Shown here piece after piece: positions 1-64,000 of a stretch of DNA of 64,000 bases (the stretch's first letter is position 1; every line of letters starts with the position of its first letter). Below the pieces are notes generated by a model that saw nothing but the letters and a program-made list of their open reading frames with translations, made no database searches and had not been told where the DNA came from. The translations under genes and the position numbers were made by a program. Source of the stretch: a virus (lineage: Duplodnaviria > Caudoviricetes); IMG/VR virus record IMGVR_UViG_3300025706_000021, positions 1 through 64,000 of that record; one strand, written 5' to 3'.

Positions 1-296
1 GTGAAGCGCGTTTCGATGATCTTGATGAACTCTGCGCCCATGTGACCAGCGAGGCCAGTACAGATGGCAGTCAATGCTGCCGGAACGTCAAACTGAAGAC
101 AGGCAAGCCAACACATGAGTCCGGCAAAACTGGAACTTGCCATGTGCATTAGGCTGCTTGCCCATGAGTGTTTCATCCCAAGCTGAATGCGGCGGAAGTA
201 GCTGACAACGCCACCCCAAAGGGCGGTGATAATTGCGAGCCACACATGCGCGGGATCGAGTTGGGAGAAGATGATTCTATCTGGCATCGGATTCAT
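1..296 (-). CDS. Phage holin, LydA-like (truncated by window edge)
   Basis: Manual translation from ATG 296: MNPMPDRIIFSQLDPAHVWLAIITALWGGVVSYFRR...SSSFAGLMCWLACLQFDVPAALTAICTGLAGHMGAEFIKIIE; hydrophobic helices and GGxVSY/AGHMG motifs; not in ORF track. Confidence 0.75.
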   Translation of the reverse strand, partial: MNPMPDRIIFSQLDPAHVWLAIITALWGGVVSYFRRIQLGMKHSWASSLMHMASSSFAGLMCWLACLQFDVPAALTAICTGLAGHMGAEFIKIIETRF

Positions 297-328
297 GTCG
301 CGTTAAACCTCGCGGATTATATCGAAGA

Positions 329-724
329 TTAGCGCAAAACGCCAGTCACGGGTGACTTATTTGTCCCGTAGTGCGATGCGCCGAAAAGTCTGACCGCGAT
401 GTAGAACGCCCCACCCTTCCAGCGATGTATCCCGCTTGCCTGCATTGCCTCAGACAACACCTGATCGCATGTCTTTCTAGGGTATGTTTGGGTGTAATAC
501 ATCCAATCATGTACCGTTGCTGCCGCGCGGGCAATGTTGCCCAAGACATCGTAAAACAGCGGCAGTCGCGGAACTGTCGCAAAGTCTGTCTTGAATCCTG
601 CGGGAATGACAATCGTGTTGCCAATCAGATCACTTTGATAGACAAGTGGGTTCTTCAGTTCCCACATGCCTTGAGAGTTATCTTCGATTAGCTCCACGGA
701 GAGTTTTGTCAAAAAGGCACTCAT
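329..724 (-). CDS. DUF1353-family phage protein
   Basis: IPAGFKTDFATVPR and AATVHDWMY motifs. Confidence 0.75.
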   Translation of the reverse strand: MSAFLTKLSVELIEDNSQGMWELKNPLVYQSDLIGNTIVIPAGFKTDFATVPRLPLFYDVLGNIARAAATVHDWMYYTQTYPRKTCDQVLSEAMQASGIHRWKGGAFYIAVRLFGASHYGTNKSPVTGVLR

Positions 725-727
725 TGA

Positions 728-2737
728 TTACTCCAAAGTAACTTCGACTGTCGGAATGTAGTTCGGCAACATTTGGTCAGCAGACCAGTTAAGCTCACTT
801 GTCGGTACGGATGCGGGTGTCAGCACATCATCACCCGCCGAAAGAATTGCCGTGTAGTCGTTCTCGTCATAGGTGATGACGAAGATCGGGATGTCCAGGA
901 GGGCACTGATCGCACCCAGCTTGCTCGCAACCGCAGTCCAATCAACAAGCGCCTCGCCCATCAGCTTGATCTGCGTTTGCAGCGTCGATGCGTTAGCTGT
1001 CGTTTCCGAGAACAGACTGCCGAACAATGGAATACCGGTCGTGAGCGGAGCGGATGCAGATGCCGACGCAATGATCGAACCTGCCAGTTTAATCAGCGTC
1101 GTTAGTGCGGCAGAACCAGCGCTCGAAGAGTTCGCTGCGCCGACCATCTTGATTGCAGTCGAGAGCGAACCACTTGCGCTCGAACTGGCGACAACGGCGA
1201 CAGCTACCTTGATTGCTGTCGTCAGTGCAGCGGTTGCAACCGACGAAGACGAACTGGATGCAGCGAGACGAATCGATGTCGAAAGCGAACCAGTAGCAAC
1301 AGAGGTTGCCTGTACCGTCGAGGCAAATTGTGTTCTTGTCGTGAGCGAGCCGGATGCCGACACGCTTGCAGAAACAGATCCAGCGAGCGGAATACCGGTC
1401 GTCAGAACGCCCGTTGCCGTCGCGACCGAGACCGCATTCGAAGACAACTGAGCAGACGTGCCAACAAGCGAAGCAGATGCGCTTGCTACCGAGATAGCCG
1501 AGCCTGTTAGTTTGATCCCCGTGGTCAGCGAAGCAGACGCAAGCGATGCAGCGCTTACCGTTGCAGAAAGCGGGATGCCCGTTGTAAGCGCGCCAGTCGC
1601 TGTAACAGCACACTGAGGGCTTGCGTTGAGGCGAATCGCTGTGGTCAGGTTTGCCGACGCTACAGACGAAACCGCGCTCGATGCACCCGTTAGCTTGATC
1701 CCTGTCGTCAATGCGCCCGTTGCTGTCGATACGGCGCTCGTTGATCCAGATAGTTGCGCCCCTACAGTCAGGTTCGCAGAGGCGAAAGACACACTGTTCG
1801 CAGTACCGGCGAATTGTGCCCCTACAGTCAGGTTGCCGGTCGCGGTCGAGACAACGTATGCCGCTGCATTCAGTCCAGAACCCACCGTCAGCGATGCCGT
1901 TGCCGACACAACAGAAGCGATAGAGCCGGTCAGCGGAATGCCGGTGGAGAGCGCGGCAGATGCAGTTGCAGCCGAAGAAGCAGATGCAGAAAGCGGGATG
2001 CCCGTAGAGAGTGAGGCCGTTGCGGTAGATCCGCAAGATACAGCACCGGTCAGCTTGATGGCGCTTGTCAGACTTGCCGAGCTTGTTGCGACACAAGACG
2101 GGCTTCCCGAAAGCGGAATACCGGTTGTCAGGGCAGCAGAGGACGAAACGACACCTGTTACAGATGCGTTTAGCTTGATCCCCGTGGTGAGCGTTGCTGT
2201 GGCGACAGATGCAGAAGAAACGCTCGCTGTGAGCGCTGCTGCCGGGCCATAGGTAGTCAGGTCTGCCGTTGCGGTCGCGGAACAAGACACAGATGCGTCA
2301 AGAGCCGCGCCAGCAGGTCTGGCGACAGGTAGGCTGAACTCAACCCAAGTAACCTTCGCCGCCAGGCCAGGAATGTTACCGAGCGTAGGAGGCGGGATTG
2401 AAGCGGTACATTGGGCGACTGCCTGCATCTGAATGCTTGTGGTCAGCGTTGCCGACGCGAACGAGACGGCGGTTGCAGCAGCCGCAAAACGTGGGGCAAT
2501 CGTAAGGGTGGCGGTCACGGACGACACCACCGTTGCTGCCCCTGTTAGCAGAATTCCTGTCGTAAGCGTGGCTGTCGCGGAAGACTGACAGTCCCCCGAT
2601 GCAGTGCCGATTACATTTGCATTACCGGCAGAAAACAGACGTGTCGATACAACCTGCGAGACACCCGAGGTTTTATCGGCACTTGCGCGCGATACCCAGC
2701 GCTCGCCTAGAAGGTTCTTCCAGCCGCCATTTGCCAT
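728..2737 (-). CDS. Ala/Ser/Thr-rich repeat protein, probable virion appendage
   Basis: About 25 copies of a ~20-aa unit (LTTGIPLxxxxxxxxxASAx); lies in the structural operon. Confidence 0.65.
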   Translation of the reverse strand: MANGGWKNLLGERWVSRASADKTSGVSQVVSTRLFSAGNANVIGTASGDCQSSATATLTTGILLTGAATVVSSVTATLTIAPRFAAAATAVSFASATLTTSIQMQAVAQCTASIPPPTLGNIPGLAAKVTWVEFSLPVARPAGAALDASVSCSATATADLTTYGPAAALTASVSSASVATATLTTGIKLNASVTGVVSSSAALTTGIPLSGSPSCVATSSASLTSAIKLTGAVSCGSTATASLSTGIPLSASASSAATASAALSTGIPLTGSIASVVSATASLTVGSGLNAAAYVVSTATGNLTVGAQFAGTANSVSFASANLTVGAQLSGSTSAVSTATGALTTGIKLTGASSAVSSVASANLTTAIRLNASPQCAVTATGALTTGIPLSATVSAASLASASLTTGIKLTGSAISVASASASLVGTSAQLSSNAVSVATATGVLTTGIPLAGSVSASVSASGSLTTRTQFASTVQATSVATGSLSTSIRLAASSSSSSVATAALTTAIKVAVAVVASSSASGSLSTAIKMVGAANSSSAGSAALTTLIKLAGSIIASASASAPLTTGIPLFGSLFSETTANASTLQTQIKLMGEALVDWTAVASKLGAISALLDIPIFVITYDENDYTAILSAGDDVLTPASVPTSELNWSADQMLPNYIPTVEVTLE

Positions 2738-2742
2738 GACGG

Positions 2743-3546
2743 TTACTTGTCGATCAGGTCAAGCGAACCAATGAGTACAGGGGCGGTCGTGCCGTTGGCT
2801 AGGAAGAACGCCATCAAGCAAGCGTCGTTCGGAATCTTCGGGAGACCCAACTGTGCCCAATCGAGAACCGTGGCGACGTTTGCAGTCGTGATAGGAACTT
2901 CACAAACGCGCTTGAGCAGCGTGATACCGAAAGAGCCAGATGTCCAGGTTGCCGAGGTGACAACACTCGTCACTTGACGAACGCCCAAGTCACCAACCGC
3001 GAGTGGGATCGGCTGCATCTGACCGACGACAGGCGCAGAAACAACAGATGAGATCACGCCAGATTTTGCAGCACCCGTATTGGCATTCAGGTAGTTCAGG
3101 GTCAGCGAACCACTTGCGGCACCAGCGGCAACAAATTGCTCAACCCATGCCTCAACCTTGACGCCGTTATCCGTAATGCGGGCGGGCAAGTTGCCAGGCG
3201 TGGTCACTGCAAATGTGCCAGCAGCGAAACCCATACCAGAGCAAGACCACAGTCGGTCGGCAATGATGATTGTTCCGACCTGCGTACAGGCCATTGCGAG
3301 CTTTGCCAACCAGTTTTGAACGGTGGCATTGTTTAGAGAAATTGCCCCCGCTGTCGATTTGTCACAGGTATAGCCCGAACCAGCGGTGTAAGCAGGCGAT
3401 GCGGAACCAGCGCCAGGGCGTCCAGCGGCCATCCATGCCGACTGAAACGCGCCAGCAGTCTTCGGTGCCGTGAGCGTCTTCTGGTACATCAAATCTTGTG
3501 CGTTTGCCAAACCTGCGGCGATGTCATCTACGGTGTTGATAGCCAT
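2743..3546 (-). CDS. Phage virion-associated hypothetical protein
   Basis: 267-aa ORF tightly packed with neighbours, co-oriented. Confidence 0.6.
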   Translation of the reverse strand: MAINTVDDIAAGLANAQDLMYQKTLTAPKTAGAFQSAWMAAGRPGAGSASPAYTAGSGYTCDKSTAGAISLNNATVQNWLAKLAMACTQVGTIIIADRLWSCSGMGFAAGTFAVTTPGNLPARITDNGVKVEAWVEQFVAAGAASGSLTLNYLNANTGAAKSGVISSVVSAPVVGQMQPIPLAVGDLGVRQVTSVVTSATWTSGSFGITLLKRVCEVPITTANVATVLDWAQLGLPKIPNDACLMAFFLANGTTAPVLIGSLDLIDK

Positions 3547-3555
3547 TTTCTTTCC

Positions 3556-3978
3556 TTACGATGCGACGCATTGCAGCGTCAGCGGATATGCCCAATTGAT
3601 ATTTCCCGCCTGTGTTGTTGTGAGGGTCTGTTCGAAAGTCGTAAGAACTGTTGGCGCTGGGTCATGTACCCAAGAGGCAATCGTTGCCCCGTTGTTGCGC
3701 AGGTTCATCGTCATCACCCCGCTTGCTGCCGCGATCTCGTAACGGAGAACGTGGCTGTCTGTAGAGACGGGTTCGGACACCGGGGAAAGCTGCACCTCGA
3801 ATGCCGATGGAGTGTTTGCAATCGCGTAGTCGGCGCTGTTCTTCGTTTCCTCACCCGTGACTGATGCCAACGAGCCACCATTTGACGCAACCCACGCTCC
3901 AAGCGAGAGATCGGCAATGGGGCGAGCAACCTGACCTGGCTGTTGCTGCTGAACAGGTATCCAGAATATGCGACTCAT
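3556..3978 (-). CDS. Hypothetical protein
   Basis: 140 aa, ATGA overlap with upstream gene. Confidence 0.6.
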   Translation of the reverse strand: MSRIFWIPVQQQQPGQVARPIADLSLGAWVASNGGSLASVTGEETKNSADYAIANTPSAFEVQLSPVSEPVSTDSHVLRYEIAAASGVMTMNLRNNGATIASWVHDPAPTVLTTFEQTLTTTQAGNINWAYPLTLQCVAS

Positions 3979-4655
3979 AGGAATATCTGCCAGGGATTGA
4001 AAGACAGGCTGCGAACCTCTGCATCAGTTAGCGCTCGGTTAAAGGCAATGCCGCCGTAAAAAGCACCATCTGCTGCTGTGAAAATTTCAGAATCACCCTC
4101 TGTGCCCAAGAAGCACAAAGGATTGGAAGTTGCACCATAGCCACTGAAGGCGCCATTCGTCAGAACCAAATTGCCGTCTCGATACAGCTTTTCGGTCGAT
4201 TGCGACACCCTGTTCGCTACTAGAACAGAAATTCGCTCGCCACTCGGGGCTGAATAGTATTCATCTGAGGTCGCTATTGACGACCAACCCACGCAACGAA
4301 CGCTGTTATTCGCAACCTGAACAGGTGCGAACGCGCCATCACGTCGAACAACCGAGCATGTGTTGCTATATCGGAGGAAATGAACCAGTGCGACAAAGCA
4401 AAACGTCCCACCTTCTCCAAACTTTCCGATGTCATAGCTGATCGACTTGGAGATTCCGAATGCCCCAACGCCGAATTTACCTTTAGTCAGCCCAATCGAA
4501 CCGAAAGAGGTAGGTTTTCGACCCAAAACGCTTGAGGTTGCCATTGTGCTTGGAAGCCAGGCATCTATCAGACCCATTGTAATCGAATTAGACCAATCAA
4601 TCCCATCGCCACTAGGCTGATTAAGGCGTGCTCGGCGAAGCGGAACGAAGCCCAT
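3975..4655 (-). CDS. LamG/concanavalin A-like domain protein, putative carbohydrate binding
   Basis: KLYRDG and GGIAFNRALTDAEVRSL motifs typical of LamG-like folds. Confidence 0.6.
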   Translation of the reverse strand: MGFVPLRRARLNQPSGDGIDWSNSITMGLIDAWLPSTMATSSVLGRKPTSFGSIGLTKGKFGVGAFGISKSISYDIGKFGEGGTFCFVALVHFLRYSNTCSVVRRDGAFAPVQVANNSVRCVGWSSIATSDEYYSAPSGERISVLVANRVSQSTEKLYRDGNLVLTNGAFSGYGATSNPLCFLGTEGDSEIFTAADGAFYGGIAFNRALTDAEVRSLSFNPWQIFL

Positions 4656-5041
4656 TACAACCCCGCGAGTTGCGTGATGAACGCCTCGCAGGTCACGGCC
4701 TGACCGGTGTTGCCGGTGATTTCAACTTCGAGGTGGCAGATGGCCGGGTCAATAACCATGCTCCACTCACTGACGCCACTATTGGTAGTGCCGCCACCCC
4801 AAGAAGCGATGGTCTTCCAATTAGCGCCAGCGGTGCCAGCGGCGGGGGTAGCCCCACTGTTGTGCGCCATGAGTACGTTTGCGATTGCTTGTGTTGTCGG
4901 GCCGGTCGCACCGTTTGTGATTTTGACCGTCAGAATTCCACCGTACATCGAGCGCAGATCAACCGCTTGACGAGTCGTGCTGCCAGAGGCGTTACTGGTG
5001 CCCGCTGCGATGATTGTTGCTGGTGTCTTTGTCAGTGCCAT
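4655..5041 (-). CDS. Hypothetical virion protein
   Basis: Start reassigned to MALTKTP (ATG 5041); TAATG coupling to downstream gene. Confidence 0.6.
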   Translation of the reverse strand: MALTKTPATIIAAGTSNASGSTTRQAVDLRSMYGGILTVKITNGATGPTTQAIANVLMAHNSGATPAAGTAGANWKTIASWGGGTTNSGVSEWSMVIDPAICHLEVEITGNTGQAVTCEAFITQLAGL

Positions 5042-5042
5042 A

Positions 5043-5456
5043 TCAAACCACCCAATCGCCGTTAGCAGACCAGCACAGACAGCGCACTTCGTACTCACTG
5101 ACGGGATCAGGGACTTCCGCGAGTGCCATCAGTGCGACGATCCCATCGGCCATTTCAGGAACGGCTTGCGCGAAGACGGAAAGCTGTTGGCGAGTTGCTT
5201 CCATGCCAACATCAAGGCCACCAGCTTCAATCAGTTTCAACGCCCATTTGACGTTGCTGTCGCCTGGAGCCATTGCCTCAAGAGCGTCAAGAAACGCCCC
5301 GCCATTCGGCGCCATCGTTGCGAGAATCGAACCGATACCAACGAAGCGTTCCGCGATCTTCACGCGACCGACCGACAGCACGGACGCGATCTCTTCTGTA
5401 TCGCGTCTGTCCAAAATCTCAGCGGGAAGCGTGCGAATTTCTTCAATCGTCAGCAT
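5043..5456 (-). CDS. Hypothetical protein
   Basis: 137-aa ORF abutting downstream gene. Confidence 0.6.
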   Translation of the reverse strand: MLTIEEIRTLPAEILDRRDTEEIASVLSVGRVKIAERFVGIGSILATMAPNGGAFLDALEAMAPGDSNVKWALKLIEAGGLDVGMEATRQQLSVFAQAVPEMADGIVALMALAEVPDPVSEYEVRCLCWSANGDWVV

Positions 5457-5499
5457 TGTTATTCCAAGCGAATGCCGAGGTTTCCCTCGGCGTTAGCGA

Positions 5500-5940
5500 T
5501 TAGTTGTCGATCTGGAAAGACACGGCAGCAGGGGCGAACGCAGGGGCGGCATCACCGTTATTGACGGTCTTCGCGGTGCCGAGGGCGCCGTAGAACATCA
5601 GGTTTCCACCGGAGAGCGAATCGAAAATGCCGAAGTGGCTGATAGAACCCCAGTTCGCGGTCGGTGCCGGGAAGGTGATCGTGCCGTTGTTCGATGTCGT
5701 TCCGCTTGTGCCGGTCGAGGCGGTGGTCGAACCGGAGGATTGGGAGCCAGCCCAATTAGCCAGCGAACCGACAACGGCAACGCGGGCATAAGAACCACCG
5801 GAAACTTCAGTGCCGTCACCGGCATCACTTGGGGCTGCGGTCAGAAGACCGACGTAGAGGGAGGACGGAAAGGTATAAGCCTGACCGCGAAAGATTTGGT
5901 CGATCAGTTTGTTTTCCATGTAATCGGACATTGCAGCCAT
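5500..5940 (-). CDS. Phage tail-fibre-associated structural protein
   Basis: MSDYMENKLID...EVSGGSYARV...NWGSISHFGIFD...GGNLMFYG, a common siphophage family. Confidence 0.7.
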   Translation of the reverse strand: MAAMSDYMENKLIDQIFRGQAYTFPSSLYVGLLTAAPSDAGDGTEVSGGSYARVAVVGSLANWAGSQSSGSTTASTGTSGTTSNNGTITFPAPTANWGSISHFGIFDSLSGGNLMFYGALGTAKTVNNGDAAPAFAPAAVSFQIDN

Positions 5941-5965
5941 TTGCTACTCCTTAATCAGTGGTGAC

Positions 5966-6319
5966 TTACTTTGTGATGGAAGGTGAAACAGACACAGTGC
6001 CCGCCACCAGATTGAATACTTCGCCAGATGGTGCTGTCAGCTTCACGTCATAGACGCCCTTCTGCCAGCCAAGATTTGCGGTGCCCTGGACGCTCACATA
6101 GAGCGATACAACGCCCGTCTTCCCAGCTAGAACAACACCGCTGTTATCCGTTGTCAGTTCGAGCAATACGACTTGCGACGCTGCGTCGGCGCGAACTTGC
6201 ATACGCGCGCTATAGCCCGTCAGGTCGATTGGGCGACCGGACTTGTCTTTCCAGACAAATTTGTATCGGAAGGTTGCAAGCTGGTTGATAACCAGATTGA
6301 CTTTAGGGGTGGCACTCAT
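5966..6319 (-). CDS. Phage structural protein (Ig/BppU-like)
   Basis: PIDLTGYSARMQVR and GVYDVKL motifs. Confidence 0.6.
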   Translation of the reverse strand: MSATPKVNLVINQLATFRYKFVWKDKSGRPIDLTGYSARMQVRADAASQVVLLELTTDNSGVVLAGKTGVVSLYVSVQGTANLGWQKGVYDVKLTAPSGEVFNLVAGTVSVSPSITK

Positions 6320-6387
6320 TCGGCGAATATAACAGGTTGTCGCCTATTTATCAAGTCACCCGTGACTGATCGTTTGAATTATTTAGG

Positions 6388-6418
6388 CAAAATAAAAGGG
6401 CAGTCAATGACTGCCCTT
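6388..6418 (-). terminator. Intrinsic terminator
   Basis: AAGGGCAGTC-AAT-GACTGCCCTT stem followed by a T-rich run on minus. Confidence 0.7.
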
Positions 6419-6436
6419 CGTTGCGACCGGTTTGGC

Positions 6437-6673
6437 TTAGCCGACCAGGCCAGTGCCGTATTCGACCGGTGCCGGGGAGGCGTCGTTTTCGCCGACGACC
6501 CAATACTGGAAGCCTTCGACATCGACGGTTTGACCGGCTTGCACGATCACTTCGCGCAGACCATTGTCGTATTCCGAACCAGCGGTGGAGCCGACTTCAG
6601 CAGAGCCGACGCCGTTATGAACGCGGGAAATGACCTTGACGGCTACGTCCTTCTTGTTTGTGATGGTAATCAT
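6437..6673 (-). CDS. Small hypothetical protein ending the rSAM transcript
   Basis: 78 aa, AAGGA RBS, precedes the terminator. Confidence 0.6.
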   Translation of the reverse strand: MITITNKKDVAVKVISRVHNGVGSAEVGSTAGSEYDNGLREVIVQAGQTVDVEGFQYWVVGENDASPAPVEYGTGLVG

Positions 6674-6750
6674 CTGATTCCTTCTATAAGTTTGGTTGGT
6701 GAAGTCGCCAATGTAATCTGCGACGGTTACGTTGTCAAGTCAGTTGTGAC

Positions 6751-8169
6751 TTATTTTGCAACAACTTTGATCGGAAACGCCTTCTTCGGTTTTTCCTCTT
6801 CGTGTTTGAGAATGTCGCCCCAAATATCCTTGCGGTGATCGGGCAAATGATCGGCATCGATAGCGAATGGAACATACCCCGTCAGCTTGAGAAACGCGGC
6901 AGAGAAGATCGCGATGTTGTCGCTGTAGGAGCTTTCGCAGGACTTGTAGAAATTCTCGTCTTGCAGAAACGTGCAAGATCCACGACACATCGACAACACC
7001 GGGCACCTGCGACAGTGTGGTCGGTCAGTCCAGTGCGTGATCGTGTTGAGCTTGACCGCCGCGAGGTCGTCCAGGCTACCGACGTTGTGCGATTCTCCAT
7101 TCGGAGCGATCTGGTTTGCACTGACGTTCTGGCAGGTAATGACGTTACCTTCCATATCGACGATCAGCGTGCTTTCGTCAGAAATGCCACACTTGATGTC
7201 TTGGACGCGAATCTGCTGGGCGTTCATAACACCCTGCAAGATGCCGCCCATCTTGTTGTCGATGTGCTGAAAGCGCAGTTCCCCGCCAACGATCTCTTTC
7301 AGCGTCAGCTTGCGGTAGTCAAAGTGCGCCTGTTTCGAGTTTAGGCAAAGACTCTGCCCGCCCTCGTCGTAGCTGTCGATGAACCCACCCTCGCCTATCG
7401 GCGGAATGTCTTTCCCAAAGCGTTCTTCAAACCACTCCTGAATCTTCATGCGGCTTTGGTTTTGCGCATTGACCATCGCATTGAATGAGCCTTTGCCCTT
7501 CTTGAAAATCTTCTCGAAGCAGTAGCGAATCCCATCCTTTGTTTCATCGCTTCCGTCATCAATCGGATCTGGCCCGCGAACATGCTGTCCAGGCCCATCG
7601 TGCGAGATCGAGACAATGAAGCCCATGTCGTCAAGCCAATCAACAATCGGGCGTGTCAGAAGACTTCCGTTTGTGATGATCGAGAATTGAGCTTTCGGGA
7701 GTACGACGCGCAGCTTCTCAGCGAGCGGCTGAAGCGTCTTGATGTAGACAAGAGGCTCACCACCCCAAAACTCAACACGAACGCCATCACCCCCATCATT
7801 GAACTCGATTGCTGCCTGCAAACGCGCAATAAAGCCATCGATCTTGTCGGGCGTACCGGCAATCGGGCGCTCGACAAAGCGCTGCGAGCAATACGTGCAT
7901 TCGTAGTTGCACGACATGCCAAGCTGAATTTTCAGACGACGAACATTCTTGGTCTTCTTGCCTGGCTTTTCAGGTGAGTAGGGAGCCTCATAGCTTGGCT
8001 CGAAATCACTTACAGGGTCATTGATATGTTCGTACTTGCCATTCACATCGCCGACGCGAGTGTTCGCGTCGATCCAGACCTTGTTGGTAATGTTGTCGTA
8101 CAGGAAATCTCGCGTCTTGCCATCGTTTTCTCCCCCGATTGCTTTCGCCAAAATACGAAACTTAGCCAT
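6751..8169 (-). CDS. Radical SAM enzyme with SPASM domain (peptide/protein maturase type)
   Basis: CNYECTYC (CxxxCxxC), FWGGEPL, SIITNGSLL, C-terminal Cys cluster KCG...VITC...CRRCPVLSMCRGSC...KSC. Confidence 0.92.
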   Translation of the reverse strand: MAKFRILAKAIGGENDGKTRDFLYDNITNKVWIDANTRVGDVNGKYEHINDPVSDFEPSYEAPYSPEKPGKKTKNVRRLKIQLGMSCNYECTYCSQRFVERPIAGTPDKIDGFIARLQAAIEFNDGGDGVRVEFWGGEPLVYIKTLQPLAEKLRVVLPKAQFSIITNGSLLTRPIVDWLDDMGFIVSISHDGPGQHVRGPDPIDDGSDETKDGIRYCFEKIFKKGKGSFNAMVNAQNQSRMKIQEWFEERFGKDIPPIGEGGFIDSYDEGGQSLCLNSKQAHFDYRKLTLKEIVGGELRFQHIDNKMGGILQGVMNAQQIRVQDIKCGISDESTLIVDMEGNVITCQNVSANQIAPNGESHNVGSLDDLAAVKLNTITHWTDRPHCRRCPVLSMCRGSCTFLQDENFYKSCESSYSDNIAIFSAAFLKLTGYVPFAIDADHLPDHRKDIWGDILKHEEEKPKKAFPIKVVAK

Positions 8170-8950
8170 TCGCTATTTCCTGATTCTCATCGAGACCGCG
8201 CTTGAAGTCTTCAATTATTTCGCCGCGACGTACCTGTAGCTCACGAACGCGGCTCTTGCGCGCACCAATATCGCTCAGCACGTCCTCGCCGTCCTTGATG
8301 TTCAGGATCGAATACTGCTCGATCTTCTCGCGAAACGACTTAGCCAATGGTGACTGCTTTGCCTTGAGTTGATCGACAAGCTCGAACACAATCTTGGACA
8401 GAATATCAACCTGCGACTCAATCGCGGCAATTGAAGCATGGCCGTTCAGCTTGGTCATCACGACCGCCTTTGTTCTTTCGCGAACCTGATCCAGAATGAA
8501 GTCCGGGTTCATTTCGAACAGGCGATCCCACATGCTCTTTGACCCATCTTCCATCATTTCGATGACCGCCTGGTCGCAGTGTGTCGGAACATGGGAGGTG
8601 ATGCCAATTGAACCTTCTTTGCCGACCATGAATGTTGCGACATGGTTCTCAAGCACCGAAGAGAACGGGCCGTCATTCAGCCCCTTCGTGTATTCGATGA
8701 TCTCAAATGTGTCCCATACACGAACCAGCGCAAAGAGCTTTACGCCACTTTCGGCAGCAAACATGCTGCGGAGATCGCTCGCTTGGTAACTGTGGTCGAT
8801 TACGATGTCTTTGCCCTCCATGTGATAGGAGTCATAGCGAATAGTAATCTTCCCGTCATCAAGCGCACCCACAAACAACTTGTTTGTGAATAGCTCCTTG
8901 CACTCTTCTGTCCAGATGTTGCGAGCAGCGATAAATACGTCTTTTTTCAT
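8162..8950 (-). CDS. Hypothetical partner of the radical SAM enzyme
   Basis: 262 aa, 8-nt overlap with the rSAM gene; helical C-terminus. Confidence 0.7.
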   Translation of the reverse strand: MKKDVFIAARNIWTEECKELFTNKLFVGALDDGKITIRYDSYHMEGKDIVIDHSYQASDLRSMFAAESGVKLFALVRVWDTFEIIEYTKGLNDGPFSSVLENHVATFMVGKEGSIGITSHVPTHCDQAVIEMMEDGSKSMWDRLFEMNPDFILDQVRERTKAVVMTKLNGHASIAAIESQVDILSKIVFELVDQLKAKQSPLAKSFREKIEQYSILNIKDGEDVLSDIGARKSRVRELQVRRGEIIEDFKRGLDENQEIANG

Positions 8951-8962
8951 ATTCTTTCCTTG

Positions 8963-9493
8963 TTATACACAGTCACAGTTGCAGTTATCAATGTCGTAGA
9001 GGGGGTTATAATTGCACGCGCAATTGCAGTTGAAGCAATTGCAATTTGGCTGATACCACCAACGGGTATCACAATTCGAGGTTGTCACATCACACTGAGA
9101 GCAGGCGACATTGATGTCTGGGCTGGCTGTCTGGTTTGAACAGTTGCAGTTGTTCCAGCACTGCGCCCACACGTTCGCAGAGCAGTTCTGTGCGTAACGC
9201 GACTTGCGGTAGTAGATGTTGGCATTAGCTACAGACCAACTAGTCACCCCTAGCATCGGGTTTGTGTCCAAGTAATACCAGCCAACCCACACCGGAACGG
9301 AATCAACAAAAGTAAAGGTACTTCCGCTGTTGTTCTTCTGGTACATGACCATGTTGCGGTATGAGTTGAAGTCGTTGTAGGCCCACTTGCAGTTGGACTT
9401 AACCCAGCCCAAGTCAATCGCGGAATTAGACGCCCACCCGTGCATCGCCCCAAACTCGGAAAGCGAGATTGACCCGCCATCATAGAGTGACAT
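8963..9493 (-). CDS. Cys/Asn-rich tail-fibre-coupled protein, candidate rSAM substrate
   Basis: TAATG coupling to the fibre; N-terminal GGSISLSEF motif; 15 Cys in the last ~75 aa, 10 of them preceded by Asn. Confidence 0.75.
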   Translation of the reverse strand: MSLYDGGSISLSEFGAMHGWASNSAIDLGWVKSNCKWAYNDFNSYRNMVMYQKNNSGSTFTFVDSVPVWVGWYYLDTNPMLGVTSWSVANANIYYRKSRYAQNCSANVWAQCWNNCNCSNQTASPDINVACSQCDVTTSNCDTRWWYQPNCNCFNCNCACNYNPLYDIDNCNCDCV

Positions 9494-10788
9494 TACGCAC
9501 CCGCCTTCAGTGCGTCGAGTTCAGCACGAAGCTCTTTCACTGCCTCGATCAGCACGGGAACCAGTTTTTCGTAAGCAACCGTCTTGTAGGACTCGCCGTC
9601 AATTTCGATAGAGTCAGTGACGATCTCTGGCATGACAGACATTACTTGATCTGCCAGAATCCCATAGTCACGCTTGCCAGCCTTACACTCGGTATGGGTG
9701 TAGCCATGTTTCCAGATGAATGTTCCGCCGTCGAGTTTGTTCAAGATGTCGAACGGACTTGAAACTCGCTCGAAGTTTTCCTTCAGACGCGGATCGGAGT
9801 AGGCGGTGACGTTTCCAGCGGCAGTCATATTGCCGCTTCCGTCTGAATACCACGACCACGCCGAGCGCGACCAACCACCAAACCCGAAAAACCCGTCAGG
9901 GCGCAGATGCAGCTTGATGGCGTAAGCGCCCTGACAGTGGAACGACATCGCTGCCACCGCACCGTCTCCATCCCCACTGACGTTACGCACCTGAAGCGAC
10001 GACGTATCAGATCCAACGGCAGTTGTAGAGTTGATCGCCGCACCGGTCAGAACGCCAGTCATCGTGTCGCCAGACTTTGCTAGACGCGAACTAAGATCGA
10101 GGTTGATATTCCCCGAACCATCTGGCCCCGAAGAATTGATCGTGCGAACGAACGACGACGCATTGTATCCGTCAAGCATATCTGCATTCAGATTGGCATT
10201 GACCGCCCCGTTGCTGACCGGGATGTCGCCACTTGCGTTGCTTACGTTCTTGCCATCAACCGTATCTGCATCCAGACCGGAGCCGGAGCCGTCGTTTTCT
10301 TCTGTCCAGACCTTGATCCAGCTTCCCCACGTTCCAGCAAGACGACGGCGCATGTATGTGCTTCCGTTTGCGGTCAGCGACGTTGCCTTTTGGAGAACGT
10401 ATCCAGACCCACCGCTGAATGCTTGAACAAAGATATGCCAGAAGCCAGCAGCCGGGGCATTCGTCAGGGAGTCGCCGTCGTAGAAGCCCGATGTCAAAAG
10501 CGCGTCAAGATCGGTCGATGCGATGCTCTTGCTGGTGCCCCAAGTAAGCGAGTTGATCGCTGAAGAGCCTGTTGCGAAATCCCAAATCAGCGACCAAGTT
10601 GGCGTTGCATCTTTCAGGATATACAGCTTGAGCAAATCCGTTCGAAAACAGAGCATGCCCACATGCAAATTCGAAGTCGGGAACACGCTTCCAGACGAAC
10701 ATGAAAGTGCGGTTTTGTCGTTACCAAGCAGCAGCGCCAAAGAACTTTGAAGCGACTGCGAGGAAGGAATTTCGGTATAGCTTTGCAT
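9493..10788 (-). CDS. Tail fibre with pyocin-knob-like segment and C-terminal S74 intramolecular chaperone
   Basis: YSDPRLKEN cleavage motif, RDYGILADQV and VAYEKLVPVLIEAVKEL; DLDALLTSGFY knob-like motif. Confidence 0.88.
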   Translation of the reverse strand: MQSYTEIPSSQSLQSSLALLLGNDKTALSCSSGSVFPTSNLHVGMLCFRTDLLKLYILKDATPTWSLIWDFATGSSAINSLTWGTSKSIASTDLDALLTSGFYDGDSLTNAPAAGFWHIFVQAFSGGSGYVLQKATSLTANGSTYMRRRLAGTWGSWIKVWTEENDGSGSGLDADTVDGKNVSNASGDIPVSNGAVNANLNADMLDGYNASSFVRTINSSGPDGSGNINLDLSSRLAKSGDTMTGVLTGAAINSTTAVGSDTSSLQVRNVSGDGDGAVAAMSFHCQGAYAIKLHLRPDGFFGFGGWSRSAWSWYSDGSGNMTAAGNVTAYSDPRLKENFERVSSPFDILNKLDGGTFIWKHGYTHTECKAGKRDYGILADQVMSVMPEIVTDSIEIDGESYKTVAYEKLVPVLIEAVKELRAELDALKAGA

Positions 10789-10827
10789 ACAAACCTTTAG
10801 TCAGTTGTGACTGATTTTAGCACAGGA

Positions 10828-11850
10828 TCAATATCCGTGTGCCGCCCATGTGAATGACCCTGTTGCGAATGCACCCGTCTGATCCTTCATCTTTGCGACA
10901 AAGCCAGTTTTTGTGGCAGAAACAAGATTTGGTGTCAGGGTAGTTCCATCAACGCCACCCTTGGTTGCCAGTGTTATTTCCGGGACGATGTGAAACGTCT
11001 TAGCGAAATTCACCGTGATTCCGGTACTCGCATTGGTGATCGTCGCTGACCCTCGGTCGATCAAATCTGGAACATCTACCGACATTTGCAAGCCGGTCAG
11101 CATGCCGCGATCAGAGTTCTTGCTTTCGAGAACTACGCGCACTAGCGCTTCCTGGTACTCGTAGTCGCCCGGAACGAAGTCACGCCATTTTGTGTATCCA
11201 GGTGCGCCCCCATAGCGAATGAATTCATCAAAGTCTTCGATAAACATATCGCCATTGCCAACGATCATGTCCGAGATAACCATGTCGGCAGCGCGTCGCC
11301 ACGCATCGATGATCGAGAACTGCTGCGAAATATTTTGCCCGAATCGATTTGAGGCAAGCTCGGCAATCGTCAGTGATTCATCAAACTGTCTGATGTACCC
11401 GACAGAGTTCAGGATAGATTCAGCAAACGTCAGTGACACCTCGACGTTCATTCCGAAATGGTTGTCGCAACTCTCTGTGATCGAGAGAGATTCGGAAAGC
11501 GATTTACTGGAAAGTTTCCCGGCAAAGCTCCCGATACTTAGCGGTTCGTCTAGCCACTGGCGGTAAGACCACACCGTACTGTCTGAAACCGCGAACGATT
11601 CGGCACACCCAAGCCCCGGCCCGCGATAGCTGTTTCCCGAGATTGAGAATGAGTCAGCAAGCTGCGTTTTAGGCGCATTCGAAAGCACCTCAACAAGGGG
11701 AAGATCCTCGTCAATGCCGAGGACGTACCCAATCGTGTCGTAAGGTGCGGCCCACGATCTGTATGAAACAAGCGAGTCAGTCCAGACGAGGGATTGGTTG
11801 TCCCACGTCATCATCGTTCCGTTATTCTGAACTACAGATGTTCCAGCCAT
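10828..11850 (-). CDS. Minor tail protein, uncharacterised
   Basis: 340 aa between TipJ and the fibre; C-terminal FTWAAHGY typical of tail proteins. Confidence 0.6.
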   Translation of the reverse strand: MAGTSVVQNNGTMMTWDNQSLVWTDSLVSYRSWAAPYDTIGYVLGIDEDLPLVEVLSNAPKTQLADSFSISGNSYRGPGLGCAESFAVSDSTVWSYRQWLDEPLSIGSFAGKLSSKSLSESLSITESCDNHFGMNVEVSLTFAESILNSVGYIRQFDESLTIAELASNRFGQNISQQFSIIDAWRRAADMVISDMIVGNGDMFIEDFDEFIRYGGAPGYTKWRDFVPGDYEYQEALVRVVLESKNSDRGMLTGLQMSVDVPDLIDRGSATITNASTGITVNFAKTFHIVPEITLATKGGVDGTTLTPNLVSATKTGFVAKMKDQTGAFATGSFTWAAHGY

Positions 11851-11899
11851 GCCCGCCTTAAGAAAGGCGACTTTCGCCGCCTATGTCAGTCGTGACTGA

Positions 11900-12349
11900 T
11901 TACGCCATCGTGAAGGTAAAGGTAACTTCGAGCGTGTCGGCGGCACCCTTGTTGATGACCGCGAAGACGACGCGATCAAGCAGGATACCGGCAGACGCGG
12001 CATTCAGCACGCCGGACTCGGTAATTGCGCCAGTTGCCACACCGGCACCGAAGATCGTATTGAAGGTGAAAATCTTCGTTCCGGCAGTGTGGGCATAGGT
12101 TGCGGCACCGCGAGCAAGCTCGGTGCCAAGCGCGGTATTGCCAGCGGCGGCAGCAACAGCGCCAGTGCCGACAGCAATGTGACTCATAACACCAGGACGA
12201 GAGGCAGATTTCCCAATCGCGTCAGCGATAAAGTCGAAACCGACATTCACGATGATGTTGTCTTTGAAGCGGGTTTCAACCGAGCCATCTGCGCGACGCA
12301 GAACGGCTTCCATTGCGCCTTTCATCTGAAAGGTGTCTTTGTTTTCCAT
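11900..12349 (-). CDS. Tail-associated structural protein
   Basis: Start at MENKDTF; HIAVGTG...NTALGTELAR...GAITESG motif. Confidence 0.65.
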   Translation of the reverse strand: MENKDTFQMKGAMEAVLRRADGSVETRFKDNIIVNVGFDFIADAIGKSASRPGVMSHIAVGTGAVAAAAGNTALGTELARGAATYAHTAGTKIFTFNTIFGAGVATGAITESGVLNAASAGILLDRVVFAVINKGAADTLEVTFTFTMA

Positions 12350-12412
12350 TACGAATACTCCTGAAACGGCATGAGCCAGATTGCACAAGGATAACTCACT
12401 GGTGAGTTACCG

Positions 12413-15400
12413 TCAAGACCAATAGAGTTTAAGCGCTGTCATTGTTCCGATGGGGGTCAGCGCAGCTTCCCCATGCCCAACCAGGCCGCCCAGCTTTCCA
12501 ACAAACAGCTTTCGAACATCTGCTGTCTGCACTATCACCACACCAATAACATCGTTCGGAACGATTGTGAGCGGTGCGTAGACTGCATTCCCCTGATTGT
12601 CTGTCAGGGAGAAGCGCTGCGTCGGTTCGTCATATCCCAAACGCAAGTATCCACCCGCACCGGAGAACTCAAGCACTGAGATTTGCGCGGCATCGCCGAT
12701 CATCTTTGGGATCAGCCATGTCGAATATTTGAAAACCGGCTGAATCGACACATTCGTCCAATCAACCTTGACGCCACCTTGGAGTCGCAGACCTTGGGTG
12801 TTTCTTCCAGCCTGATACGTGACATTTGTTGCGGTTGTTGCGGCCTTCCCGCCAATGCTTGTCAGAGAACCGCTAAGCATCCATCCATCGAATTCGTCAA
12901 AGCGCAGACCCGCCTTCATCGATATTTGGTATTTCGCAACAACCGAATCAACTTCACCGCCAGGTGCCCAATGACGCAGCGACTCTGTACTAAGCCAATC
13001 AAACCCCGATGTTGTCCAGGTGATCGTGTCGGTATCGTCAAGGATCGACGTGACCTGTCCATAGATGGAATTCGCGGCTCGATAGGTATCAAGCAGATCA
13101 ACAGGGAAGATGTACTCGCATCGAGACACGCCGTCGATCATCATCAGGTCGTAACCAACCGGCGTCATGTTCAGCGAGTTGTGCGGCCAGTTGAGCGCCG
13201 CCTCATTGAACGACGCAACGATGTTCGAGTCTGTCGGCATCGCAATGGTCGTGTCGACCCATGCGGCATTTACGCTGTAGATTCCAGGAGCAGCGACAGC
13301 TTTGATCCAGAACTTGCGAATGCCGATTGTTCCAGACGGGACAGACAGCGACGTTGCCTTCACTTCAGCAAGTACCTTACCCGATTGCCACGCGCTGCCC
13401 TCGCGCACTTCGTAGTACGAGATTTCCTCGTTTTCCGCGCTCTCCCACGTTAGCTCAACACGGGAACCAGACTGAATGATGTCGAAGCGTTTCGGCGTGC
13501 TTGGGGCGACAAGAACGAGCTTGAAGGTCGTCACGTTGTCAGAATACTCCCCGCCCATGTTGATTGAGCGAATGTGGTAGAAGTACGTGCCAGCATTGTC
13601 CTGGTCATGCGTCAGCATCGTTCCCGCGAAGTTTGTCGTAATGATCGAACCCTCGTCCCACGACACCCCAACGCGAACCTCGTATCCAAGCAGGTTGATG
13701 TCCGTAACCGCATCCCATGTCAGCAACAAATCGCGCGTGCGCTTTTGCACGACGAAGTTTGCCACGTCACCAGGCGCAGCAGTTTTGCCAACTGTGATGT
13801 ATGAGGCATCAAGTCTTGCCGAGCGAACCCCAAAAGCATTTACGGCTGTAATCGAAAAGTGGTAGCGACCAGCACGCACATTGTCCAGTTCGAGAAGCGC
13901 GCTGCTTGTCTTTTCGGTTTTCCAGTTCGTTTCGTATTTACCGGTGCGCTTCCAGTCAATTTCGTAATATGCAGCATCGCACTCCCACGAAACATCAAGG
14001 GTCAGGCCCATTATGCCTGGCGCGATGATGACAGGAACTTCAGATACCGCAAAGTTCTTCGGGGTAGTGACGGACTTTGTGTTGATAGCCGATGTTGGCG
14101 TATCCTGCAACTTCAGACCATACTCAATCGCGGCGAATTTCGACTTGTTATGCTCTACCGCAGTGATCGTGTATTGCCCTACTTCCTTGCCCTGCCCGAC
14201 ACCAAGCACGCGCGCTTGCATCGGCACAAGGTTCGGTTCGGATATGATCCAAATGGCACCATCTACGGGATATGCAGGAAGAGGCTCCCACCATGAAACT
14301 GACGTTTGCTCAGATGCACCAGCAGGCAAACCGCGAAGTGTGCGCTCCGCAAATGTTCCATCCGGCATTCGAATGGAGATTGTCGTCCCATCAAGTCCTG
14401 CCAACTGCACTGGACTGTCGAGAACAACCGATGTCAGCCCAGGCGCGGTAAGACGACCACCGAGGCGCTTACCAGCGCGTGACGCATCCTGAATTCGAAT
14501 CAGGTCGCCAGGAAGCACCAGCGCCGAGTCGATCCCGACACTGAATGACACGACGTCGGATTCGAATTGCTCTGTATAAAGAATCCAAAGACCAACGCGG
14601 TGCGCTTGAGCGCGCGATGTGCATCCGAATGCAACGACCTCAACCTTTCGAATCCCAACCTTTGCGATCATGTCGGGGTTTTCGACGTACTCAATCACGC
14701 GCTGATAGTTCTGAGTAGGATCGTTCCACGCGACATGCGCAACGCTGTGACGGTCTTTTCTTGCAGATCCAGTGTAAGTGAACAGCCCGTCAATAACATT
14801 TGCATGGCTATACACCATCTGCGAGTCGCCCGGTGCGTCTTGCGTGAATCCGACCATGCCGCCATTCCAGTATGCCATTCCTCTAAAGACAGAGGTGATG
14901 TCAGAAATGACCTTGTAAGCCTCCGCTTGCGCCTGGATTACCGTATTGATCGTGAAGCGCGGCTCCCACCCACCAAAGCCATTTGGAACCATTTCGTCGC
15001 AGTAACGACCGATCTGATAGAGCTTGGCCTTATCGACTCTTGACTCAGGCAAGAATTGCCCAAGACCGTAGCGGGCGGTCGTCAGAATGTCGTAAAGAAC
15101 CCAGGCTGGATTGTTCGAAACTGCGACTTTGAACGTGCCATCCCAAATGCCGTAATACTGACGCGAGGCTGGGTCGTAATTTGTCGGCACGCGAATATAC
15201 AAACCATCAACCAAGTAGGCGCGCGATGGGATTGAGTTGAACTGCGACGAATCGATTGTTACGCCGACAATCGCGGAGTTAGGGTAGCTCAGTCGTGAAT
15301 TAACGATCTCGACGCATGACTCGAATCCGATCTGGTTTTGCACAGACTGGTCGGCAGGATCGGGAGTAGTGCGCGTCATTCGGATCGACCAGCGCTGTGC

Positions 15401-16447
15401 AGCACCACCGTAGCCCCACTTTGGGAGTGCCACTTGATAGCTGCGCTCGTAGCGTGAGCGCGTCTTTCCAGAAATACTCAACTCACCGGTCAAGTCCTGG
15501 TATGGCCCGCCGTTGATGGACACATCGAATTTGAAATTGACGTAGCTTCCGTGGATGTCCCCATTCGTCTTGTCCTGCGAGTACAGGCTTTGCACAGCAA
15601 CAATCAATCGAACGGCATCGACGTTCGGGTTCGTGATCGACACGGAGATCGGCGTTGATGCGGTGACGAGCGAACTTACGACATTCGGCGTCTCGACATC
15701 AGAGAACCCACCTCCCATCGGGGATTGCCATTGTGTTCCGTATCGCGCGTCCCACGAAACACCATTGAAGTTCATTGCGCCATCGACGCGCTGCAATGGG
15801 GTATCGTTGAAGAAAATGGACTGAGCGCCACTCACCAAGCCGCCGATCTGCCCCTCTCCCAATAGGTCGAGAACCGAGATCATCGCACGCGACTGCAATG
15901 TGTCTGGATCTTCTACAGCAGCGCGTGGGGTGCCACCACCGTCGCCCTTGCTCTTGCTACCACCACCAGAACCAGCAACGACAGGATAGCGCTCGCGGTG
16001 CCCGCCGTTATGAACGCGAACGCCACTTGCGATGAACGTGTGGTGCGGTTCGACTGTCAGGTTCCACACCGGTTCGTAACCGACCAGTTCGGCCTCAATG
16101 ATCGGACGAAGATGCCCCATGCCATCAACAAGGGCGTCATGGGTCGAGAGAGAACCGATCTCGGCAAAGTTTCCATACTGGTTCAGAACCCAATGGTTTG
16201 GGGTGATGAACACCTCACCACGCCAAAACTTCACACGAAGAATTGGCTGCGGATCTTCGTGGTAGTGCAGTTCCGTTACTTTCGCGTTGTGGATGTTGCC
16301 ATCTTCGTCAAACGCAAGAACAGAGTCGCCCGTCTTGAGTTCTTCGATTGCGAGCGTCTTTCCACCCGCAAGCTGAACCTGCGTTCCCTTTCGAAAACAC
16401 CCACCGCCACCACCCGCGCCAGCAATACTTCTCAGTTCGTCAGACAT
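12413..16447 (-). CDS. Tail tip/central fibre protein J (TipJ) with N-terminal Hint domain
   Basis: 1344 aa; LLGEGQIGG, YPNSAIVG, SNNPAWVLYDIL, FGCTSRAQAHRVG, FN3 repeats; Hint at aa 17-147. Confidence 0.92.
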   Translation of the reverse strand: MSDELRSIAGAGGGGGCFRKGTQVQLAGGKTLAIEELKTGDSVLAFDEDGNIHNAKVTELHYHEDPQPILRVKFWRGEVFITPNHWVLNQYGNFAEIGSLSTHDALVDGMGHLRPIIEAELVGYEPVWNLTVEPHHTFIASGVRVHNGGHRERYPVVAGSGGGSKSKGDGGGTPRAAVEDPDTLQSRAMISVLDLLGEGQIGGLVSGAQSIFFNDTPLQRVDGAMNFNGVSWDARYGTQWQSPMGGGFSDVETPNVVSSLVTASTPISVSITNPNVDAVRLIVAVQSLYSQDKTNGDIHGSYVNFKFDVSINGGPYQDLTGELSISGKTRSRYERSYQVALPKWGYGGAAQRWSIRMTRTTPDPADQSVQNQIGFESCVEIVNSRLSYPNSAIVGVTIDSSQFNSIPSRAYLVDGLYIRVPTNYDPASRQYYGIWDGTFKVAVSNNPAWVLYDILTTARYGLGQFLPESRVDKAKLYQIGRYCDEMVPNGFGGWEPRFTINTVIQAQAEAYKVISDITSVFRGMAYWNGGMVGFTQDAPGDSQMVYSHANVIDGLFTYTGSARKDRHSVAHVAWNDPTQNYQRVIEYVENPDMIAKVGIRKVEVVAFGCTSRAQAHRVGLWILYTEQFESDVVSFSVGIDSALVLPGDLIRIQDASRAGKRLGGRLTAPGLTSVVLDSPVQLAGLDGTTISIRMPDGTFAERTLRGLPAGASEQTSVSWWEPLPAYPVDGAIWIISEPNLVPMQARVLGVGQGKEVGQYTITAVEHNKSKFAAIEYGLKLQDTPTSAINTKSVTTPKNFAVSEVPVIIAPGIMGLTLDVSWECDAAYYEIDWKRTGKYETNWKTEKTSSALLELDNVRAGRYHFSITAVNAFGVRSARLDASYITVGKTAAPGDVANFVVQKRTRDLLLTWDAVTDINLLGYEVRVGVSWDEGSIITTNFAGTMLTHDQDNAGTYFYHIRSINMGGEYSDNVTTFKLVLVAPSTPKRFDIIQSGSRVELTWESAENEEISYYEVREGSAWQSGKVLAEVKATSLSVPSGTIGIRKFWIKAVAAPGIYSVNAAWVDTTIAMPTDSNIVASFNEAALNWPHNSLNMTPVGYDLMMIDGVSRCEYIFPVDLLDTYRAANSIYGQVTSILDDTDTITWTTSGFDWLSTESLRHWAPGGEVDSVVAKYQISMKAGLRFDEFDGWMLSGSLTSIGGKAATTATNVTYQAGRNTQGLRLQGGVKVDWTNVSIQPVFKYSTWLIPKMIGDAAQISVLEFSGAGGYLRLGYDEPTQRFSLTDNQGNAVYAPLTIVPNDVIGVVIVQTADVRKLFVGKLGGLVGHGEAALTPIGTMTALKLYWS
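16007..16399 (-). other. Hint / intein-like domain (131 aa) in TipJ
   Basis: Starts CFRKGT, has ITPNH block B, ends VWNLTVEPHHTFIASGVRVHN; +1 residue is Gly. Confidence 0.85.
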
Positions 16448-16457
16448 AGTTTCTCAA

Positions 16458-17045
16458 TTACATGAGTTGATCGACCGTGGCCGACACAGAAATCGTTCGT
16501 GATCCAACCATGACTCGCCCATAAATCAGCGAAACAGGCGCACCTTGCGGCGACGTGTTTGTCGGGCCGTCGAAGTAGTAGGAAGCCTTGCTTTCGTATG
16601 CTTGCTCCTGCTTCGCCTCTTGCGTCTTCGGCGTCTTGGTTAGCATTTCGGCGATACCACCGGCGAACATGCTGATGCCCATTCCTATGAGCGGCGCACC
16701 AAATGGGGTCTCGCTAAGAATCACGCCAACAATCACAAGAACAACCCCAAGAACCGCCTTAAAGGCGCCGCCAGCGCCGACGATTATCGGAACGAAGCGA
16801 ATTGACTTCATCTTGCGCTCCAGCTTGACCGTTTCTTCTTCGAGTTCTTCTTCGCTTCCGTCTTCGTACTCGACAATCACACTGTAGCGGTCGAAGTTTT
16901 TAAGCTGTTCTCGAATCCACTTGAATACGCCTGGCTTATTGGCATCGACCATACGCAGCGCTTCAATTGGCGAGCGAACGCTAAGCTCCCACTCGCGCCC
17001 GAATTCCTTGCCCATCTGTCCTTCGAGAATTACCTTGGTCAGCAT
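16458..17045 (-). CDS. Tail assembly protein I (lambda gpI-like)
   Basis: FVPIIVGAGG, SYYFDGP, QGAPVSLIYG. Confidence 0.88.
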   Translation of the reverse strand: MLTKVILEGQMGKEFGREWELSVRSPIEALRMVDANKPGVFKWIREQLKNFDRYSVIVEYEDGSEEELEEETVKLERKMKSIRFVPIIVGAGGAFKAVLGVVLVIVGVILSETPFGAPLIGMGISMFAGGIAEMLTKTPKTQEAKQEQAYESKASYYFDGPTNTSPQGAPVSLIYGRVMVGSRTISVSATVDQLM

Positions 17046-17773
17046 TTCGATTCGTGTCTCAGGTGAAGCATCGTGTGTTTGTGCCAGTAACCAGCGTAGA
17101 TGTCACGGCGCGATAGGCGCCCGTGACAGTGGTGCAAAATCATGTCGTCGCCAATGTAGATGGCGATATGGTTTGGATTCGCGTGTCCGGTTTGCAGAAT
17201 GAACAAATCGCCAGGAATGGGTTCGCGGTCAATTAGCTTCACCATCCCTTCGTTCTTCCAGTTCTGCCCAAAGAAGTCGTGGCCTTGCTCCCAAAACTTC
17301 TCGATACGCGGGTAATCGCCCAGCGTGATCCCAAACTCTCTGCGGTAGTAGTCACGCACCAGCGACCAACAATCAAGCACGCCAAACACGTATGGGCGCT
17401 CAAGGTAGGGCAACTCAAAACCAGAGGGATTAACGACGATAGGCCCGTCAGAAATGAATCCGTCTTCGCTCTTATGGATAGATGTGATGTACCAAGGAAG
17501 GCCGGAGTTCTCGCAGCCCACCAAGTCTGCATCTGATGGGCTGTTTGGGCACTCGACGTGCGTGTGCCAGACACCGATGATCTCGCCCTGATCAGCCGCA
17601 GCAGCGTAGTCGTGAATGTCCATCACGAAGTTGTTTCTTGGATCTTCCGCGCGGTTTCTGCATACGACCGGCAGAGACTTCTTGCCGACCTTAACCACCA
17701 GACCACAAGCCTCGTTCGGGTATTGCGCCTCGCCAAACTCGCGCATTGCGAGTGCCAGGTCTTTAATATCCAC
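17039..17773 (-). CDS. Tail assembly protein K (MPN/JAB plus NlpC/P60)
   Basis: GTG start at 17773 with AGGAG RBS; YPNEACG, WHTH...PSDAD, DCWSLVRDYY, HIAIY. Confidence 0.9.
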   Translation of the reverse strand: MDIKDLALAMREFGEAQYPNEACGLVVKVGKKSLPVVCRNRAEDPRNNFVMDIHDYAAAADQGEIIGVWHTHVECPNSPSDADLVGCENSGLPWYITSIHKSEDGFISDGPIVVNPSGFELPYLERPYVFGVLDCWSLVRDYYRREFGITLGDYPRIEKFWEQGHDFFGQNWKNEGMVKLIDREPIPGDLFILQTGHANPNHIAIYIGDDMILHHCHGRLSRRDIYAGYWHKHTMLHLRHESKC

Positions 17774-18449
17774 GCATCGCTCCTGGGAATCCACCGAACG
17801 GCAAAACACCGCCACCAAATCTCGCCTTGCAAGATGACAGTCTTTTTGCGCAGAAGTCATGCTCTTGATATGGTGTTGGGTTGTCGTTCGTATCGACGTA
17901 ACCGCCAGTCCAACCGCACTCGCCGCTTCGGTATCTCCACGGGCATGCGTTTTGAATGACCTGGCGGTAAGGTAGCATCACGCCCTGCAAATCAAACGCA
18001 GAGGCGAGTTCCCACTCGACCACGTAGCGGTTTTCGGAAATCTTCTGGTCAATAAACCAGATGTCATCCTCTAGGTGCTGATTTGGGTCTGCCGATGGAT
18101 TGCCGCCAGGAAAATTGACCGCATCAAGAAATCGGACAAACGTGCGCTTGCGCGTCAGCTTGCACCCGATAAGGTCATCACTTTGACGAACCGCAGCCGA
18201 GAAAATGCCATCGATGTTTGCGACACGAACCTTCGGGCGCGGTAGCGTGCCCTTCGCATTGACGTCGAATCCCTCTGCCTCAACCGGGAGCGCAATGTAT
18301 TCGACGTTCTGCCATACAACGTGCTGCTGCAACTCGTTTGTTCCAGCATGAAAGCGACCGATTCCAGCACCGACACTTGTCATGTCGATTTCGAATAGCT
18401 CGACAATGGCTGTCGGGGCTAGTAGCTGAATTTCAGTTTTGACGCTCAC
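17763..18449 (-). CDS. Minor tail protein L (Fe-S Cys motif)
   Basis: CPWRYRSGECGW...CAKRLSSCKARF...FGGFPG. Confidence 0.92.
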   Translation of the reverse strand: MSVKTEIQLLAPTAIVELFEIDMTSVGAGIGRFHAGTNELQQHVVWQNVEYIALPVEAEGFDVNAKGTLPRPKVRVANIDGIFSAAVRQSDDLIGCKLTRKRTFVRFLDAVNFPGGNPSADPNQHLEDDIWFIDQKISENRYVVEWELASAFDLQGVMLPYRQVIQNACPWRYRSGECGWTGGYVDTNDNPTPYQEHDFCAKRLSSCKARFGGGVLPFGGFPGAMRGY

Positions 18450-18784
18450 AGATCGAATACCTGCTCGAATGTCGCCGTAACGACGTAGATTCCAAAGTTC
18501 TGCTGACTGCTAGACCACTCAGCGCAGGTGTATGTCGCCTCGATATTCATCGGATCTACCCATGCGAATGGCTCGACACCGCCTCGCGCATTGAGAAACG
18601 TAAGAATGTCCGTCGCTGTGGCGAGGTTCGTCGTGAAGGTCACATTCCACGACTTCGGCTTCGAGTTGATGCCAACAGGAACGCGAAGCGCGTAGCCATC
18701 GCCAAACTTCGTTACCGTCACGTTTGGTTTAAACGTCTGACGCGCCCCGAGATCGGGATTCCAAGTGAAATTAGGCTTACTCAT
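18446..18784 (-). CDS. Minor tail protein M / distal tail protein
   Basis: VTKFGDGYALR...GINS, FLNARGGVEPFAW. Confidence 0.9.
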   Translation of the reverse strand: MSKPNFTWNPDLGARQTFKPNVTVTKFGDGYALRVPVGINSKPKSWNVTFTTNLATATDILTFLNARGGVEPFAWVDPMNIEATYTCAEWSSSQQNFGIYVVTATFEQVFDL

Positions 18785-18801
18785 TATATGTCACCCGTGA
18801 C

Positions 18802-21800
18802 TTACTTGTAAAGCAGACCGCCTGGGCGCTGCTGAATAACCATTTCTTCCTTGACCACGCCCTTGATGCGGTCGGCAAGTTTTTTCCACACTTGGGCATC
18901 CTCGCCAGAAGAACTGCTCTTTTCTGTTCCGTCGTTCTGATTCACCTGAATAACAATGCTGACGTTTGGCGCATCACCGGAACCACCGCCGACAACATTG
19001 ACACCAAGGCGCCCATTTGCGTCGCGAGCGAGAGGCATAACGGCCTCAGGGCCAGCTTCACCCATTACGCCGAACTTGCCGCCATTGGCGAACTTGAACA
19101 GCGTTGGGTCGGCATATACCCCATTGGTGAATGCCCCACCGTTCGCAAACTTGGACAGTTCGCCACTGCTTACGAATGCACCGCCAAGCGCCTTGAGCGT
19201 GATCCCATTACCGAGAAATCCACCACTACCACCACCGCCCCCACCGCCAAGTAGGCCACCCAGCAAGCTACCGGCCGCACCTATCACGCTGGAAACCGCA
19301 CCTCCAATTGCCTTCTGAGCGGAGATTCGCGCGATGTCAGTCAGGATCGAGACCGTGAATTTGCGCCAATCTGCCTTCCCTGTGGTAATAAGTTCGGTCA
19401 GTTGATCCATGAACCCATTTGCCCAATTCGCGGTTGCCTGCTGCATGTTCTCGGTCACGTCCTGCCACTGCTTTCCGAGACGTTCGAGCGGGGTTTCAGA
19501 ATCCTTTTGAAACTTCTTCAGGGCGTTTGCTTTTCTTTCTTCGAAATCGACCGCCAGGGCGAGCAGCTTCTCTTGCTCTTCCTTCTCGTCCATCATTGTT
19601 GTCTCTGCGGAAACAATGAAGTCGTCGCGACGACGGCGATACTCTTCTTCCAGCTTGCGGGTCGTCAGTTCGTACTGCTTGCGAATCTTCTCTTGAGAGT
19701 TATCGATAAGGTCGATTTCCAGCTTTGCGGACTCGTCAATGGTCGCATTGTGGTACTCGATGTTTGCCTCCCTTGCCGCAACCAGCATTCGCTGGGCGTT
19801 AATCAGGCTTAGCTGACCAGTCACGACGCCGCCAAGAAGGGCTTTTTGCTTCTCATATTCGGCAGAAAGCGCCATCATCTTTTTGTTCGCGAATTCAGCA
19901 CCGAAACCGGACGAGTGGATCTTCTCGTCAAGCATTTCGGTTTCAGACGCGAGCGCTTTCGCGGATGTCTTGGTCGCCCCAAGAGCCGCATCGACCTGCT
20001 TCGCTCTTGTTTCGGTTGCGATCAGTTCTTCGTACAGTTCCTTATCTTTGCCCCTGGCATCGATACCCTGCTTCTTCGTGTTGCCCTTCTTGTCCTTGTA
20101 CGTCTTCGTCAGTTCGCCATTGGCGAGCATCTTCTCGTACTTCTCGCGCACCTCGGTTTCGATCAAATCAACCTTGCTGATCTGACCGCTAACCTGTTGC
20201 AGCTTCGCCTCTGCAATTGTGAGTTCTGCCTTTGCGTCGTTCAGGTGCTTCTCAAGACTACCAACGACCGGAACGCGCGAAGAGCCGCCACCCTTGTCAT
20301 CTTTCGACTTGACGCTAACGTATGGCGTGCCAATTTTCTCAGGGTTGATGCCCTGAAGCAGAGTCTCCCTTGCCTCGTTGAGCGCCTTGATCTTGGCGAG
20401 CGCTTGGTCTGCTTTTTCCTTGCCAGCGTCGCCGAGACGACCAGCGGCGTCGAACTCAGCGGTTACAGCGGTCAGGCGGCTGTCGATTTCGAGCAACTTC
20501 GAATCACGGTTCGCTACCGCATACTTCTTCGTCGCTTCGGATTCCTCAGTTGCCTGGCGCTTGACCTCTTCCGAGTATTCCTTGCTGCCCTCTTTGAGCT
20601 TAGACAGGCGTTGCTTGTTTTGGGCGTCGCGTTCCTTCTTTTCATTCTCGAACGCGCGCTGCCAGGCATTTGCGTTGCCTGTGTTCTTCATGTCGAGCAG
20701 GGCGTTTTCTTGGGCTACCGCATCATCGATACCCTGCTTCTTGATGTTGTATTCCTGACGACGCTCAAGTTCCTCGATCTCAGCAAGACGCTTTTTGTTG
20801 CTATCCATGCGTCGCGTGATTTCGGTTCGATTGAAGCCTTTCTCAAGATGCTTCTCGTCCTTCTCGATTTGCCCCTTGAGGTCTGCCTTTTCTTCCCTTG
20901 TTTCGGCAAGCTCTTTTGCGTCAGCAACGCCCATCCAGGCATTCTTGGCGCGGTTAGCAGCCCTCTCTGCTGCATTGGCATACTTGTCCCAAATGTAAAT
21001 CGCCCCCATGATGATGCCGGTGACGATCATGATCGGGCCACCGAGGGCATTGAACACGCCCATTAGCCCGGCCAGCTTCCCGCCAGTCGCAACGGCAGCA
21101 GCACCAGCGGCATTCATTTGGGTGATAAGCGCGCGTTCAGCAACGACATTCGCTTCGACGACGGCAAGACGCGCCTGAAGCGCGGCGATGTTCTGCTTAT
21201 AGAGCGCCCCGCCAGTCATCCCGTACAGGGCGGTTTGGGCGGCGAGATTCTTCTCGATCATCGCGATTTCCGCAGTCATCATCGCGGTCATCTTGATGTT
21301 CTCGTTTGCCTTTACTGCAAGTTTTGCGTTCGAGGTGGCGGTGTATTCGGCAGCGCTCTTTGCGTACACGAGCGAAAGTGTCGAGAACTCTGCCTTCAGG
21401 GTCGCGAACGTCGCAACCAACTTCGAGGCAGCGAAGGCGGCGATCAGCGTTGCGCCAGCGATCTTCACTTCGTCATAGAAGCGAATTACGAACTGGATCG
21501 CGTCCTTGAACGCGACAGCGAATCCTCCAACAACTTCAGACAGGTCTGTTCCAAACTTGCGTGCGGTGTTCGAGTCGAACGAGGCAAGCAAGTCTTCAAT
21601 TGCCTTCTTTGCATCTGCAAATGCGCCCTGCCCGCTATCGCCCCCCGCGAGTTCGTACTTGAAGAGCGACCACTTGGTATTGAGCTTGGCGAGCATGCCC
21701 TCCCATGTGTCCATCATCTTCGAGGCAGCACCCTCGTTCTCGAACTGCATAACGGCGAACATGCGCTCAAGGGCAGATTTCGCCTCAACCTCGCCATTCG

Positions 21801-22467
21801 AGATTGACTTGACGAGATCGGACATCGACTTGCCAACACCGGTCGCCATCATATTGATCGCTGTCGGCACGGCTTCGCCAAGCTGCTGTCGAAGTTCTTC
21901 CATCGACACGACGCCCTTACCTGCCATCTGCTGAATAGCAATTGAGGCGCGGTGAAGTTGTTCGGAGTTACCGCCGAATCGAGCGACAGAATCGACCAGC
22001 GCCTTCATCGACCCGTTCATGGGATCGATGCCGCCAGATTTCAGCTTTACGAACGAATCGGTGAGCGCCTTGACATCGAATGGCGCGTTCTGCGCCATGT
22101 CAAAGACGAAGTTTCTGCCCTTCTTTGCATCAGCAACTTTGTCGGTCGCTGTGCTAAGCCCCTCCATGAGCTTAGTCATTCGCTCAATTTCGCCAGAGGT
22201 CTTGACGATAGAGAGCGGCAAACGCAGGAACACGTCATGAAAATCGAGCAGCGCAAAGCGTGCTGTCGCCGCCATAATCATGAAGTGACGAAATGCTGTA
22301 CCGACACCCGTCAGGTGTTCTTCAACGCGCTTTGTGCTTGTTGCGGTATCCGTGAGCGACTTGCGTAGCTCTTTCAGTAGAACGTCGGCGTTTTTGACCT
22401 GGACAGTGAATTCACGACTGTCCATCGTCAAACCAATCGAAATATCGTCGCCGACCTTCACACTCAT
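18802..22467 (-). CDS. Tape measure protein
   Basis: 1221 aa, coiled-coil rich; QQMAGKGVVSMEELRQQLGE and lambda-H-like GVMGEAGPEAVMPL. Confidence 0.93.
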   Translation of the reverse strand: MSVKVGDDISIGLTMDSREFTVQVKNADVLLKELRKSLTDTATSTKRVEEHLTGVGTAFRHFMIMAATARFALLDFHDVFLRLPLSIVKTSGEIERMTKLMEGLSTATDKVADAKKGRNFVFDMAQNAPFDVKALTDSFVKLKSGGIDPMNGSMKALVDSVARFGGNSEQLHRASIAIQQMAGKGVVSMEELRQQLGEAVPTAINMMATGVGKSMSDLVKSISNGEVEAKSALERMFAVMQFENEGAASKMMDTWEGMLAKLNTKWSLFKYELAGGDSGQGAFADAKKAIEDLLASFDSNTARKFGTDLSEVVGGFAVAFKDAIQFVIRFYDEVKIAGATLIAAFAASKLVATFATLKAEFSTLSLVYAKSAAEYTATSNAKLAVKANENIKMTAMMTAEIAMIEKNLAAQTALYGMTGGALYKQNIAALQARLAVVEANVVAERALITQMNAAGAAAVATGGKLAGLMGVFNALGGPIMIVTGIIMGAIYIWDKYANAAERAANRAKNAWMGVADAKELAETREEKADLKGQIEKDEKHLEKGFNRTEITRRMDSNKKRLAEIEELERRQEYNIKKQGIDDAVAQENALLDMKNTGNANAWQRAFENEKKERDAQNKQRLSKLKEGSKEYSEEVKRQATEESEATKKYAVANRDSKLLEIDSRLTAVTAEFDAAGRLGDAGKEKADQALAKIKALNEARETLLQGINPEKIGTPYVSVKSKDDKGGGSSRVPVVGSLEKHLNDAKAELTIAEAKLQQVSGQISKVDLIETEVREKYEKMLANGELTKTYKDKKGNTKKQGIDARGKDKELYEELIATETRAKQVDAALGATKTSAKALASETEMLDEKIHSSGFGAEFANKKMMALSAEYEKQKALLGGVVTGQLSLINAQRMLVAAREANIEYHNATIDESAKLEIDLIDNSQEKIRKQYELTTRKLEEEYRRRRDDFIVSAETTMMDEKEEQEKLLALAVDFEERKANALKKFQKDSETPLERLGKQWQDVTENMQQATANWANGFMDQLTELITTGKADWRKFTVSILTDIARISAQKAIGGAVSSVIGAAGSLLGGLLGGGGGGGSGGFLGNGITLKALGGAFVSSGELSKFANGGAFTNGVYADPTLFKFANGGKFGVMGEAGPEAVMPLARDANGRLGVNVVGGGSGDAPNVSIVIQVNQNDGTEKSSSSGEDAQVWKKLADRIKGVVKEEMVIQQRPGGLLYK

Positions 22468-22487
22468 TTCAGAACCTCGTTAGTTTT

Positions 22488-23134
22488 TCATGCCGCCATC
22501 GCCTTCAGCTTTTGGAAGCCTTCTTCGTCGCGAACCGCAGCAGCCATTGGATTGACCCTGGCGATCTCGCCCATTTCAACCACAAGGTTTTCTCGGGTTT
22601 GCCTCATTGCGTCGCCAGCCTGGGCGCTCGCTGCGATCTCAAGAGCGCGCATGTCTTTCTCTGCGCTGAGTCGCGGTACGTTTGAGTTCAGAAGCCAAAA
22701 TGCGTCGATTGGGGTATTCATCAATTCGCGATACCCCAACCCGTAGAAGTGCAGGACTCGACAGAAGACATAGCCAAAGTCCAGCGCCTCAATTGGCGGT
22801 CGTACTACTTTTTTTCGCCACCTTCTGCGTCAGCAGATTCGGCAACCTCATCGTCCATTTCGCCACGCAGGAACTTGCTGATGGTGACGAGTTGTTCGAT
22901 GCTCAGCTTGCGCAGGGACTTCGCCGGGCAGGACGGAACCGAGCGCTGAATCATTGCGATTGCGGCTTCGAGTTGGTCGGCAAAGGTGGATTTGTCATTC
23001 GCTTCGAGAGCGGCTGCTTCCTTGGTAGTCTCGATGAAGTTCTCGACTGTCATTTCCTCTACTTCGTACTGCTCACCATTCAGCGTCAGGGTGCGCTTCG
23101 ATTTCGAGAGGGAATCCAGATTCAGTGTCTTCAT
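22488..23134 (-). CDS. Tail assembly chaperone G and G-T fusion via -1 frameshift
   Basis: G ORF 22805..23134 ends GAA AAA AAG TAG; the -1 frame is open (VVRPPIEALDFGYVFCRVLHFYGLGYRELM...) to 22488. Confidence 0.85.
22808..22814 (-). other. Programmed -1 ribosomal frameshift heptamer A AAA AAG
   Basis: Canonical slippery site just before the gpG stop codon. Confidence 0.85.
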
Positions 23135-23156
23135 TGCTTGTTGCTCCTAGAGTTGT

Positions 23157-23181
23157 TAAAACGGGTGCCCGAAAGCACCCG
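23157..23181 (-). terminator. Intrinsic terminator after major tail gene
   Basis: CGGGTGC/GCACCCG stem followed by TTTTAA on minus. Confidence 0.6.
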
Positions 23182-23206
23182 CCGCAGTCACGGGTGACTG
23201 ATGCTA

Positions 23207-23728
23207 TTAGATAGCGGTCGTATCGCCCACGGCAAACAGCTTGCCGTTGGTGTCAGGGTAGCCATTGAACTCGGTGTTGTAGATGCGCTCGTCTTCCAGC
23301 TTGTAGGCGAAGTTCAGGGCACCAGCGGTCGCGGCCTTGAAAACGGTGAAGTCTTCGGACACGTCGATGTCTGCCTTGGAGATCGGATGCAGAACCAGCG
23401 CTTGAGCGATGTCGAGCAGGTTGATGCCGACGCCGGTCGAGACGTTGACAACCTTCTTGGTCGGGGTAACGCTGTCGGTTACGAGAACGGCACCAGGCAT
23501 GATCTTGACGAGGTTATCGAGGGTGGTTTCTGCCAGCGGACACTTCACGGTCACTTCGCGACCCATGATGTATTCGTTGATCGGGGTTTTGCCAAACTGA
23601 TCGACGTTCACCTTGTGGGTGTCGGTCTTCACGGTCACTTCGACGCCGCCTTTGGTGTAGCCAAGATCGATGCCATTGAACTTGATCTTGCACACGCCCA
23701 GCTTTACGTTATGAATATCACTTGCCAC
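23207..23728 (-). CDS. Major tail tube protein
   Basis: GTG start with AGGAG RBS; DLGYTKGGVEV, VTVKCPLAE; lies before the chaperones. Confidence 0.8.
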   Translation of the reverse strand: MASDIHNVKLGVCKIKFNGIDLGYTKGGVEVTVKTDTHKVNVDQFGKTPINEYIMGREVTVKCPLAETTLDNLVKIMPGAVLVTDSVTPTKKVVNVSTGVGINLLDIAQALVLHPISKADIDVSEDFTVFKAATAGALNFAYKLEDERIYNTEFNGYPDTNGKLFAVGDTTAI

Positions 23729-23772
23729 GTTTTTTGCTCCTTGCAAAGAGTTGGAAATAAGTCACGTCTGAC

Positions 23773-24162
23773 TTACTCGGCGACTATACCATAAATCGCC
23801 GAAAAATTCACGCTGAATTCGGTATTTCCGCCTACAGATGGTTGATATGAAACAGGTTCCGTCAAGGGGCGAATGATTTTGACGGTCATTCCAGGAAGAT
23901 CGACCTCCTTCATAGTCAGGAGGGCAGATGCTTCTTCCGCGAGGGCTTTCACTTGGGAATAGTTTTTCCCACGCACCGCCATCTGAAAGCGACCGCGACG
24001 CAGTGCTGGAATTTCACCATCGATCTCGATCCCCGAGAAGCTGTCCTTGAGCATAAGGCCAAGTGGAATTTCGAAAGGCATCTTGTTGATGAACAGCGTA
24101 CTTCCCTGCTTGAGAACCGAAATGTTCTCTTCCAGGTAATCGATTAGAGGCTCGAAAATCAT
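23773..24162 (-). CDS. Tail terminator / neck protein
   Basis: Position and size; RFQMAVRG motif. Confidence 0.6.
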   Translation of the reverse strand: MIFEPLIDYLEENISVLKQGSTLFINKMPFEIPLGLMLKDSFSGIEIDGEIPALRRGRFQMAVRGKNYSQVKALAEEASALLTMKEVDLPGMTVKIIRPLTEPVSYQPSVGGNTEFSVNFSAIYGIVAE

Positions 24163-24650
24163 TTGATCGAATCCTTGATGATCTGACGGGCGCGGTAGTA
24201 AATCTGCGGGCGATGTTCCTCAACCGCGCGTTCGAGAAACTTGCCACCAACGTCATGTCCCGAAGCTGCCTTCTTGCGCGAGTATCGGTACGGATATTTC
24301 GGGTTGTAGATGTCGCCAGCGAACCCGCTGCCATACGGGGCAAGCCCTTCGTGCATCAGAAGCATGTATTCGCCGACCGGTGTTCCATCTGGCTTTGCGC
24401 GCGACCCGTCGATATAGACGAACACCTCGGAACGACCGTTGATACCGGTGCGCTGAGATTCGCAAGTGATTGCGGACTCAAGAGTCCCGCCATCTTCATC
24501 ATCGGGCGCTACAGGCGCGTTGCTGCGGGCTTTGTCGCGAATCACCATGCCCTGCTCTTTCATCATGGCCGCCACACCGCGATGGGCACGGTCGCCGATC
24601 TGTTCGATCTTGGCGAGAATGCCCTCGATGTCACATCGGACTTCACTCAA
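24159..24650 (-). CDS. HK97 gp10-like neck protein (start uncertain)
   Basis: APV...GTLESAI, GGKFLERAV. Confidence 0.65.
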   Translation of the reverse strand: MSEVRCDIEGILAKIEQIGDRAHRGVAAMMKEQGMVIRDKARSNAPVAPDDEDGGTLESAITCESQRTGINGRSEVFVYIDGSRAKPDGTPVGEYMLLMHEGLAPYGSGFAGDIYNPKYPYRYSRKKAASGHDVGGKFLERAVEEHRPQIYYRARQIIKDSIK

Positions 24651-24987
24651 TCGAACACCCGACCTCGTAATGATCCAGGCGGCCCATGACATCCATGCGG
24701 TGACGAACGGAAATAACCCTGAGTTGCATACCACGCAGGGTGATGACCGAATCGAACTCGGGCTGAATCTTCTTGCTCAGCAACAGCACAGCATCCGCGA
24801 CCAGTTCATCAGCATGCCCTCGGGTTGCCCCGCTGTCAGCGCGAACGGTAGAGTGCTGTACCTTCCCCATGAGCTTCACAATGGCGCACACAGAGGGCAC
24901 GGGAACGCTGAATTTGGGCGCTCCATAAACGTCGTTGCTCGTCTTCACCGACACCTTGCAGGGCACGTTCATTGTGATTACAGGCAT
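24643..24987 (-). CDS. Head closure / stopper protein
   Basis: NDVYGAP motif; position. Confidence 0.6.
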   Translation of the reverse strand: MPVITMNVPCKVSVKTSNDVYGAPKFSVPVPSVCAIVKLMGKVQHSTVRADSGATRGHADELVADAVLLLSKKIQPEFDSVITLRGMQLRVISVRHRMDVMGRLDHYEVGCSIE

Positions 24988-24988
24988 G

Positions 24989-25741
24989 TTATGACCTTGT
25001 TAGGCGAACGCGGGTGGAGACGAACTTCGCCAGTTCTTTCATCGCACGTTTGCAGACCGCGCCTTCGATTGCCTTTGCTGGGCGGAAGAATTGCTTCGCT
25101 TCACCAACGGACATCGACATCAGGCCAGCGCGGCGGTACTCACCAATGGCGTCACCACCAAGCAGAAAGTCGGCTTCGAGGATCTGAGCGCGACAGATTG
25201 CGCTCTTGAAGTCAGCCGGTAGGGAATTCCATTGATCGACGCTCGCGAGCGTCAGATTCTGGTACGCATCGAAGACGTAGCGAAAACGAAGCTGTTCGAT
25301 GTTTCTGCGTGCCGCGATCAGCGCTGCGATACGTTGCGCCTTCGTGTTCTCGTTCCAACCTGGAAGGTTGGGAATTTCGTAAGAGAGAAAAACAGCCTTG
25401 TTGTACGACTGAAAGCTATTTACACCCTCAACAAGCACCTCGTCCGACTCGACTTGATACCCGTATTCGGACTTGATTGTTCCAACCTCGGTCAGAATGT
25501 ATAGCTCGACAACGCGCAGCGCCCTGAATTCGTCAGGGGCGAGCGTGTTGTGTTGGGCGGGAATCTGAATGGTTACAGACTCGTCGCCCTCGGCGAATGT
25601 AGCAGCAGTCCTGGCGACCAGCACCGTTTCGTTTTGGTCGATAAGTCGATACTCGACCGACTGAGCGACGATTGGCAATCCGTCAGCATCGACAATCGGA
25701 ATACTGACGGTGACGGGCGTGCCGCCAAGATATGCTTGCAT
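24989..25741 (-). CDS. Head-tail adaptor-like protein
   Basis: AICRAQILEADFLL...GLMSMSVGEA; position. Confidence 0.6.
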   Translation of the reverse strand: MQAYLGGTPVTVSIPIVDADGLPIVAQSVEYRLIDQNETVLVARTAATFAEGDESVTIQIPAQHNTLAPDEFRALRVVELYILTEVGTIKSEYGYQVESDEVLVEGVNSFQSYNKAVFLSYEIPNLPGWNENTKAQRIAALIAARRNIEQLRFRYVFDAYQNLTLASVDQWNSLPADFKSAICRAQILEADFLLGGDAIGEYRRAGLMSMSVGEAKQFFRPAKAIEGAVCKRAMKELAKFVSTRVRLTRS

Positions 25742-25743
25742 TG

Positions 25744-26262
25744 TTATTCGCCTTCGTTCTTGCCAGCGCCGTCGTCAGACTGACCTTCAGGCAGCATTTC
25801 AGCAACCGGTGCAGCCGGAGCTTGCTTTTCGAGAATCAGTTCGATCAGCTTCGCAATACTGGTGCCCTTGACTTCGAGCTTGTCGCCAATTTCACGCAGA
25901 GCAGCGATACCGCCCTTGTCGGCGACACCTTCTAGCTCTTCTTTGGAATACTGCTTGAGCGGTTCAGACATGAGTTCCGCAATCAGGGAGACTTCGGACG
26001 GGGTAAGCACGGGAGTTCCCGCCAGAATCTCTTCCATCGTTTGCAGGTTTTGGGAAATGCACGGCTTGTTTTGCATATCCGCATCCAGTTCAAGCGCACC
26101 GACGCTTTCACCGCTCTCTTCTTCGACCACGCGGATATTCCCGCTGATGATGTTTGCCTCGATGTGCGAAACGTCACCGACGCTCACGCCATTTTCGAAG
26201 AGGACGATGCCAAGATTGCCAGAGAAGCCTTCCCAGCCCGGTTCTGTGATTTTCAGTTTCAT
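25744..26262 (-). CDS. Hypothetical head-associated protein
   Basis: 172 aa directly after the major capsid gene. Confidence 0.6.
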   Translation of the reverse strand: MKLKITEPGWEGFSGNLGIVLFENGVSVGDVSHIEANIISGNIRVVEEESGESVGALELDADMQNKPCISQNLQTMEEILAGTPVLTPSEVSLIAELMSEPLKQYSKEELEGVADKGGIAALREIGDKLEVKGTSIAKLIELILEKQAPAAPVAEMLPEGQSDDGAGKNEGE

Positions 26263-26280
26263 TGATTTTCCTTCGGATGT

Positions 26281-26308
26281 AAAAAAGGCGAGGGGGAAAC
26301 CCCTCGCC
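26281..26308 (-). terminator. Intrinsic terminator after major capsid gene
   Basis: GGCGAGGGG/CCCCTCGCC 9-bp stem, T6 on minus. Confidence 0.8.
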
Positions 26309-26335
26309 CCTGTAAGGCAGTCAGTCGTGACTGAC

Positions 26336-27304
26336 TTAGACGTTCGTGATACCAGCCAGGCGGGCCAGCGACTTGCTCGACTTCAGAGCAGCGCCGCAGT
26401 ACCACTTGACGCGGATGCGGTCGGCATCCTTGTTTTGCACGGTGCCGATGGACTCGACACGCAGACCGGCGTCGGCGCCGCCATACAGACCATGCAGGCC
26501 ATCAACTTCGTTCAGGCGAGCAGCGTAGATGGAGCAGGTTGCGCCACCAGTTTGCGAGGTGACGGCACCAGCGGTCATCGTTTCGACGCCCGGCAGGAAG
26601 TCATTCACGATGATAGGCACGCCATTGTGGGTCAGCATCGGGCGACCGAAGTTTTCCATCATGACTTCAGCGGCGGAGGTGCCACCACCAGTGGTACGCA
26701 TCAGAGTGCGGAAGGCGCGAACCGTGCCGCGACGCATAATCAGACAGTCGGCGCCGTTCGGAACGGTGTCGAGCAGTTGGTCGAGCATCGAGAGGGTCAG
26801 AGCGGCACCGGTGCCGCCAGCGGAGACGGTTTGAGCGGCGCTGGAGTCGGCGTTGGTCATCAGAGCAGCCAGACCGTCGAACTGCTTGGCGTTCGAACCG
26901 TTGTTGCCGTTGGCCAGGGCGTCGTGGTACAGGCGACCGACGGCCTTTGCCTTCTTGGCGATTTGCGTGGAGAGTTGGTCGTTGGTGTCGGATTCGGTTT
27001 CTTGCAGGAACTTATCGACATCCACATCACCAGCGATGATGCGCAGCTTGGCGATGATTTCCTTGAACGGCACAGCGCCTTCGATCACGGTATCGTTCGG
27101 ATCGAGGAAGGTCGGCAGACCGGAACCCTGGGTGACGTTGTTCTGTGCGCCAGTGTCTTCACGGTGGTAGACATAAGCCTTGGAATTGACACGAACGAAC
27201 GGGAGAACGGAGAACAGGTCATCACGTTCGATGATTTCATCGATAACGCCAGCAACCATTTGGTTGTTCGACAGCTTATCGGCTTCTACTTTCAACAGCG
27301 GCAT
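26336..27304 (-). CDS. Major capsid protein (HK97 fold)
   Basis: 322 aa; IAGDVDVDKF, QFDGL, RIRVKWYCG, LARLAGITN; followed by a strong terminator. Confidence 0.9.
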   Translation of the reverse strand: MPLLKVEADKLSNNQMVAGVIDEIIERDDLFSVLPFVRVNSKAYVYHREDTGAQNNVTQGSGLPTFLDPNDTVIEGAVPFKEIIAKLRIIAGDVDVDKFLQETESDTNDQLSTQIAKKAKAVGRLYHDALANGNNGSNAKQFDGLAALMTNADSSAAQTVSAGGTGAALTLSMLDQLLDTVPNGADCLIMRRGTVRAFRTLMRTTGGGTSAAEVMMENFGRPMLTHNGVPIIVNDFLPGVETMTAGAVTSQTGGATCSIYAARLNEVDGLHGLYGGADAGLRVESIGTVQNKDADRIRVKWYCGAALKSSKSLARLAGITNV

Positions 27305-27439
27305 TTTGTTCCTTTTCTAAGAGAATTTGGATTCACTTCAATTGCGTCACGGCAATCAACTTCTCAGGTCTCTTAGAGTAAGTCATCGCTGACTGAATCA
27401 GGAGGCGAATATATACCATTCGCCTCCTGTCGTCAAGCG

Positions 27440-28333
27440 TTATTTCTTGCCGAGTGCACCCTTGCTCAAAGCAGCGGCAATGCGGTCTTTGCCGGTCGGT
27501 TGCTCGAAGCGTTGGTCAGCGGTTTTCGCGTTTGTTACGGTCTTGCTTCCCGCGCCTGTCTTCAGCTTGCTCTTCAGCAGTTGGGCAGCGTCAGGATCGT
27601 TGCGAACGATCTTCTCGATAGCTGCCTCGAAACTGAGCGGGTCGCCCTTTGCATCGACCAAAGCAACGCGGGTCGAATCACCAGCGGGCTTGTCGTAAGC
27701 AACGACGCCATCTTCGGAAAACTCGAAGTGGGCACCGAACAGCGCGCGGGCCTTGCCTGGCGCGATCAGTTCGTTCTTGATGAAGTCAGACGACGCGAAG
27801 GCATTGCCAACCGTGAGTTCGCCGATCTTCTTTTCGAGCTTTTGCAGCTTGGTTTCGCGCTCGGAAATTTGCGATGCGAGCGTGGCCTTTTCCTTTTCGT
27901 GGCCTTCGACCATCTGCTTCTTCAGGCTATCCCACTGGCCCTTTTCTTCCAGCTTGCGGGTTTCCTCGCTTTGCTTTTCAGCAAGCAGGGCGCGCACGCC
28001 GTCAGCGTCGATGCCGTCGAACTTCTTGACCTGAGCTTCCAGCGCGGCGATCTTGTCGCTCGCTTCTTTCAGCTTGGTCTTCTTGTCCATCACTTCCTTG
28101 AGCAGACGCGCTTCTTCGTCGCTCGGGCCGGTTTTGCCAGCAGCTTTCGCGGCTTCAGCTTCGGCAGCAGCTTTCGCGGCTTCAGCTTCGGCAGCGGCTT
28201 TTGCAGCTTCAGCTTCGGCGGCAGCCTTTGCGGCGTCATCGCCAGCGTTCCCACTAGCGCTACCCTCGGTGCCATCACCAGCTTGATCCATGTAGCCGAG
28301 ATTTCCGAGCATGCGTTTCAACAGATAGTTCAT
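27440..28333 (-). CDS. Capsid scaffolding protein
   Basis: Charged coiled coil between portal and capsid genes; GAGS motif near C-terminus. Confidence 0.75.
   Translation of the reverse strand: MNYLLKRMLGNLGYMDQAGDGTEGSASGNAGDDAAKAAAEAEAAKAAAEAEAAKAAAEAEAAKAAGKTGPSDEEARLLKEVMDKKTKLKEASDKIAALEAQVKKFDGIDADGVRALLAEKQSEETRKLEEKGQWDSLKKQMVEGHEKEKATLASQISERETKLQKLEKKIGELTVGNAFASSDFIKNELIAPGKARALFGAHFEFSEDGVVAYDKPAGDSTRVALVDAKGDPLSFEAAIEKIVRNDPDAAQLLKSKLKTGAGSKTVTNAKTADQRFEQPTGKDRIAAALSKGALGKK
28141..28221. repeat. 27-bp tandem repeat x3 encoding AAKAAAEAE
   Basis: CAGCTTTCGCGGCTTCAGCTTCGGCAG twice exactly plus one variant. Confidence 0.85.
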
Positions 28334-28397
28334 TTGTTTCCTTTCAGACCAGTCTCTTGGTCATCGTTGTGTTTGAGCGAGATTCACTTCTCGCCGG

Positions 28398-29975
28398 TTA
28401 TTTCGGAGACTTCTTGGCTTGCGCTTTCGAGGTTTCCTGTTTCATCACCCCACCCACCGTAGTTGCCGATCCTTCCGGTTTTGGCTTTCCTGTAGCTGGG
28501 TCGATTGCTTCTGGCTTTGGCGGCCATGTCTTGAGTTCAGCAATCATCTTCTTGCGCAAATCAGCCTTGAGTTGCGGGAATAGCTTGTCGATCAGGGATT
28601 CCATCTGCTGACGACGCACGCTCTCTGGTGCGGCAATCAGAGACAGTTGGTTTGCGATTCCGAATTCATCGTGAAGGCCGCGCACGTCGAAGTTGTCGGG
28701 GTAGGAAACAAGGTCGTCACTTACCGTTTCGCCAGACCACGCGGCAACAAACTTGCACAGCTTGTTCTCAATGTCTTCGAGTGAGTCAGCCTTCGCAGCG
28801 AGCAGTGAATTCACACGCTCGAAGTCGTAGGCTTTTGCGACACCAGACGAGTTGTCGATACCTTGGGAGTTGTCTTCCTTGGTACGCTCACCAGCCAGGC
28901 CGACCGTGTGGTAAATCTCATTCACGATCTTCGAGATCACCGCCAGGATGACCTCCGCCTGCTTTACGTCAGGGCTGATGTACTCGGGCTTGCCGCCACC
29001 TTCGCCATCGAAGGTGAATGCGCGCTTGGTGCCCATTTCAATCAGCTTGTCGTATCCGGTTTCGCCAGGAACAAGCCCTTGCGCCGGAATGACCAACTGA
29101 CTGAAGGTTTGATCCTGAATGATGGCATCCAGGTTCGAAAGGTAGTTCGCAACGGCGCGGTCGAGATATGCGACATCATCGATCAGCGACGGTGAGGTGT
29201 ATTGCTCGTCAGAGCAGATTGTGTTATTCGCGGCGAAGACAGGCACGAATCCGAGATCGTGGGTGTAAGGCCCATCTACCTCGATGGTGACTTTTTGACC
29301 GTTTTTGTTCGCGGTGAATAGCGTCCAGGTGTCGCGTTCCCAAAGACGATAGCGATCAATCATCTTTCCGCTTGATGTGATCGGGTCTTCGTCATCGCGA
29401 ACCTGCTCATGAATCAGAATCCAGTTCAGTTCGCCTTCGTCGTCATACGACATATCAAGCGCATGCTCCGGCGTGACGATGTACGAATAGGTGCGGGCAA
29501 TGCCGTCCTTCTCGTCTGCCTTGGATACAACTTTCGGGGTCTCGCCCTCTTCCGTCTCGCCAGTTCTGGTGCTATCGACAACAACCCACACGCGCCCATA
29601 GGTGGAGGCGCGATTCGACACGCGCTTCGCGTAATCCTGGATCGACATCTTGTTCAGGGTCGCTTCTTTCCAGAACTTCTTGACCGACTCGGGGGAATCT
29701 TCCGAGCGCTTGATTTCCATCTTGAAGATGTACTTATCGACCAGATCCACTACCTCGCGGGTGTGGTTGAATCGATATGCGCGCTCGACGCGATCCTTGT
29801 ATTCCTTATCGCCTTCCTTGATGTAGCGGAAGATGTTTTTGTCGAACCACTCGCGACCACCCTCATAGCAGTCCTCCAGAAACTCCCAATGCGGCAAGGT
29901 TTCTGTGTACTCAGGGTGACGGCGCTCAAGAAACTTCTTGAGCATTCTCTGATTGGCTTCTTCGGACGATTTCAT
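28398..29975 (-). CDS. Portal protein
   Basis: ~525 aa after terminase; HDLGFVPV, DVAYLDRAVANYLS, SGVAKAYDF, VSYPDNFDV. Confidence 0.88.
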   Translation of the reverse strand: MKSSEEANQRMLKKFLERRHPEYTETLPHWEFLEDCYEGGREWFDKNIFRYIKEGDKEYKDRVERAYRFNHTREVVDLVDKYIFKMEIKRSEDSPESVKKFWKEATLNKMSIQDYAKRVSNRASTYGRVWVVVDSTRTGETEEGETPKVVSKADEKDGIARTYSYIVTPEHALDMSYDDEGELNWILIHEQVRDDEDPITSSGKMIDRYRLWERDTWTLFTANKNGQKVTIEVDGPYTHDLGFVPVFAANNTICSDEQYTSPSLIDDVAYLDRAVANYLSNLDAIIQDQTFSQLVIPAQGLVPGETGYDKLIEMGTKRAFTFDGEGGGKPEYISPDVKQAEVILAVISKIVNEIYHTVGLAGERTKEDNSQGIDNSSGVAKAYDFERVNSLLAAKADSLEDIENKLCKFVAAWSGETVSDDLVSYPDNFDVRGLHDEFGIANQLSLIAAPESVRRQQMESLIDKLFPQLKADLRKKMIAELKTWPPKPEAIDPATGKPKPEGSATTVGGVMKQETSKAQAKKSPK

Positions 29976-30013
29976 TTGCGGAATATACCTCACGGGTGAC
30001 TTACTTGCAAGCC

Positions 30014-31264
30014 TTATATTGACACGCCAGCAATTTCAATTTTACGAACCGGGAACTGGTAGTGAATGCAGTAACCAAGGGCATCGCCGCTGTGTTCGAC
30101 ATCTGCATCCTTGTCGATCTCACGGCACCCTTTCTTGTAGATCGTCTGCTCAAGCGAAGCGATCAGGTGACGACACTTTGGGTCGATATACAAGCGAATC
30201 TTCCCATCAGCAGCCTTGAGCATGCGATTGACCGCATTGACGCGATCAGCAATGGGCGGGTGCTTGCGGTGAAAGCGCTGTTTCTTGAATCCACGCTCCC
30301 TGAAGATGTCCAGGTCAGACTCCCCGCGCGCATGCTGACGATAAGCACCGGCAGGGTCAGGGAACAGAAACACGTTGTCGATGTTGCGCCAATATCTACG
30401 CTCAAGCTCGTCGCAAACCTCTTCCGTGTTCGATCCGCGCAGCACGATTTCATCGACCACCCAAACGCTTCCATCTTCTTGCGGCTGAATGATGACGCTC
30501 GACATTGGGTCAATGTTGAAGTCTTGCCCTGTCCAGATCGGCAACTGCGGATTGAACGGGCAGTTCCTTACGTGGATCTTGCGATCAAACGGGTGATACA
30601 CGCGGCCAGACATCGTTTCGAACGATGCGTTGAATTCCTGGTTGAAGCTCTTCTCGTCCATGTCGTGCATCGCTGCCTCGACTTCCTCGCGTGGAATGAA
30701 CGGAGAGGTCATCGTCGGGAACTGCCAGGACATCCATTTACCGGCGAGAATGTTCTCGGGTTTTTGCCCGAGTACATAAAGCTCGTACAGAAAGTTGTAT
30801 GCCTTTGGCGTTCCGATGAATAGCGCATGCCCGCCCGTAGATGCGAGCGTCGGACGCAAAACCTTCGACCACGCTTCTGGATCGATGTCTTGTACTTCAT
30901 CCATCACAAGAAAGTGGATACCGACACCACGCAGGGAGTCGGGATTATCTGCACCCTTGAGTTCGATGCGTGTGCCATTCACCAGCTTAACGGAGAGCGT
31001 CGTCTCATTGATCTTCGCAATCCAGCGACGCGGAATAGCCGCGATCAACTCGGGCCACATAATCTGCTTCGCCATGCGATACGACGGCGCAACATACCAA
31101 ATCAAGCGATTCTTGATTCGGGCATATTTGAGAATGCTGATCTTCGAAAGCTGTGTCTTGCCCCAGCGACGACCGGCGACGACGACCTTAAAGCGCGAGC
31201 GCGCCTTGAAGACCTCCATCTGGCGCTGGTGAAGAAACAGGTGAGAAGACAAAATCGGAGTCAT
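30014..31264 (-). CDS. terL: Terminase large subunit
   Basis: VAGRRWGKT Walker A, LRGVGIHFLVMDE Walker B, GQDFN nuclease motif, HSGDALGY. Confidence 0.95.
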   Translation of the reverse strand: MTPILSSHLFLHQRQMEVFKARSRFKVVVAGRRWGKTQLSKISILKYARIKNRLIWYVAPSYRMAKQIMWPELIAAIPRRWIAKINETTLSVKLVNGTRIELKGADNPDSLRGVGIHFLVMDEVQDIDPEAWSKVLRPTLASTGGHALFIGTPKAYNFLYELYVLGQKPENILAGKWMSWQFPTMTSPFIPREEVEAAMHDMDEKSFNQEFNASFETMSGRVYHPFDRKIHVRNCPFNPQLPIWTGQDFNIDPMSSVIIQPQEDGSVWVVDEIVLRGSNTEEVCDELERRYWRNIDNVFLFPDPAGAYRQHARGESDLDIFRERGFKKQRFHRKHPPIADRVNAVNRMLKAADGKIRLYIDPKCRHLIASLEQTIYKKGCREIDKDADVEHSGDALGYCIHYQFPVRKIEIAGVSI

Positions 31265-31911
31265 CAGTCTTCCTCGACTCGATCTTCCTCGTTCAAGTCC
31301 TTCATTAGCTCTTCGTCGCCAAGCGGGTCATTCAGACCAAGCTCGTCATCTGCCATGAGTGAACGCTGGTGCAGTTCTTCGATGTCTTGTGCGGTGAGTT
31401 CCTGAACAACAAGCTCCGGCAGCGGCTTGTCTTCGTTTTCGTCTTCAGGACGAATTCCAAGCAGGATGTACTTTTCTTCACGCACCATCTTGAAGATGCG
31501 CGTGCCCATTTCGAGCGCCTTGAGGTCTGTCGCAATGGTGGCGAAAGCGCGATTCTCGGCCTTTGCGCGGCGAATCGTGTCCCACGTCAGTTTGCCGATC
31601 ACATCGATGTATCGAAACTGCTCCTCCTTGCTGTCCTTAATTCGCTTCGCGAGAATGGTCGCATCATCAACAAGCAGCTTATCGACTGCCTCTTTGACCT
31701 TTGCCTCTGTAGCGGCTTTATCGGAACCCTTCTCGATCCCACTTTCCTTGAATAGACGCAGGAAGGTGGTGCGATCACGCTTAAAGCGAATCGCCAGGTC
31801 ATCGACAGTTACCGTTCCAGATTTCCAGAGAGTTATCGCTTCGGCCTTCTCGGCAGCCGTCAGGTGTCGAACCCGTGCGCGCTTTTTCTCCGGCTTTGTT
31901 TCTTCAGCCAT
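31264..31911 (-). CDS. Probable terminase small subunit
   Basis: N-terminal HTH-like segment; TGATG coupling to terL. Confidence 0.6.
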   Translation of the reverse strand: MAEETKPEKKRARVRHLTAAEKAEAITLWKSGTVTVDDLAIRFKRDRTTFLRLFKESGIEKGSDKAATEAKVKEAVDKLLVDDATILAKRIKDSKEEQFRYIDVIGKLTWDTIRRAKAENRAFATIATDLKALEMGTRIFKMVREEKYILLGIRPEDENEDKPLPELVVQELTAQDIEELHQRSLMADDELGLNDPLGDEELMKDLNEEDRVEED

Positions 31912-31926
31912 TGTCTTTTCCTAGAC

Positions 31927-31956
31927 AAAAAAATGGACGCGAAGTGGTCGCGTCCA
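31927..31956 (-). terminator. Intrinsic terminator in the leader of the terminase operon
   Basis: TGGACGCGA/TCGCGTCCA 9-bp stem plus T7 on minus. Confidence 0.75.
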
Positions 31957-31990
31957 GGATCGGAGGAGAACTACCATGCAACAGGGCAGG

Positions 31991-32019
31991 ACTGTATCCT
32001 ACTTCCGCAACATTGTCAA
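31991..32019 (-). promoter_or_regulatory. Sigma70-type promoter of the packaging operon
   Basis: TTGACA-17 bp-TACAGT on minus; -35 overlapped by an AGTCA-N4-TGACT-type site. Confidence 0.6.
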
Positions 32020-32347
32020 TCAGTCGTGACTTACCATTGAAGCGGAACAAATCCCCTCCCGCGACCTTCGTTGAAAATTCCTGAAGAACAGGAAACTGGT
32101 GAAATAATGACATTGACAACCTTATAGAATTTTATGAATATGGAATGCAAAAATCTCTCTTTACTCCCGCGATCTGCTTGAAAAACAGTAAGTTAGAGAG
32201 ATTTTGGCGTTTACTTGGGAAGTTTTTGCATTCCCCTATATATATACACCCTTCAACTTCTTTACTTCTTAACTTTGTAAAACTCAAAATGTGAAAATTT
32301 ATGCAGAATGTATAATGTTGAAAACTTCCCAAGTAAGCTCCGGGTGA

Positions 32348-32677
32348 CTATATGTCCAGGTGCGAAAGCTCCATGTCTTCGATATAGGACGGATCGTGGT
32401 ATCCCATCATCTGCATGGCGACACGGGAGGGAATCAAGATCGTTCGCCTGGCACCCCTTCGCTTCTCATGGTCTTTGGTCAGCAGTCGGTGATTGACGAG
32501 GGCGCGGATCGAGAACTGCATCGAAGCCTTCGTTGTGTGGTAGGCGATTCGTTCCAGTAATTCATCGAGATCACATGGAATGAGTTTCCCGTTTTCGTCT
32601 TTCCCGTTTCCGTGGCATAGCACGGTCAGAATCTTGTATTGCTTGTCGGTAAGCCCGCGTGCTGTATTTACGCTCAT
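32348..32677 (-). CDS. Winged-helix-like DNA-binding protein
   Basis: LTDKQYKILTVL...SMQFSIRALVNHRLL...RRGARR pattern. Confidence 0.55.
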   Translation of the reverse strand: MSVNTARGLTDKQYKILTVLCHGNGKDENGKLIPCDLDELLERIAYHTTKASMQFSIRALVNHRLLTKDHEKRRGARRTILIPSRVAMQMMGYHDPSYIEDMELSHLDI

Positions 32678-33594
32678 TTCAGAGCCTCCAAGTTGAGTGG
32701 TTCATTTGGTAGTTGATTGTCGAATGCAAGAATTGGGAGACGGCGCGGTAGTTCCCTGTCAATGTCGGGGTTCTGGAAGATCCAGTAGATTGTCGCCCCG
32801 AAGACAATCTGTGCCGTCTGTCGAACGATGTATCCGATGTCCAGGGAATTCACACGCGACATCCCGAGATCCATCTTGTCGCCAGACTTCTCCATAGCGC
32901 TGTTCTTCTGGTAGAACTCTCTCAGCTTTCTCTCCATCACCGCGCGAACACCATCAGGCATAGCTGCAAGCTCTTGCAAGACCGCCGTTTGATCGCAGGG
33001 GTGGGAGACGAAGTTCGCTTTGAAGAAATCAATTCCAACCTCAAGCGCGTTCGCTGGCTTCGGTTTGATGAACTTCATCCCGGCCTTGATTGAGAATGGG
33101 TTGAATCGCCCCATTGAGGAATTCGACTCGACAACGCGAATGCCCTTGTCAGCGCAGTACATGCGGTAGGCAAGATTCTTGAAGCGATACGCAATGCCAG
33201 CGGATCGGAACATCGTGTCAAGCACGGTGCGGTTGTTCCAGGTCATGAACTTGTTGATCTGCTGCATGCGGCGCTTGTTCATGATTGTCGTGTCGCGCCC
33301 GCCGCCCTGATTTGGCTTCATGTGAGGGAAAACCTCGTTGCGCCCCTTGTTGAGTGGCATCGGGTTCGAGAAAACCATGATCCCGATCAACTGACGCTCG
33401 CCAGCATGCTCATAGACGCATCGCATGAACCTTGGCCCTGCGGCGAGGTTGTGGCCCTTGTAGTGAAGCTCACAGAGGGCTTCCCAATCGCTTTTGTCGC
33501 CCCATTCGACATAGATGTGGTCAAGCAGGGACAGCTTGTGCTTTCCGGCGTCCTTGTTGCGAACGATTCTTGTTTGTTCGATTTCGTAGCTCAC
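32674..33594 (-). CDS. GNAT/Mom-like acyltransferase (predicted)
   Basis: LHYKGH...NRTVLDTMFRSAGIAYRF resembles GNAT motif A; MGRFNPFSIKAGM. Confidence 0.55.
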   Translation of the reverse strand: MSYEIEQTRIVRNKDAGKHKLSLLDHIYVEWGDKSDWEALCELHYKGHNLAAGPRFMRCVYEHAGERQLIGIMVFSNPMPLNKGRNEVFPHMKPNQGGGRDTTIMNKRRMQQINKFMTWNNRTVLDTMFRSAGIAYRFKNLAYRMYCADKGIRVVESNSSMGRFNPFSIKAGMKFIKPKPANALEVGIDFFKANFVSHPCDQTAVLQELAAMPDGVRAVMERKLREFYQKNSAMEKSGDKMDLGMSRVNSLDIGYIVRQTAQIVFGATIYWIFQNPDIDRELPRRLPILAFDNQLPNEPLNLEALK

Positions 33595-34007
33595 GTCTTT
33601 TCCAGTCTTTTGGAGAGGTTGCGCGCACGTTCTAAAGCTCCCTCGATTGCCTTGAGAAGCTGATCTGTCGTAAGGTGAATGTACGATTCGGGCTGATCGC
33701 GCTTGTCGGACAGAACCGTCCTTGGCTCATTTGCGAACCTGAAGCGCCTGGAAAGAACGTGTTCGTAAAACCATATCGAACCGGCAATACCAGCAGCACC
33801 GCCCGCAGCGCAGACAACAAACGCTTGCCACGTACCAGCGGCGGCATACTTTACGAACGTGAAGTTCGCTGTAGAAATGCCGATGCTGGTTATGATCGCG
33901 GCGATATAGCGCCCGGCAATGACGTTCTTCGACTGTAGTCCGAGCAGGAAGACCATCGCGAAACTTGCGACGTACATCAGCCCATAGTCGGCGAGCGTAT
34001 GCGTCAT
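33591..34007 (-). CDS. Membrane protein
   Basis: Three hydrophobic segments in the N-terminal half. Confidence 0.6.
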   Translation of the reverse strand: MTHTLADYGLMYVASFAMVFLLGLQSKNVIAGRYIAAIITSIGISTANFTFVKYAAAGTWQAFVVCAAGGAAGIAGSIWFYEHVLSRRFRFANEPRTVLSDKRDQPESYIHLTTDQLLKAIEGALERARNLSKRLEKT

Positions 34008-34116
34008 GCCGTTACTGCGCCAGGTGGCGGCGGCAGATCATCATCGCCTGGGTAATGCCAGATCGTGAAGAGGAAGAAGGTTGCGATTAGGATCATCACT
34101 TCGCGAACTGCCTTTC

Positions 34117-34386
34117 TCACTTGATGACCTCCCATTTGCGCAGGTAGTTTTCACACATTGCTTCGCCCTGTGCGCCAACAAATGCGTTGGTCTTTTCGCC
34201 GTCTTTGTTCAGACAAATGACGGTAGGGACGGTGCGAATGCCATAGCGCTCGAATTCAGCTTGCGTTTCGGCGGACGCCTCGACAACTCGAAGTTCGAAT
34301 CCGTGCATTTCTTGCAGGCGCATAAGCGTCGGCTTGAGTTGGCGGCACGGGATACAGGTTGGGCTGGTAAAAATCACTACTTTCAT
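34117..34386 (-). CDS. Thioredoxin/glutaredoxin-like protein
   Basis: CIPC active site; YGIRTVPT. Confidence 0.88.
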   Translation of the reverse strand: MKVVIFTSPTCIPCRQLKPTLMRLQEMHGFELRVVEASAETQAEFERYGIRTVPTVICLNKDGEKTNAFVGAQGEAMCENYLRKWEVIK

Positions 34387-35105
34387 TACATCACCTTCAG
34401 GAGCATTTCGTTGAGTTCATCACGGGTAACTTGTCGTTCCGCGACCTTTTGTGCGGCACTTTCAACCGCCTCGATGCGCAGCTTTTCGCGGTAGCGCTTT
34501 TCGATGTAGAGATCAGGCCCAAGGTCTTGAACCATGTCTGTGTGCGTCGTTGCGACGATCAGCGTAGCCCCGGCCTTGCGCGCGGTCTTTTGAACCGAGT
34601 AGGCAATGACCTTCGCTGCGGTGCGGTCAAGAACGGCCATGAATTCGTCTGCAACCCACACGTCCGCCTTCGTCTCGATTGCCTTCGCAAGTCGGAATCG
34701 ATAGCGCTGGCCGTCAGACAGTTCGCTCGGGCGGCGAACATACAGGTAGGCATCGTTGATGCCAGCTTGGGCAAGCAGGCGAATCGCGTCGTTCGTGTTT
34801 GTTCCGATCTGGTCGATCAGAGGGCGGCTGTTGTCGATCTCGACGTGATCCAGGTTGATGACCTTCTTGCCGCGCTCAGACATCTGTCGTTCGAGATCCT
34901 TGAGCAACAGGGACTTGCCGGAACCAGACTGCCCTGTGATGTAGACGACATCGCCCTGCCTCACTTCGAGTTCCAGGTTGTCGAAGATGACGAATTCCTT
35001 GTCGTCCAGGCCGATCCCGAAGGACTCTGCAACTTCCAGGATGCGCGAAGAGCGGGCAACGTGCGTTTTGAATCGCTTGTCGATAACATACAAATTTTCA
35101 GACAT
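34386..35105 (-). CDS. ABC-family ATPase with no permease partner
   Basis: GQSGSGKS Walker A, LSDGQRYR signature, WVADEF Walker B, VATTH; start at MSENLY. Confidence 0.88.
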   Translation of the reverse strand: MSENLYVIDKRFKTHVARSSRILEVAESFGIGLDDKEFVIFDNLELEVRQGDVVYITGQSGSGKSLLLKDLERQMSERGKKVINLDHVEIDNSRPLIDQIGTNTNDAIRLLAQAGINDAYLYVRRPSELSDGQRYRFRLAKAIETKADVWVADEFMAVLDRTAAKVIAYSVQKTARKAGATLIVATTHTDMVQDLGPDLYIEKRYREKLRIEAVESAAQKVAERQVTRDELNEMLLKVM

Positions 35106-35751
35106 TTGCTTTCTCCATTGCTCTTCTTGCGGATTGCGCGGCACGCATTCTTGCTCTTGTTTCATCTGTAATTGGTGGTCTGGTTGTTCCGGTTTTCCCG
35201 CGAGATATTGCAGCGCACTCTTCAGGCGTGCGCTTGCGACCGCGATGGGCATTTCCTATTGCTAAACGCTGTTCTCTTGGCATTTCTTTTCCTGCGTGTG
35301 CCTGAGATAACGCATGTCTTGTATGCTCACCAACGATGCGACCCCTCATTAGCTCCTTTGCTTCTTCGGTATGTTTGTATCCGGTATTTGCTCTGGATAA
35401 TCGCTCTTTTGTCTCGTCAGTATGTTTGTACCCAATCGTGCTTCCTGCGATTTTTAGAATATTGAATCCCGTCTCTACAGGGTTAAATTCATCAATAAAT
35501 TTTTGCTCCGTCTCGATAAGCATTTCTCGCACGCAGTATTTCAGAATGACAAATTCAAATGAATCCTCCCCATATTTGCTCCACGAGTTCTGCAATTTTG
35601 GGTTTGGGTGAATCCCGCTTCTAAGTTTTCGGAAATGCTCGCGCTTTCGTCTTGATAAATTAACCGCGCTCCCGATGTATATCTTTCCGCTATCTTTGTG
35701 TTTAATTGCGTAGATTCCTGATCGCTTGTCGATTAGGTAGATGTCGCTCAC
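35098..35751 (-). mobile_element. Free-standing GIY-YIG homing endonuclease with NUMOD3 repeats
   Basis: GIYAIK...KIYIGSA; HTDETKERLS and HTEEAKE; AT-richer than flanks. Confidence 0.9.
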
Positions 35752-35833
35752 GGTTTCGGCCCCTTTGACACGGCGATGATGAACACAAGCGAAAGTGCAA
35801 ACGGGGCAAGCAGCATTGTCATAAGCAGGAATG

Positions 35834-36190
35834 TCATTGCTTTTCCTTGAATGTCAGCAAGCTCTGCCACCAGGCAACAGCATTTGGGTTGTCCTGCCAA
35901 AATGCACACAGACCGTTCGCACCCTTGGTGGTGTATTCCTCTTCCGGGTCGTCTGGCGATTCGCCGCAGCAATGCCACCAGTGAATGCCGTGCAGCACTT
36001 CATGGATGAATGTGTTCGCCAGGTTTTGTGGCGTCATGCCAGGTCGCAGGCGAATCTTTTGGTTGATTGGGTTCATGTGACCGAACGCACCGTCTGCTTC
36101 TGCGTCCTCAAATTCATGAACCTCGACGCGGAACTGATAGCAGCCGATACGAACCGTCTTTGGGACATTCTTGTAATGTTGGTCACGCAT
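35834..36190 (-). CDS. HExxH-motif phage protein
   Basis: TFIHEVLHGI. Confidence 0.6.
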   Translation of the reverse strand: MRDQHYKNVPKTVRIGCYQFRVEVHEFEDAEADGAFGHMNPINQKIRLRPGMTPQNLANTFIHEVLHGIHWWHCCGESPDDPEEEYTTKGANGLCAFWQDNPNAVAWWQSLLTFKEKQ

Positions 36191-36863
36191 GACTGATTTC
36201 TCCGACAAGGCGCTTGATGAATTCCATAAATGCCTCTTCGCCCGTGCGGGTGCCGCTCTCTGCTTCCAGTTGAGCCATGAAGCGATTGATGTAGATCAGG
36301 TCGGAACCATTCACTTCCTTGAAGCCAAGCGCCTTCGCGATTGCAACGCGCTTGCTTCCCGACGCCTCAATCTTCTCGTTGGTGTTCGCTTGCTGCTCGT
36401 CCATCACCGTGTCGAGATCGCCAACGAATACGTCTTCGTTGATCGTCATGATGTCAGCCACCGCAAAGTCGAGTTCCTTCTTGTCGAAGATGTCGCCGAG
36501 CAAGTCGCTGCCGATGTCGCCGAGATCGATCAGTTCTTCCTGGAGGATGTCGTTGTCGAGATCACCGATTGCAGCACGGTTGTCCGCCAGGCGGAACGCG
36601 CGCGCCTCTTCCGCGCTCATGTCATCAACCACGACGACAGGAACGTGCTTCAAACCAAGCTCGATAGAAGCAAGGCGACGACCGTGCCCTGCGATGATTA
36701 CGCCAAAAGAATCGACAATGATCGGATTGCCTCGCCAGCCAAATTTGCGAATTGACGCAGCGGTGCGGGCAACCTGTTCCTTGCTGTGCTTTTTGGCATT
36801 CAGCGGGTACGGGTAGATGGTGGTGATGTCACGCAGCACGGGCTGCTTGTTATCGATATTCAT
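36183..36863 (-). CDS. ParB/Srx N-terminal domain protein
   Basis: YPLNAKKH, SIRKFGW, IIAGHGRRLA, FRLADNR. Confidence 0.85.
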   Translation of the reverse strand: MNIDNKQPVLRDITTIYPYPLNAKKHSKEQVARTAASIRKFGWRGNPIIVDSFGVIIAGHGRRLASIELGLKHVPVVVVDDMSAEEARAFRLADNRAAIGDLDNDILQEELIDLGDIGSDLLGDIFDKKELDFAVADIMTINEDVFVGDLDTVMDEQQANTNEKIEASGSKRVAIAKALGFKEVNGSDLIYINRFMAQLEAESGTRTGEEAFMEFIKRLVGEISHA

Positions 36864-37039
36864 GCTGCGATTTTCCAATCTTTGTGGATTCTGATTCTTG
36901 GGAGCTTTCGCTCCCCCTTTTCCTGCATTAGTGCGCCTGGGTCGTCAGGCTCCCACTGATCTGCGTCATTGCATTCGTCGCAAATAGCCTCTTCGACGTG
37001 GTAGAACGCGCAGCTTTCGCAATCGGGGAAGCGTGCCAT
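36860..37039 (-). CDS. Small CxxC-x9-CxxC protein (not in ORF track)
   Basis: MARFPDCESCAFYHVEEAICDECND..., 59 aa, coupled at both ends (TAATG, ATGA). Confidence 0.55.
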   Translation of the reverse strand: MARFPDCESCAFYHVEEAICDECNDADQWEPDDPGALMQEKGERKLPRIRIHKDWKIAA

Positions 37040-37686
37040 TACTTGATTCCCTTGAGCAGATGAACCAGTGCGTTGCCCGCGTTGGTCATCGAGTCGTCGT
37101 CCGTGAAGTTCTGCGTCTTCATCGTCAGTTCGATCAGCTTTTGAATGAAGTCAGAGTCCTCAACAGGAATCTTGAAACGCATGATCTGGTGCGTCGCGGT
37201 TCCCTTCATTTCGGGCAGGCGCGGGATCGTTCCGTCATCTTCGGGAATATCCAGGTCTGTGAGGTCTATACTTGATGCAGAGAACAGGTGTTCGAGTTCG
37301 TCGCCCGAGTAGGGCATGAAGCTGAGAATTTCGCTTGTATCGCCAAGATCCTTCAATAGCTCTGCCAGCGAAAGCGGGTCATCTTCACCATATCGACCGT
37401 TATCGACCAGCCCGATCTCTTTTGCCTTCTGATCGGTGATGCTGCCGAGGTCGATTACAGGAATGGAGGTGTGCCCCATGCGCTTAGCGACAGACCATCG
37501 ATGTTCGCCACCGATGATTTCAAGCATGCCGTCAGGCAATCTGCGGGCAAGAATCGGGCGGAAGAATTCGAGACGCTTCAGTGAGGCTTCGATCTTCTGT
37601 TCGTTTTCTGGTGTTACGACATTCGTGTTCCAGGGATTCGGCTTGAGCGAATCGATTGGAGCATCGATCATTTTCAACATGGTCAT
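37039..37686 (-). CDS. Second ParB/Srx N-terminal domain protein
   Basis: LKPNPWNTN, EIIGGEHRW, LVDNGRYG. Confidence 0.85.
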   Translation of the reverse strand: MTMLKMIDAPIDSLKPNPWNTNVVTPENEQKIEASLKRLEFFRPILARRLPDGMLEIIGGEHRWSVAKRMGHTSIPVIDLGSITDQKAKEIGLVDNGRYGEDDPLSLAELLKDLGDTSEILSFMPYSGDELEHLFSASSIDLTDLDIPEDDGTIPRLPEMKGTATHQIMRFKIPVEDSDFIQKLIELTMKTQNFTDDDSMTNAGNALVHLLKGIK

Positions 37687-37764
37687 GCTTTCATTTGGCC
37701 TTATAGTTCGATAGAATACTAAGTCACGGCTGACTTTAGCAGAGAATAGGGTATAAGGCAATAA

Positions 37765-39273
37765 ATGACAATCGTCCAGATCGCGCACAATGCAGTAACG
37801 GCAAAGCTCATAGGGGCTTCAAGAGAGGTCAAACTTGAGGTTCAGCGAGTGTTGTCCTACCGCGTCGCCGGTTGCGAACACATGGCTGCATTTCAGTCGA
37901 GCGATTGGGACGGGCGTTCGTCGTTTCTTGACTACGCAGCGGGTACTTTCCCGCGAGGCTTCGTCACCTACGTCTATTCGGCGCTGACAAAAGCAGGCTA
38001 CAAGGTTCAGGTCGTCAAAAAGCCCTTCCCTACCCCGCTAGGCCCGAAAAAAACCGTTGTTGATGCTTTTCCCGAAGAGGAACGCTACAACTACCAGCCC
38101 GAAGTGGTCGAAAAGCTCGAAAAACACGGGCAAATCATCGCCCAAGTTGCTACCGGTGGTGGGAAATCACGCATCGCTAAGCTCGCCACAGCCCGAATCG
38201 GTCGCCCTACCCTGTTTTTGACTACGCGAGGGGTGCTGATGTACCAAATGGCGAAGTCATTCAAGTCGATCAACAAAAAAGTCGCAATCCTGGGTGATGG
38301 AAACCTCGAAATCTCCCGCGAGGTGACTTGCGGCATGGTTCAAACCATCATGGCATGGTTGAAAGAACCAGATCCGAAGGATTTGAGCGCGGTTCAGCAG
38401 CGCCAGGTCGCCCGCCGACAGAAAATGATCGAGGCGCTCTCGACATTCGAGTTTGTCATTCTCGAAGAAGCACATGAAGCGTCTGGAAACAGCTATTTTG
38501 AGATCCTGCGTCACTGCAAGAACGCTCACTACCGCCTGGCGCTGACCGGAACGCCCTTCATGAAGGATGATGAAGAGGCAAACATGCGTCTGATGGCGTC
38601 ATCCGGCCCAATTGCGATCAAAGTCACCGAAAAGCGACTGATCGACAGCGGCATTCTCGCGAAACCCTACTTCAAGTACGTCACACTCAAGGAACCACCC
38701 AAAAAGCTGTATCGCTCGACTCCCTGGCAGCGCGCCATTGAGGTTGGGATCGTTGGGCACGAAATGCGTAACAAGCACATTGTCGCCGAGTGTCTGCGCG
38801 CAAAGCGTTACGGCATGTCGATCATGGTTCTGGTGCAGCGAAAAGAGCATGGGAACGTCCTGTGCGAGCTTATGGGCAACGCCGGTCTCCGCGCTGAGTA
38901 CATCTACGGGGACGACAACCAGGAAGAACGCGAGCGCTGCCTTGCGAAGCTGGGCAACAAGCAAATCGACGTTCTGATCGGGACAACGATCATGGATGTC
39001 GGTGTCGATGTTCCAGCGGTCGGCATGGTCATTCTCGCGGGTGGCGGGAAAGCAGAAGTCGCCCTGCGCCAGCGTGTCGGTCGCGGTCTTCGAGAAAAGA
39101 AGGACGGATCGCCAAACGTCGCGTTCATCATCGACTTTGCAGACGACTTCAACACGCACCTCAAGGCGCACTACAAGCAGCGTCGCTTCATCATCGAAAG
39201 CACAGAGGGATTCAATGAAAACATCGTTCCAGACTTCGACTTCGCAGGACTCGGATTCAAACGAGCAGCCTAA
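37765..39273 (+). CDS. SF2 DEAD/DEAH-like helicase
   Basis: ATGGGKS, LEEAH, LTGTP, DVGVDVP, QRVGRGLR. Confidence 0.92.
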   Translation: MTIVQIAHNAVTAKLIGASREVKLEVQRVLSYRVAGCEHMAAFQSSDWDGRSSFLDYAAGTFPRGFVTYVYSALTKAGYKVQVVKKPFPTPLGPKKTVVDAFPEEERYNYQPEVVEKLEKHGQIIAQVATGGGKSRIAKLATARIGRPTLFLTTRGVLMYQMAKSFKSINKKVAILGDGNLEISREVTCGMVQTIMAWLKEPDPKDLSAVQQRQVARRQKMIEALSTFEFVILEEAHEASGNSYFEILRHCKNAHYRLALTGTPFMKDDEEANMRLMASSGPIAIKVTEKRLIDSGILAKPYFKYVTLKEPPKKLYRSTPWQRAIEVGIVGHEMRNKHIVAECLRAKRYGMSIMVLVQRKEHGNVLCELMGNAGLRAEYIYGDDNQEERERCLAKLGNKQIDVLIGTTIMDVGVDVPAVGMVILAGGGKAEVALRQRVGRGLREKKDGSPNVAFIIDFADDFNTHLKAHYKQRRFIIESTEGFNENIVPDFDFAGLGFKRAA

Positions 39274-39289
39274 CCAACCGGAAACACAA

Positions 39290-39562
39290 ATGATACCAAA
39301 TCAAGGTTTGCCCATCGTCTATCTCAACTGCCTGATCGTCGTGATGATCGGACTGCTAGGGTGGGTCACGAACAACCCCCTTACCGTTATGGGGCTTCTT
39401 CTACTACAGAACGTGCCCGTAGTCGATTCGAACACCATGATGGCTATGGCATTCGCTGGTCAGCAACAGCAAGGCGCAGAAGAAGACCCCGAACACCCGC
39501 ATGACTCTGGCGACCACAAGATCGGCTACCTTGCACAAATGCGCGAAAAAGTCGCAGCATAA
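39290..39562 (+). CDS. Small membrane protein
   Basis: Two hydrophobic segments after MIPNQGLP. Confidence 0.55.
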   Translation: MIPNQGLPIVYLNCLIVVMIGLLGWVTNNPLTVMGLLLLQNVPVVDSNTMMAMAFAGQQQQGAEEDPEHPHDSGDHKIGYLAQMREKVAA

Positions 39563-39614
39563 ACTGCATGCTTGCTATAATCAAAAACATGCAAGCACAA
39601 ACAAGGGGAACAGA

Positions 39615-39893
39615 ATGTCACAAATCACACGAATGACCATCGCATTCGACAGCGCAACACCGGCCAGGCTGAAAGAGGTTTCTGAAAAATTCGACATCAG
39701 CTATGCCCGCCTGATCGCCTGCTTGCTCGCTCTTCGTGACGAGCAGATCAAGCAGGTTATCTCCGACCACTACAATGACTTATTCCCGAGCGCTGCACAG
39801 CGCCACAAGAAAGAGCGTGAAATTCTCGACATCACCAAGGGCTACACGCCCGAGCAGCTTGCCGAGATCCTGAACAAGAAGGAGCAATCATGA
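39615..39893 (+). CDS. Ribbon-helix-helix-like DNA-binding protein
   Basis: RMTIAFD...RLKEVSEKFDISYARLIACLL. Confidence 0.5.
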   Translation: MSQITRMTIAFDSATPARLKEVSEKFDISYARLIACLLALRDEQIKQVISDHYNDLFPSAAQRHKKEREILDITKGYTPEQLAEILNKKEQS

Positions 39894-40390
39894 GCGAAGA
39901 CTACCTGACAGAAGAAGACCTCGAAGCGCTCGAAAGTCTGAAGGACATCGAACCCGAAGCTGCGGAAGCCCCATCGCCAAGGTCTGCAATTCCCGCAACC
40001 GACAAAGACTGCATGGAAACTGTCGGCCTCATTCTCGCGAAGTACCCAAAAGCATTCGACAACCACCTTCACTGGGTAATCGACATGCTCGCGATCTTCA
40101 ACAAGACTGGGTTCAAGCCAACCTACAGAATGCTCGCGAACCCGCCAAAGGGCGCAGACAGCATCACAGAACTTCCCGAAACACTCGCGATCATCAACAA
40201 GCACGTTTCGACCGCAATGCTCGCGGAACTCGAAAAGCACGTTGATGCCTGGTGCGCAGAACACAAGGAAGATCCTCAAAGCAAGATCGCAATTTTCGAA
40301 ACAGACGAAGGCGGCTTCTCGTACAGCGAATCGACAACCACGGTCGAAGACGCTCCTTCGAAAGACAAAAAAGGATGGGCAAGCTGGTGA
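39890..40390 (+). CDS. Hypothetical protein ending GWASW
   Basis: 166 aa, ATGA coupling. Confidence 0.65.
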   Translation: MSEDYLTEEDLEALESLKDIEPEAAEAPSPRSAIPATDKDCMETVGLILAKYPKAFDNHLHWVIDMLAIFNKTGFKPTYRMLANPPKGADSITELPETLAIINKHVSTAMLAELEKHVDAWCAEHKEDPQSKIAIFETDEGGFSYSESTTTVEDAPSKDKKGWASW

Positions 40391-40854
40391 GCGAAACTAA
40401 AGATTGGGCAGGACTGCTTCGTTCGTTTCTCGACGATAAGGGACATCCTGGCGGAATCATGAGCAAGGAATTCTCCGACTACATCACGATGCCGAAAGAA
40501 CCTAAGTCACCACTGACGTTTCGTAAGAGTGGCTACACGGAAGACGAACTCAGTCTGTTCCGCAGTGTTCCGCCTAGCTGCGCTTCAGTGGACAAGTACG
40601 GTGAGATCACAAGGGGCGATCCCACCTCAATCTCCATCAGCGCTCTCGATGCCTCTAAAGTAAAGCTGGATGATGTCGCTCTTAGCATGGAAAAACTCAA
40701 GCGGGCGATTGACGATGACCTAGCTCTGAAATTCGAAAGGGCAGCAAGGAGGGCAGAAGCGGTTCGAAAACCCAAAACCCCTGACGAGCCAAATGAAGTG
40801 TCTGCGGGTGAAGCGCCGCCCGCGATGAACAGCGAACTAGCAGGGAGTTGGTAA
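40387..40854 (+). CDS. Hypothetical protein ending LAGSW
   Basis: GTGA overlap start. Confidence 0.55.
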   Translation: MSETKDWAGLLRSFLDDKGHPGGIMSKEFSDYITMPKEPKSPLTFRKSGYTEDELSLFRSVPPSCASVDKYGEITRGDPTSISISALDASKVKLDDVALSMEKLKRAIDDDLALKFERAARRAEAVRKPKTPDEPNEVSAGEAPPAMNSELAGSW

Positions 40855-41129
40855 TGGCAATCTCAACCTTCAAAGACTTTCTCGCCCAGGCAACCCAACG
40901 CAGCAAGGAGGCGGACATGGACTGGGGACGCGATCCCTCAACAAGCGTTCGCATTCCCAGCGGTGCATTGCGTCTTAGTGGTGGTCGCAACAGCAAAAGC
41001 TACGTGAAGAAGCACTATCAGGAATACAAGAAGATGGAGAACTACGGCGGCGCTGTTAATGAAATACCGACTGATGGTGAGCGCTACAGCGAAGAGAAGC
41101 CCAAGCCAGAAGATTGGGGAAGCTGGTAA
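40854..41129 (+). CDS. Hypothetical protein ending DWGSW
   Basis: TAATG coupling. Confidence 0.6.
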   Translation: MAISTFKDFLAQATQRSKEADMDWGRDPSTSVRIPSGALRLSGGRNSKSYVKKHYQEYKKMENYGGAVNEIPTDGERYSEEKPKPEDWGSW

Positions 41130-41293
41130 GGCTACGGGTCGAGGCGCCAGCCTCGGGCCACGCCAAACTGTAAGGATCAATGGGGGCTTCGGCCCCTTTC
41201 CTTTTGGTGCGTTCGCTGTTCCCGAATTCCGAATACTTCTTGTTCTACTTCCGAAGTATAAGGATCGGTATATGCCTTGGATCTTGTGCCAGG

Positions 41294-41420
41294 ACTATAA
41301 GGAATGCGGTCGTCGAACCGTGGGCAATCGCAAACTATAAGGAAGGGAATCTCGCGGTCGCACTGATGGCAAACTATACTGATGGCAAACTATAAGGAAG
41401 GCAAACTATAAGGAAGGCAA
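41294..41420. repeat. GGCAAACTATAAGGAA repeats
   Basis: Copies at 41294, 41331, 41368 (partial), 41384 and 41400. Confidence 0.85.
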
Positions 41421-41533
41421 TTCTTGTGGAAAAAAATTTCCGACGATCCGCTCGGGGTAGGTGAAAATTGTCTAAGACTATCGGGTTTGTGGGGTGATAG
41501 GTTTTCCCTATCACCCATTGTCCCATACGCTGA

Positions 41534-41767
41534 TTAGCTCAAAAGATCAAGCGTTATGTCAGCGCTATTCATTAGCAATTCATGAACTTCTATCTCGCTC
41601 ATGTCATCAACTGCTGCACTGCATGAGTGACGCCCCTTTGCAGGGATGCCCGTAGATGCTACAGGGGCGCTCTCAGTTGCGCTTTCTTTCTCTTCTGCTG
41701 CACTGGTATCAACAAGCGTGCTAGAAGCGATTACAGAGCGTTTCCCGATCAATTCGAAGATGTTCAT
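41534..41767 (-). CDS. Hypothetical protein
   Basis: 77 aa, purine-rich RBS. Confidence 0.45.
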   Translation of the reverse strand: MNIFELIGKRSVIASSTLVDTSAAEEKESATESAPVASTGIPAKGRHSCSAAVDDMSEIEVHELLMNSADITLDLLS

Positions 41768-41831
41768 TTTCTTTCTTTCTTAGCAGAAGGGGCGCCCGTA
41801 GTGGGCGCCCTTGTGGTTAGTTACAAGTGAC

Positions 41832-42446
41832 TTATTTTTCAGCAGTCAGAAGGGCGAAGGTTTCATCGCCCATTGTTTCGAGACGCATCGCATAAGCGAC
41901 CAAGAACGGGTGCGCAGCATTGACCACTTCAAACGAATGCTTATCGACAGAGCGCACAATCCCAAGGGCACCCAAGAAACCGCCCGTGCCCACAGTGCGG
42001 GAACATTGACTAACCCGCGTTCCCTCGTTCGGTATGCTACCCAGGAACTTAGCGAGACGGGCACGGGAAACGCCCTTAATTGCTGCGGTGTTTTCATCGC
42101 CCGTACCGCCCATTGCAAAGCGCATATTCTGAAAGTTAATTGTTTTATCTTTCGATTGCGCAATGCTTGCAACGATCAACGCGGTGGCTTTGTCGAAACC
42201 CGCGACCATATCGCCCGCGACGAATGCGACCGCTTGAGCGAGACGCTTAAGGGCTTTTTGGTTCGTCATTTTCGCGACCGTTTCGCCCTCGAAAGCGCCC
42301 GCGACGAATTCGCAATTACCTTCGCTTGCAAAGCGTAGAATCGCTTTGATGTCGCCCGGCGTTGCGCCCTTCGCGTTCAGACGTTCAGCTTGTTGCACGA
42401 ATGCAGAATTGATCGTAACGATAATTTTGTTGGTTTGCTTTTTCAT
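41832..42446 (-). CDS. Hypothetical protein
   Basis: 204 aa preceded by ~500 bp AT-rich non-coding DNA. Confidence 0.65.
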   Translation of the reverse strand: MKKQTNKIIVTINSAFVQQAERLNAKGATPGDIKAILRFASEGNCEFVAGAFEGETVAKMTNQKALKRLAQAVAFVAGDMVAGFDKATALIVASIAQSKDKTINFQNMRFAMGGTGDENTAAIKGVSRARLAKFLGSIPNEGTRVSQCSRTVGTGGFLGALGIVRSVDKHSFEVVNAAHPFLVAYAMRLETMGDETFALLTAEK

Positions 42447-43148
42447 GGTGATTTCCCTATGTAAAAAAAAGGTTGGTTTGTTTTTTGTTTAAAAGAACAT
42501 TGTTCGAGCATGCACCAAAAGCGCTTGCTAGTTCAGGGCACCCCGTCAGAGATTGAACCTGACTCCCTTGCTCACTTGGGGCGGGTATTTCGTTTGCCCC
42601 TTGCTTGAGACAAATAGTCTCATGAACTTTCGAAACAGTGCAAGCATTTTTTAATAAAAAAGTGCATTAAACCGGCGATTGTTTATGAGAATCATTCTCA
42701 CGCTTTGCACTTGTAACGTGACATGGGCGCATGCGCGATTAGCACGAAAAACAGAGCGCACGCAAGAAAAATAATGCGAAAAATCGAAAATATATTTTGC
42801 GCATGCAAAGTGAATTTTAAGCGCCCGGAAACCCTTGTGCTGCAACGATCTTCGTCAGGATCGACGAATGACAATGAACTAATGCCCTAGTACCAAAGCG
42901 ACCAAAAACGCAAGGCAGCGCATTGGCATAGTGTTTAAGGGCATGCACAAATCAGGTGCATGAATGCACGCATATTTACCGGGCACGAGGCTTGCATGTA
43001 TATAGTGGAAACCCTATGTAGCAAAAGCACTACATAGTGGAAGCGCAATATGCGGCCCATTCTCATTTCGATGGATGTCGAAATGAGGACAACTCTCAAA
43101 CAAGGACGGTTCTCAACTGGCCCGACCGTACTTGGATTCTTCACTCTG

Positions 43149-43202
43149 TATGGAAACTAAGCCGTATATTGGATCACCGCCGTATATGGACAGCAAGCCG
43201 TA
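43149..43202. promoter_or_regulatory. Three contiguous 18-bp TATGGN-N6-GCCGTA operator-like units
   Basis: 43149-66, 43167-84 (variant), 43185-202; more copies at 43871, 43887, 44678, 45978, 51969, 55131, 55176. Confidence 0.65.
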
Positions 43203-43268
43203 CCATGCCACCCAGCCGAGGCTCACGCTTTGCAGATCCAGGTACGCAAGCTGCGTACCCTTGTTGGA

Positions 43269-43460
43269 TCAGTACCAATCAGACTGACGATGGCGAAGCG
43301 ACTTGTTCTTCTGCCGCTCCCGCAGTTCTTTGATCTCTGCCTTCATTTGCATTTCCTCGTAGGGATCGCCCCCGAGATCTTCATCACCAGGAAGGTCATC
43401 AACATCGGACAGCGCTTCCAGGTTGAGTTCGTAGGTCGGCATGTAGTAATCGCGGCTCAT
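43269..43460 (-). CDS. Small acidic hypothetical protein
   Basis: MSRDYY..., 63 aa with GGGAAG RBS. Confidence 0.45.
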   Translation of the reverse strand: MSRDYYMPTYELNLEALSDVDDLPGDEDLGGDPYEEMQMKAEIKELRERQKNKSLRHRQSDWY

Positions 43461-44239
43461 GCTCTTCCCCTTACTTGAAACGAGGAATGTGACCAAGCAC
43501 CATGCAATGCGCTTGATGGAAGGGAACGCCCTGATTACGCAGATAACGGACACCCACGTAAGGCCCGATCTTCTTCAGCATCTTCATCAACTTGGCATTC
43601 AGACTGGCAGACATTTCAAACTCCCTAAGAACCGCAGCACGTCGCTGCATGTTTCACAGTTTGAAAGTACCGCTACGGCTGTCACAGTGCGTCTGTGTTG
43701 CGTTTGGCAAGCGCTGGGTAGGTATCGCCCTACCCTACAGCGCTCAACACGCTCCAACGCTGTGCCTCAATTGGAACAACCGTGTGCCTATGTTGGAAAG
43801 ACCCTAACATGGGAACGAAAGACCCCATTTGTGGGCCTTGGAAAGAAAGACTCAAGGAACCTGGGCTGTATATGGAAACACAGCCGTATGGTTGCCCTGC
43901 CGTACTCAGTATTTCACCAATTCTTCTGGATGAAATTGATGGGTGGTCATCTTTCCGTATGTCAGCCTCGCTGTTCTTTCATCCACCTTCTCGTACTGCA
44001 CGCCACTGTACGGACAATGAAATCGATCACGCACATTCAATAAACCAAATGGCACCAGTTTCTCGGCGTATTCCTCTGCCATCAGAACACCTCAATATCG
44101 CCATACATGGCAACACCCACTGCCACGAAGATTGCGCCTACCAACCAGCCGCTCATTTTCAATAGTTCGATGGTGACTTCGTACATGATGCGCTCCCGTT
44201 GTTGATGCTTCACAGTATGGGAGCGCAGTCACGGCTGAT

Positions 44240-44440
44240 TTAGCTGATCTCGATCTCCATCCGTTCAACCATCGCCATCTTGTGTATCGTTGCACCCGCC
44301 TTGGCAAAGCACTCACGCATGTAGTCGAAGAAACCCTCTTCCTTGAGGCTGCTCAATAGTTCTTCATCCATGTTTCGGCTGATGACCCTGTGCGTATCAC
44401 CGTTAAGGCCGTATTCGATTACGAGGTCTTGCGTTGCCAT
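44240..44440 (-). CDS. Hypothetical protein
   Basis: 66 aa with AAGGAG RBS. Confidence 0.55.
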   Translation of the reverse strand: MATQDLVIEYGLNGDTHRVISRNMDEELLSSLKEEGFFDYMRECFAKAGATIHKMAMVERMEIEIS

Positions 44441-44781
44441 ACTGGCTCCTTTTGTTGTTGCCTGCCGGGTTGGCCGGTACTGAATTTTAACCGTTCAGTC
44501 ACCAGTGCCTTTGCCTGGTTCCAAGAGACTGTGAAATATTTCACGTTTTGGGGCCAAATTGGCACAATTTCCCACTTTGGCTTTACTCACTCGGCGAGCG
44601 ATTTCTTCAATTCCCCACTTTTGCCTCAATTCCGGGGTGTTTTTGGTAGTGTTTTCCCACTTCTGGATTTGCCTCTGTATGGCTGACTAGCCGTTTCTTA
44701 TAACCAAAATCGATAAGGAAAGGGAAAATTCACAGATTTCGTGATGGAATAAGACAATTGACACAAATTTTGCGCGCCAAA

Positions 44782-44913
44782 CCTTATATTGCACATAGCC
44801 CTTATATTGTTAAGTCTTCATAGTCTTCATTGTCTTCATTGTTAAGTCTTCATTGTTAAGTCTTCATTGTTAAGTCTTGCGTGCCTTTCTTGAGTGCCTT
44901 TCTTGAGTGCCTT
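44782..44913. repeat. AT-rich short tandem repeats
   Basis: ATTGTTAAGTCTTC x4 plus two truncated units; GTGCCTTTCTTGA x2.5; CCTTATATTG x2. Confidence 0.9.
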
Positions 44914-44959
44914 CATTGTTGTATCGTTGAATGCCAGGTGTTGTGTTATTGGTGGTGGG

Positions 44960-45145
44960 TGTTCTTCCTCTTACATTGTTCGCCTTTAGGTGTTTGTTCT
45001 TTCTCTTACATTTGAAGATATTCAAGCCTTTAGGTCTTTGTTCCTTCCCTTACATTGTCGAGGTGTTGTTGGTGGGCGTTTGTTCTTCCTCTTCATTTAA
45101 AGGTCGTGGAATACTGTGGTTGTCTTTGTTCTTCCTCTTTACGTT
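44960..45145. repeat. Five spaced ~18-bp direct repeats TGTTCTTCCTCTTACATT
   Basis: Starts at 44960, 44995, 45039, 45081, 45127, separated by non-identical spacers. Confidence 0.85.
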
Positions 45146-45164
45146 GCGGTTGCTTTTTAGGCTG

Positions 45165-45320
45165 TTACGTTGTTCCGTAGCTGTCTGTAGCCTTCTTCTG
45201 CACTATTACTTCCGTGGTCTTCTGCGCTGGTTCTTCGAGTTTGCTTGGATCTGTTGTGTTCAGGTATTCGATCCATTCGTTGATTCGTTGTTCTTTTGGT
45301 GCCTGGGTTGGATTTACCAT
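45165..45320 (-). CDS. Small hypothetical protein ending SYGTT
   Basis: ATG overlaps the upstream stop codon. Confidence 0.45.
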   Translation of the reverse strand: MVNPTQAPKEQRINEWIEYLNTTDPSKLEEPAQKTTEVIVQKKATDSYGTT

Positions 45321-45547
45321 GTTCCCCATCCTTCTTTGGTTGCCATTGCCATTGTCTGTTTGGGAGTTTTCGGACTGTTGGTCTTGCGGGCGATACGGCC
45401 ATACAAATGTTCGCTGACTTTCCCACCAGCAAGCGCTCTGACAGGTTCCCATTCGGTTCCGCTCATTGAGCGGTAGCGGTCATCCGTTGTCATGACCTCG
45501 CCGATGCTGAGAAACGAGTAGCCTGGTGGCGGCGGAATCAAGCTCAT
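45314..45547 (-). CDS. Small hypothetical protein ending GWGTW
   Basis: 77 aa, ATGA coupling. Confidence 0.55.
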   Translation of the reverse strand: MSLIPPPPGYSFLSIGEVMTTDDRYRSMSGTEWEPVRALAGGKVSEHLYGRIARKTNSPKTPKQTMAMATKEGWGTW

Positions 45548-45714
45548 GCCATCAAACCCAATTCGCGGGCACGCTTGATTGCCTCAAGTTCGACGTGACG
45601 TTCGGTGACACCCTCTTCGGTTGGATAGAATGCGAACGCATTCTCGATCAGCCTTTGGGTATCCCTGTCGCTGAATCCCGTTACCCTGCCGATGATGTCG
45701 AGTGCTTTAGACAT
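45544..45714 (-). CDS. Small hypothetical protein (not in ORF track)
   Basis: MSKALDIIGRVTGF..., 56 aa, overlapping neighbours at both ends. Confidence 0.5.
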   Translation of the reverse strand: MSKALDIIGRVTGFSDRDTQRLIENAFAFYPTEEGVTERHVELEAIKRARELGLMA

Positions 45715-45916
45715 TTGCATTTGCCATTACCCCTGAGTTTTTTAGGACTTCGATTGCCTTCTCTTTCGAGACCTGTTTGGTGGAAAGCAAGCGCTTGGCG
45801 AATTTGTACTCCATCCCTTCGATCCAGACTTTATCGTCCATGTCGTTTCGCTTTTCCGCGTAGGTGCGAACCACCACATTCGGGCCTTCGATTTTCATGG
45901 TCGAGAATATTTTCAT
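45707..45916 (-). CDS. Hypothetical protein
   Basis: 69-aa ORF. Confidence 0.5.
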   Translation of the reverse strand: MKIFSTMKIEGPNVVVRTYAEKRNDMDDKVWIEGMEYKFAKRLLSTKQVSKEKAIEVLKNSGVMANANV

Positions 45917-46185
45917 GGCTTACTTCCCCTGTTCTGATGCTGCTATTGTGACCGTGCGTTTGCGGATGTTTTCTCTATATGGCTACCTTGCCGTACCTTG
46001 AAAGACCCGTGCGGTTGGTGCTTTATTACCGAAAGTTATTGATTGCCAACACTGGATAGCGATTGGCTATATGCGGTTGTATCCCGGTTGCATCGCGGTT
46101 GTTTCAAGCATGCCTACGGTGCCGATAATATCCATTAAAAACAATGACTTACATGACAGTTGCAACCGCCACGGCTTGCGGGTCG

Positions 46186-46212
46186 AAAAAAGACCCTGAC
46201 CGAAGCCAGGGT
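46186..46212 (-). terminator. Intrinsic terminator with C(UUCG)G tetraloop
   Basis: ACCCTGGC-TTCG-GTCAGGGT-CTTTTTT on minus. Confidence 0.8.
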
Positions 46213-46240
46213 TAATGGAGTACACCATGAAAGTGTTCGG

Positions 46241-46621
46241 TTATTTGGCGGTCTTTTTCGCCTTCAATTCTTTGAGCTTTTCGAGGCGTTCGATCATCGG
46301 TTCGGGAGTTGCCGGGTAGTTAGTGCGGGTTCCTATTCGCAGAAACTCTGAGCGACAAGTGCCTGGGCCATCGAGAGTTACGAACTCGCACTTGTAACAG
46401 TCCGAATCGTTGATTCGGCAAAGCGAGCATGTGGTTTCATCAATGCAGAACGAATTGCCATTTGTGCCATACACCGTGAAGTTGGACAACTTGAGGTCGT
46501 GTCGTTTCAGGTTCTCTTCACGCAGTCCGATCCACTTTTTCAGCGAGTGATCGATTGCATTGGCGCGAGTGACCTTGCTGATCGGCGGGTAGAACTCTTT
46601 CTTCCAGGTTGCAATTCCCAT
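46241..46621 (-). CDS. Cys-containing hypothetical protein
   Basis: 126 aa; CSLC...CYKC motifs. Confidence 0.6.
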   Translation of the reverse strand: MGIATWKKEFYPPISKVTRANAIDHSLKKWIGLREENLKRHDLKLSNFTVYGTNGNSFCIDETTCSLCRINDSDCYKCEFVTLDGPGTCRSEFLRIGTRTNYPATPEPMIERLEKLKELKAKKTAK

Positions 46622-46768
46622 GATTTGCCTCGTTTGTTAAGACCCCAAAGAACAAAACGCCGTGTGCATAGGCATTACACACGCTACGACAGACCGGCCT
46701 AGTCTGACCCCTCCGTGCTGGGGAGCTTCCGACGCTTTGTTCTTTGGGTGCCCTTGCGGGCACGCCGA

Positions 46769-47068
46769 TTACACTTTCGACCAGACCACCGCGCATTCGT
46801 AGGCTTTCGCGTGATTGAGCAGCGTGGCGACCAGATCAACGGCAACCTGTTCTTCGAGCGGGCAGATGCCGTGCTTGAACGAGTGGGCATTCGCTAACGC
46901 CGTGGGCAACTGACCCACTTCGATGCGGCCTTCGGGCGGTGCTTTGCCCGTGTGGTTCTCGGACTCGCAGAAGTTATAGACCAGCATGTGCAGCGTGTAG
47001 TCATGCACTAAGGCGACGCCCGCACCGTTCTTGGTGTCGCGGCCCTCGATCTTGACTTTCAGTAGCAT
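46769..47068 (-). CDS. Hypothetical early protein
   Basis: 99 aa behind the repeated early leader motif. Confidence 0.55.
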   Translation of the reverse strand: MLLKVKIEGRDTKNGAGVALVHDYTLHMLVYNFCESENHTGKAPPEGRIEVGQLPTALANAHSFKHGICPLEEQVAVDLVATLLNHAKAYECAVVWSKV

Positions 47069-47150
47069 TTCGTTCCCATTGTTGTGTTGTCGATATGGTC
47101 ATTATGAAACCACGGGTGAGGCCCACCAATCTCACCCGTGACTGAGTGCC

Positions 47151-47405
47151 TTAGTAGCGCTTGTAGCGCCGAGCTTCCTCTTCGCGACGCTGCTTGTCGA
47201 TGGATTCCTGGGCGCGATCCTGCTGGCGCTGGTAGTCGTAGTCACGACGCGCAGCTTCGTTGCGGTTGTTGGCATCAACCTGCGCACACGCGGCAGTCGA
47301 TCCCGAGCAGACCCACCTTCCCTGCCCAACATAGGTCGTTTTGGGCGCATCGGCACCAATGGCGCTGGTGGCAATCAGGGCGAAAATCAAAACAGTCTTT
47401 TTCAT
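47151..47405 (-). CDS. Small exported protein
   Basis: Signal-peptide-like MKKTVLIFALIATSAIGA. Confidence 0.6.
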   Translation of the reverse strand: MKKTVLIFALIATSAIGADAPKTTYVGQGRWVCSGSTAACAQVDANNRNEAARRDYDYQRQQDRAQESIDKQRREEEARRYKRY

Positions 47406-47414
47406 GTCTTGCTC

Positions 47415-47588
47415 CTAGTCATCTTCTGCGAGAAAGATCAGCTTACACTGATCGTTTAGGCACCAATGCAACTGTTGCCCGTGTTGTTCTATGAAGTCCG
47501 TTCTGCTCTGACACAGCGGGCAGCGCATTGGCTGGTCACTGTTGAGGGAAACGTCGAGTTCTTCTGGTTTTACGCCGCCTTCAGTCAT
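47415..47588 (-). CDS. Zn-ribbon small protein
   Basis: CPLC...C...C. Confidence 0.5.
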   Translation of the reverse strand: MTEGGVKPEELDVSLNSDQPMRCPLCQSRTDFIEQHGQQLHWCLNDQCKLIFLAEDD

Positions 47589-47775
47589 CGCATGCCTCGA
47601 ACTTTGTGCCGTAAGGCAACTTACGGATGTGCCGCAAACCATCGTGATCGCGCATCTTGTTGATGGCCCAAAGCGCGTATTCTTCCTTGCTTTCTGACCT
47701 GCACGAACGAACACGGAAGGACGAAATGCTGCCCATATCGTCGATGAACGGCACCTTGCAGATGTACTTAGCCAT
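47581..47775 (-). CDS. Hypothetical protein
   Basis: 64 aa with GAGGT RBS. Confidence 0.5.
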   Translation of the reverse strand: MAKYICKVPFIDDMGSISSFRVRSCRSESKEEYALWAINKMRDHDGLRHIRKLPYGTKFEACDD

Positions 47776-47889
47776 ACAAATACCTCATTCGCGCCTCTAC
47801 ACGCCCAAGCGTGTCTACCCACGCCTCTGGCGTACCGATCAGACACACTAGGCGACCCTCATGCAGTGCTTCCGCGAGTGCGTCGAGCA

Positions 47890-48330
47890 TCACTTGCATT
47901 CCTTCACGGGCTTGGGTGTCCAGTACAGATCAAGCTCGACCCCGCTTTCGATGTATTCTTGGATGCTGATGTAGCCCCATCCGGCGCTGTTGAACCCATA
48001 ACCGTACAGCGTGGCCTTTCCGTATGCCTGAAGCTGTGGAGACCCACGGTCGCAGTACATATCTTTCTCGATGATCCAGGCATCGATGTTGCCGAGAAAG
48101 TAGTGCAGATGCACGATCTTGTCGGGCACCTCGATTGCCTCTGTCTGGTACGTGTGCGGCATTTCGGAGATCCGCTTGTCCAGATCAATAACCAGCTTCG
48201 CGAAGTATTCGCCCTCTTCCGAACGCAAGTTCTGCTTGAGAGTGAGGCGCTGGCTGTTGGGCATGAATTTGCTGAGCAGCCGACCGTGCGCGAGCAGCTT
48301 TTCTGCCGTGATTCGTTCGATAAGGCTCAT
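47890..48330 (-). CDS. Hypothetical early protein
   Basis: 146 aa; VHLHYF...DAWIIEKD, GWGYISIQE, ELDLYW resemble a phage/plasmid family. Confidence 0.6.
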   Translation of the reverse strand: MSLIERITAEKLLAHGRLLSKFMPNSQRLTLKQNLRSEEGEYFAKLVIDLDKRISEMPHTYQTEAIEVPDKIVHLHYFLGNIDAWIIEKDMYCDRGSPQLQAYGKATLYGYGFNSAGWGYISIQEYIESGVELDLYWTPKPVKECK

Positions 48331-48386
48331 GGTTTTCTCCGTTCGTTGTTCGATGGTTCTATTGTAGTGTCGCTGTCACGGCTGAC

Positions 48387-48758
48387 TTAGCTGCACTCTT
48401 CCTCCTGCTTGTCGCAGTAGGGCTGCACTTCGGTTTCCATCACCACCGCGAAGTCATCCATCGGGTGCAGTTTGGAACACGAATTATCAGCAATCGCGTC
48501 GTAGCCGTCGTTGCCGAGAATGATTTGGACATGGTGCGTAGCCCCTCTCTTTTCGCCGAAAGCCTTGTGAAAGTAGATTGCCGCAGCGTCAACCGCGAAC
48601 ACTGCGTCCATCGCCTGTTCTTCGTTAGGATCGATGGTGTCTTCATCGGGGTCGCCTCCGTCGTCAATCCTGGTGATGATCCAGCCATGCTTCTTCATGG
48701 TGCGAATCAGGTGGCGAACGACCTTGCGTTCGATTTCTTGGCGTTGCTCTACGTTCAT
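48387..48758 (-). CDS. Hypothetical early protein
   Basis: 123 aa, GGAGA RBS. Confidence 0.6.
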   Translation of the reverse strand: MNVEQRQEIERKVVRHLIRTMKKHGWIITRIDDGGDPDEDTIDPNEEQAMDAVFAVDAAAIYFHKAFGEKRGATHHVQIILGNDGYDAIADNSCSKLHPMDDFAVVMETEVQPYCDKQEEECS

Positions 48759-48792
48759 GGCGGTCTCCCGTGTAATGTTTGAATTCTGAGGG

Positions 48793-49122
48793 TCAGTCTT
48801 CGGAAATGGGCGGGATCATGTGCATGCACGCGCCGAGGTCGAACAGCGCCTGCTCGATGTGCGGAGTGCCCATGCACGCCATGAAGTTGCCATCGGTATG
48901 GCTGAAATTCACGAAGTAGCACGGGATGCCGGGGTAGCGCCAGAAATCCGTGACCAGCACCGTCACCGTACTGCCCTGCGGCAGATCAACAACCGAGACC
49001 TCGTACTCTTCGCGGTCGTTCGGCCTGCCTTGATACTCGCTAAGTTTCTCGATTTTCAGGCGCTCTTCTCCGAAACCGACTAGCGACAGGTTGCGGATCA
49101 GCTTGAGCAGTGCTTCGGACAT
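48793..49122 (-). CDS. Hypothetical early protein
   Basis: 109 aa behind leader motif. Confidence 0.55.
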   Translation of the reverse strand: MSEALLKLIRNLSLVGFGEERLKIEKLSEYQGRPNDREEYEVSVVDLPQGSTVTVLVTDFWRYPGIPCYFVNFSHTDGNFMACMGTPHIEQALFDLGACMHMIPPISED

Positions 49123-49163
49123 GGTGTTTCCCCTTCGTCATTGCGTTGTCGATGATGCTATTG

Positions 49164-49469
49164 TTACCGGTGGAACCTGGCTTTAGGTAATTGACGCAGC
49201 ACCTCTTCCTTCGCTTTCTGGCGATCAACGGCACGCACGAAGACCTCATTGACGAACTTCTGCCCATCCCCGAATGCGTGGTACATGAAGCCAACCTTGG
49301 CGTTCCCGGCGCCCCAATAGGCACCGCCCTGATCGTAGTCGTGGTCGATCATGGGCATGCGGTAGAGCCGCAACTTGATCGGCTGATCGCGGTCATGCAC
49401 TTCGTTGCAGCGGCCCATAGCAGCACCGCGCGGGCCACACGCCGTCGCCAGTTTCGGGTACTTGGTCAT
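49164..49469 (-). CDS. Hypothetical early protein
   Basis: RGAAMGR and YDQGGAYWG motifs seen in phage early genes. Confidence 0.6.
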   Translation of the reverse strand: MTKYPKLATACGPRGAAMGRCNEVHDRDQPIKLRLYRMPMIDHDYDQGGAYWGAGNAKVGFMYHAFGDGQKFVNEVFVRAVDRQKAKEEVLRQLPKARFHR

Positions 49470-49639
49470 TTCAGTTCCTCCCCACACTTCTTGCAGATAC
49501 CCTTAATCAAGTACCAGCCATTCTCGACTTCGTGATCGCAGCGCTGCTTTGCCTTTTCGCGCAGCCAGTCGGCGAACATCCCAAATGGCGCGAGAATCAG
49601 CAGGCACAGGACGTTGATGATCGGATAGATTGCTTTCAT
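49466..49639 (-). CDS. Small membrane-anchored Cys protein (not in ORF track)
   Basis: MKAIYPIINVLCLLIL...CDH...CKKCGEELK, ATGA coupling. Confidence 0.45.
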   Translation of the reverse strand: MKAIYPIINVLCLLILAPFGMFADWLREKAKQRCDHEVENGWYLIKGICKKCGEELK

Positions 49640-50040
49640 GATTTCACCCGTGACTTATCGGCATAATCGACATCGCGCACCTCGATTCGCTCTGCCATAT
49701 CGAACCAGAAAATTGCCTGAAAGTTGCTTCGACGAAAGTGTTCGGCATCAACTTCGTAGCATGCGAGAACGAAATCGAGCTTCGCCAGGTTACGCCGCCA
49801 CTTTGCCTTATAAATCCAGTTGCGCATTTGGGCAAGCGAGGAAAACCCAAAATTCCACTCGCAACTATTGCCCAAATCCCAAAACCCGAGTGGGTCATCC
49901 GTCATCGGCGATGGGTGCTTTTCGGTTGCGGTTGCGTCGCAGTCACCCTCTGTTGCGTTAATGAAGGCATGGTACTCTTTGTTGTACATCCCAATCCGCC
50001 CATTGTCGCGATGCTCAACGCGCCAAACCTTTACTTTCAT
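49636..50040 (-). CDS. Hypothetical early protein
   Basis: Start MKVKVWRVEH, GGAGA RBS. Confidence 0.55.
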   Translation of the reverse strand: MKVKVWRVEHRDNGRIGMYNKEYHAFINATEGDCDATATEKHPSPMTDDPLGFWDLGNSCEWNFGFSSLAQMRNWIYKAKWRRNLAKLDFVLACYEVDAEHFRRSNFQAIFWFDMAERIEVRDVDYADKSRVKS

Positions 50041-50042
50041 GG

Positions 50043-50315
50043 CTACTCTCCCGTTGCGACGTAGTAACCGGCTGCGCGCAGCCAGTAGCGGTTGCCTGTC
50101 AGTGCCTCGCCCTTCGCTTTGCTGCCCGTCATGAACTCGATTGCCTGCATATACAAATTCGCCAAGTCCCACGGCACGATGCAGTCAATCGGCAGTTTCC
50201 AGTCGGTCTTGTTGCAGACCTGATTGAATGCCGCGCGGTAGATTTCGGCCTGTTGCTCACGGGTGACTTCAATCGAAGTGTTTTCGGCTACAGTCGCGGT
50301 GTTTTCGGCTACCAT
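50043..50315 (-). CDS. Hypothetical early protein
   Basis: 90 aa behind leader motif. Confidence 0.55.
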   Translation of the reverse strand: MVAENTATVAENTSIEVTREQQAEIYRAAFNQVCNKTDWKLPIDCIVPWDLANLYMQAIEFMTGSKAKGEALTGNRYWLRAAGYYVATGE

Positions 50316-50367
50316 TTCGGTTCCCTTTCGTTGTCGATATGGTGATTATGATCGGGCGCTATAGGCT

Positions 50368-50559
50368 CTAATAACAGAACCACCAACCGCACTTCTTGGA
50401 ACAAACGACACCGCCGCCAGGTGCGCAGACTATTTCAGCGCCACGGTCGGGGCACTCTTCGCAAATCTCGTAATGGCCGAACGGATCTTCTGGCAATGGC
50501 GTCTGGTCGATGGCGCGCTGCCGCTCGAATGCGTAGTCTTCGTCCATTCGCTCACCCAT
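50368..50559 (-). CDS. Small Cys-rich (Zn-finger-like) protein
   Basis: CEECP...C...CSKKCG. Confidence 0.5.
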   Translation of the reverse strand: MGERMDEDYAFERQRAIDQTPLPEDPFGHYEICEECPDRGAEIVCAPGGGVVCSKKCGWWFCY

Positions 50560-50562
50560 GAC

Positions 50563-51084
50563 TTACACTGCCTTTCGCGAGAAAAACGAAAGAAGTTCCT
50601 TCTCCATCTGTTCGAGCTTGTATGCCGATGCCGCGCTCACCACCACCATTTCCTTGTCACGCATCGCGCTGCCGTTTGCCCAATGGTTCGGCTCGACAAT
50701 AAGCTGTTTGGCACCAGAGGCAACCAGGATGCGTTGGCAGAATTCAGCGTGAGTTTTGGGCATGCCATAAGTCTCGTACATTTCCTTCATGCGCTTCTCG
50801 ATCTTGCGCATGATTTTAACGCCTGCTTCGAGTTCTTCAAGGCTACCGTGCCCGTAACGCTGGTCGAATCCGAAACGCTCAGCGTAGATGCGCTCGCTTT
50901 GTTCCCCCTCACCGCCGATCTGACTGCTGATCTTGATGCAGCCCTCTGGCCGACGATACTCGTTCTTTCCGGCCAAACTGATGATGACGTTCATGTGACC
51001 GTATCCGTGCGATCTCTCCAACCACGCATAGGCGTAGGATTCAGTGTTGTTATCAATCACGGCGTCGATTCGGTTCTTGGTCAT
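50563..51084 (-). CDS. Hypothetical early protein
   Basis: Start MTKNRIDAV behind leader motif. Confidence 0.6.
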   Translation of the reverse strand: MTKNRIDAVIDNNTESYAYAWLERSHGYGHMNVIISLAGKNEYRRPEGCIKISSQIGGEGEQSERIYAERFGFDQRYGHGSLEELEAGVKIMRKIEKRMKEMYETYGMPKTHAEFCQRILVASGAKQLIVEPNHWANGSAMRDKEMVVVSAASAYKLEQMEKELLSFFSRKAV

Positions 51085-51131
51085 GGCGCTTTCCCTGTGT
51101 GTTGCGTTGTCGATGATTGAATTTTGCGCTT

Positions 51132-51560
51132 CTACGCAAGGCTCAACCAATGCTCGATTGCTGCAATTTCCGCGTTCTCAAGTTGCAGCCAACAGTATTC
51201 CCGAACCGACGTGTCGCGCTGAATTCCGGTATCGAACCTTTGGTCGCCTAGATAGAAGATCCAATTGTCGTTCTCGCTTTGCATGCGACCAATGCGCTTG
51301 CCCGACGCCGTGAAGTTAAGGCTGCTGTCAATCGTCAGAACGAGGTTTTCATCCTGGTCATAAAGCTCGCGCCCGTCCGTGGTGTTGTTGTGGTAGAACA
51401 TGAAGCGCTTGCCGTTGTGTTTAATCAGCGCAATCGAGGACAGGCTGTGCTGAAATTGCGGCACACCGCTACCGTACTCGGACACCGGTGCTTGATAGGC
51501 TGACCACTTGTCCTTCTTTGGCTTTTTGGACAACTTGCCGTTGATTACTGCGTATGCCAT
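51132..51560 (-). CDS. Hypothetical early protein
   Basis: Start MAYAVING behind leader motif. Confidence 0.55.
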   Translation of the reverse strand: MAYAVINGKLSKKPKKDKWSAYQAPVSEYGSGVPQFQHSLSSIALIKHNGKRFMFYHNNTTDGRELYDQDENLVLTIDSSLNFTASGKRIGRMQSENDNWIFYLGDQRFDTGIQRDTSVREYCWLQLENAEIAAIEHWLSLA

Positions 51561-51595
51561 GTCAGTGCGCTCCCTGTTCGTTGTCAATGATTGAA

Positions 51596-51955
51596 TTATC
51601 GAAAATGCAACGAGGCGTCGATAGCGTTGCGTGCCTTCTGTAGTTCGTCGCGACCATAGTCGGCTGCGTAGAATGTGCATTGGGCGATGTCGTCCAGGGA
51701 TTCGATAATCCCGTTGAGGGTGTCCTTGTTGTCGCCCCGCAGTTTCTTCGACAGTTCATGCAGCCGCGTCTTGATCGACTCAAGGAAGTCTTCGGCTGGG
51801 TACTGGCACATCGCTTCATCGATATGGGCATCGATTCCCTCAAGCTCACGCAGTGCTTCATCTTTGCCGAGAAGATCCTCGATCTGACGGCGCGTTAAGC
51901 TGCCGTACATGCGAAAGGTTTCTGTTGGCGTCAGACTGCTGAAAACAACACTCAT
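51596..51955 (-). CDS. Hypothetical early protein
   Basis: 119 aa, GGGAGA RBS. Confidence 0.6.
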   Translation of the reverse strand: MSVVFSSLTPTETFRMYGSLTRRQIEDLLGKDEALRELEGIDAHIDEAMCQYPAEDFLESIKTRLHELSKKLRGDNKDTLNGIIESLDDIAQCTFYAADYGRDELQKARNAIDASLHFR

Positions 51956-52081
51956 GGCTGTCTCCCTTTATGCTTCGGTTGCCGTACATATTCGTTCTTG
52001 CGATCCTTCTCGCGGCGAACTGGCGGGATCGGGGTGCGGGTGAAAGGCTTGGGCACGGGCACCTTGATTGGCTCAGTCATG

Positions 52082-52336
52082 TCAGCCCCAAATGCAATCG
52101 ACGTAGCTAATCGCCAGGTGCTTGATGATCTCGTCTTTGGTCAGATCAAGACCCGCGTTCCACAGTTCGTTGAATTCCTCTTCGAACCGCACGGCATCGT
52201 CACCCTGCAAGAAGATGTCCTCTTGCCCATCACCGCTGTGATCCTTGATACAGACGGTCGGGAAACGGTGGTCAAGTTCGACGGACACGTTGTCGAGCGA
52301 CGCTGCGTTTGCCTTGATAATGTCTTCCGTTTTCAT
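52082..52336 (-). CDS. Hypothetical early protein
   Basis: 84 aa, acidic. Confidence 0.55.
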   Translation of the reverse strand: MKTEDIIKANAASLDNVSVELDHRFPTVCIKDHSGDGQEDIFLQGDDAVRFEEEFNELWNAGLDLTKDEIIKHLAISYVDCIWG

Positions 52337-52389
52337 GGTCTTCCCTGTTTCGTTTCAATGATGCTATTGTCACCCGTGACTGATGGCGC

Positions 52390-53007
52390 TTACCAATAGC
52401 GATTGGCAACTAGCTTGCGATGAATTCCCATATTGGCAATCGGGTCGGTGATGACTAGCGTTCCATCTTTGCGCTGCATGAAATTACCCATGTGCATATC
52501 GAGCGTGCCATGTGAGAAGTAACTGGCAAAATCTCGCAGCGCGCTGAGCGCACGACGCACGGATCGCGCAACACCAGGAACTTTCAACTCACACAAGACA
52601 TCGTAACAATTTGCACGACTGCCACCCGCTATGAGCGATGCGCGATACGAGGCATTTCCAGTAGCGCGTGCAATCTTTCTTGCATCGCTACCTGCCGCAA
52701 GCGGCTCAAGGCGCTCGACCTCGAACATATAGATCGGGAATGCACTGCCGCCGCGTTTGATTTCGCCGATCACGCCGAAATTCTGATACAGCTTCGGGAA
52801 ATGCTTACCGGACAGCCCGACGCAACGGTCGTTTAGCATCCAGTAGCCGATGTCATCGACGGTAACTTTCAAAACACGGCCTGGCTTTGTGCCTTCGTAG
52901 ATGGCGGAGAACAGACCGCGCCCAATTGGCTTCTTGCCCGCGAGTTCTGGCCGAGATTCGATTGCCTGCTTAACTGACCAGTCATTTAACCGAAGTGCCT
53001 TTCGCAT
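52390..53007 (-). CDS. T7 gp0.7-like Ser/Thr protein kinase
   Basis: IGRGLFSAIY Gly-loop, RVLKV, LDMHMGNFM catalytic loop, LVITDP. Confidence 0.75.
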   Translation of the reverse strand: MRKALRLNDWSVKQAIESRPELAGKKPIGRGLFSAIYEGTKPGRVLKVTVDDIGYWMLNDRCVGLSGKHFPKLYQNFGVIGEIKRGGSAFPIYMFEVERLEPLAAGSDARKIARATGNASYRASLIAGGSRANCYDVLCELKVPGVARSVRRALSALRDFASYFSHGTLDMHMGNFMQRKDGTLVITDPIANMGIHRKLVANRYW

Positions 53008-53118
53008 ATTTCCCTCCCGTCTGCTTGTCGATAACGTATTGTCACCCGTGACTGATGGCTAACCGACCAGCAATAAAGCGCGAATTGTGCCTCATGCCGG
53101 TCGGTCAGTCAATGGTGA

Positions 53119-53424
53119 CTAATCACCATAGACGCGATGCAAGAGTGTTGCGGCAACGCGCCAGGTGCGATTGGAATCCGCACCGCTTTTCAGCAATTCC
53201 ACGCAGCTACAGGTCTTTTGATTGAGCTTGGTGATCCGCGCCGTGACCGTCGTGCCTCCGAACTTATTGGAGTGAAATTCAACCTTGTCGCCTACCTTGA
53301 ACCCGGTCAGAACGCTCTGCATCCGAAACGTCTGCCGCTGACGCAACACAGCGATGATCCCGGAATTCAACTCACGCAGTTGTTCATCGGACATCTTGTT
53401 GAGCGCTTCGTAATTCACAGCCAT
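53119..53424 (-). CDS. Hypothetical protein with SH3/KOW-like segment
   Basis: FKVGDKVEF...VTARITKLN. Confidence 0.55.
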   Translation of the reverse strand: MAVNYEALNKMSDEQLRELNSGIIAVLRQRQTFRMQSVLTGFKVGDKVEFHSNKFGGTTVTARITKLNQKTCSCVELLKSGADSNRTWRVAATLLHRVYGD

Positions 53425-53471
53425 GTCATTCTCCAGATAACGCGGGGCACCGTGCCCCGCCCATGAGTGAA

Positions 53472-53918
53472 TTATCGCTGACGCCCCAAGGCTGCGGGAT
53501 AGGGCGCAAACGTGTAGAGATCCGGGTAATAGCGCCCGTCGCTCTTAAACGCTTGGCTAATGCGGAAGATTTCTCCCCTGTAGAAGATGAAAACGTACAG
53601 CGTTTCGCCCACGTAGCCCCCGTAGGCGTTCTTGGCATTGATTGAGGCATTGGTTGCGTACCCGTAGTGGTAGTTGCCCAAGTTGTCGCTCATCCAGTGC
53701 TTCTGTGGATCGCGTGTGTCCGTGCGTAGAATCGCCGAACCAGGATCAAGCAGCGTGCGTTTGAAGTAGGCTATGATTTTTTGCTGCGCCTCTGCCTGGG
53801 TGATCTGTGGGCCATAATCTGCGGTTGCGAGTTGCTGTTCCGTTGGTCTCCCCATACCCGCGCAGCCCGCGAGCGCCAACACAATTCCAATGACAAAAGC
53901 CAGTGACAGTTTTTTCAT
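53472..53918 (-). CDS. Lipoprotein
   Basis: MKKLSLAFVIGIVLALAGC lipobox; INAKNAYGGYVG motif. Confidence 0.75.
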   Translation of the reverse strand: MKKLSLAFVIGIVLALAGCAGMGRPTEQQLATADYGPQITQAEAQQKIIAYFKRTLLDPGSAILRTDTRDPQKHWMSDNLGNYHYGYATNASINAKNAYGGYVGETLYVFIFYRGEIFRISQAFKSDGRYYPDLYTFAPYPAALGRQR

Positions 53919-53936
53919 ACGCACCTCCTAACGAAA

Positions 53937-53962
53937 GAAAAAAAGCCCGCATTATGCGGGCT
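53937..53962 (-). terminator. Intrinsic terminator
   Basis: AGCCCGCA-TTA-TGCGGGCT stem with T7 on minus. Confidence 0.8.
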
Positions 53963-53996
53963 AGGATACAAACTCCTGCTTCCTTAAATCAAGGGC

Positions 53997-54842
53997 TTAG
54001 ATCGACAACAGTGCGTTGATTTTCGCCAGGTACAGGCTGTTCGGGTTCGCGACGTATTCCTGCTTCTCGCCCGCCACGATCATCTTGAGCGCCTTCATTG
54101 CCCCGACCGTATTGTTGCCCATCGCGTTCGCCGACGATTTCGCATACTTCTTTACCAGCGCCAGGTGCAGGTTGCCGTGTTCGCCCGTGACGATCTTGCC
54201 ATCGGTCTTGAGCAGCTTGAGCGCAGTCGCGGCGATGTCATTCAGCTTCGCCGACTTGCCCGCAGCGTACTCCATCAGGAACACGATGCGATTCTGCACC
54301 TTGACGCCCGATTCCTTGAGCGTGGTCATCGTTTCAACCTGCTTCGCAGCGAGGGCATCGCCTTCGAGTGCGGCATCGGCCAGTTCGAGAACCGTGTATT
54401 CACCCAGCGAGGCACCGAACTTGTCGGTCACGCGCTCGGTCTTCGAGGAATAATGCTTGCGGGGCGTCGCAGCTTTCTTTTCCTTCGGTTCTTTCTTCTC
54501 GGCGGCAGGCTTGTCCGCGCACTTCTTGCCGCCCTTGCCCTTACCTTTGCCCTTGCCCTTCGCTGCCTCGGGCTTCGCAGGTTCGTCGGAAAGCAGCGCT
54601 TCGGGGTTCTTCATCGGATCGATCAGCGCTTCTTCGGCAAGAAGGCGCTCGGCGTTCGCTTCGTGTTCGTAAGCTGCCGAGATCGCTTCGCTGGTTTCAG
54701 CGCCCCGCACTGCGGCTTCGAGTTCAACTTCGCCAATTTCGGCAACTTCGACCTTCTTCACCTCGGGTTCGTCCAGGTCAAGGGCAGACAGCAGGGCGTC
54801 CAGGTCAGAGGTCTTTTCGGTAACGGCTACGGATGTCGTCAT
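53997..54842 (-). CDS. Hypothetical protein with acidic N-terminus and Lys-rich linker
   Basis: 281 aa, AAGGAGA RBS; GKGKGKGKGG linker. Confidence 0.7.
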   Translation of the reverse strand: MTTSVAVTEKTSDLDALLSALDLDEPEVKKVEVAEIGEVELEAAVRGAETSEAISAAYEHEANAERLLAEEALIDPMKNPEALLSDEPAKPEAAKGKGKGKGKGGKKCADKPAAEKKEPKEKKAATPRKHYSSKTERVTDKFGASLGEYTVLELADAALEGDALAAKQVETMTTLKESGVKVQNRIVFLMEYAAGKSAKLNDIAATALKLLKTDGKIVTGEHGNLHLALVKKYAKSSANAMGNNTVGAMKALKMIVAGEKQEYVANPNSLYLAKINALLSI

Positions 54843-55194
54843 GGTATTTCTCCTTAAAAAATTTGGGTTCGTGCTACAGGTTCGATATTGGGCGCTAGGG
54901 TTTGGATCATCTACCGCCCCTTCATCACTTGCTGCTGCGATGTTTGAATGATGAACCGCCCTGATTGGCACAGAAACACCCTGAAATCACGCGCTATTAT
55001 TCCTGACGCGCGGGCGCGCGTATCTGATCTGACGTGGCTGACAAAGCGTAGTGTTTCATCCGCGATAGACAAGATCCTTTGTCTTCAATATTCCTGCAAA
55101 TGCGAGACACAAAAGCAGGCGATGGGCCTATATGGCACCATCGCCGTACTTGCGAAACCACAGGAACCGTCCGTATATGGCTCGGTAGCCGTAC

Positions 55195-55680
55195 CTACCA
55201 AGTGCCGAATTCACCCGCAGCAAAGGTATGTTCTGCAACCACGGGAATATCTGGATCGGGTGGCGTGAAGATGTTGCCGACCTCTTTCAGCTTCCCGGTC
55301 TCGGGATCAAAAACGCACTCTGTCCATTTCGCGAGAAACTTCTCGAAGTACGCCGTTGCCTGCGGCTCGGTTCTGAACTCAGCGCTGTCAAGATCCTCAA
55401 CAAGACCAAGCTCGGTAATGTTCCAGATTTCCACCTTGAAGTTCATCTGATGCTCTATCGGAACAACCTCGACGCGGTGAATTACGCCGATTCTGATAAG
55501 AGACATGGAAATCTTTTCGTTCTGAAATTTGCGCAGAACGTATGGGTTTGGACTTTGTGCTGCTAGTTCGTGGTATTCGCTAGGCGATATGCGAATGCCA
55601 GTTGGTGAGACGTATTTGCTTGACATGGTTTGCCCCTCAGTCACAGATGAATCAAGTATGCGACCAAAAAAGAGGCACAT
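55195..55680 (-). CDS. Hypothetical protein ending EFGTW
   Basis: ORF track 161 aa; true start probably MSSKY. Confidence 0.6.
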   Translation of the reverse strand: MCLFFGRILDSSVTEGQTMSSKYVSPTGIRISPSEYHELAAQSPNPYVLRKFQNEKISMSLIRIGVIHRVEVVPIEHQMNFKVEIWNITELGLVEDLDSAEFRTEPQATAYFEKFLAKWTECVFDPETGKLKEVGNIFTPPDPDIPVVAEHTFAAGEFGTW

Positions 55681-55738
55681 CGCTGCGCCTCAAAAAAAAC
55701 AAACCACTCTTCATAGGGTAAAGAGTGGCGCGATTGTA

Positions 55739-55954
55739 TCAGAGTGTCTGTGCCTGGATGCCTTCGACCTTCGGTGCCTGATCTGAACAAACCCTACAGA
55801 TGATCCTTCGCTTGTAGCCTGTAAACGTATTGCCACATGCGTGGCAGGTGTTCATGTAGTTGCCATTATCGTGCGGGAAATCACCAGGCCAATCGCGCGC
55901 CTCTGCCTCGTATTGGAAGACTGTCGTGTTTTCTTCGGCGGTCATGGCTTCCAC
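55739..55954 (-). CDS. Small Zn-finger protein
   Basis: CHAC...CRVC. Confidence 0.55.
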   Translation of the reverse strand: MEAMTAEENTTVFQYEAEARDWPGDFPHDNGNYMNTCHACGNTFTGYKRRIICRVCSDQAPKVEGIQAQTL

Positions 55955-56244
55955 TTCCCGCTGCGGAGTTGTTCAATAAGGTGCAATATCCAGCAGTACA
56001 TGGTGTAGGGCTTCTCCGGGTTCATCGCCTTCTCCAGCAGCCCTGCGCCCCACTCCTTGAGCGCGGTGTCGTCGTGGGGGAGTGCGAGTGCCCTACAACA
56101 CTTTGAGTAATAACTCAGTTCGTGATTGACAACACTGGTCACAGCCTCCCGCAGCTTCGCGCTCTTAAGTTGCTCGGCGGCGAGTTGCGCTTTGGGTTCA
56201 GCAATAGCCGCGCCTGCAACTCTGTGGTCATGTGGGTTGGTCAT
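55942..56244 (-). CDS. Hypothetical protein
   Basis: 100-aa ORF overlapping neighbours. Confidence 0.5.
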   Translation of the reverse strand: MTNPHDHRVAGAAIAEPKAQLAAEQLKSAKLREAVTSVVNHELSYYSKCCRALALPHDDTALKEWGAGLLEKAMNPEKPYTMYCWILHLIEQLRSGKWKP

Positions 56245-56491
56245 TCTCAGTCCCCTGTGGTTGCTGTCTGCGTTTCTTCAATAGATCGGCCACCCAATCT
56301 TCAACAATTGGAAGATGAATCATCCCGACCTGGAACGACGTTCCGCACCTTTCGCACTCGGTATGCAGGGAGCAGTGCACGCGATCTATGCCGTCGACCG
56401 CTCCTGTTCGCACATGGAGGTACTTTGATCCTTCGTAGGCGTTGTAGCCTGTTCCGACTTTATGGCCAAACAATTTGCACAATATGCTCAT
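56228..56491 (-). CDS. DUF1660-like small phage protein
   Basis: MSILCKLFGHK start; CERCG. Confidence 0.5.
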   Translation of the reverse strand: MSILCKLFGHKVGTGYNAYEGSKYLHVRTGAVDGIDRVHCSLHTECERCGTSFQVGMIHLPIVEDWVADLLKKRRQQPQGTENDQPT

Positions 56492-57000
56492 TCAGTCCTC
56501 CGTGGTGCGTGGGTTTTAATTACGCGCACACCTTTGCTCGTGGTCACTACTGCTAAGTATGTGGTATTACCATCGCACAGGATCAGCCCCTTGAGTAGCT
56601 TGCTGTCGTCGATGGCGGCGAGGGCTGCTCTTGCTACTTCGCCGTTGTCTATGTCCTGATACCCATGCTCGTACACATTGGTTAGAACACTATCCGTATA
56701 GCTATTGAGCGCATCCTTCGCCAGCAGGAGCATCTTCTGTGCTTCAAGCATCCCGGCATTACGGTTGAAGACTTCACCACGTAGTCTAAGTATTTCAGCA
56801 TCGCGCTCGGCAAGCCGCGCTTCGAGTTTAGCCACTTGTTCCTGTAGCTCTGCGTTGAACTGCATTCGGCGATACTTCATGGGAACCGTTTTCAGCCGCG
56901 ATACCTCGGCTTCGAGTTCGGCGACTCTGGCGCGCAGTACTTCATTTTCTGCCTCCAGTGGCTCTAGGTATCCAATTGATGTAATTTGACCGTGTGCCAT
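56488..57000 (-). CDS. Coiled-coil hypothetical protein (Ead/Ea22-like)
   Basis: LRARVAELEAE, ARAALAA. Confidence 0.5.
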   Translation of the reverse strand: MAHGQITSIGYLEPLEAENEVLRARVAELEAEVSRLKTVPMKYRRMQFNAELQEQVAKLEARLAERDAEILRLRGEVFNRNAGMLEAQKMLLLAKDALNSYTDSVLTNVYEHGYQDIDNGEVARAALAAIDDSKLLKGLILCDGNTTYLAVVTTSKGVRVIKTHAPRRTE

Positions 57001-57001
57001 A

Positions 57002-57373
57002 CTATTTCACCTCCAGTTTGGGAACCCACTCCCAGGACTCGCGGGCAGCGGCGAGATACAGCGCATGCTTAACGCAATCATCCACCGCCATGTTGTGAAT
57101 GCTTCTCTCGACAGAGGCCACTGATTCTTGACGGCGCATGTTCGGCAGACAGTTGGCGGCGAACTCATGCAGCAGCGCCGCATCCCGCTTCTGGTCGCGC
57201 TTGGCGAGGTCGGCGTTCATTTCTGTTTTTACATACTCAGCAACCAATTTAAGCTCTTCGTTCTTCGCCTCAATCGCCGCGAGCAGTTCGATGTTCTGCT
57301 GTTCAAGTTTCGAGATACGTTCTTCCATCCGGATCATTTGACTGGATTGTGGCGTAGCTTGCGATCTGGTCAT
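57002..57373 (-). CDS. Hypothetical protein
   Basis: 123 aa, ATGA coupling. Confidence 0.55.
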   Translation of the reverse strand: MTRSQATPQSSQMIRMEERISKLEQQNIELLAAIEAKNEELKLVAEYVKTEMNADLAKRDQKRDAALLHEFAANCLPNMRRQESVASVERSIHNMAVDDCVKHALYLAAARESWEWVPKLEVK

Positions 57374-57930
57374 TTCGTCTCCTTCATTAGTTCGCCTACA
57401 TTGAAGAAACCCTTTCGCTTACCAACGAAGAATGCACGCATCATCACGGATACGTCATAGTCAGCAGCGTGAGCCTTCTCGGTGTCGTACTCGACCCCAC
57501 AGGCAAAGCATAGTTCGCGCAGGTTGGGTAGCTTGCCAAGCGGTGTCGCCCATCGTCCTTGAAGCATGGTGTCGAACACCTTGACGTTGGGAACTGGCGC
57601 ACCAATACGCATTAGTTCGTGCGCAACGAAGGGCAAATCAAAACCCTCCCCATTGTGGGCGACGATTAGGTCGCACTTTCGCATTAGCGCGGATACCTTC
57701 GGCCCAACGGTTTCCCACAGGGGGCACCCAGCGACATCATCGAAGCTGATTCCATGCACTGCCTGTGCGCCAGGGTCAATGCTGCGCTGGGGATTGATGC
57801 GCTGCGTGAATTTGCCAAGCAGAAGCTCACTGTCGAGGTCGAACAGACTTGCCGCGACTTCGATAATTCGATGACCCTTCTCGTAGTCTAGGCCGGTTGT
57901 TTCTATATCCAGACCCGCAATTAAGGGCAT
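57370..57930 (-). CDS. DnaQ/DEDDh 3'-5' exonuclease (Pol III epsilon-like)
   Basis: LDIETTGL, VAHNGEGFD, AHAADYD. Confidence 0.9.
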   Translation of the reverse strand: MPLIAGLDIETTGLDYEKGHRIIEVAASLFDLDSELLLGKFTQRINPQRSIDPGAQAVHGISFDDVAGCPLWETVGPKVSALMRKCDLIVAHNGEGFDLPFVAHELMRIGAPVPNVKVFDTMLQGRWATPLGKLPNLRELCFACGVEYDTEKAHAADYDVSVMMRAFFVGKRKGFFNVGELMKETK

Positions 57931-58556
57931 GCTCTCTTCTCCAGTGATTTTCCGGGTTCAACGGGAAGTGTCACCGCGAGATCATGATCCCATCCAAGAT
58001 CGATACGACGCTGAAACGTTCCTCTTTTTACTTTCATTTCAATCTCCCAATCACGTACCGTTTTTGTTACACCGTCTATTGTTACAAGTACGTTTCGGCT
58101 GGTATTTCTTGACTGGTCAAACCTTGTTTTCCACTCGCAATTTCCAGGCTCGTAGTTTCCATCGTTCTGCTTTCTGTCGATTGTCGAGCCGACTGGGCGC
58201 TCACCCATATCTTCGAGAAATGCCTCAAAAGACCCCATCCAGCGCTCGCACACGGAGATACCCCTGCCGCCATAGTTTGCATACCCGACATGGTTTGGGT
58301 TATTGCAGCGTTGGATCATGCCTGCCCACATCTGATACATCGGGTGCTTCGCGAGTCCATGCTTTGTGTTGCGTCTTTTCAGCAGATCAGATGCAAGACA
58401 TCCGCATGACTTTGTGTTTCCAAATCGAACAAGCGCAGCTTTTCTGACAACTTCGGAGCCGCAATCACACCTAAATAGCCACATCCCAGCGCCTCGACTC
58501 TCAATCGCCGTTAGTCGAAAATATTTTTCGCCAGTAATCTCAAGCGCCTTGGGCAT
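57921..58556 (-). mobile_element. Free-standing HNH-type homing endonuclease
   Basis: TKSCGC, YANYGGRGISVCERW, IDRKQNDGNYEPGNCEW. Confidence 0.85.
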
Positions 58557-58584
58557 ATTGACCTCGATATTTTGTAGATGCCAT

Positions 58585-58613
58585 ATAATACTAAGTCAGT
58601 TGTGACTTGTCAA
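58585..58613 (-). promoter_or_regulatory. Sigma70 promoter with palindromic operator in the spacer
   Basis: TTGACA-AGTCACAACTGACTTAG (17 bp)-TATTAT on minus. Confidence 0.75.
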
Positions 58614-59355
58614 GACCACAGGCGATCATTATGTTCCTCGATTTTTGTGATTAGGCCGAACGCGCGGTGATAGCAAGAAGAGCGTTCATCGTAGATGAAT
58701 TCCTTCACAGTAAGAGTGAAGTCGCCCATCCACTTACCCCTGACCCATCCGCAATCTTTGTGGCAGATCCACAGACCACCCTTGAGCCATCGGTAAAGCC
58801 AAAACTTACGCATTTCGGATCATCGCGACAGTGACAGCCAGCAAGCAAAACACCGTTCCCACGGATAACGCGATTACGAAAATGGTTTCTATGGAGTCCA
58901 GAATGACCCTCTTCGTTGTTTTGCTGACTCGCATGAATTTGAACCAGAGATACGGCATCGAGCAGCACAGAAACAAGATGATCCAGGTCATTTGCTTTCC
59001 TCGGTTGTTTCGAGCGCCATCAGCAAGTTTTCATCTTGCGTCTGATGCGCGTCGCAGGAAGGGCGACATTCCCAAAGCCCAGGAACGCCCTTCTCATTCA
59101 CGCGGGTAAGGTAGCCACCAATTTCTTGCGCACCCTTCCCGCAGAGTCTACAGACGGTTATGTCGCTCATGTCTTGCTTCCGAAAACCTGCTTTTGACGC
59201 TCGTCCGCAATCTCTTTCGTGAAATCACGGGCGAACTCGGTCGGGGCGACGATGGTTTGGAACGCACCGCGAATCGCTCGCTTCATTCGCCAGTACAGGG
59301 TCATCGGGAACAGCGTGCGCTTCATATCGAGAAGCGCCTTTTCGAAGATATTCAT
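58610..59355 (-). CDS. Four small coupled hypothetical ORFs (58610-58813, 58806-58991, 58988-59170, 59167-59355)
   Basis: ORF track; overlapping start/stop codons; one membrane-like and one CxxC protein. Confidence 0.5.
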
Positions 59356-59419
59356 TGATTACCTCGGAGTGTGAATAACAGGAAGGGCACGGCCAACACT
59401 CGGGCGTGCCCGTGCTGGA

Positions 59420-59806
59420 TTAGCTCAGCTTGGCGTTCGGCAGAACATTCCCGAGAGCGTTCACGAAGACGCGATTAACGTCACGCGAAACGGTATCGCG
59501 AATGGCTTCGAGCAGCAGATCAGCACTGACGCCCTTCATTGCCGCGATCCCAAGGGCGGCGACAACGACGCCAGCGGTTTCTTCGGCGACCTCAAGGGTG
59601 TCACCGTTTTGAACGACGGATGCCGACAGGTCGCCGACAGCAGTCACCAGCTTGGGAACGGTCGAACCTGGCGTTGCTTTTTCGATGCTCGCCAGCTTGC
59701 CGGAAACCGTCAGCAGGTCAGCAAAGGTACTGATCGGATCGACGGTCACGTTCGTATTTGCAGAGATACGGATCTTCGGTGCGTGTTGCGTGGGAATGGT
59801 AAACAT
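59420..59806 (-). CDS. Hypothetical protein
   Basis: 128 aa, AAGGAGA RBS; helical MazG-like appearance (not confirmed). Confidence 0.55.
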   Translation of the reverse strand: MFTIPTQHAPKIRISANTNVTVDPISTFADLLTVSGKLASIEKATPGSTVPKLVTAVGDLSASVVQNGDTLEVAEETAGVVVAALGIAAMKGVSADLLLEAIRDTVSRDVNRVFVNALGNVLPNAKLS

Positions 59807-59863
59807 GATTCTCCTTCGTTGGTTAGTTGGTACTGCTATTGAAACCCGGTTGCGTTGGAATGG

Positions 59864-60163
59864 TTACAGCGGCTTGAGTATTACAACGGGCTTGCGCGCC
59901 TTGCCGCGACCGCGCTTCACCTTGCTGTTCGCGAGAATGTTGCGAATAACATCGGCGTTGTCGGCGATGAACTTGCCAATATCGGCGTCGTCGAGAACCA
60001 GCCCACTCGATCCCGCATCTTCATTGACGAAGAAGACGCTCATGTCCAGTTCTACCTCCTTGAACGCCTGTTCGATTTTCAGGTTTTCTTCGTGCTTGGC
60101 GAAAAGCTCGAAAGATTCGTGAAGCGTACCGTCACTGGCCTTGTGCATTTGAACGATTGCCAT
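59864..60163 (-). CDS. Hypothetical protein
   Basis: 99 aa, GGGAGA RBS. Confidence 0.6.
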   Translation of the reverse strand: MAIVQMHKASDGTLHESFELFAKHEENLKIEQAFKEVELDMSVFFVNEDAGSSGLVLDDADIGKFIADNADVIRNILANSKVKRGRGKARKPVVILKPL

Positions 60164-60192
60164 TTGTTTCTCCCGTATGGTTGTTGGTTCTG

Positions 60193-60862
60193 TTATTGAA
60201 ACTCGGTTGCGTCGGCGTTCTTACGCAGCAGGTAAGCGTCCGAAACGCTCTTCGCGATCTTTCTGCCGAAGTGCGGGTGGCGCTCATTGAAAGCGTTCTT
60301 GACAACCACCCCTCGCGGATATGTGCCTTGCCGCTCTTCGGCGTCAGCGTGGTCGTTCCGTTGGTGTGGAACATCACATGCTTCTTGTCGTATGGGCCGC
60401 GATACAGCACTGGTACGGTCTTGACACCCAAGCGAGAGCAAGTCTCGGCAAAGACATCCCAAGTGGAATGATACCGAGGAACCCAGCAACACCATCGCCC
60501 TCCGCTACTGGTTCGGCCTCTTCCTGCTCCACGTTCTCGACAGCCCACATGCCATCTTCGCAGACCAGCGGATAAACCAAGCCCTGACTGACCACCCCAC
60601 GCAGCTTGATCGCCTTGACGCGGTTGCCAGCAGCACCAGCAAGGCCGCCCTTCTGGCGTTCCTCGTCGTACATGCCCATTTCGCGCAGCATCCATTCGGG
60701 AACAATCGCCTGCTCGGGAATGTAGACAGCGAGATCGCCGTCCTTGAACTGCCCCTTGCGAACGATTGATTGATAATCGCCGACACGGGCAATTTCGATT
60801 GCATCGGCGTTCGGGTGCGGCTCGATTTTTACTCGAACAACTTCACATGAAAATTCGCTCAT
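60193..60862 (-). pseudogene. RNA ligase, DRB0094/Rnl5 family, with out-of-frame internal deletion
   Basis: N-terminus IEPHPNADAIEIARV...RVKAIKLRGVVSQGL in one frame; C-terminus VPVLYRG...IREGVVVK...K in another; motif I KxxG absent. Confidence 0.8.
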
Positions 60863-60904
60863 ATTCTTCCTCCGGTTAGTCACAACTGAATAAATTTTAC
60901 CGTC

Positions 60905-61074
60905 TCAGAGTAGGCGCGCACTGTCGCCTCGTGTTAGTTTCTCCGTTACCGGCTCCCTTATGAGCATCCCGCCGGGCCGAGGTCTTCGCAAAGACCGGCA
61001 TCACGTACCCCTTTAGGGAGCATGTGACCGACCCCGCACGGGCCTCGCCAGACAGAGCCTCATAAGCTCTCTGA
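60905..61074 (-). ncRNA. Candidate structured ncRNA downstream of the tRNA cluster
   Basis: Nested complementarity TCAGAG/CTCTGA, CTTATGAG/CTCATAAG and GGTCTT/AAGACC; no ORF. Confidence 0.4.
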
Positions 61075-61079
61075 AACTT

Positions 61080-61155
61080 TGGAGCGGGTAGTCGGCTTCG
61101 AACCGACGACCTTTGGTTTGGAAAACCCCTGCTCTACCAACTGAGCTATACCCGC
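61080..61155 (-). tRNA. tRNA-Gly(UCC) with weakened anticodon stem
   Basis: GCGGGTA/TACCCGC acceptor, U73, encoded CCA, loop TT-TCC-AA, TTCGA T-loop. Confidence 0.85.
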
Positions 61156-61168
61156 TTACTGCAAATTC

Positions 61169-61245
61169 TGGTCTGTCCGGTAGGATTTGAACCTACGACC
61201 CTCCGCTCCCAAAGCGGATGCTCTACCAGGCTGAGCTACGAACAG
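61169..61245 (-). tRNA. tRNA-Pro(UGG)
   Basis: TCCGC-TTTGGGA-GCGGA anticodon arm; CCA encoded. Confidence 0.93.
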
Positions 61246-61249
61246 ATTG

Positions 61250-61323
61250 TGGTGCCCTCACTTGGAATCGAACCAAGACCTGTCGCTTACAAGGCGACTA
61301 CACGACCTTCATGCTACAAGGGC
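61250..61323 (-). tRNA. tRNA-Thr(UGU)
   Basis: GTCGC-CTTGTAA-GCGAC anticodon arm; CCA encoded. Confidence 0.9.
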
Positions 61324-61384
61324 ATTCACTGCTGACTTAATATAGTACCCAAATCAGCTTGGAATGGTCAATCTTTACCGACCA

Positions 61385-61648
61385 TTACTTTCCTTCCCAC
61401 AGACTTTCGATTTCGAGCTTCTTTGCCTCAGACTCTTCAACCTCTAAGACAACCACCTCCCAATTCTTGCATTCGGCAGGCAGCGGATACGTGGTGTCAT
61501 AGCGCAGAAGGTTCAGATGCAGCTTGACATGGCCGATGTTCGGCCAGGTATGGCCCTGCTTGCTCCAGCGACCAGGAAGGCCACCACCGCGCATGCGAAA
61601 AAGACCAGTGATCTTGTGGCGGATTTTGAAAATCTCAGTCTTCGCCAT
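61385..61648 (-). CDS. Hypothetical protein
   Basis: 87 aa, GGAG RBS. Confidence 0.6.
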   Translation of the reverse strand: MAKTEIFKIRHKITGLFRMRGGGLPGRWSKQGHTWPNIGHVKLHLNLLRYDTTYPLPAECKNWEVVVLEVEESEAKKLEIESLWEGK

Positions 61649-61649
61649 T

Positions 61650-61994
61650 TCAGCACTCCTTCCCTGCGCCCTCGATGTTAATCAATGGCTTGATGTGGTG
61701 CAGGACATCAACCAGTTCGGCTTGCATGTCCATCACTTCAAAAATGTTCTTGTAGGCGAACGGGGATTCATCCAGAGTGCTACCGCCAAAGACCCAATCC
61801 ATGTGGAGGTCGCGACGAAGACTTGCCTCATTAACGCAAATGCGGATGGTCTGACCGTGCCCCAAGTCACTTCCGAACAGCGTCTTGTCTCCGCCGCTTA
61901 CCACGCTCATGGTGATATTCCCGTAGGCGGGATGGGTGTGAATCTCACCGCGATCAGCGGTTTCCTCAACAACCGGCTCGATTTCCGCTCTCAT
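61650..61994 (-). pseudogene. Chimeric ORF: phage hypothetical N-terminus fused to the RtcB C-terminal tail
   Basis: HPAYG...LFGSD...RDLHMDWVFGG then STLDESPFAYKNIFEVMDMQAELVDVLHHIKPLINIEG, matching the RtcB terminal motif DExPxAYK. Confidence 0.7.
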
Positions 61995-62001
61995 GACTTC
62001 C

Positions 62002-62445
62002 CTAGATGGTTTTTGCGTCTGCGCCAGCAAAACGAGCAAGCACATCGAACAACTGTGCGGTGCCAAGTTCGCGCAGAAAGACTTCGCGTTCGCGGCCAGC
62101 GTCATAGACAACGACCGTGCTTGGGATCGCCAGCAAAACACGCCCGATTTCGGACATCAGATCGCGGCGCATATCCCACAATTGCTGACGCGACTGAAAC
62201 AGACCGTTGTCCTCGTACAGCGTGGTTACACTGTCATCCTGACTCCCTTGAGCGTACTCAAGAACCTTTCCGGGATGCGCGTCGTTGCGATACAGACAAA
62301 TGTTGCCCACCTCGTTATCGCGAATCCAGAAGCCTTCTTGTTGCTCGTTCGGGATTTCGACCAGAACGCGCAACATTGCGTCGGTGACGGCGATGTCGTT
62401 GATCGGATTGATGGTGCGGTACTTGTGCAGAACTGAATTGCTCAT
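62002..62445 (-). CDS. Hypothetical protein
   Basis: 147 aa. Confidence 0.6.
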   Translation of the reverse strand: MSNSVLHKYRTINPINDIAVTDAMLRVLVEIPNEQQEGFWIRDNEVGNICLYRNDAHPGKVLEYAQGSQDDSVTTLYEDNGLFQSRQQLWDMRRDLMSEIGRVLLAIPSTVVVYDAGREREVFLRELGTAQLFDVLARFAGADAKTI

Positions 62446-62458
62446 GTGTGACTGACTC

Positions 62459-62890
62459 CTATATTTCGTTGAAACCCTTAGCGATAAGGTTATCGCACAG
62501 GGTTTGGAACTTGGTTTTGGCTAATGCGATACACCCAGGCTCTTCGCGCATGTCGTGCATCTTTTCGGACTTGTGAAGACCATCGTGCATGGAAAGCTCC
62601 ACACGAACCCTGCCGTCGTGGTAGTTGGTCACTTTCGCGATGTCGCCCTTTTCGTTCCGATAGAACTCACGGGTATAAAACGAGCCATCTTTTCTTGCAT
62701 CTTGGGCGACTTCCATCATGATCGTGAAGTCAGACCCAGCAATACCAGCACAGGATGCCCACAGAACCGTCAGGGCGTAGCTGTACTGCGCTTCCGTGAT
62801 CTTCCCGAGGTGTCGGTCGGTCGCGATCATTTCAAGCGCTTCTAGCGCTTTCCGATCAACTTCCTGCTGTAGTGTCGGAACTTCACTCAT
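62459..62890 (-). CDS. Hypothetical protein
   Basis: 143 aa, ATGA coupling. Confidence 0.6.
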   Translation of the reverse strand: MSEVPTLQQEVDRKALEALEMIATDRHLGKITEAQYSYALTVLWASCAGIAGSDFTIMMEVAQDARKDGSFYTREFYRNEKGDIAKVTNYHDGRVRVELSMHDGLHKSEKMHDMREEPGCIALAKTKFQTLCDNLIAKGFNEI

Positions 62891-63244
62891 AGTAATTCCT
62901 CCGGGATTTCAACCTCGTCACCCAGCTTGCTGGCGACGTAGCAGCGCATGGCCGCGACGAGTGGTGTAGGACTTGGATAATATTTAGCGCCATATTGTCC
63001 GTACGTAGTTGCCAACCATTCTCCCGTATCGCAGTTTTGCACCACGCTGATCTTCTCCCGTTCGATGATCGGGCCACCTTGCGACCAGGCGGTTGATGGC
63101 TCATATTCCGCCTTGCTAGTAAGGCAAGCAGGGAACACCCGCCCCCGTTGAAACCCCACGTGCAAGATAAACCAAAAAATCCTGGCATTGTGCCACCGCC
63201 CAATTAAGAGCACCGCCCGTCAGTTCGCTGGTTTTCATTTTCAT
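62887..63244 (-). pseudogene. DUF2591/NinX-like gene split by a frameshift
   Basis: MKTSELTGGALNWAVA in one frame; PSTAWSQGGPIIERE...PTPLVAAMRCYVASKLG in the next frame. Confidence 0.7.
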
Positions 63245-63618
63245 GATGCCGTCACCCTTCTTTCTCGAAGTTCGAATAGTCCTTTGTGTTCCCGATGCTT
63301 TGCGATAAAGGCACGGGCATACCATGCGGTGAAATTGTTATTCAGCTTCAAATCCCGCTTCAACGGTACGCAGTATCCCGCCCCTACTGTGGAAACAGCT
63401 ATTTCCCACCGAATGCGCTCGAAAATAAACTTCGATCCGATCTTGGTCATGCCCGCATCTATCGCCTCAAACGTGAAGCGCTCGAACAGGTCATAGACCT
63501 GCGGGTTTGCCTTATGAAAGGCGATGAACCTGTCTCGGATCGAAAGTTTCGGCACAGTTACCTCAGTGAAAGACGATTGGCGTACCCGCTTCTTTCGCCG
63601 CCGTAATACGCATGACAT
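63241..63618 (-). CDS. Hypothetical phage protein
   Basis: FHKANPQVY, IFERIRWE, KLNNNFTAWYAR motifs. Confidence 0.65.
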   Translation of the reverse strand: MSCVLRRRKKRVRQSSFTEVTVPKLSIRDRFIAFHKANPQVYDLFERFTFEAIDAGMTKIGSKFIFERIRWEIAVSTVGAGYCVPLKRDLKLNNNFTAWYARAFIAKHREHKGLFELRERRVTAS

Positions 63619-64000
63619 GGCGCTCGACAGTACGATCTAGCGCGTGATTCACGCTGCGTACCCTCTTTTCCAGATCCAACGTACTGCGTGGGATGAAATA
63701 GTGCGTTGCTTGAATGGTCTCTGACGCAACGAGGCCCATCACCAACTGTGCAATATGCTCGATGTAGCCTGGAGACAACGAAGCCTTACCGTCTTCCGGC
63801 ACGACATTGATTCCCGGCTGCACGATCACCAGAATCGCGAACACCTCATTCGTCAGCGCGATGCAGTCCTTGACGTACTTTGCGAGTCGCAATTCAAGGT
63901 CGGGCGTCAGGTTGTTTTGGCGAACCTCGGCAAGCGTGTAAGCAAGCATGTCGATAGGGGTACGATCAGCGATGAACTTCTGACCACCAAGCGAACGGTA
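63563..64000 (-). CDS. P-loop nucleotide kinase / AAA_28-like protein (5' end outside window)
   Basis: Frame extends to the edge: ...QKFIADRTPIDMLAYT; DRTP resembles the NMP-kinase-like DR motif. Confidence 0.55.
   Translation of the reverse strand, partial: YRSLGGQKFIADRTPIDMLAYTLAEVRQNNLTPDLELRLAKYVKDCIALTNEVFAILVIVQPGINVVPEDGKASLSPGYIEHIAQLVMGLVASETIQATHYFIPRSTLDLEKRVRSVNHALDRTVERHVMRITAAKEAGTPIVFH

Follow-up and report, generated by a model that had tools for sequence, protein, structure and literature searches.

A phage radical SAM/SPASM enzyme as a candidate stapler of an Asn-Cys-rich tail-fibre module

Our results strongly support, at the level of sequence comparison, the view that a SPASM-type radical SAM enzyme and an Asn-Cys-rich protein form a conserved pair in tailed phages and prophages. 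The case studied here lies in a tail-fibre locus of the window, a stretch of 64,000 nucleotides from the Caudoviricetes record IMGVR_UViG_3300025706_000021 in IMG/VR. We consider it somewhat better than an even bet that the 176-aa Asn-Cys protein of this locus is a separate fibre module stapled by the adjacent enzyme, with thioether formation, by analogy with characterised systems, the most likely reaction. We infer that this protein is the enzyme's substrate, that it is present in the virion and attached to the fibre, and that the benefit is one of stability or receptor binding.

The cassette occupies the minus strand. In gene order it consists of a 431-aa side tail fibre with a C-terminal S74 intramolecular chaperone (9493..10788; Pfam, PHROG and homology), the 176-aa Asn-Cys framework protein that we presume to be the radical SAM substrate (8963..9493; sequence and family alignment), a 262-aa protein (8162..8950), the 472-aa radical SAM/SPASM enzyme (6751..8169), a 78-aa ORF (6437..6673) and an intrinsic-terminator-like hairpin with an 11-bp stem followed by a T-run (6395..6419). 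The fibre stop and the 176-aa start overlap as TAATG, the 262-aa gene follows after 12 nt that include an AAGGA ribosome-binding site, and it overlaps the enzyme gene by 8 nt. All of these elements are present as the first-pass annotation had described them. Its reading of the cassette as a single transcript is uncertain for the 78-aa ORF, as is the membership of this ORF: a promoter-like site of its own (TTGACA-17-TACATT) precedes it inside the 77-nt gap after the enzyme gene, and it is therefore possibly separate from the cassette transcript. The stretch ahead of the fibre gene, where a 14-bp palindrome, AGTCAGTTGTGACT (10799..10812), ends 10 nt short of the ATG, has no room for a promoter, so the transcription unit probably begins further upstream. 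An identical copy of the palindrome sits on the enzyme stop codon (6738..6751) and abuts the promoter-like site in the 77-nt gap. The cassette is surrounded by tail and virion genes, a holin and a lysozyme.

The fibre matches Peptidase_S74 (PF13884) with 38.4 bits against a Pfam cutoff of 22 (E 1.5e-9) and carries the conserved S-D-x-R-x-K autocleavage motif, the two features by which we recognised S74 fibres; the best of its many matches to tail-fibre PHROGs reaches 2e-32. The chaperone core, delimited by Pfam and the fibre alignment, spans residues 331-390 (9619..9798, minus strand), and the motif A329-Y330-S331-D332-x-R334-L335-K336 is invariant across six fibres. Endosialidase-type S74 fibres and tailspikes have the same domain and cleavage motif, and we found no description of enzymatic side-chain cross-linking of S74 fibres in the literature searched. 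The fibre N terminus is homologous to gp028 of Achromobacter phage JWF (52% over 73 aa) and to prophage fibres whose very end is NCNCNCNCDCYC. A predicted complex of three copies of fibre residues 200-431 with the 176-aa protein scored 0.00, the fold of the partner being uncertain, a result that speaks neither for binding nor against it.

The 176-aa protein contains 16 Cys, 15 of which fall within residues 104-175 in motifs that include NCNC, NCNCFNCNCAC and NCNCDC; the pattern first reported for it, 15 Cys in about 75 aa with these three motifs, is correct. Sequence and family alignment delimit the Asn-Cys-rich region as residues 103-176 (8966..9187, minus strand), ending in NCNCDCV. The start of the protein, which had been likened to that of small proteins following S74 fibres, indeed has a GxISLSxF motif. 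The protein also carries about 45 inserted aa that are specific to its lineage. We define here an NC-framework family (alignment A6) by a GxISLSxF-type N terminus, 11 invariant Cys columns that are mostly Asn-preceded, a central NCD-x-R/Q-x-W-x-Q-x-NCNC block and a terminal (xC)n run. The Cys columns are invariant over six aligned lineages at 35-45% identity, an exhaustive profile search brings the family to 132 clusters, and the window protein, itself one of the six founding members, matches the profile with E 1.2e-38. An S74 fibre lies directly upstream in all six lineages and in the sampled members L222, L223 and P0005. In the relatives P0042, P0044, P0046 and P0053 the NC-framework domain runs straight into an S74 domain (above the Pfam cutoff), which follows the Cys run without a break; further relatives join it to self-cleaving Hint domains. 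Because these partners cleave themselves, the Cys run would end up C-terminal, and by these comparisons the 176-aa protein is a fibre-type module, in keeping with the fibre coupling proposed at the outset. In one of two orthologues a whole NC block is swapped for a Cys-free stretch, so some Cys sites appear to be dispensable.

The family was recovered only through locus comparison and exhaustive profile search. A word-indexed protein search with the 176-aa protein returned itself and one orthologue, and tblastn against annotated phage genomes gave no match. The family profile had no match among PDB sequences at E up to 1; the ESM Atlas model of the protein has a pLDDT of 0.37, with TM scores of at most 0.36 and no Atlas feature matches. 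Within the window it holds the sole (NC)n run in a real gene. An ORF with 47 Cys at 1089-2285, considered as a second substrate, proved to be a shadow frame within a real 669-aa gene.

The enzyme scores above cutoff against both the radical SAM family PF04055 (37.2 bits, cutoff 29.5) and the SPASM model TIGR04085 (32.8 bits, cutoff 27), and its residues 52-435 match phrog_1802, a phage radical SAM domain protein, with E 2.3e-51. The CX3CX2C cluster motif (C87, C91, C94; 7888..7911), the GGEP motif and the seven Cys of the SPASM domain (C327, C346, C386, C389, C395, C399 and C411; 6937..7191, from NCBIfam and the homologue alignment), both features on the minus strand, are invariant across 26 homologues. 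The SPASM Cys follow the pattern C-x(n)-G-x4-C ... C-x2-C-x5-C-x3-C ... C and would be enough for two auxiliary 4Fe-4S clusters. The model of the enzyme (pLDDT 85.6) is closest in fold to anSME, CteB, ChlB, TigE and SuiB, at E of about 1e-12. Against the NCBIfam equivalogs for characterised enzymes it remains far under cutoff: 65 bits against 453 for QhpD (TIGR03906), its second-best NCBIfam match, 57 against 340 for PapB (NF047865), 56 against 500 for CcpM (TIGR04068), 42 against 349 for anSME (TIGR03942) and 38 against 525 for the CrpC family (TIGR04463), with the PapB, QhpD, CrpC and CcpM matches covering mainly the radical SAM core. Homology therefore cannot tell the chemistry. For residues 1-38 the model shows no more than a small beta-sheet, and Pfam and NCBIfam detect no RiPP recognition element (RRE) in the enzyme or in the 262-aa protein. 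The enzyme tree groups by substrate type, and the window enzyme falls, on a long branch, with other lineages that combine S74 and the NC framework.

The pairing holds when approached from either side. Bacterial assemblies, sampled at one genome per species, contain 205 relatives of the enzyme, and 53 of 56 bacterial loci have a same-strand upstream (Asn/Asp-Cys)n ORF, a figure that rises to 55 after inspection of L206 and L207; comparable Asn-Cys runs occur in 3 of 4,943 background ORFs of related loci, which places the enrichment far beyond chance. All enzyme relatives in IMG/VR with visible upstream DNA likewise carry (NC)n ORFs. Starting instead from the motif, which occurs in more than 120 NCNCNCNC loci in IMG/VR, we find the enzyme, always on the same strand, in 18 of 21 coding-DNA loci with an in-frame NCNCNCNC and at least 4.5 kb of downstream flank, against none of 30 out-of-frame controls. 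The co-occurrence and synteny check suggested in the first-pass annotation comes out in favour of the pair. Seven of ten carriers of an (NC)n run match tail-fibre PHROGs and two are collagen-like. The (xC)n run lies within 11 aa of the C terminus in 105 of 114 carriers; its Cys are strictly conserved, its x positions are Asn (76%), Asp (10%), Ala (6%) or Gln (1%), and aromatic residues in it are not conserved. In JWF gp028 the run, NCNCDCNCNCS, stands immediately ahead of a Hint domain; gp030 of the same phage was formerly annotated as anSME.

The 262-aa protein had been put forward as a recognition factor, an idea that is unsupported as stated. It belongs to a family, A2, that is recognised by a shared AIAALExQVDxL motif, has a helical C-terminal half and is detected in only 17 of 121 loci; the others have an unrelated protein, A1, in its place, or neither. 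On this distribution A2 is best described as a lineage-specific accessory protein rather than a universal one. The protein has no relatives in Pfam, PHROG, NCBIfam or the PDB, neither the A1 nor the A2 profile matches a PDB sequence at E up to 1, and the fold model of A2 from a seven-sequence alignment has a pLDDT of 41.6, too low to be of use. Homology between A1 and A2 was rejected (hhalign probability 0.1%). The notion that the 78-aa ORF is a stand-alone A1 C-terminal domain is similarly unsupported, with only a GFQYW-type motif in common (hhalign 1.4%).

How might the pair work? We envision a scenario in which the 176-aa protein is made as a fibre-type structural module apart from the S74 fibre whose gene immediately precedes its own, and its Asn-Cys framework is modified post-translationally by the adjacent SPASM enzyme. 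In the reaction known for NxxcB, PapB and CrpC, which we consider the most likely one here, an auxiliary 4Fe-4S cluster would bind the substrate Cys thiolate, the 5'-deoxyadenosyl radical would take a hydrogen, probably from the beta-carbon of an Asn or Asp beside this Cys, and the Cys sulfur would then be joined to carbon as a thioether. Repeated over roughly 15 Cys, this reaction could lock the fibre end with covalent staples arranged as a ladder or knot. With slightly less than even confidence we extend the scenario to many tailed-phage lineages, in which a dedicated SPASM enzyme would staple Cys to Asn/Asp at the C-terminal end of receptor-binding fibres, the Asn-Cys tag being exposed in four interchangeable ways: at a native C terminus, by a self-cleaving Hint domain, by a self-cleaving S74 domain, or, as here, on a separate NC-framework protein after an S74 fibre.

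Several characterised systems resemble parts of this scheme. QhpD is a radical SAM enzyme that cross-links Cys to Asp/Glu in QhpC, a subunit of quinohaemoprotein amine dehydrogenase; it too acts on a structural protein subunit, although its substrate belongs to a periplasmic enzyme rather than a virion. In the streptococcal RaS-RiPP system NxxcB/NxxcA, a SPASM-type enzyme likewise acts on repeated Asn...Cys motifs, Cys is strictly required, and the native acceptor is Asn, with Ala, Gln and Asp tolerated (PMC9389541). The acceptor atom is the Asn beta-carbon, and this residue spectrum matches the x positions of the (xC)n runs, which supports the thioether reading. NxxcA, however, is a short secreted-peptide precursor with Asn-x-x-Cys, whereas the window has adjacent Asn-Cys on a 176-aa phage fibre-type protein, and NCBIfam reveals no specific sequence relationship between the two enzymes. 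CrpC of Methanococcus voltae is a SPASM enzyme that contains three 4Fe-4S clusters and introduces several thioethers into CrpA, which is a whole 28.8-kDa Cys-rich protein and not a peptide, and a paralogous or accessory protein improves the modification (PMC13692751). This precedent supports the modification of a whole protein, although the system is archaeal and cellular and uses C-x2-3-acceptor motifs instead of Asn-Cys. PapB (freyrasin) and CteB (SCIFF; PDB 5WGG, 5WHY) link Cys to Asp (beta) or to Thr (gamma) through multiple thioethers within Cys-rich repeats, and CteB is among the top structural matches of the window enzyme (E 1.5e-12); both act on short leader-core peptides and have an N-terminal RRE, an element that the searches and the model did not reveal in the window enzyme.

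The low equivalog scores, the lack of a detected RRE, the orthologue with the replaced NC block and the long branch of the window enzyme all weigh against our reading. Further observations count against a thioether: the top structural match of the enzyme, and its sole full-length PDB sequence match, is the formylglycine-maker anSME (PDB 4K36-4K39), which acts on Cys in a folded-protein context, and adjacent Asn-Cys differs in spacing from the characterised NxxC and Cx2-3-acceptor motifs. The enzyme might modify its partner by another chemistry: it could oxidise Cys to formylglycine as anSME does, create a carbon-carbon or ether link, or epimerise residues in the manner of YydG/EpeE and PoyD. 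The structural matches also include EpeE and TigE, a cyclopropyl synthase, the enzyme belongs to no characterised equivalog, and an alternating pattern would fit epimerisation of alternate residues. We nonetheless think this unlikely: the 176-aa protein lacks the anSME motif C/S-x-P/A-x-R, the aromatics that cyclophane links require are not conserved in the runs, and strict Cys with an Asn/Asp/Ala/Gln partner resembles thioether acceptors.

Other explanations give the enzyme no direct part in modifying a virion protein. In a beta-strand, alternating Cys point to the same side, the carriers belong to trimeric types of fibre and CrpA is suspected of binding metals, so the tail could serve mainly as a metal or iron-sulfur site at the three-fold axis, comparable to the His-x-His iron sites of the T4 gp37 needle, with an indirect role for the enzyme. 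This would leave unexplained both why a complete SPASM enzyme almost always accompanies the run on the same strand and why Asn or Asp is preferred at non-Cys positions, and we judge it improbable. There is similarly little likelihood that the 176-aa protein stays outside the virion and is a precursor from which a RiPP-type product (a bacteriocin, or a factor for host takeover or lysis) is released. Its size, 'leader-like' N-terminal motif and C-terminal Cys-rich core resemble Cys-rich RiPP precursors, and other phages have tandem triplets of about 93-aa proteins, as in multi-precursor clusters. Yet Pfam, NCBIfam and PHROG identify no leader protease, transporter or immunity gene in the cassette, the gene sits between the fibre and further tail genes, (NC)n tails also occur on fibres of 300-600 aa, collagen-like ones included, and S74 chaperones, which act on fibre and spike proteins, occur fused to the NC-framework domain. 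Finally, the low complexity of the Cys-rich ORF is the sole point in favour of a coincidental adjacency without any tie to the enzyme, an explanation that the two-way co-occurrence with its controls, the invariant Cys columns over divergent lineages and the size of the family effectively refute.

The stapled fibre module remains our preferred reading. Literature on radical-SAM-modified tail fibres, JWF, RSP15 and SPASM proteins in bacteriophages yielded no description of the pairing, nor virion proteomic data for JWF, RSP15 or their relatives; the earlier view that no radical SAM modification of a virion protein has been characterised agrees with our search, which found no such paper. The system is widespread, with the pairing in almost every related phage or prophage sampled, and its cultured carriers, Achromobacter phage JWF and Ralstonia phage RSP15, make direct testing possible. 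A portable short (Asn-Cys)n tag served by a single enzyme could also become a protein-stapling tool. If our reading is true, this would be the first case of a radical SAM enzyme modifying a virion protein, and viruses would possess a RiPP-like pathway that works at protein scale. Its confirmation would carry RiPP-type radical SAM chemistry beyond small secreted peptides and into virion proteins, and radical cross-linking would join intramolecular chaperones and metal sites in the host-recognition organelles of phages.

The cassette is carried on the minus strand of a 76.5-kb uncultured virus record with an estimated completeness of 72%, where gpJ and two small tail genes precede it. The virus is a siphovirus related to the Achromobacter phage JWF, and its tail module resembles that of lambda, with a tape measure, gpM/L/K/I and gpJ. 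First comes the gene for a side fibre of 431 aa (9493-10788), with an S74 intramolecular chaperone at its C-terminus (38.4 bits in Pfam, cutoff 22; AYSDxRLK cleavage motif invariant). A TAATG stop/start overlap joins it to a gene for a 176-aa protein (8963-9493); 15 of the 16 cysteines of this protein fall within residues 104-175. After 12 nt that include a ribosome-binding site comes the gene for a 262-aa protein (8162-8950), which overlaps by 8 nt that for a 472-aa radical SAM (rSAM)/SPASM enzyme (6751-8169). Next are 77 nt containing a promoter-like site, then a 78-aa ORF (6437-6673) and a strong terminator (6419-6395). Re-examination of the sequence bears out in full the gene order given in the first-pass annotation, from fibre to terminator, and the cassette was found in identical form on 16 contigs from several samples.

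The enzyme scores above cutoff for PF04055 and the SPASM model TIGR04085 and matches phrog_1802 (2e-51); across 26 homologues there is no variation in CX3CX2C, GGEP or any of the seven SPASM cysteines. Its AlphaFold model is confident (pLDDT 85.6), and the nearest solved folds are anSME, CteB, ChlB, TigE and SuiB, which argues that it is a SPASM enzyme modifying a peptide or protein. Residues 1-38 form a small beta-sheet in the model, and no canonical RRE was found in the enzyme.

We tested the pairing of this enzyme with carriers, the proteins bearing an (x-Cys)n run, in both directions. Starting from the enzyme, we found Asn-Cys-run ORFs on the same strand wherever upstream DNA was visible in JWF, the Ralstonia phage RSP15 and 13 IMG/VR relatives, the last at 40-46% identity. 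Bacterial genomes contributed 205 further enzyme relatives, mainly from Burkholderiales prophages and also from Bacteroidota, Verrucomicrobiota and Alphaproteobacteria. Of the 56 bacterial loci whose upstream flank reaches 4 kb or more, 53 had an Asn-Cys ORF, two of the three apparent misses ending in CDCACACDCACNC or CDCACNC; the background was 3 of 4,943 other ORFs. Starting from the motif, at least 80 IMG/VR loci have DNA encoding NCNCNCNC. Among the matches listed, it is in frame in 50 of 80 loci (ORF of at least 60 aa), and the enzyme occurs in 18 of the 21 in-frame loci with at least 4.5 kb downstream, without exception on the strand of the motif, and in none of the 30 out-of-frame controls. 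The first-pass annotation had recognized that enzyme homologues lacking a Cys-rich gene would count against its proposal; since the two co-occur from either starting point, the proposal withstands this test. In one enzyme subclade (L143, L145 and L032, from Bacteroidota, a Saccharimonadota MAG and viral contigs) the carrier gene follows the rSAM gene instead of preceding it.

In a set of 114 non-redundant carriers the run comprises 4-7 units, with Asn at the x position in 76%, Asp in 10% and Ala in 6%; no more than 11 residues separate it from the C-terminus in 105, and it forms the exact protein end in 61. Carrier size extends from ~93-aa mini-fibres, arranged as tandem triplets, up to fibres of 300-600 aa; tail-fibre PHROGs were matched by 7 of 10 sampled carriers, and two are collagen-like. 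JWF gp028 and a Burkholderia paludis prophage relative have the run directly before a self-cleaving Hint domain; once Hint has been cleaved off, the gp028 tail would end in NCNCDCNCNCS. The ~93-aa paralogues form tandem triplets in five loci (L005, L007, L010, L012, L013), at ~5.6-6.6 kb in each. Common to them is the fibre-like N-terminal sequence GNGxITFGDGTxLSS...LSQFTNDLGNYGG, NCNCxCNC is the exact end of each, and a heterotrimeric mini-fibre is a possible assembly.

The 176-aa protein, the presumed substrate in the window, is a near-orphan in ordinary searches (one orthologue, 69%), yet small Cys-rich proteins encoded by Paraburkholderia, Polynucleobacter and several viral contigs can be aligned with it. 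The features common to these Asn-Cys (NC) framework proteins are an N-terminal GxISLSxF, Cys at 11 invariant columns, an NCD-T-R-x-W-x-Q-x-NCNC block in the centre and an (xC)n run at the end; an insertion of ~45 aa sets the window's copy apart. An exhaustive profile search yielded 132 clusters at 50% identity, 102 with E ≤1e-10. An S74-chaperone fibre gene lies directly upstream in all six lineages and in three independently sampled members (L222, L223, P0005), and in L222, L223 and L224 the very next gene is that of the rSAM enzyme. In longer members an extension of one of three kinds starts right after the last Cys run. At least 9 of them continue into an S74 chaperone (above the Pfam cutoff in four), at least 13 into a Hint domain and at least 7 into an uncharacterised 'CSKIICxKL' domain. 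S74 and Hint modules are both self-removing, so the Cys run comes to lie at the mature C-terminus, where simple fibre tails also have it. Trimeric fibre and spike proteins are the clients of S74 chaperones, and on these grounds the NC-framework protein is a fibre-type structural module, not a secreted-peptide precursor. The recurrent CSKIICxKL extension (L015:2827-3618, L032:41-934; proteins P0018, P0026, P0086) is ~170 aa long and C-terminal, begins right after the Asn-Cys run, ends in a hydrophobic stretch and has no Pfam family.

In three close prophage relatives (L017, L039, L158) the fibre shares the N-terminus of the window's fibre but has NCNCNCNCDCYC as its very end; next come a 2OG oxygenase, a relative of the 262-aa protein (family A2) and the rSAM enzyme. 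Compared with these relatives, the window is a variant supplying the Asn-Cys tag in trans. The enzyme tree groups by substrate type (none of 500 shuffles gave a value this low) and puts the window enzyme with JWF and other S74 plus NC-framework lineages, a placement that is uncertain because its branch is long.

Family A2 also includes JWF gp029 and proteins of some prophages; an unrelated protein of ~255 aa (A1, which includes RSP15 ORF047) occurs at other loci, in many cases together with a 2OG-Fe(II) oxygenase. By BLAST over 121 loci, A2 is detected in 17, A1 in 56 and neither in 48, with some of these truncated. Carrier and rSAM enzyme are the only constant pair, so the 262-aa protein, earlier suggested as a recognition factor, is not a universal one. 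Many cassettes have cupin or 2OG-oxygenase-like proteins (L002:5985-6851, which is RSP15 ORF046, and L159:10687-11328; PF13759 in L005, L014, L032 and L039, Cupin_2 in L159), whose presence suggests a second, oxygen-dependent modification such as Asn/Asp hydroxylation; none is present in the window's cassette. In some cassettes the rSAM gene has a recurrent neighbour, a protein of ~394 aa that contains 10 Cys and matches nothing in Pfam or PHROGs (L014:6805-7989, L190:5785-6894, L022:3544-4743, L216:4466-5665).

The enzyme falls far under the cutoff of every characterised NCBIfam equivalog, so its chemistry cannot be read from homology, and formylglycine, epimerised residues or another link are possible products; metal binding could also occur alongside modification. 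The best-supported reading is a thioether from Cys sulfur to a carbon of the neighbouring Asn or Asp: the substrate Cys would be held by an auxiliary cluster and its sulfur joined to that carbon. We favor the thioether because the Cys is strictly conserved, because the enzyme model is structurally akin to CteB, and because the partner-position spectrum (Asn > Asp > Ala > Gln) fits the acceptor of NxxcB and its tolerated substitutions. The native NxxcB acceptor is Asn, with Ala, Gln and Asp tolerated (PMC9389541), the same range as in the carriers. CrpC, which puts ranthionines on a whole 28.8-kDa protein (PMC13692751), provides a further precedent.

The window holds 11 exact copies of a 14-bp palindrome, AGTCA-N4-TGACT, against 0.05 expected (344, 6354, 6738, 10799, 23186, 23760, 26319, 27381, 37722, 53107, 58594); those at 6738, 10799 and 58594 share the spacer GTTG. 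One copy lies 10 nt ahead of the fibre's ATG and an identical one on the stop codon of the rSAM gene, and palindromes therefore bracket the four-gene block; the copy at 6738 directly adjoins a TTGACA -35-like hexamer. The 1344-aa tip-attachment protein J (gpJ; 12413-16447, minus strand) starts with a Hint/intein-like domain (16007-16447; PT-HINT 6.7e-6, Hint 1e-5) that precedes FNIII-A_GpJ and Phage-tail_3 domains, and such a putative N-terminal self-processing module is unusual for a central tail fibre. The minus-strand gene at 728-2737, which lies downstream of the tail genes, encodes a 669-aa Ser/Ala/Thr-rich protein with ~25 degenerate ~19-aa repeats of the ATASLTTGIPLSGS type; a 398-aa ORF with 47 Cys (1089-2285) is a spurious alternative frame of this gene.

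We found no paper that describes rSAM enzymes paired with fibres or a fibre tag of the (Asn-Cys)n type, and the JWF and RSP15 annotations call these genes 'radical SAM domain-containing' and 'hypothetical', nothing more. A SPASM rSAM enzyme with a Cys-rich substrate is a known kind of system. The new variants would be the action of such an enzyme on phage fibre proteins and the NC-framework form supplied in trans.
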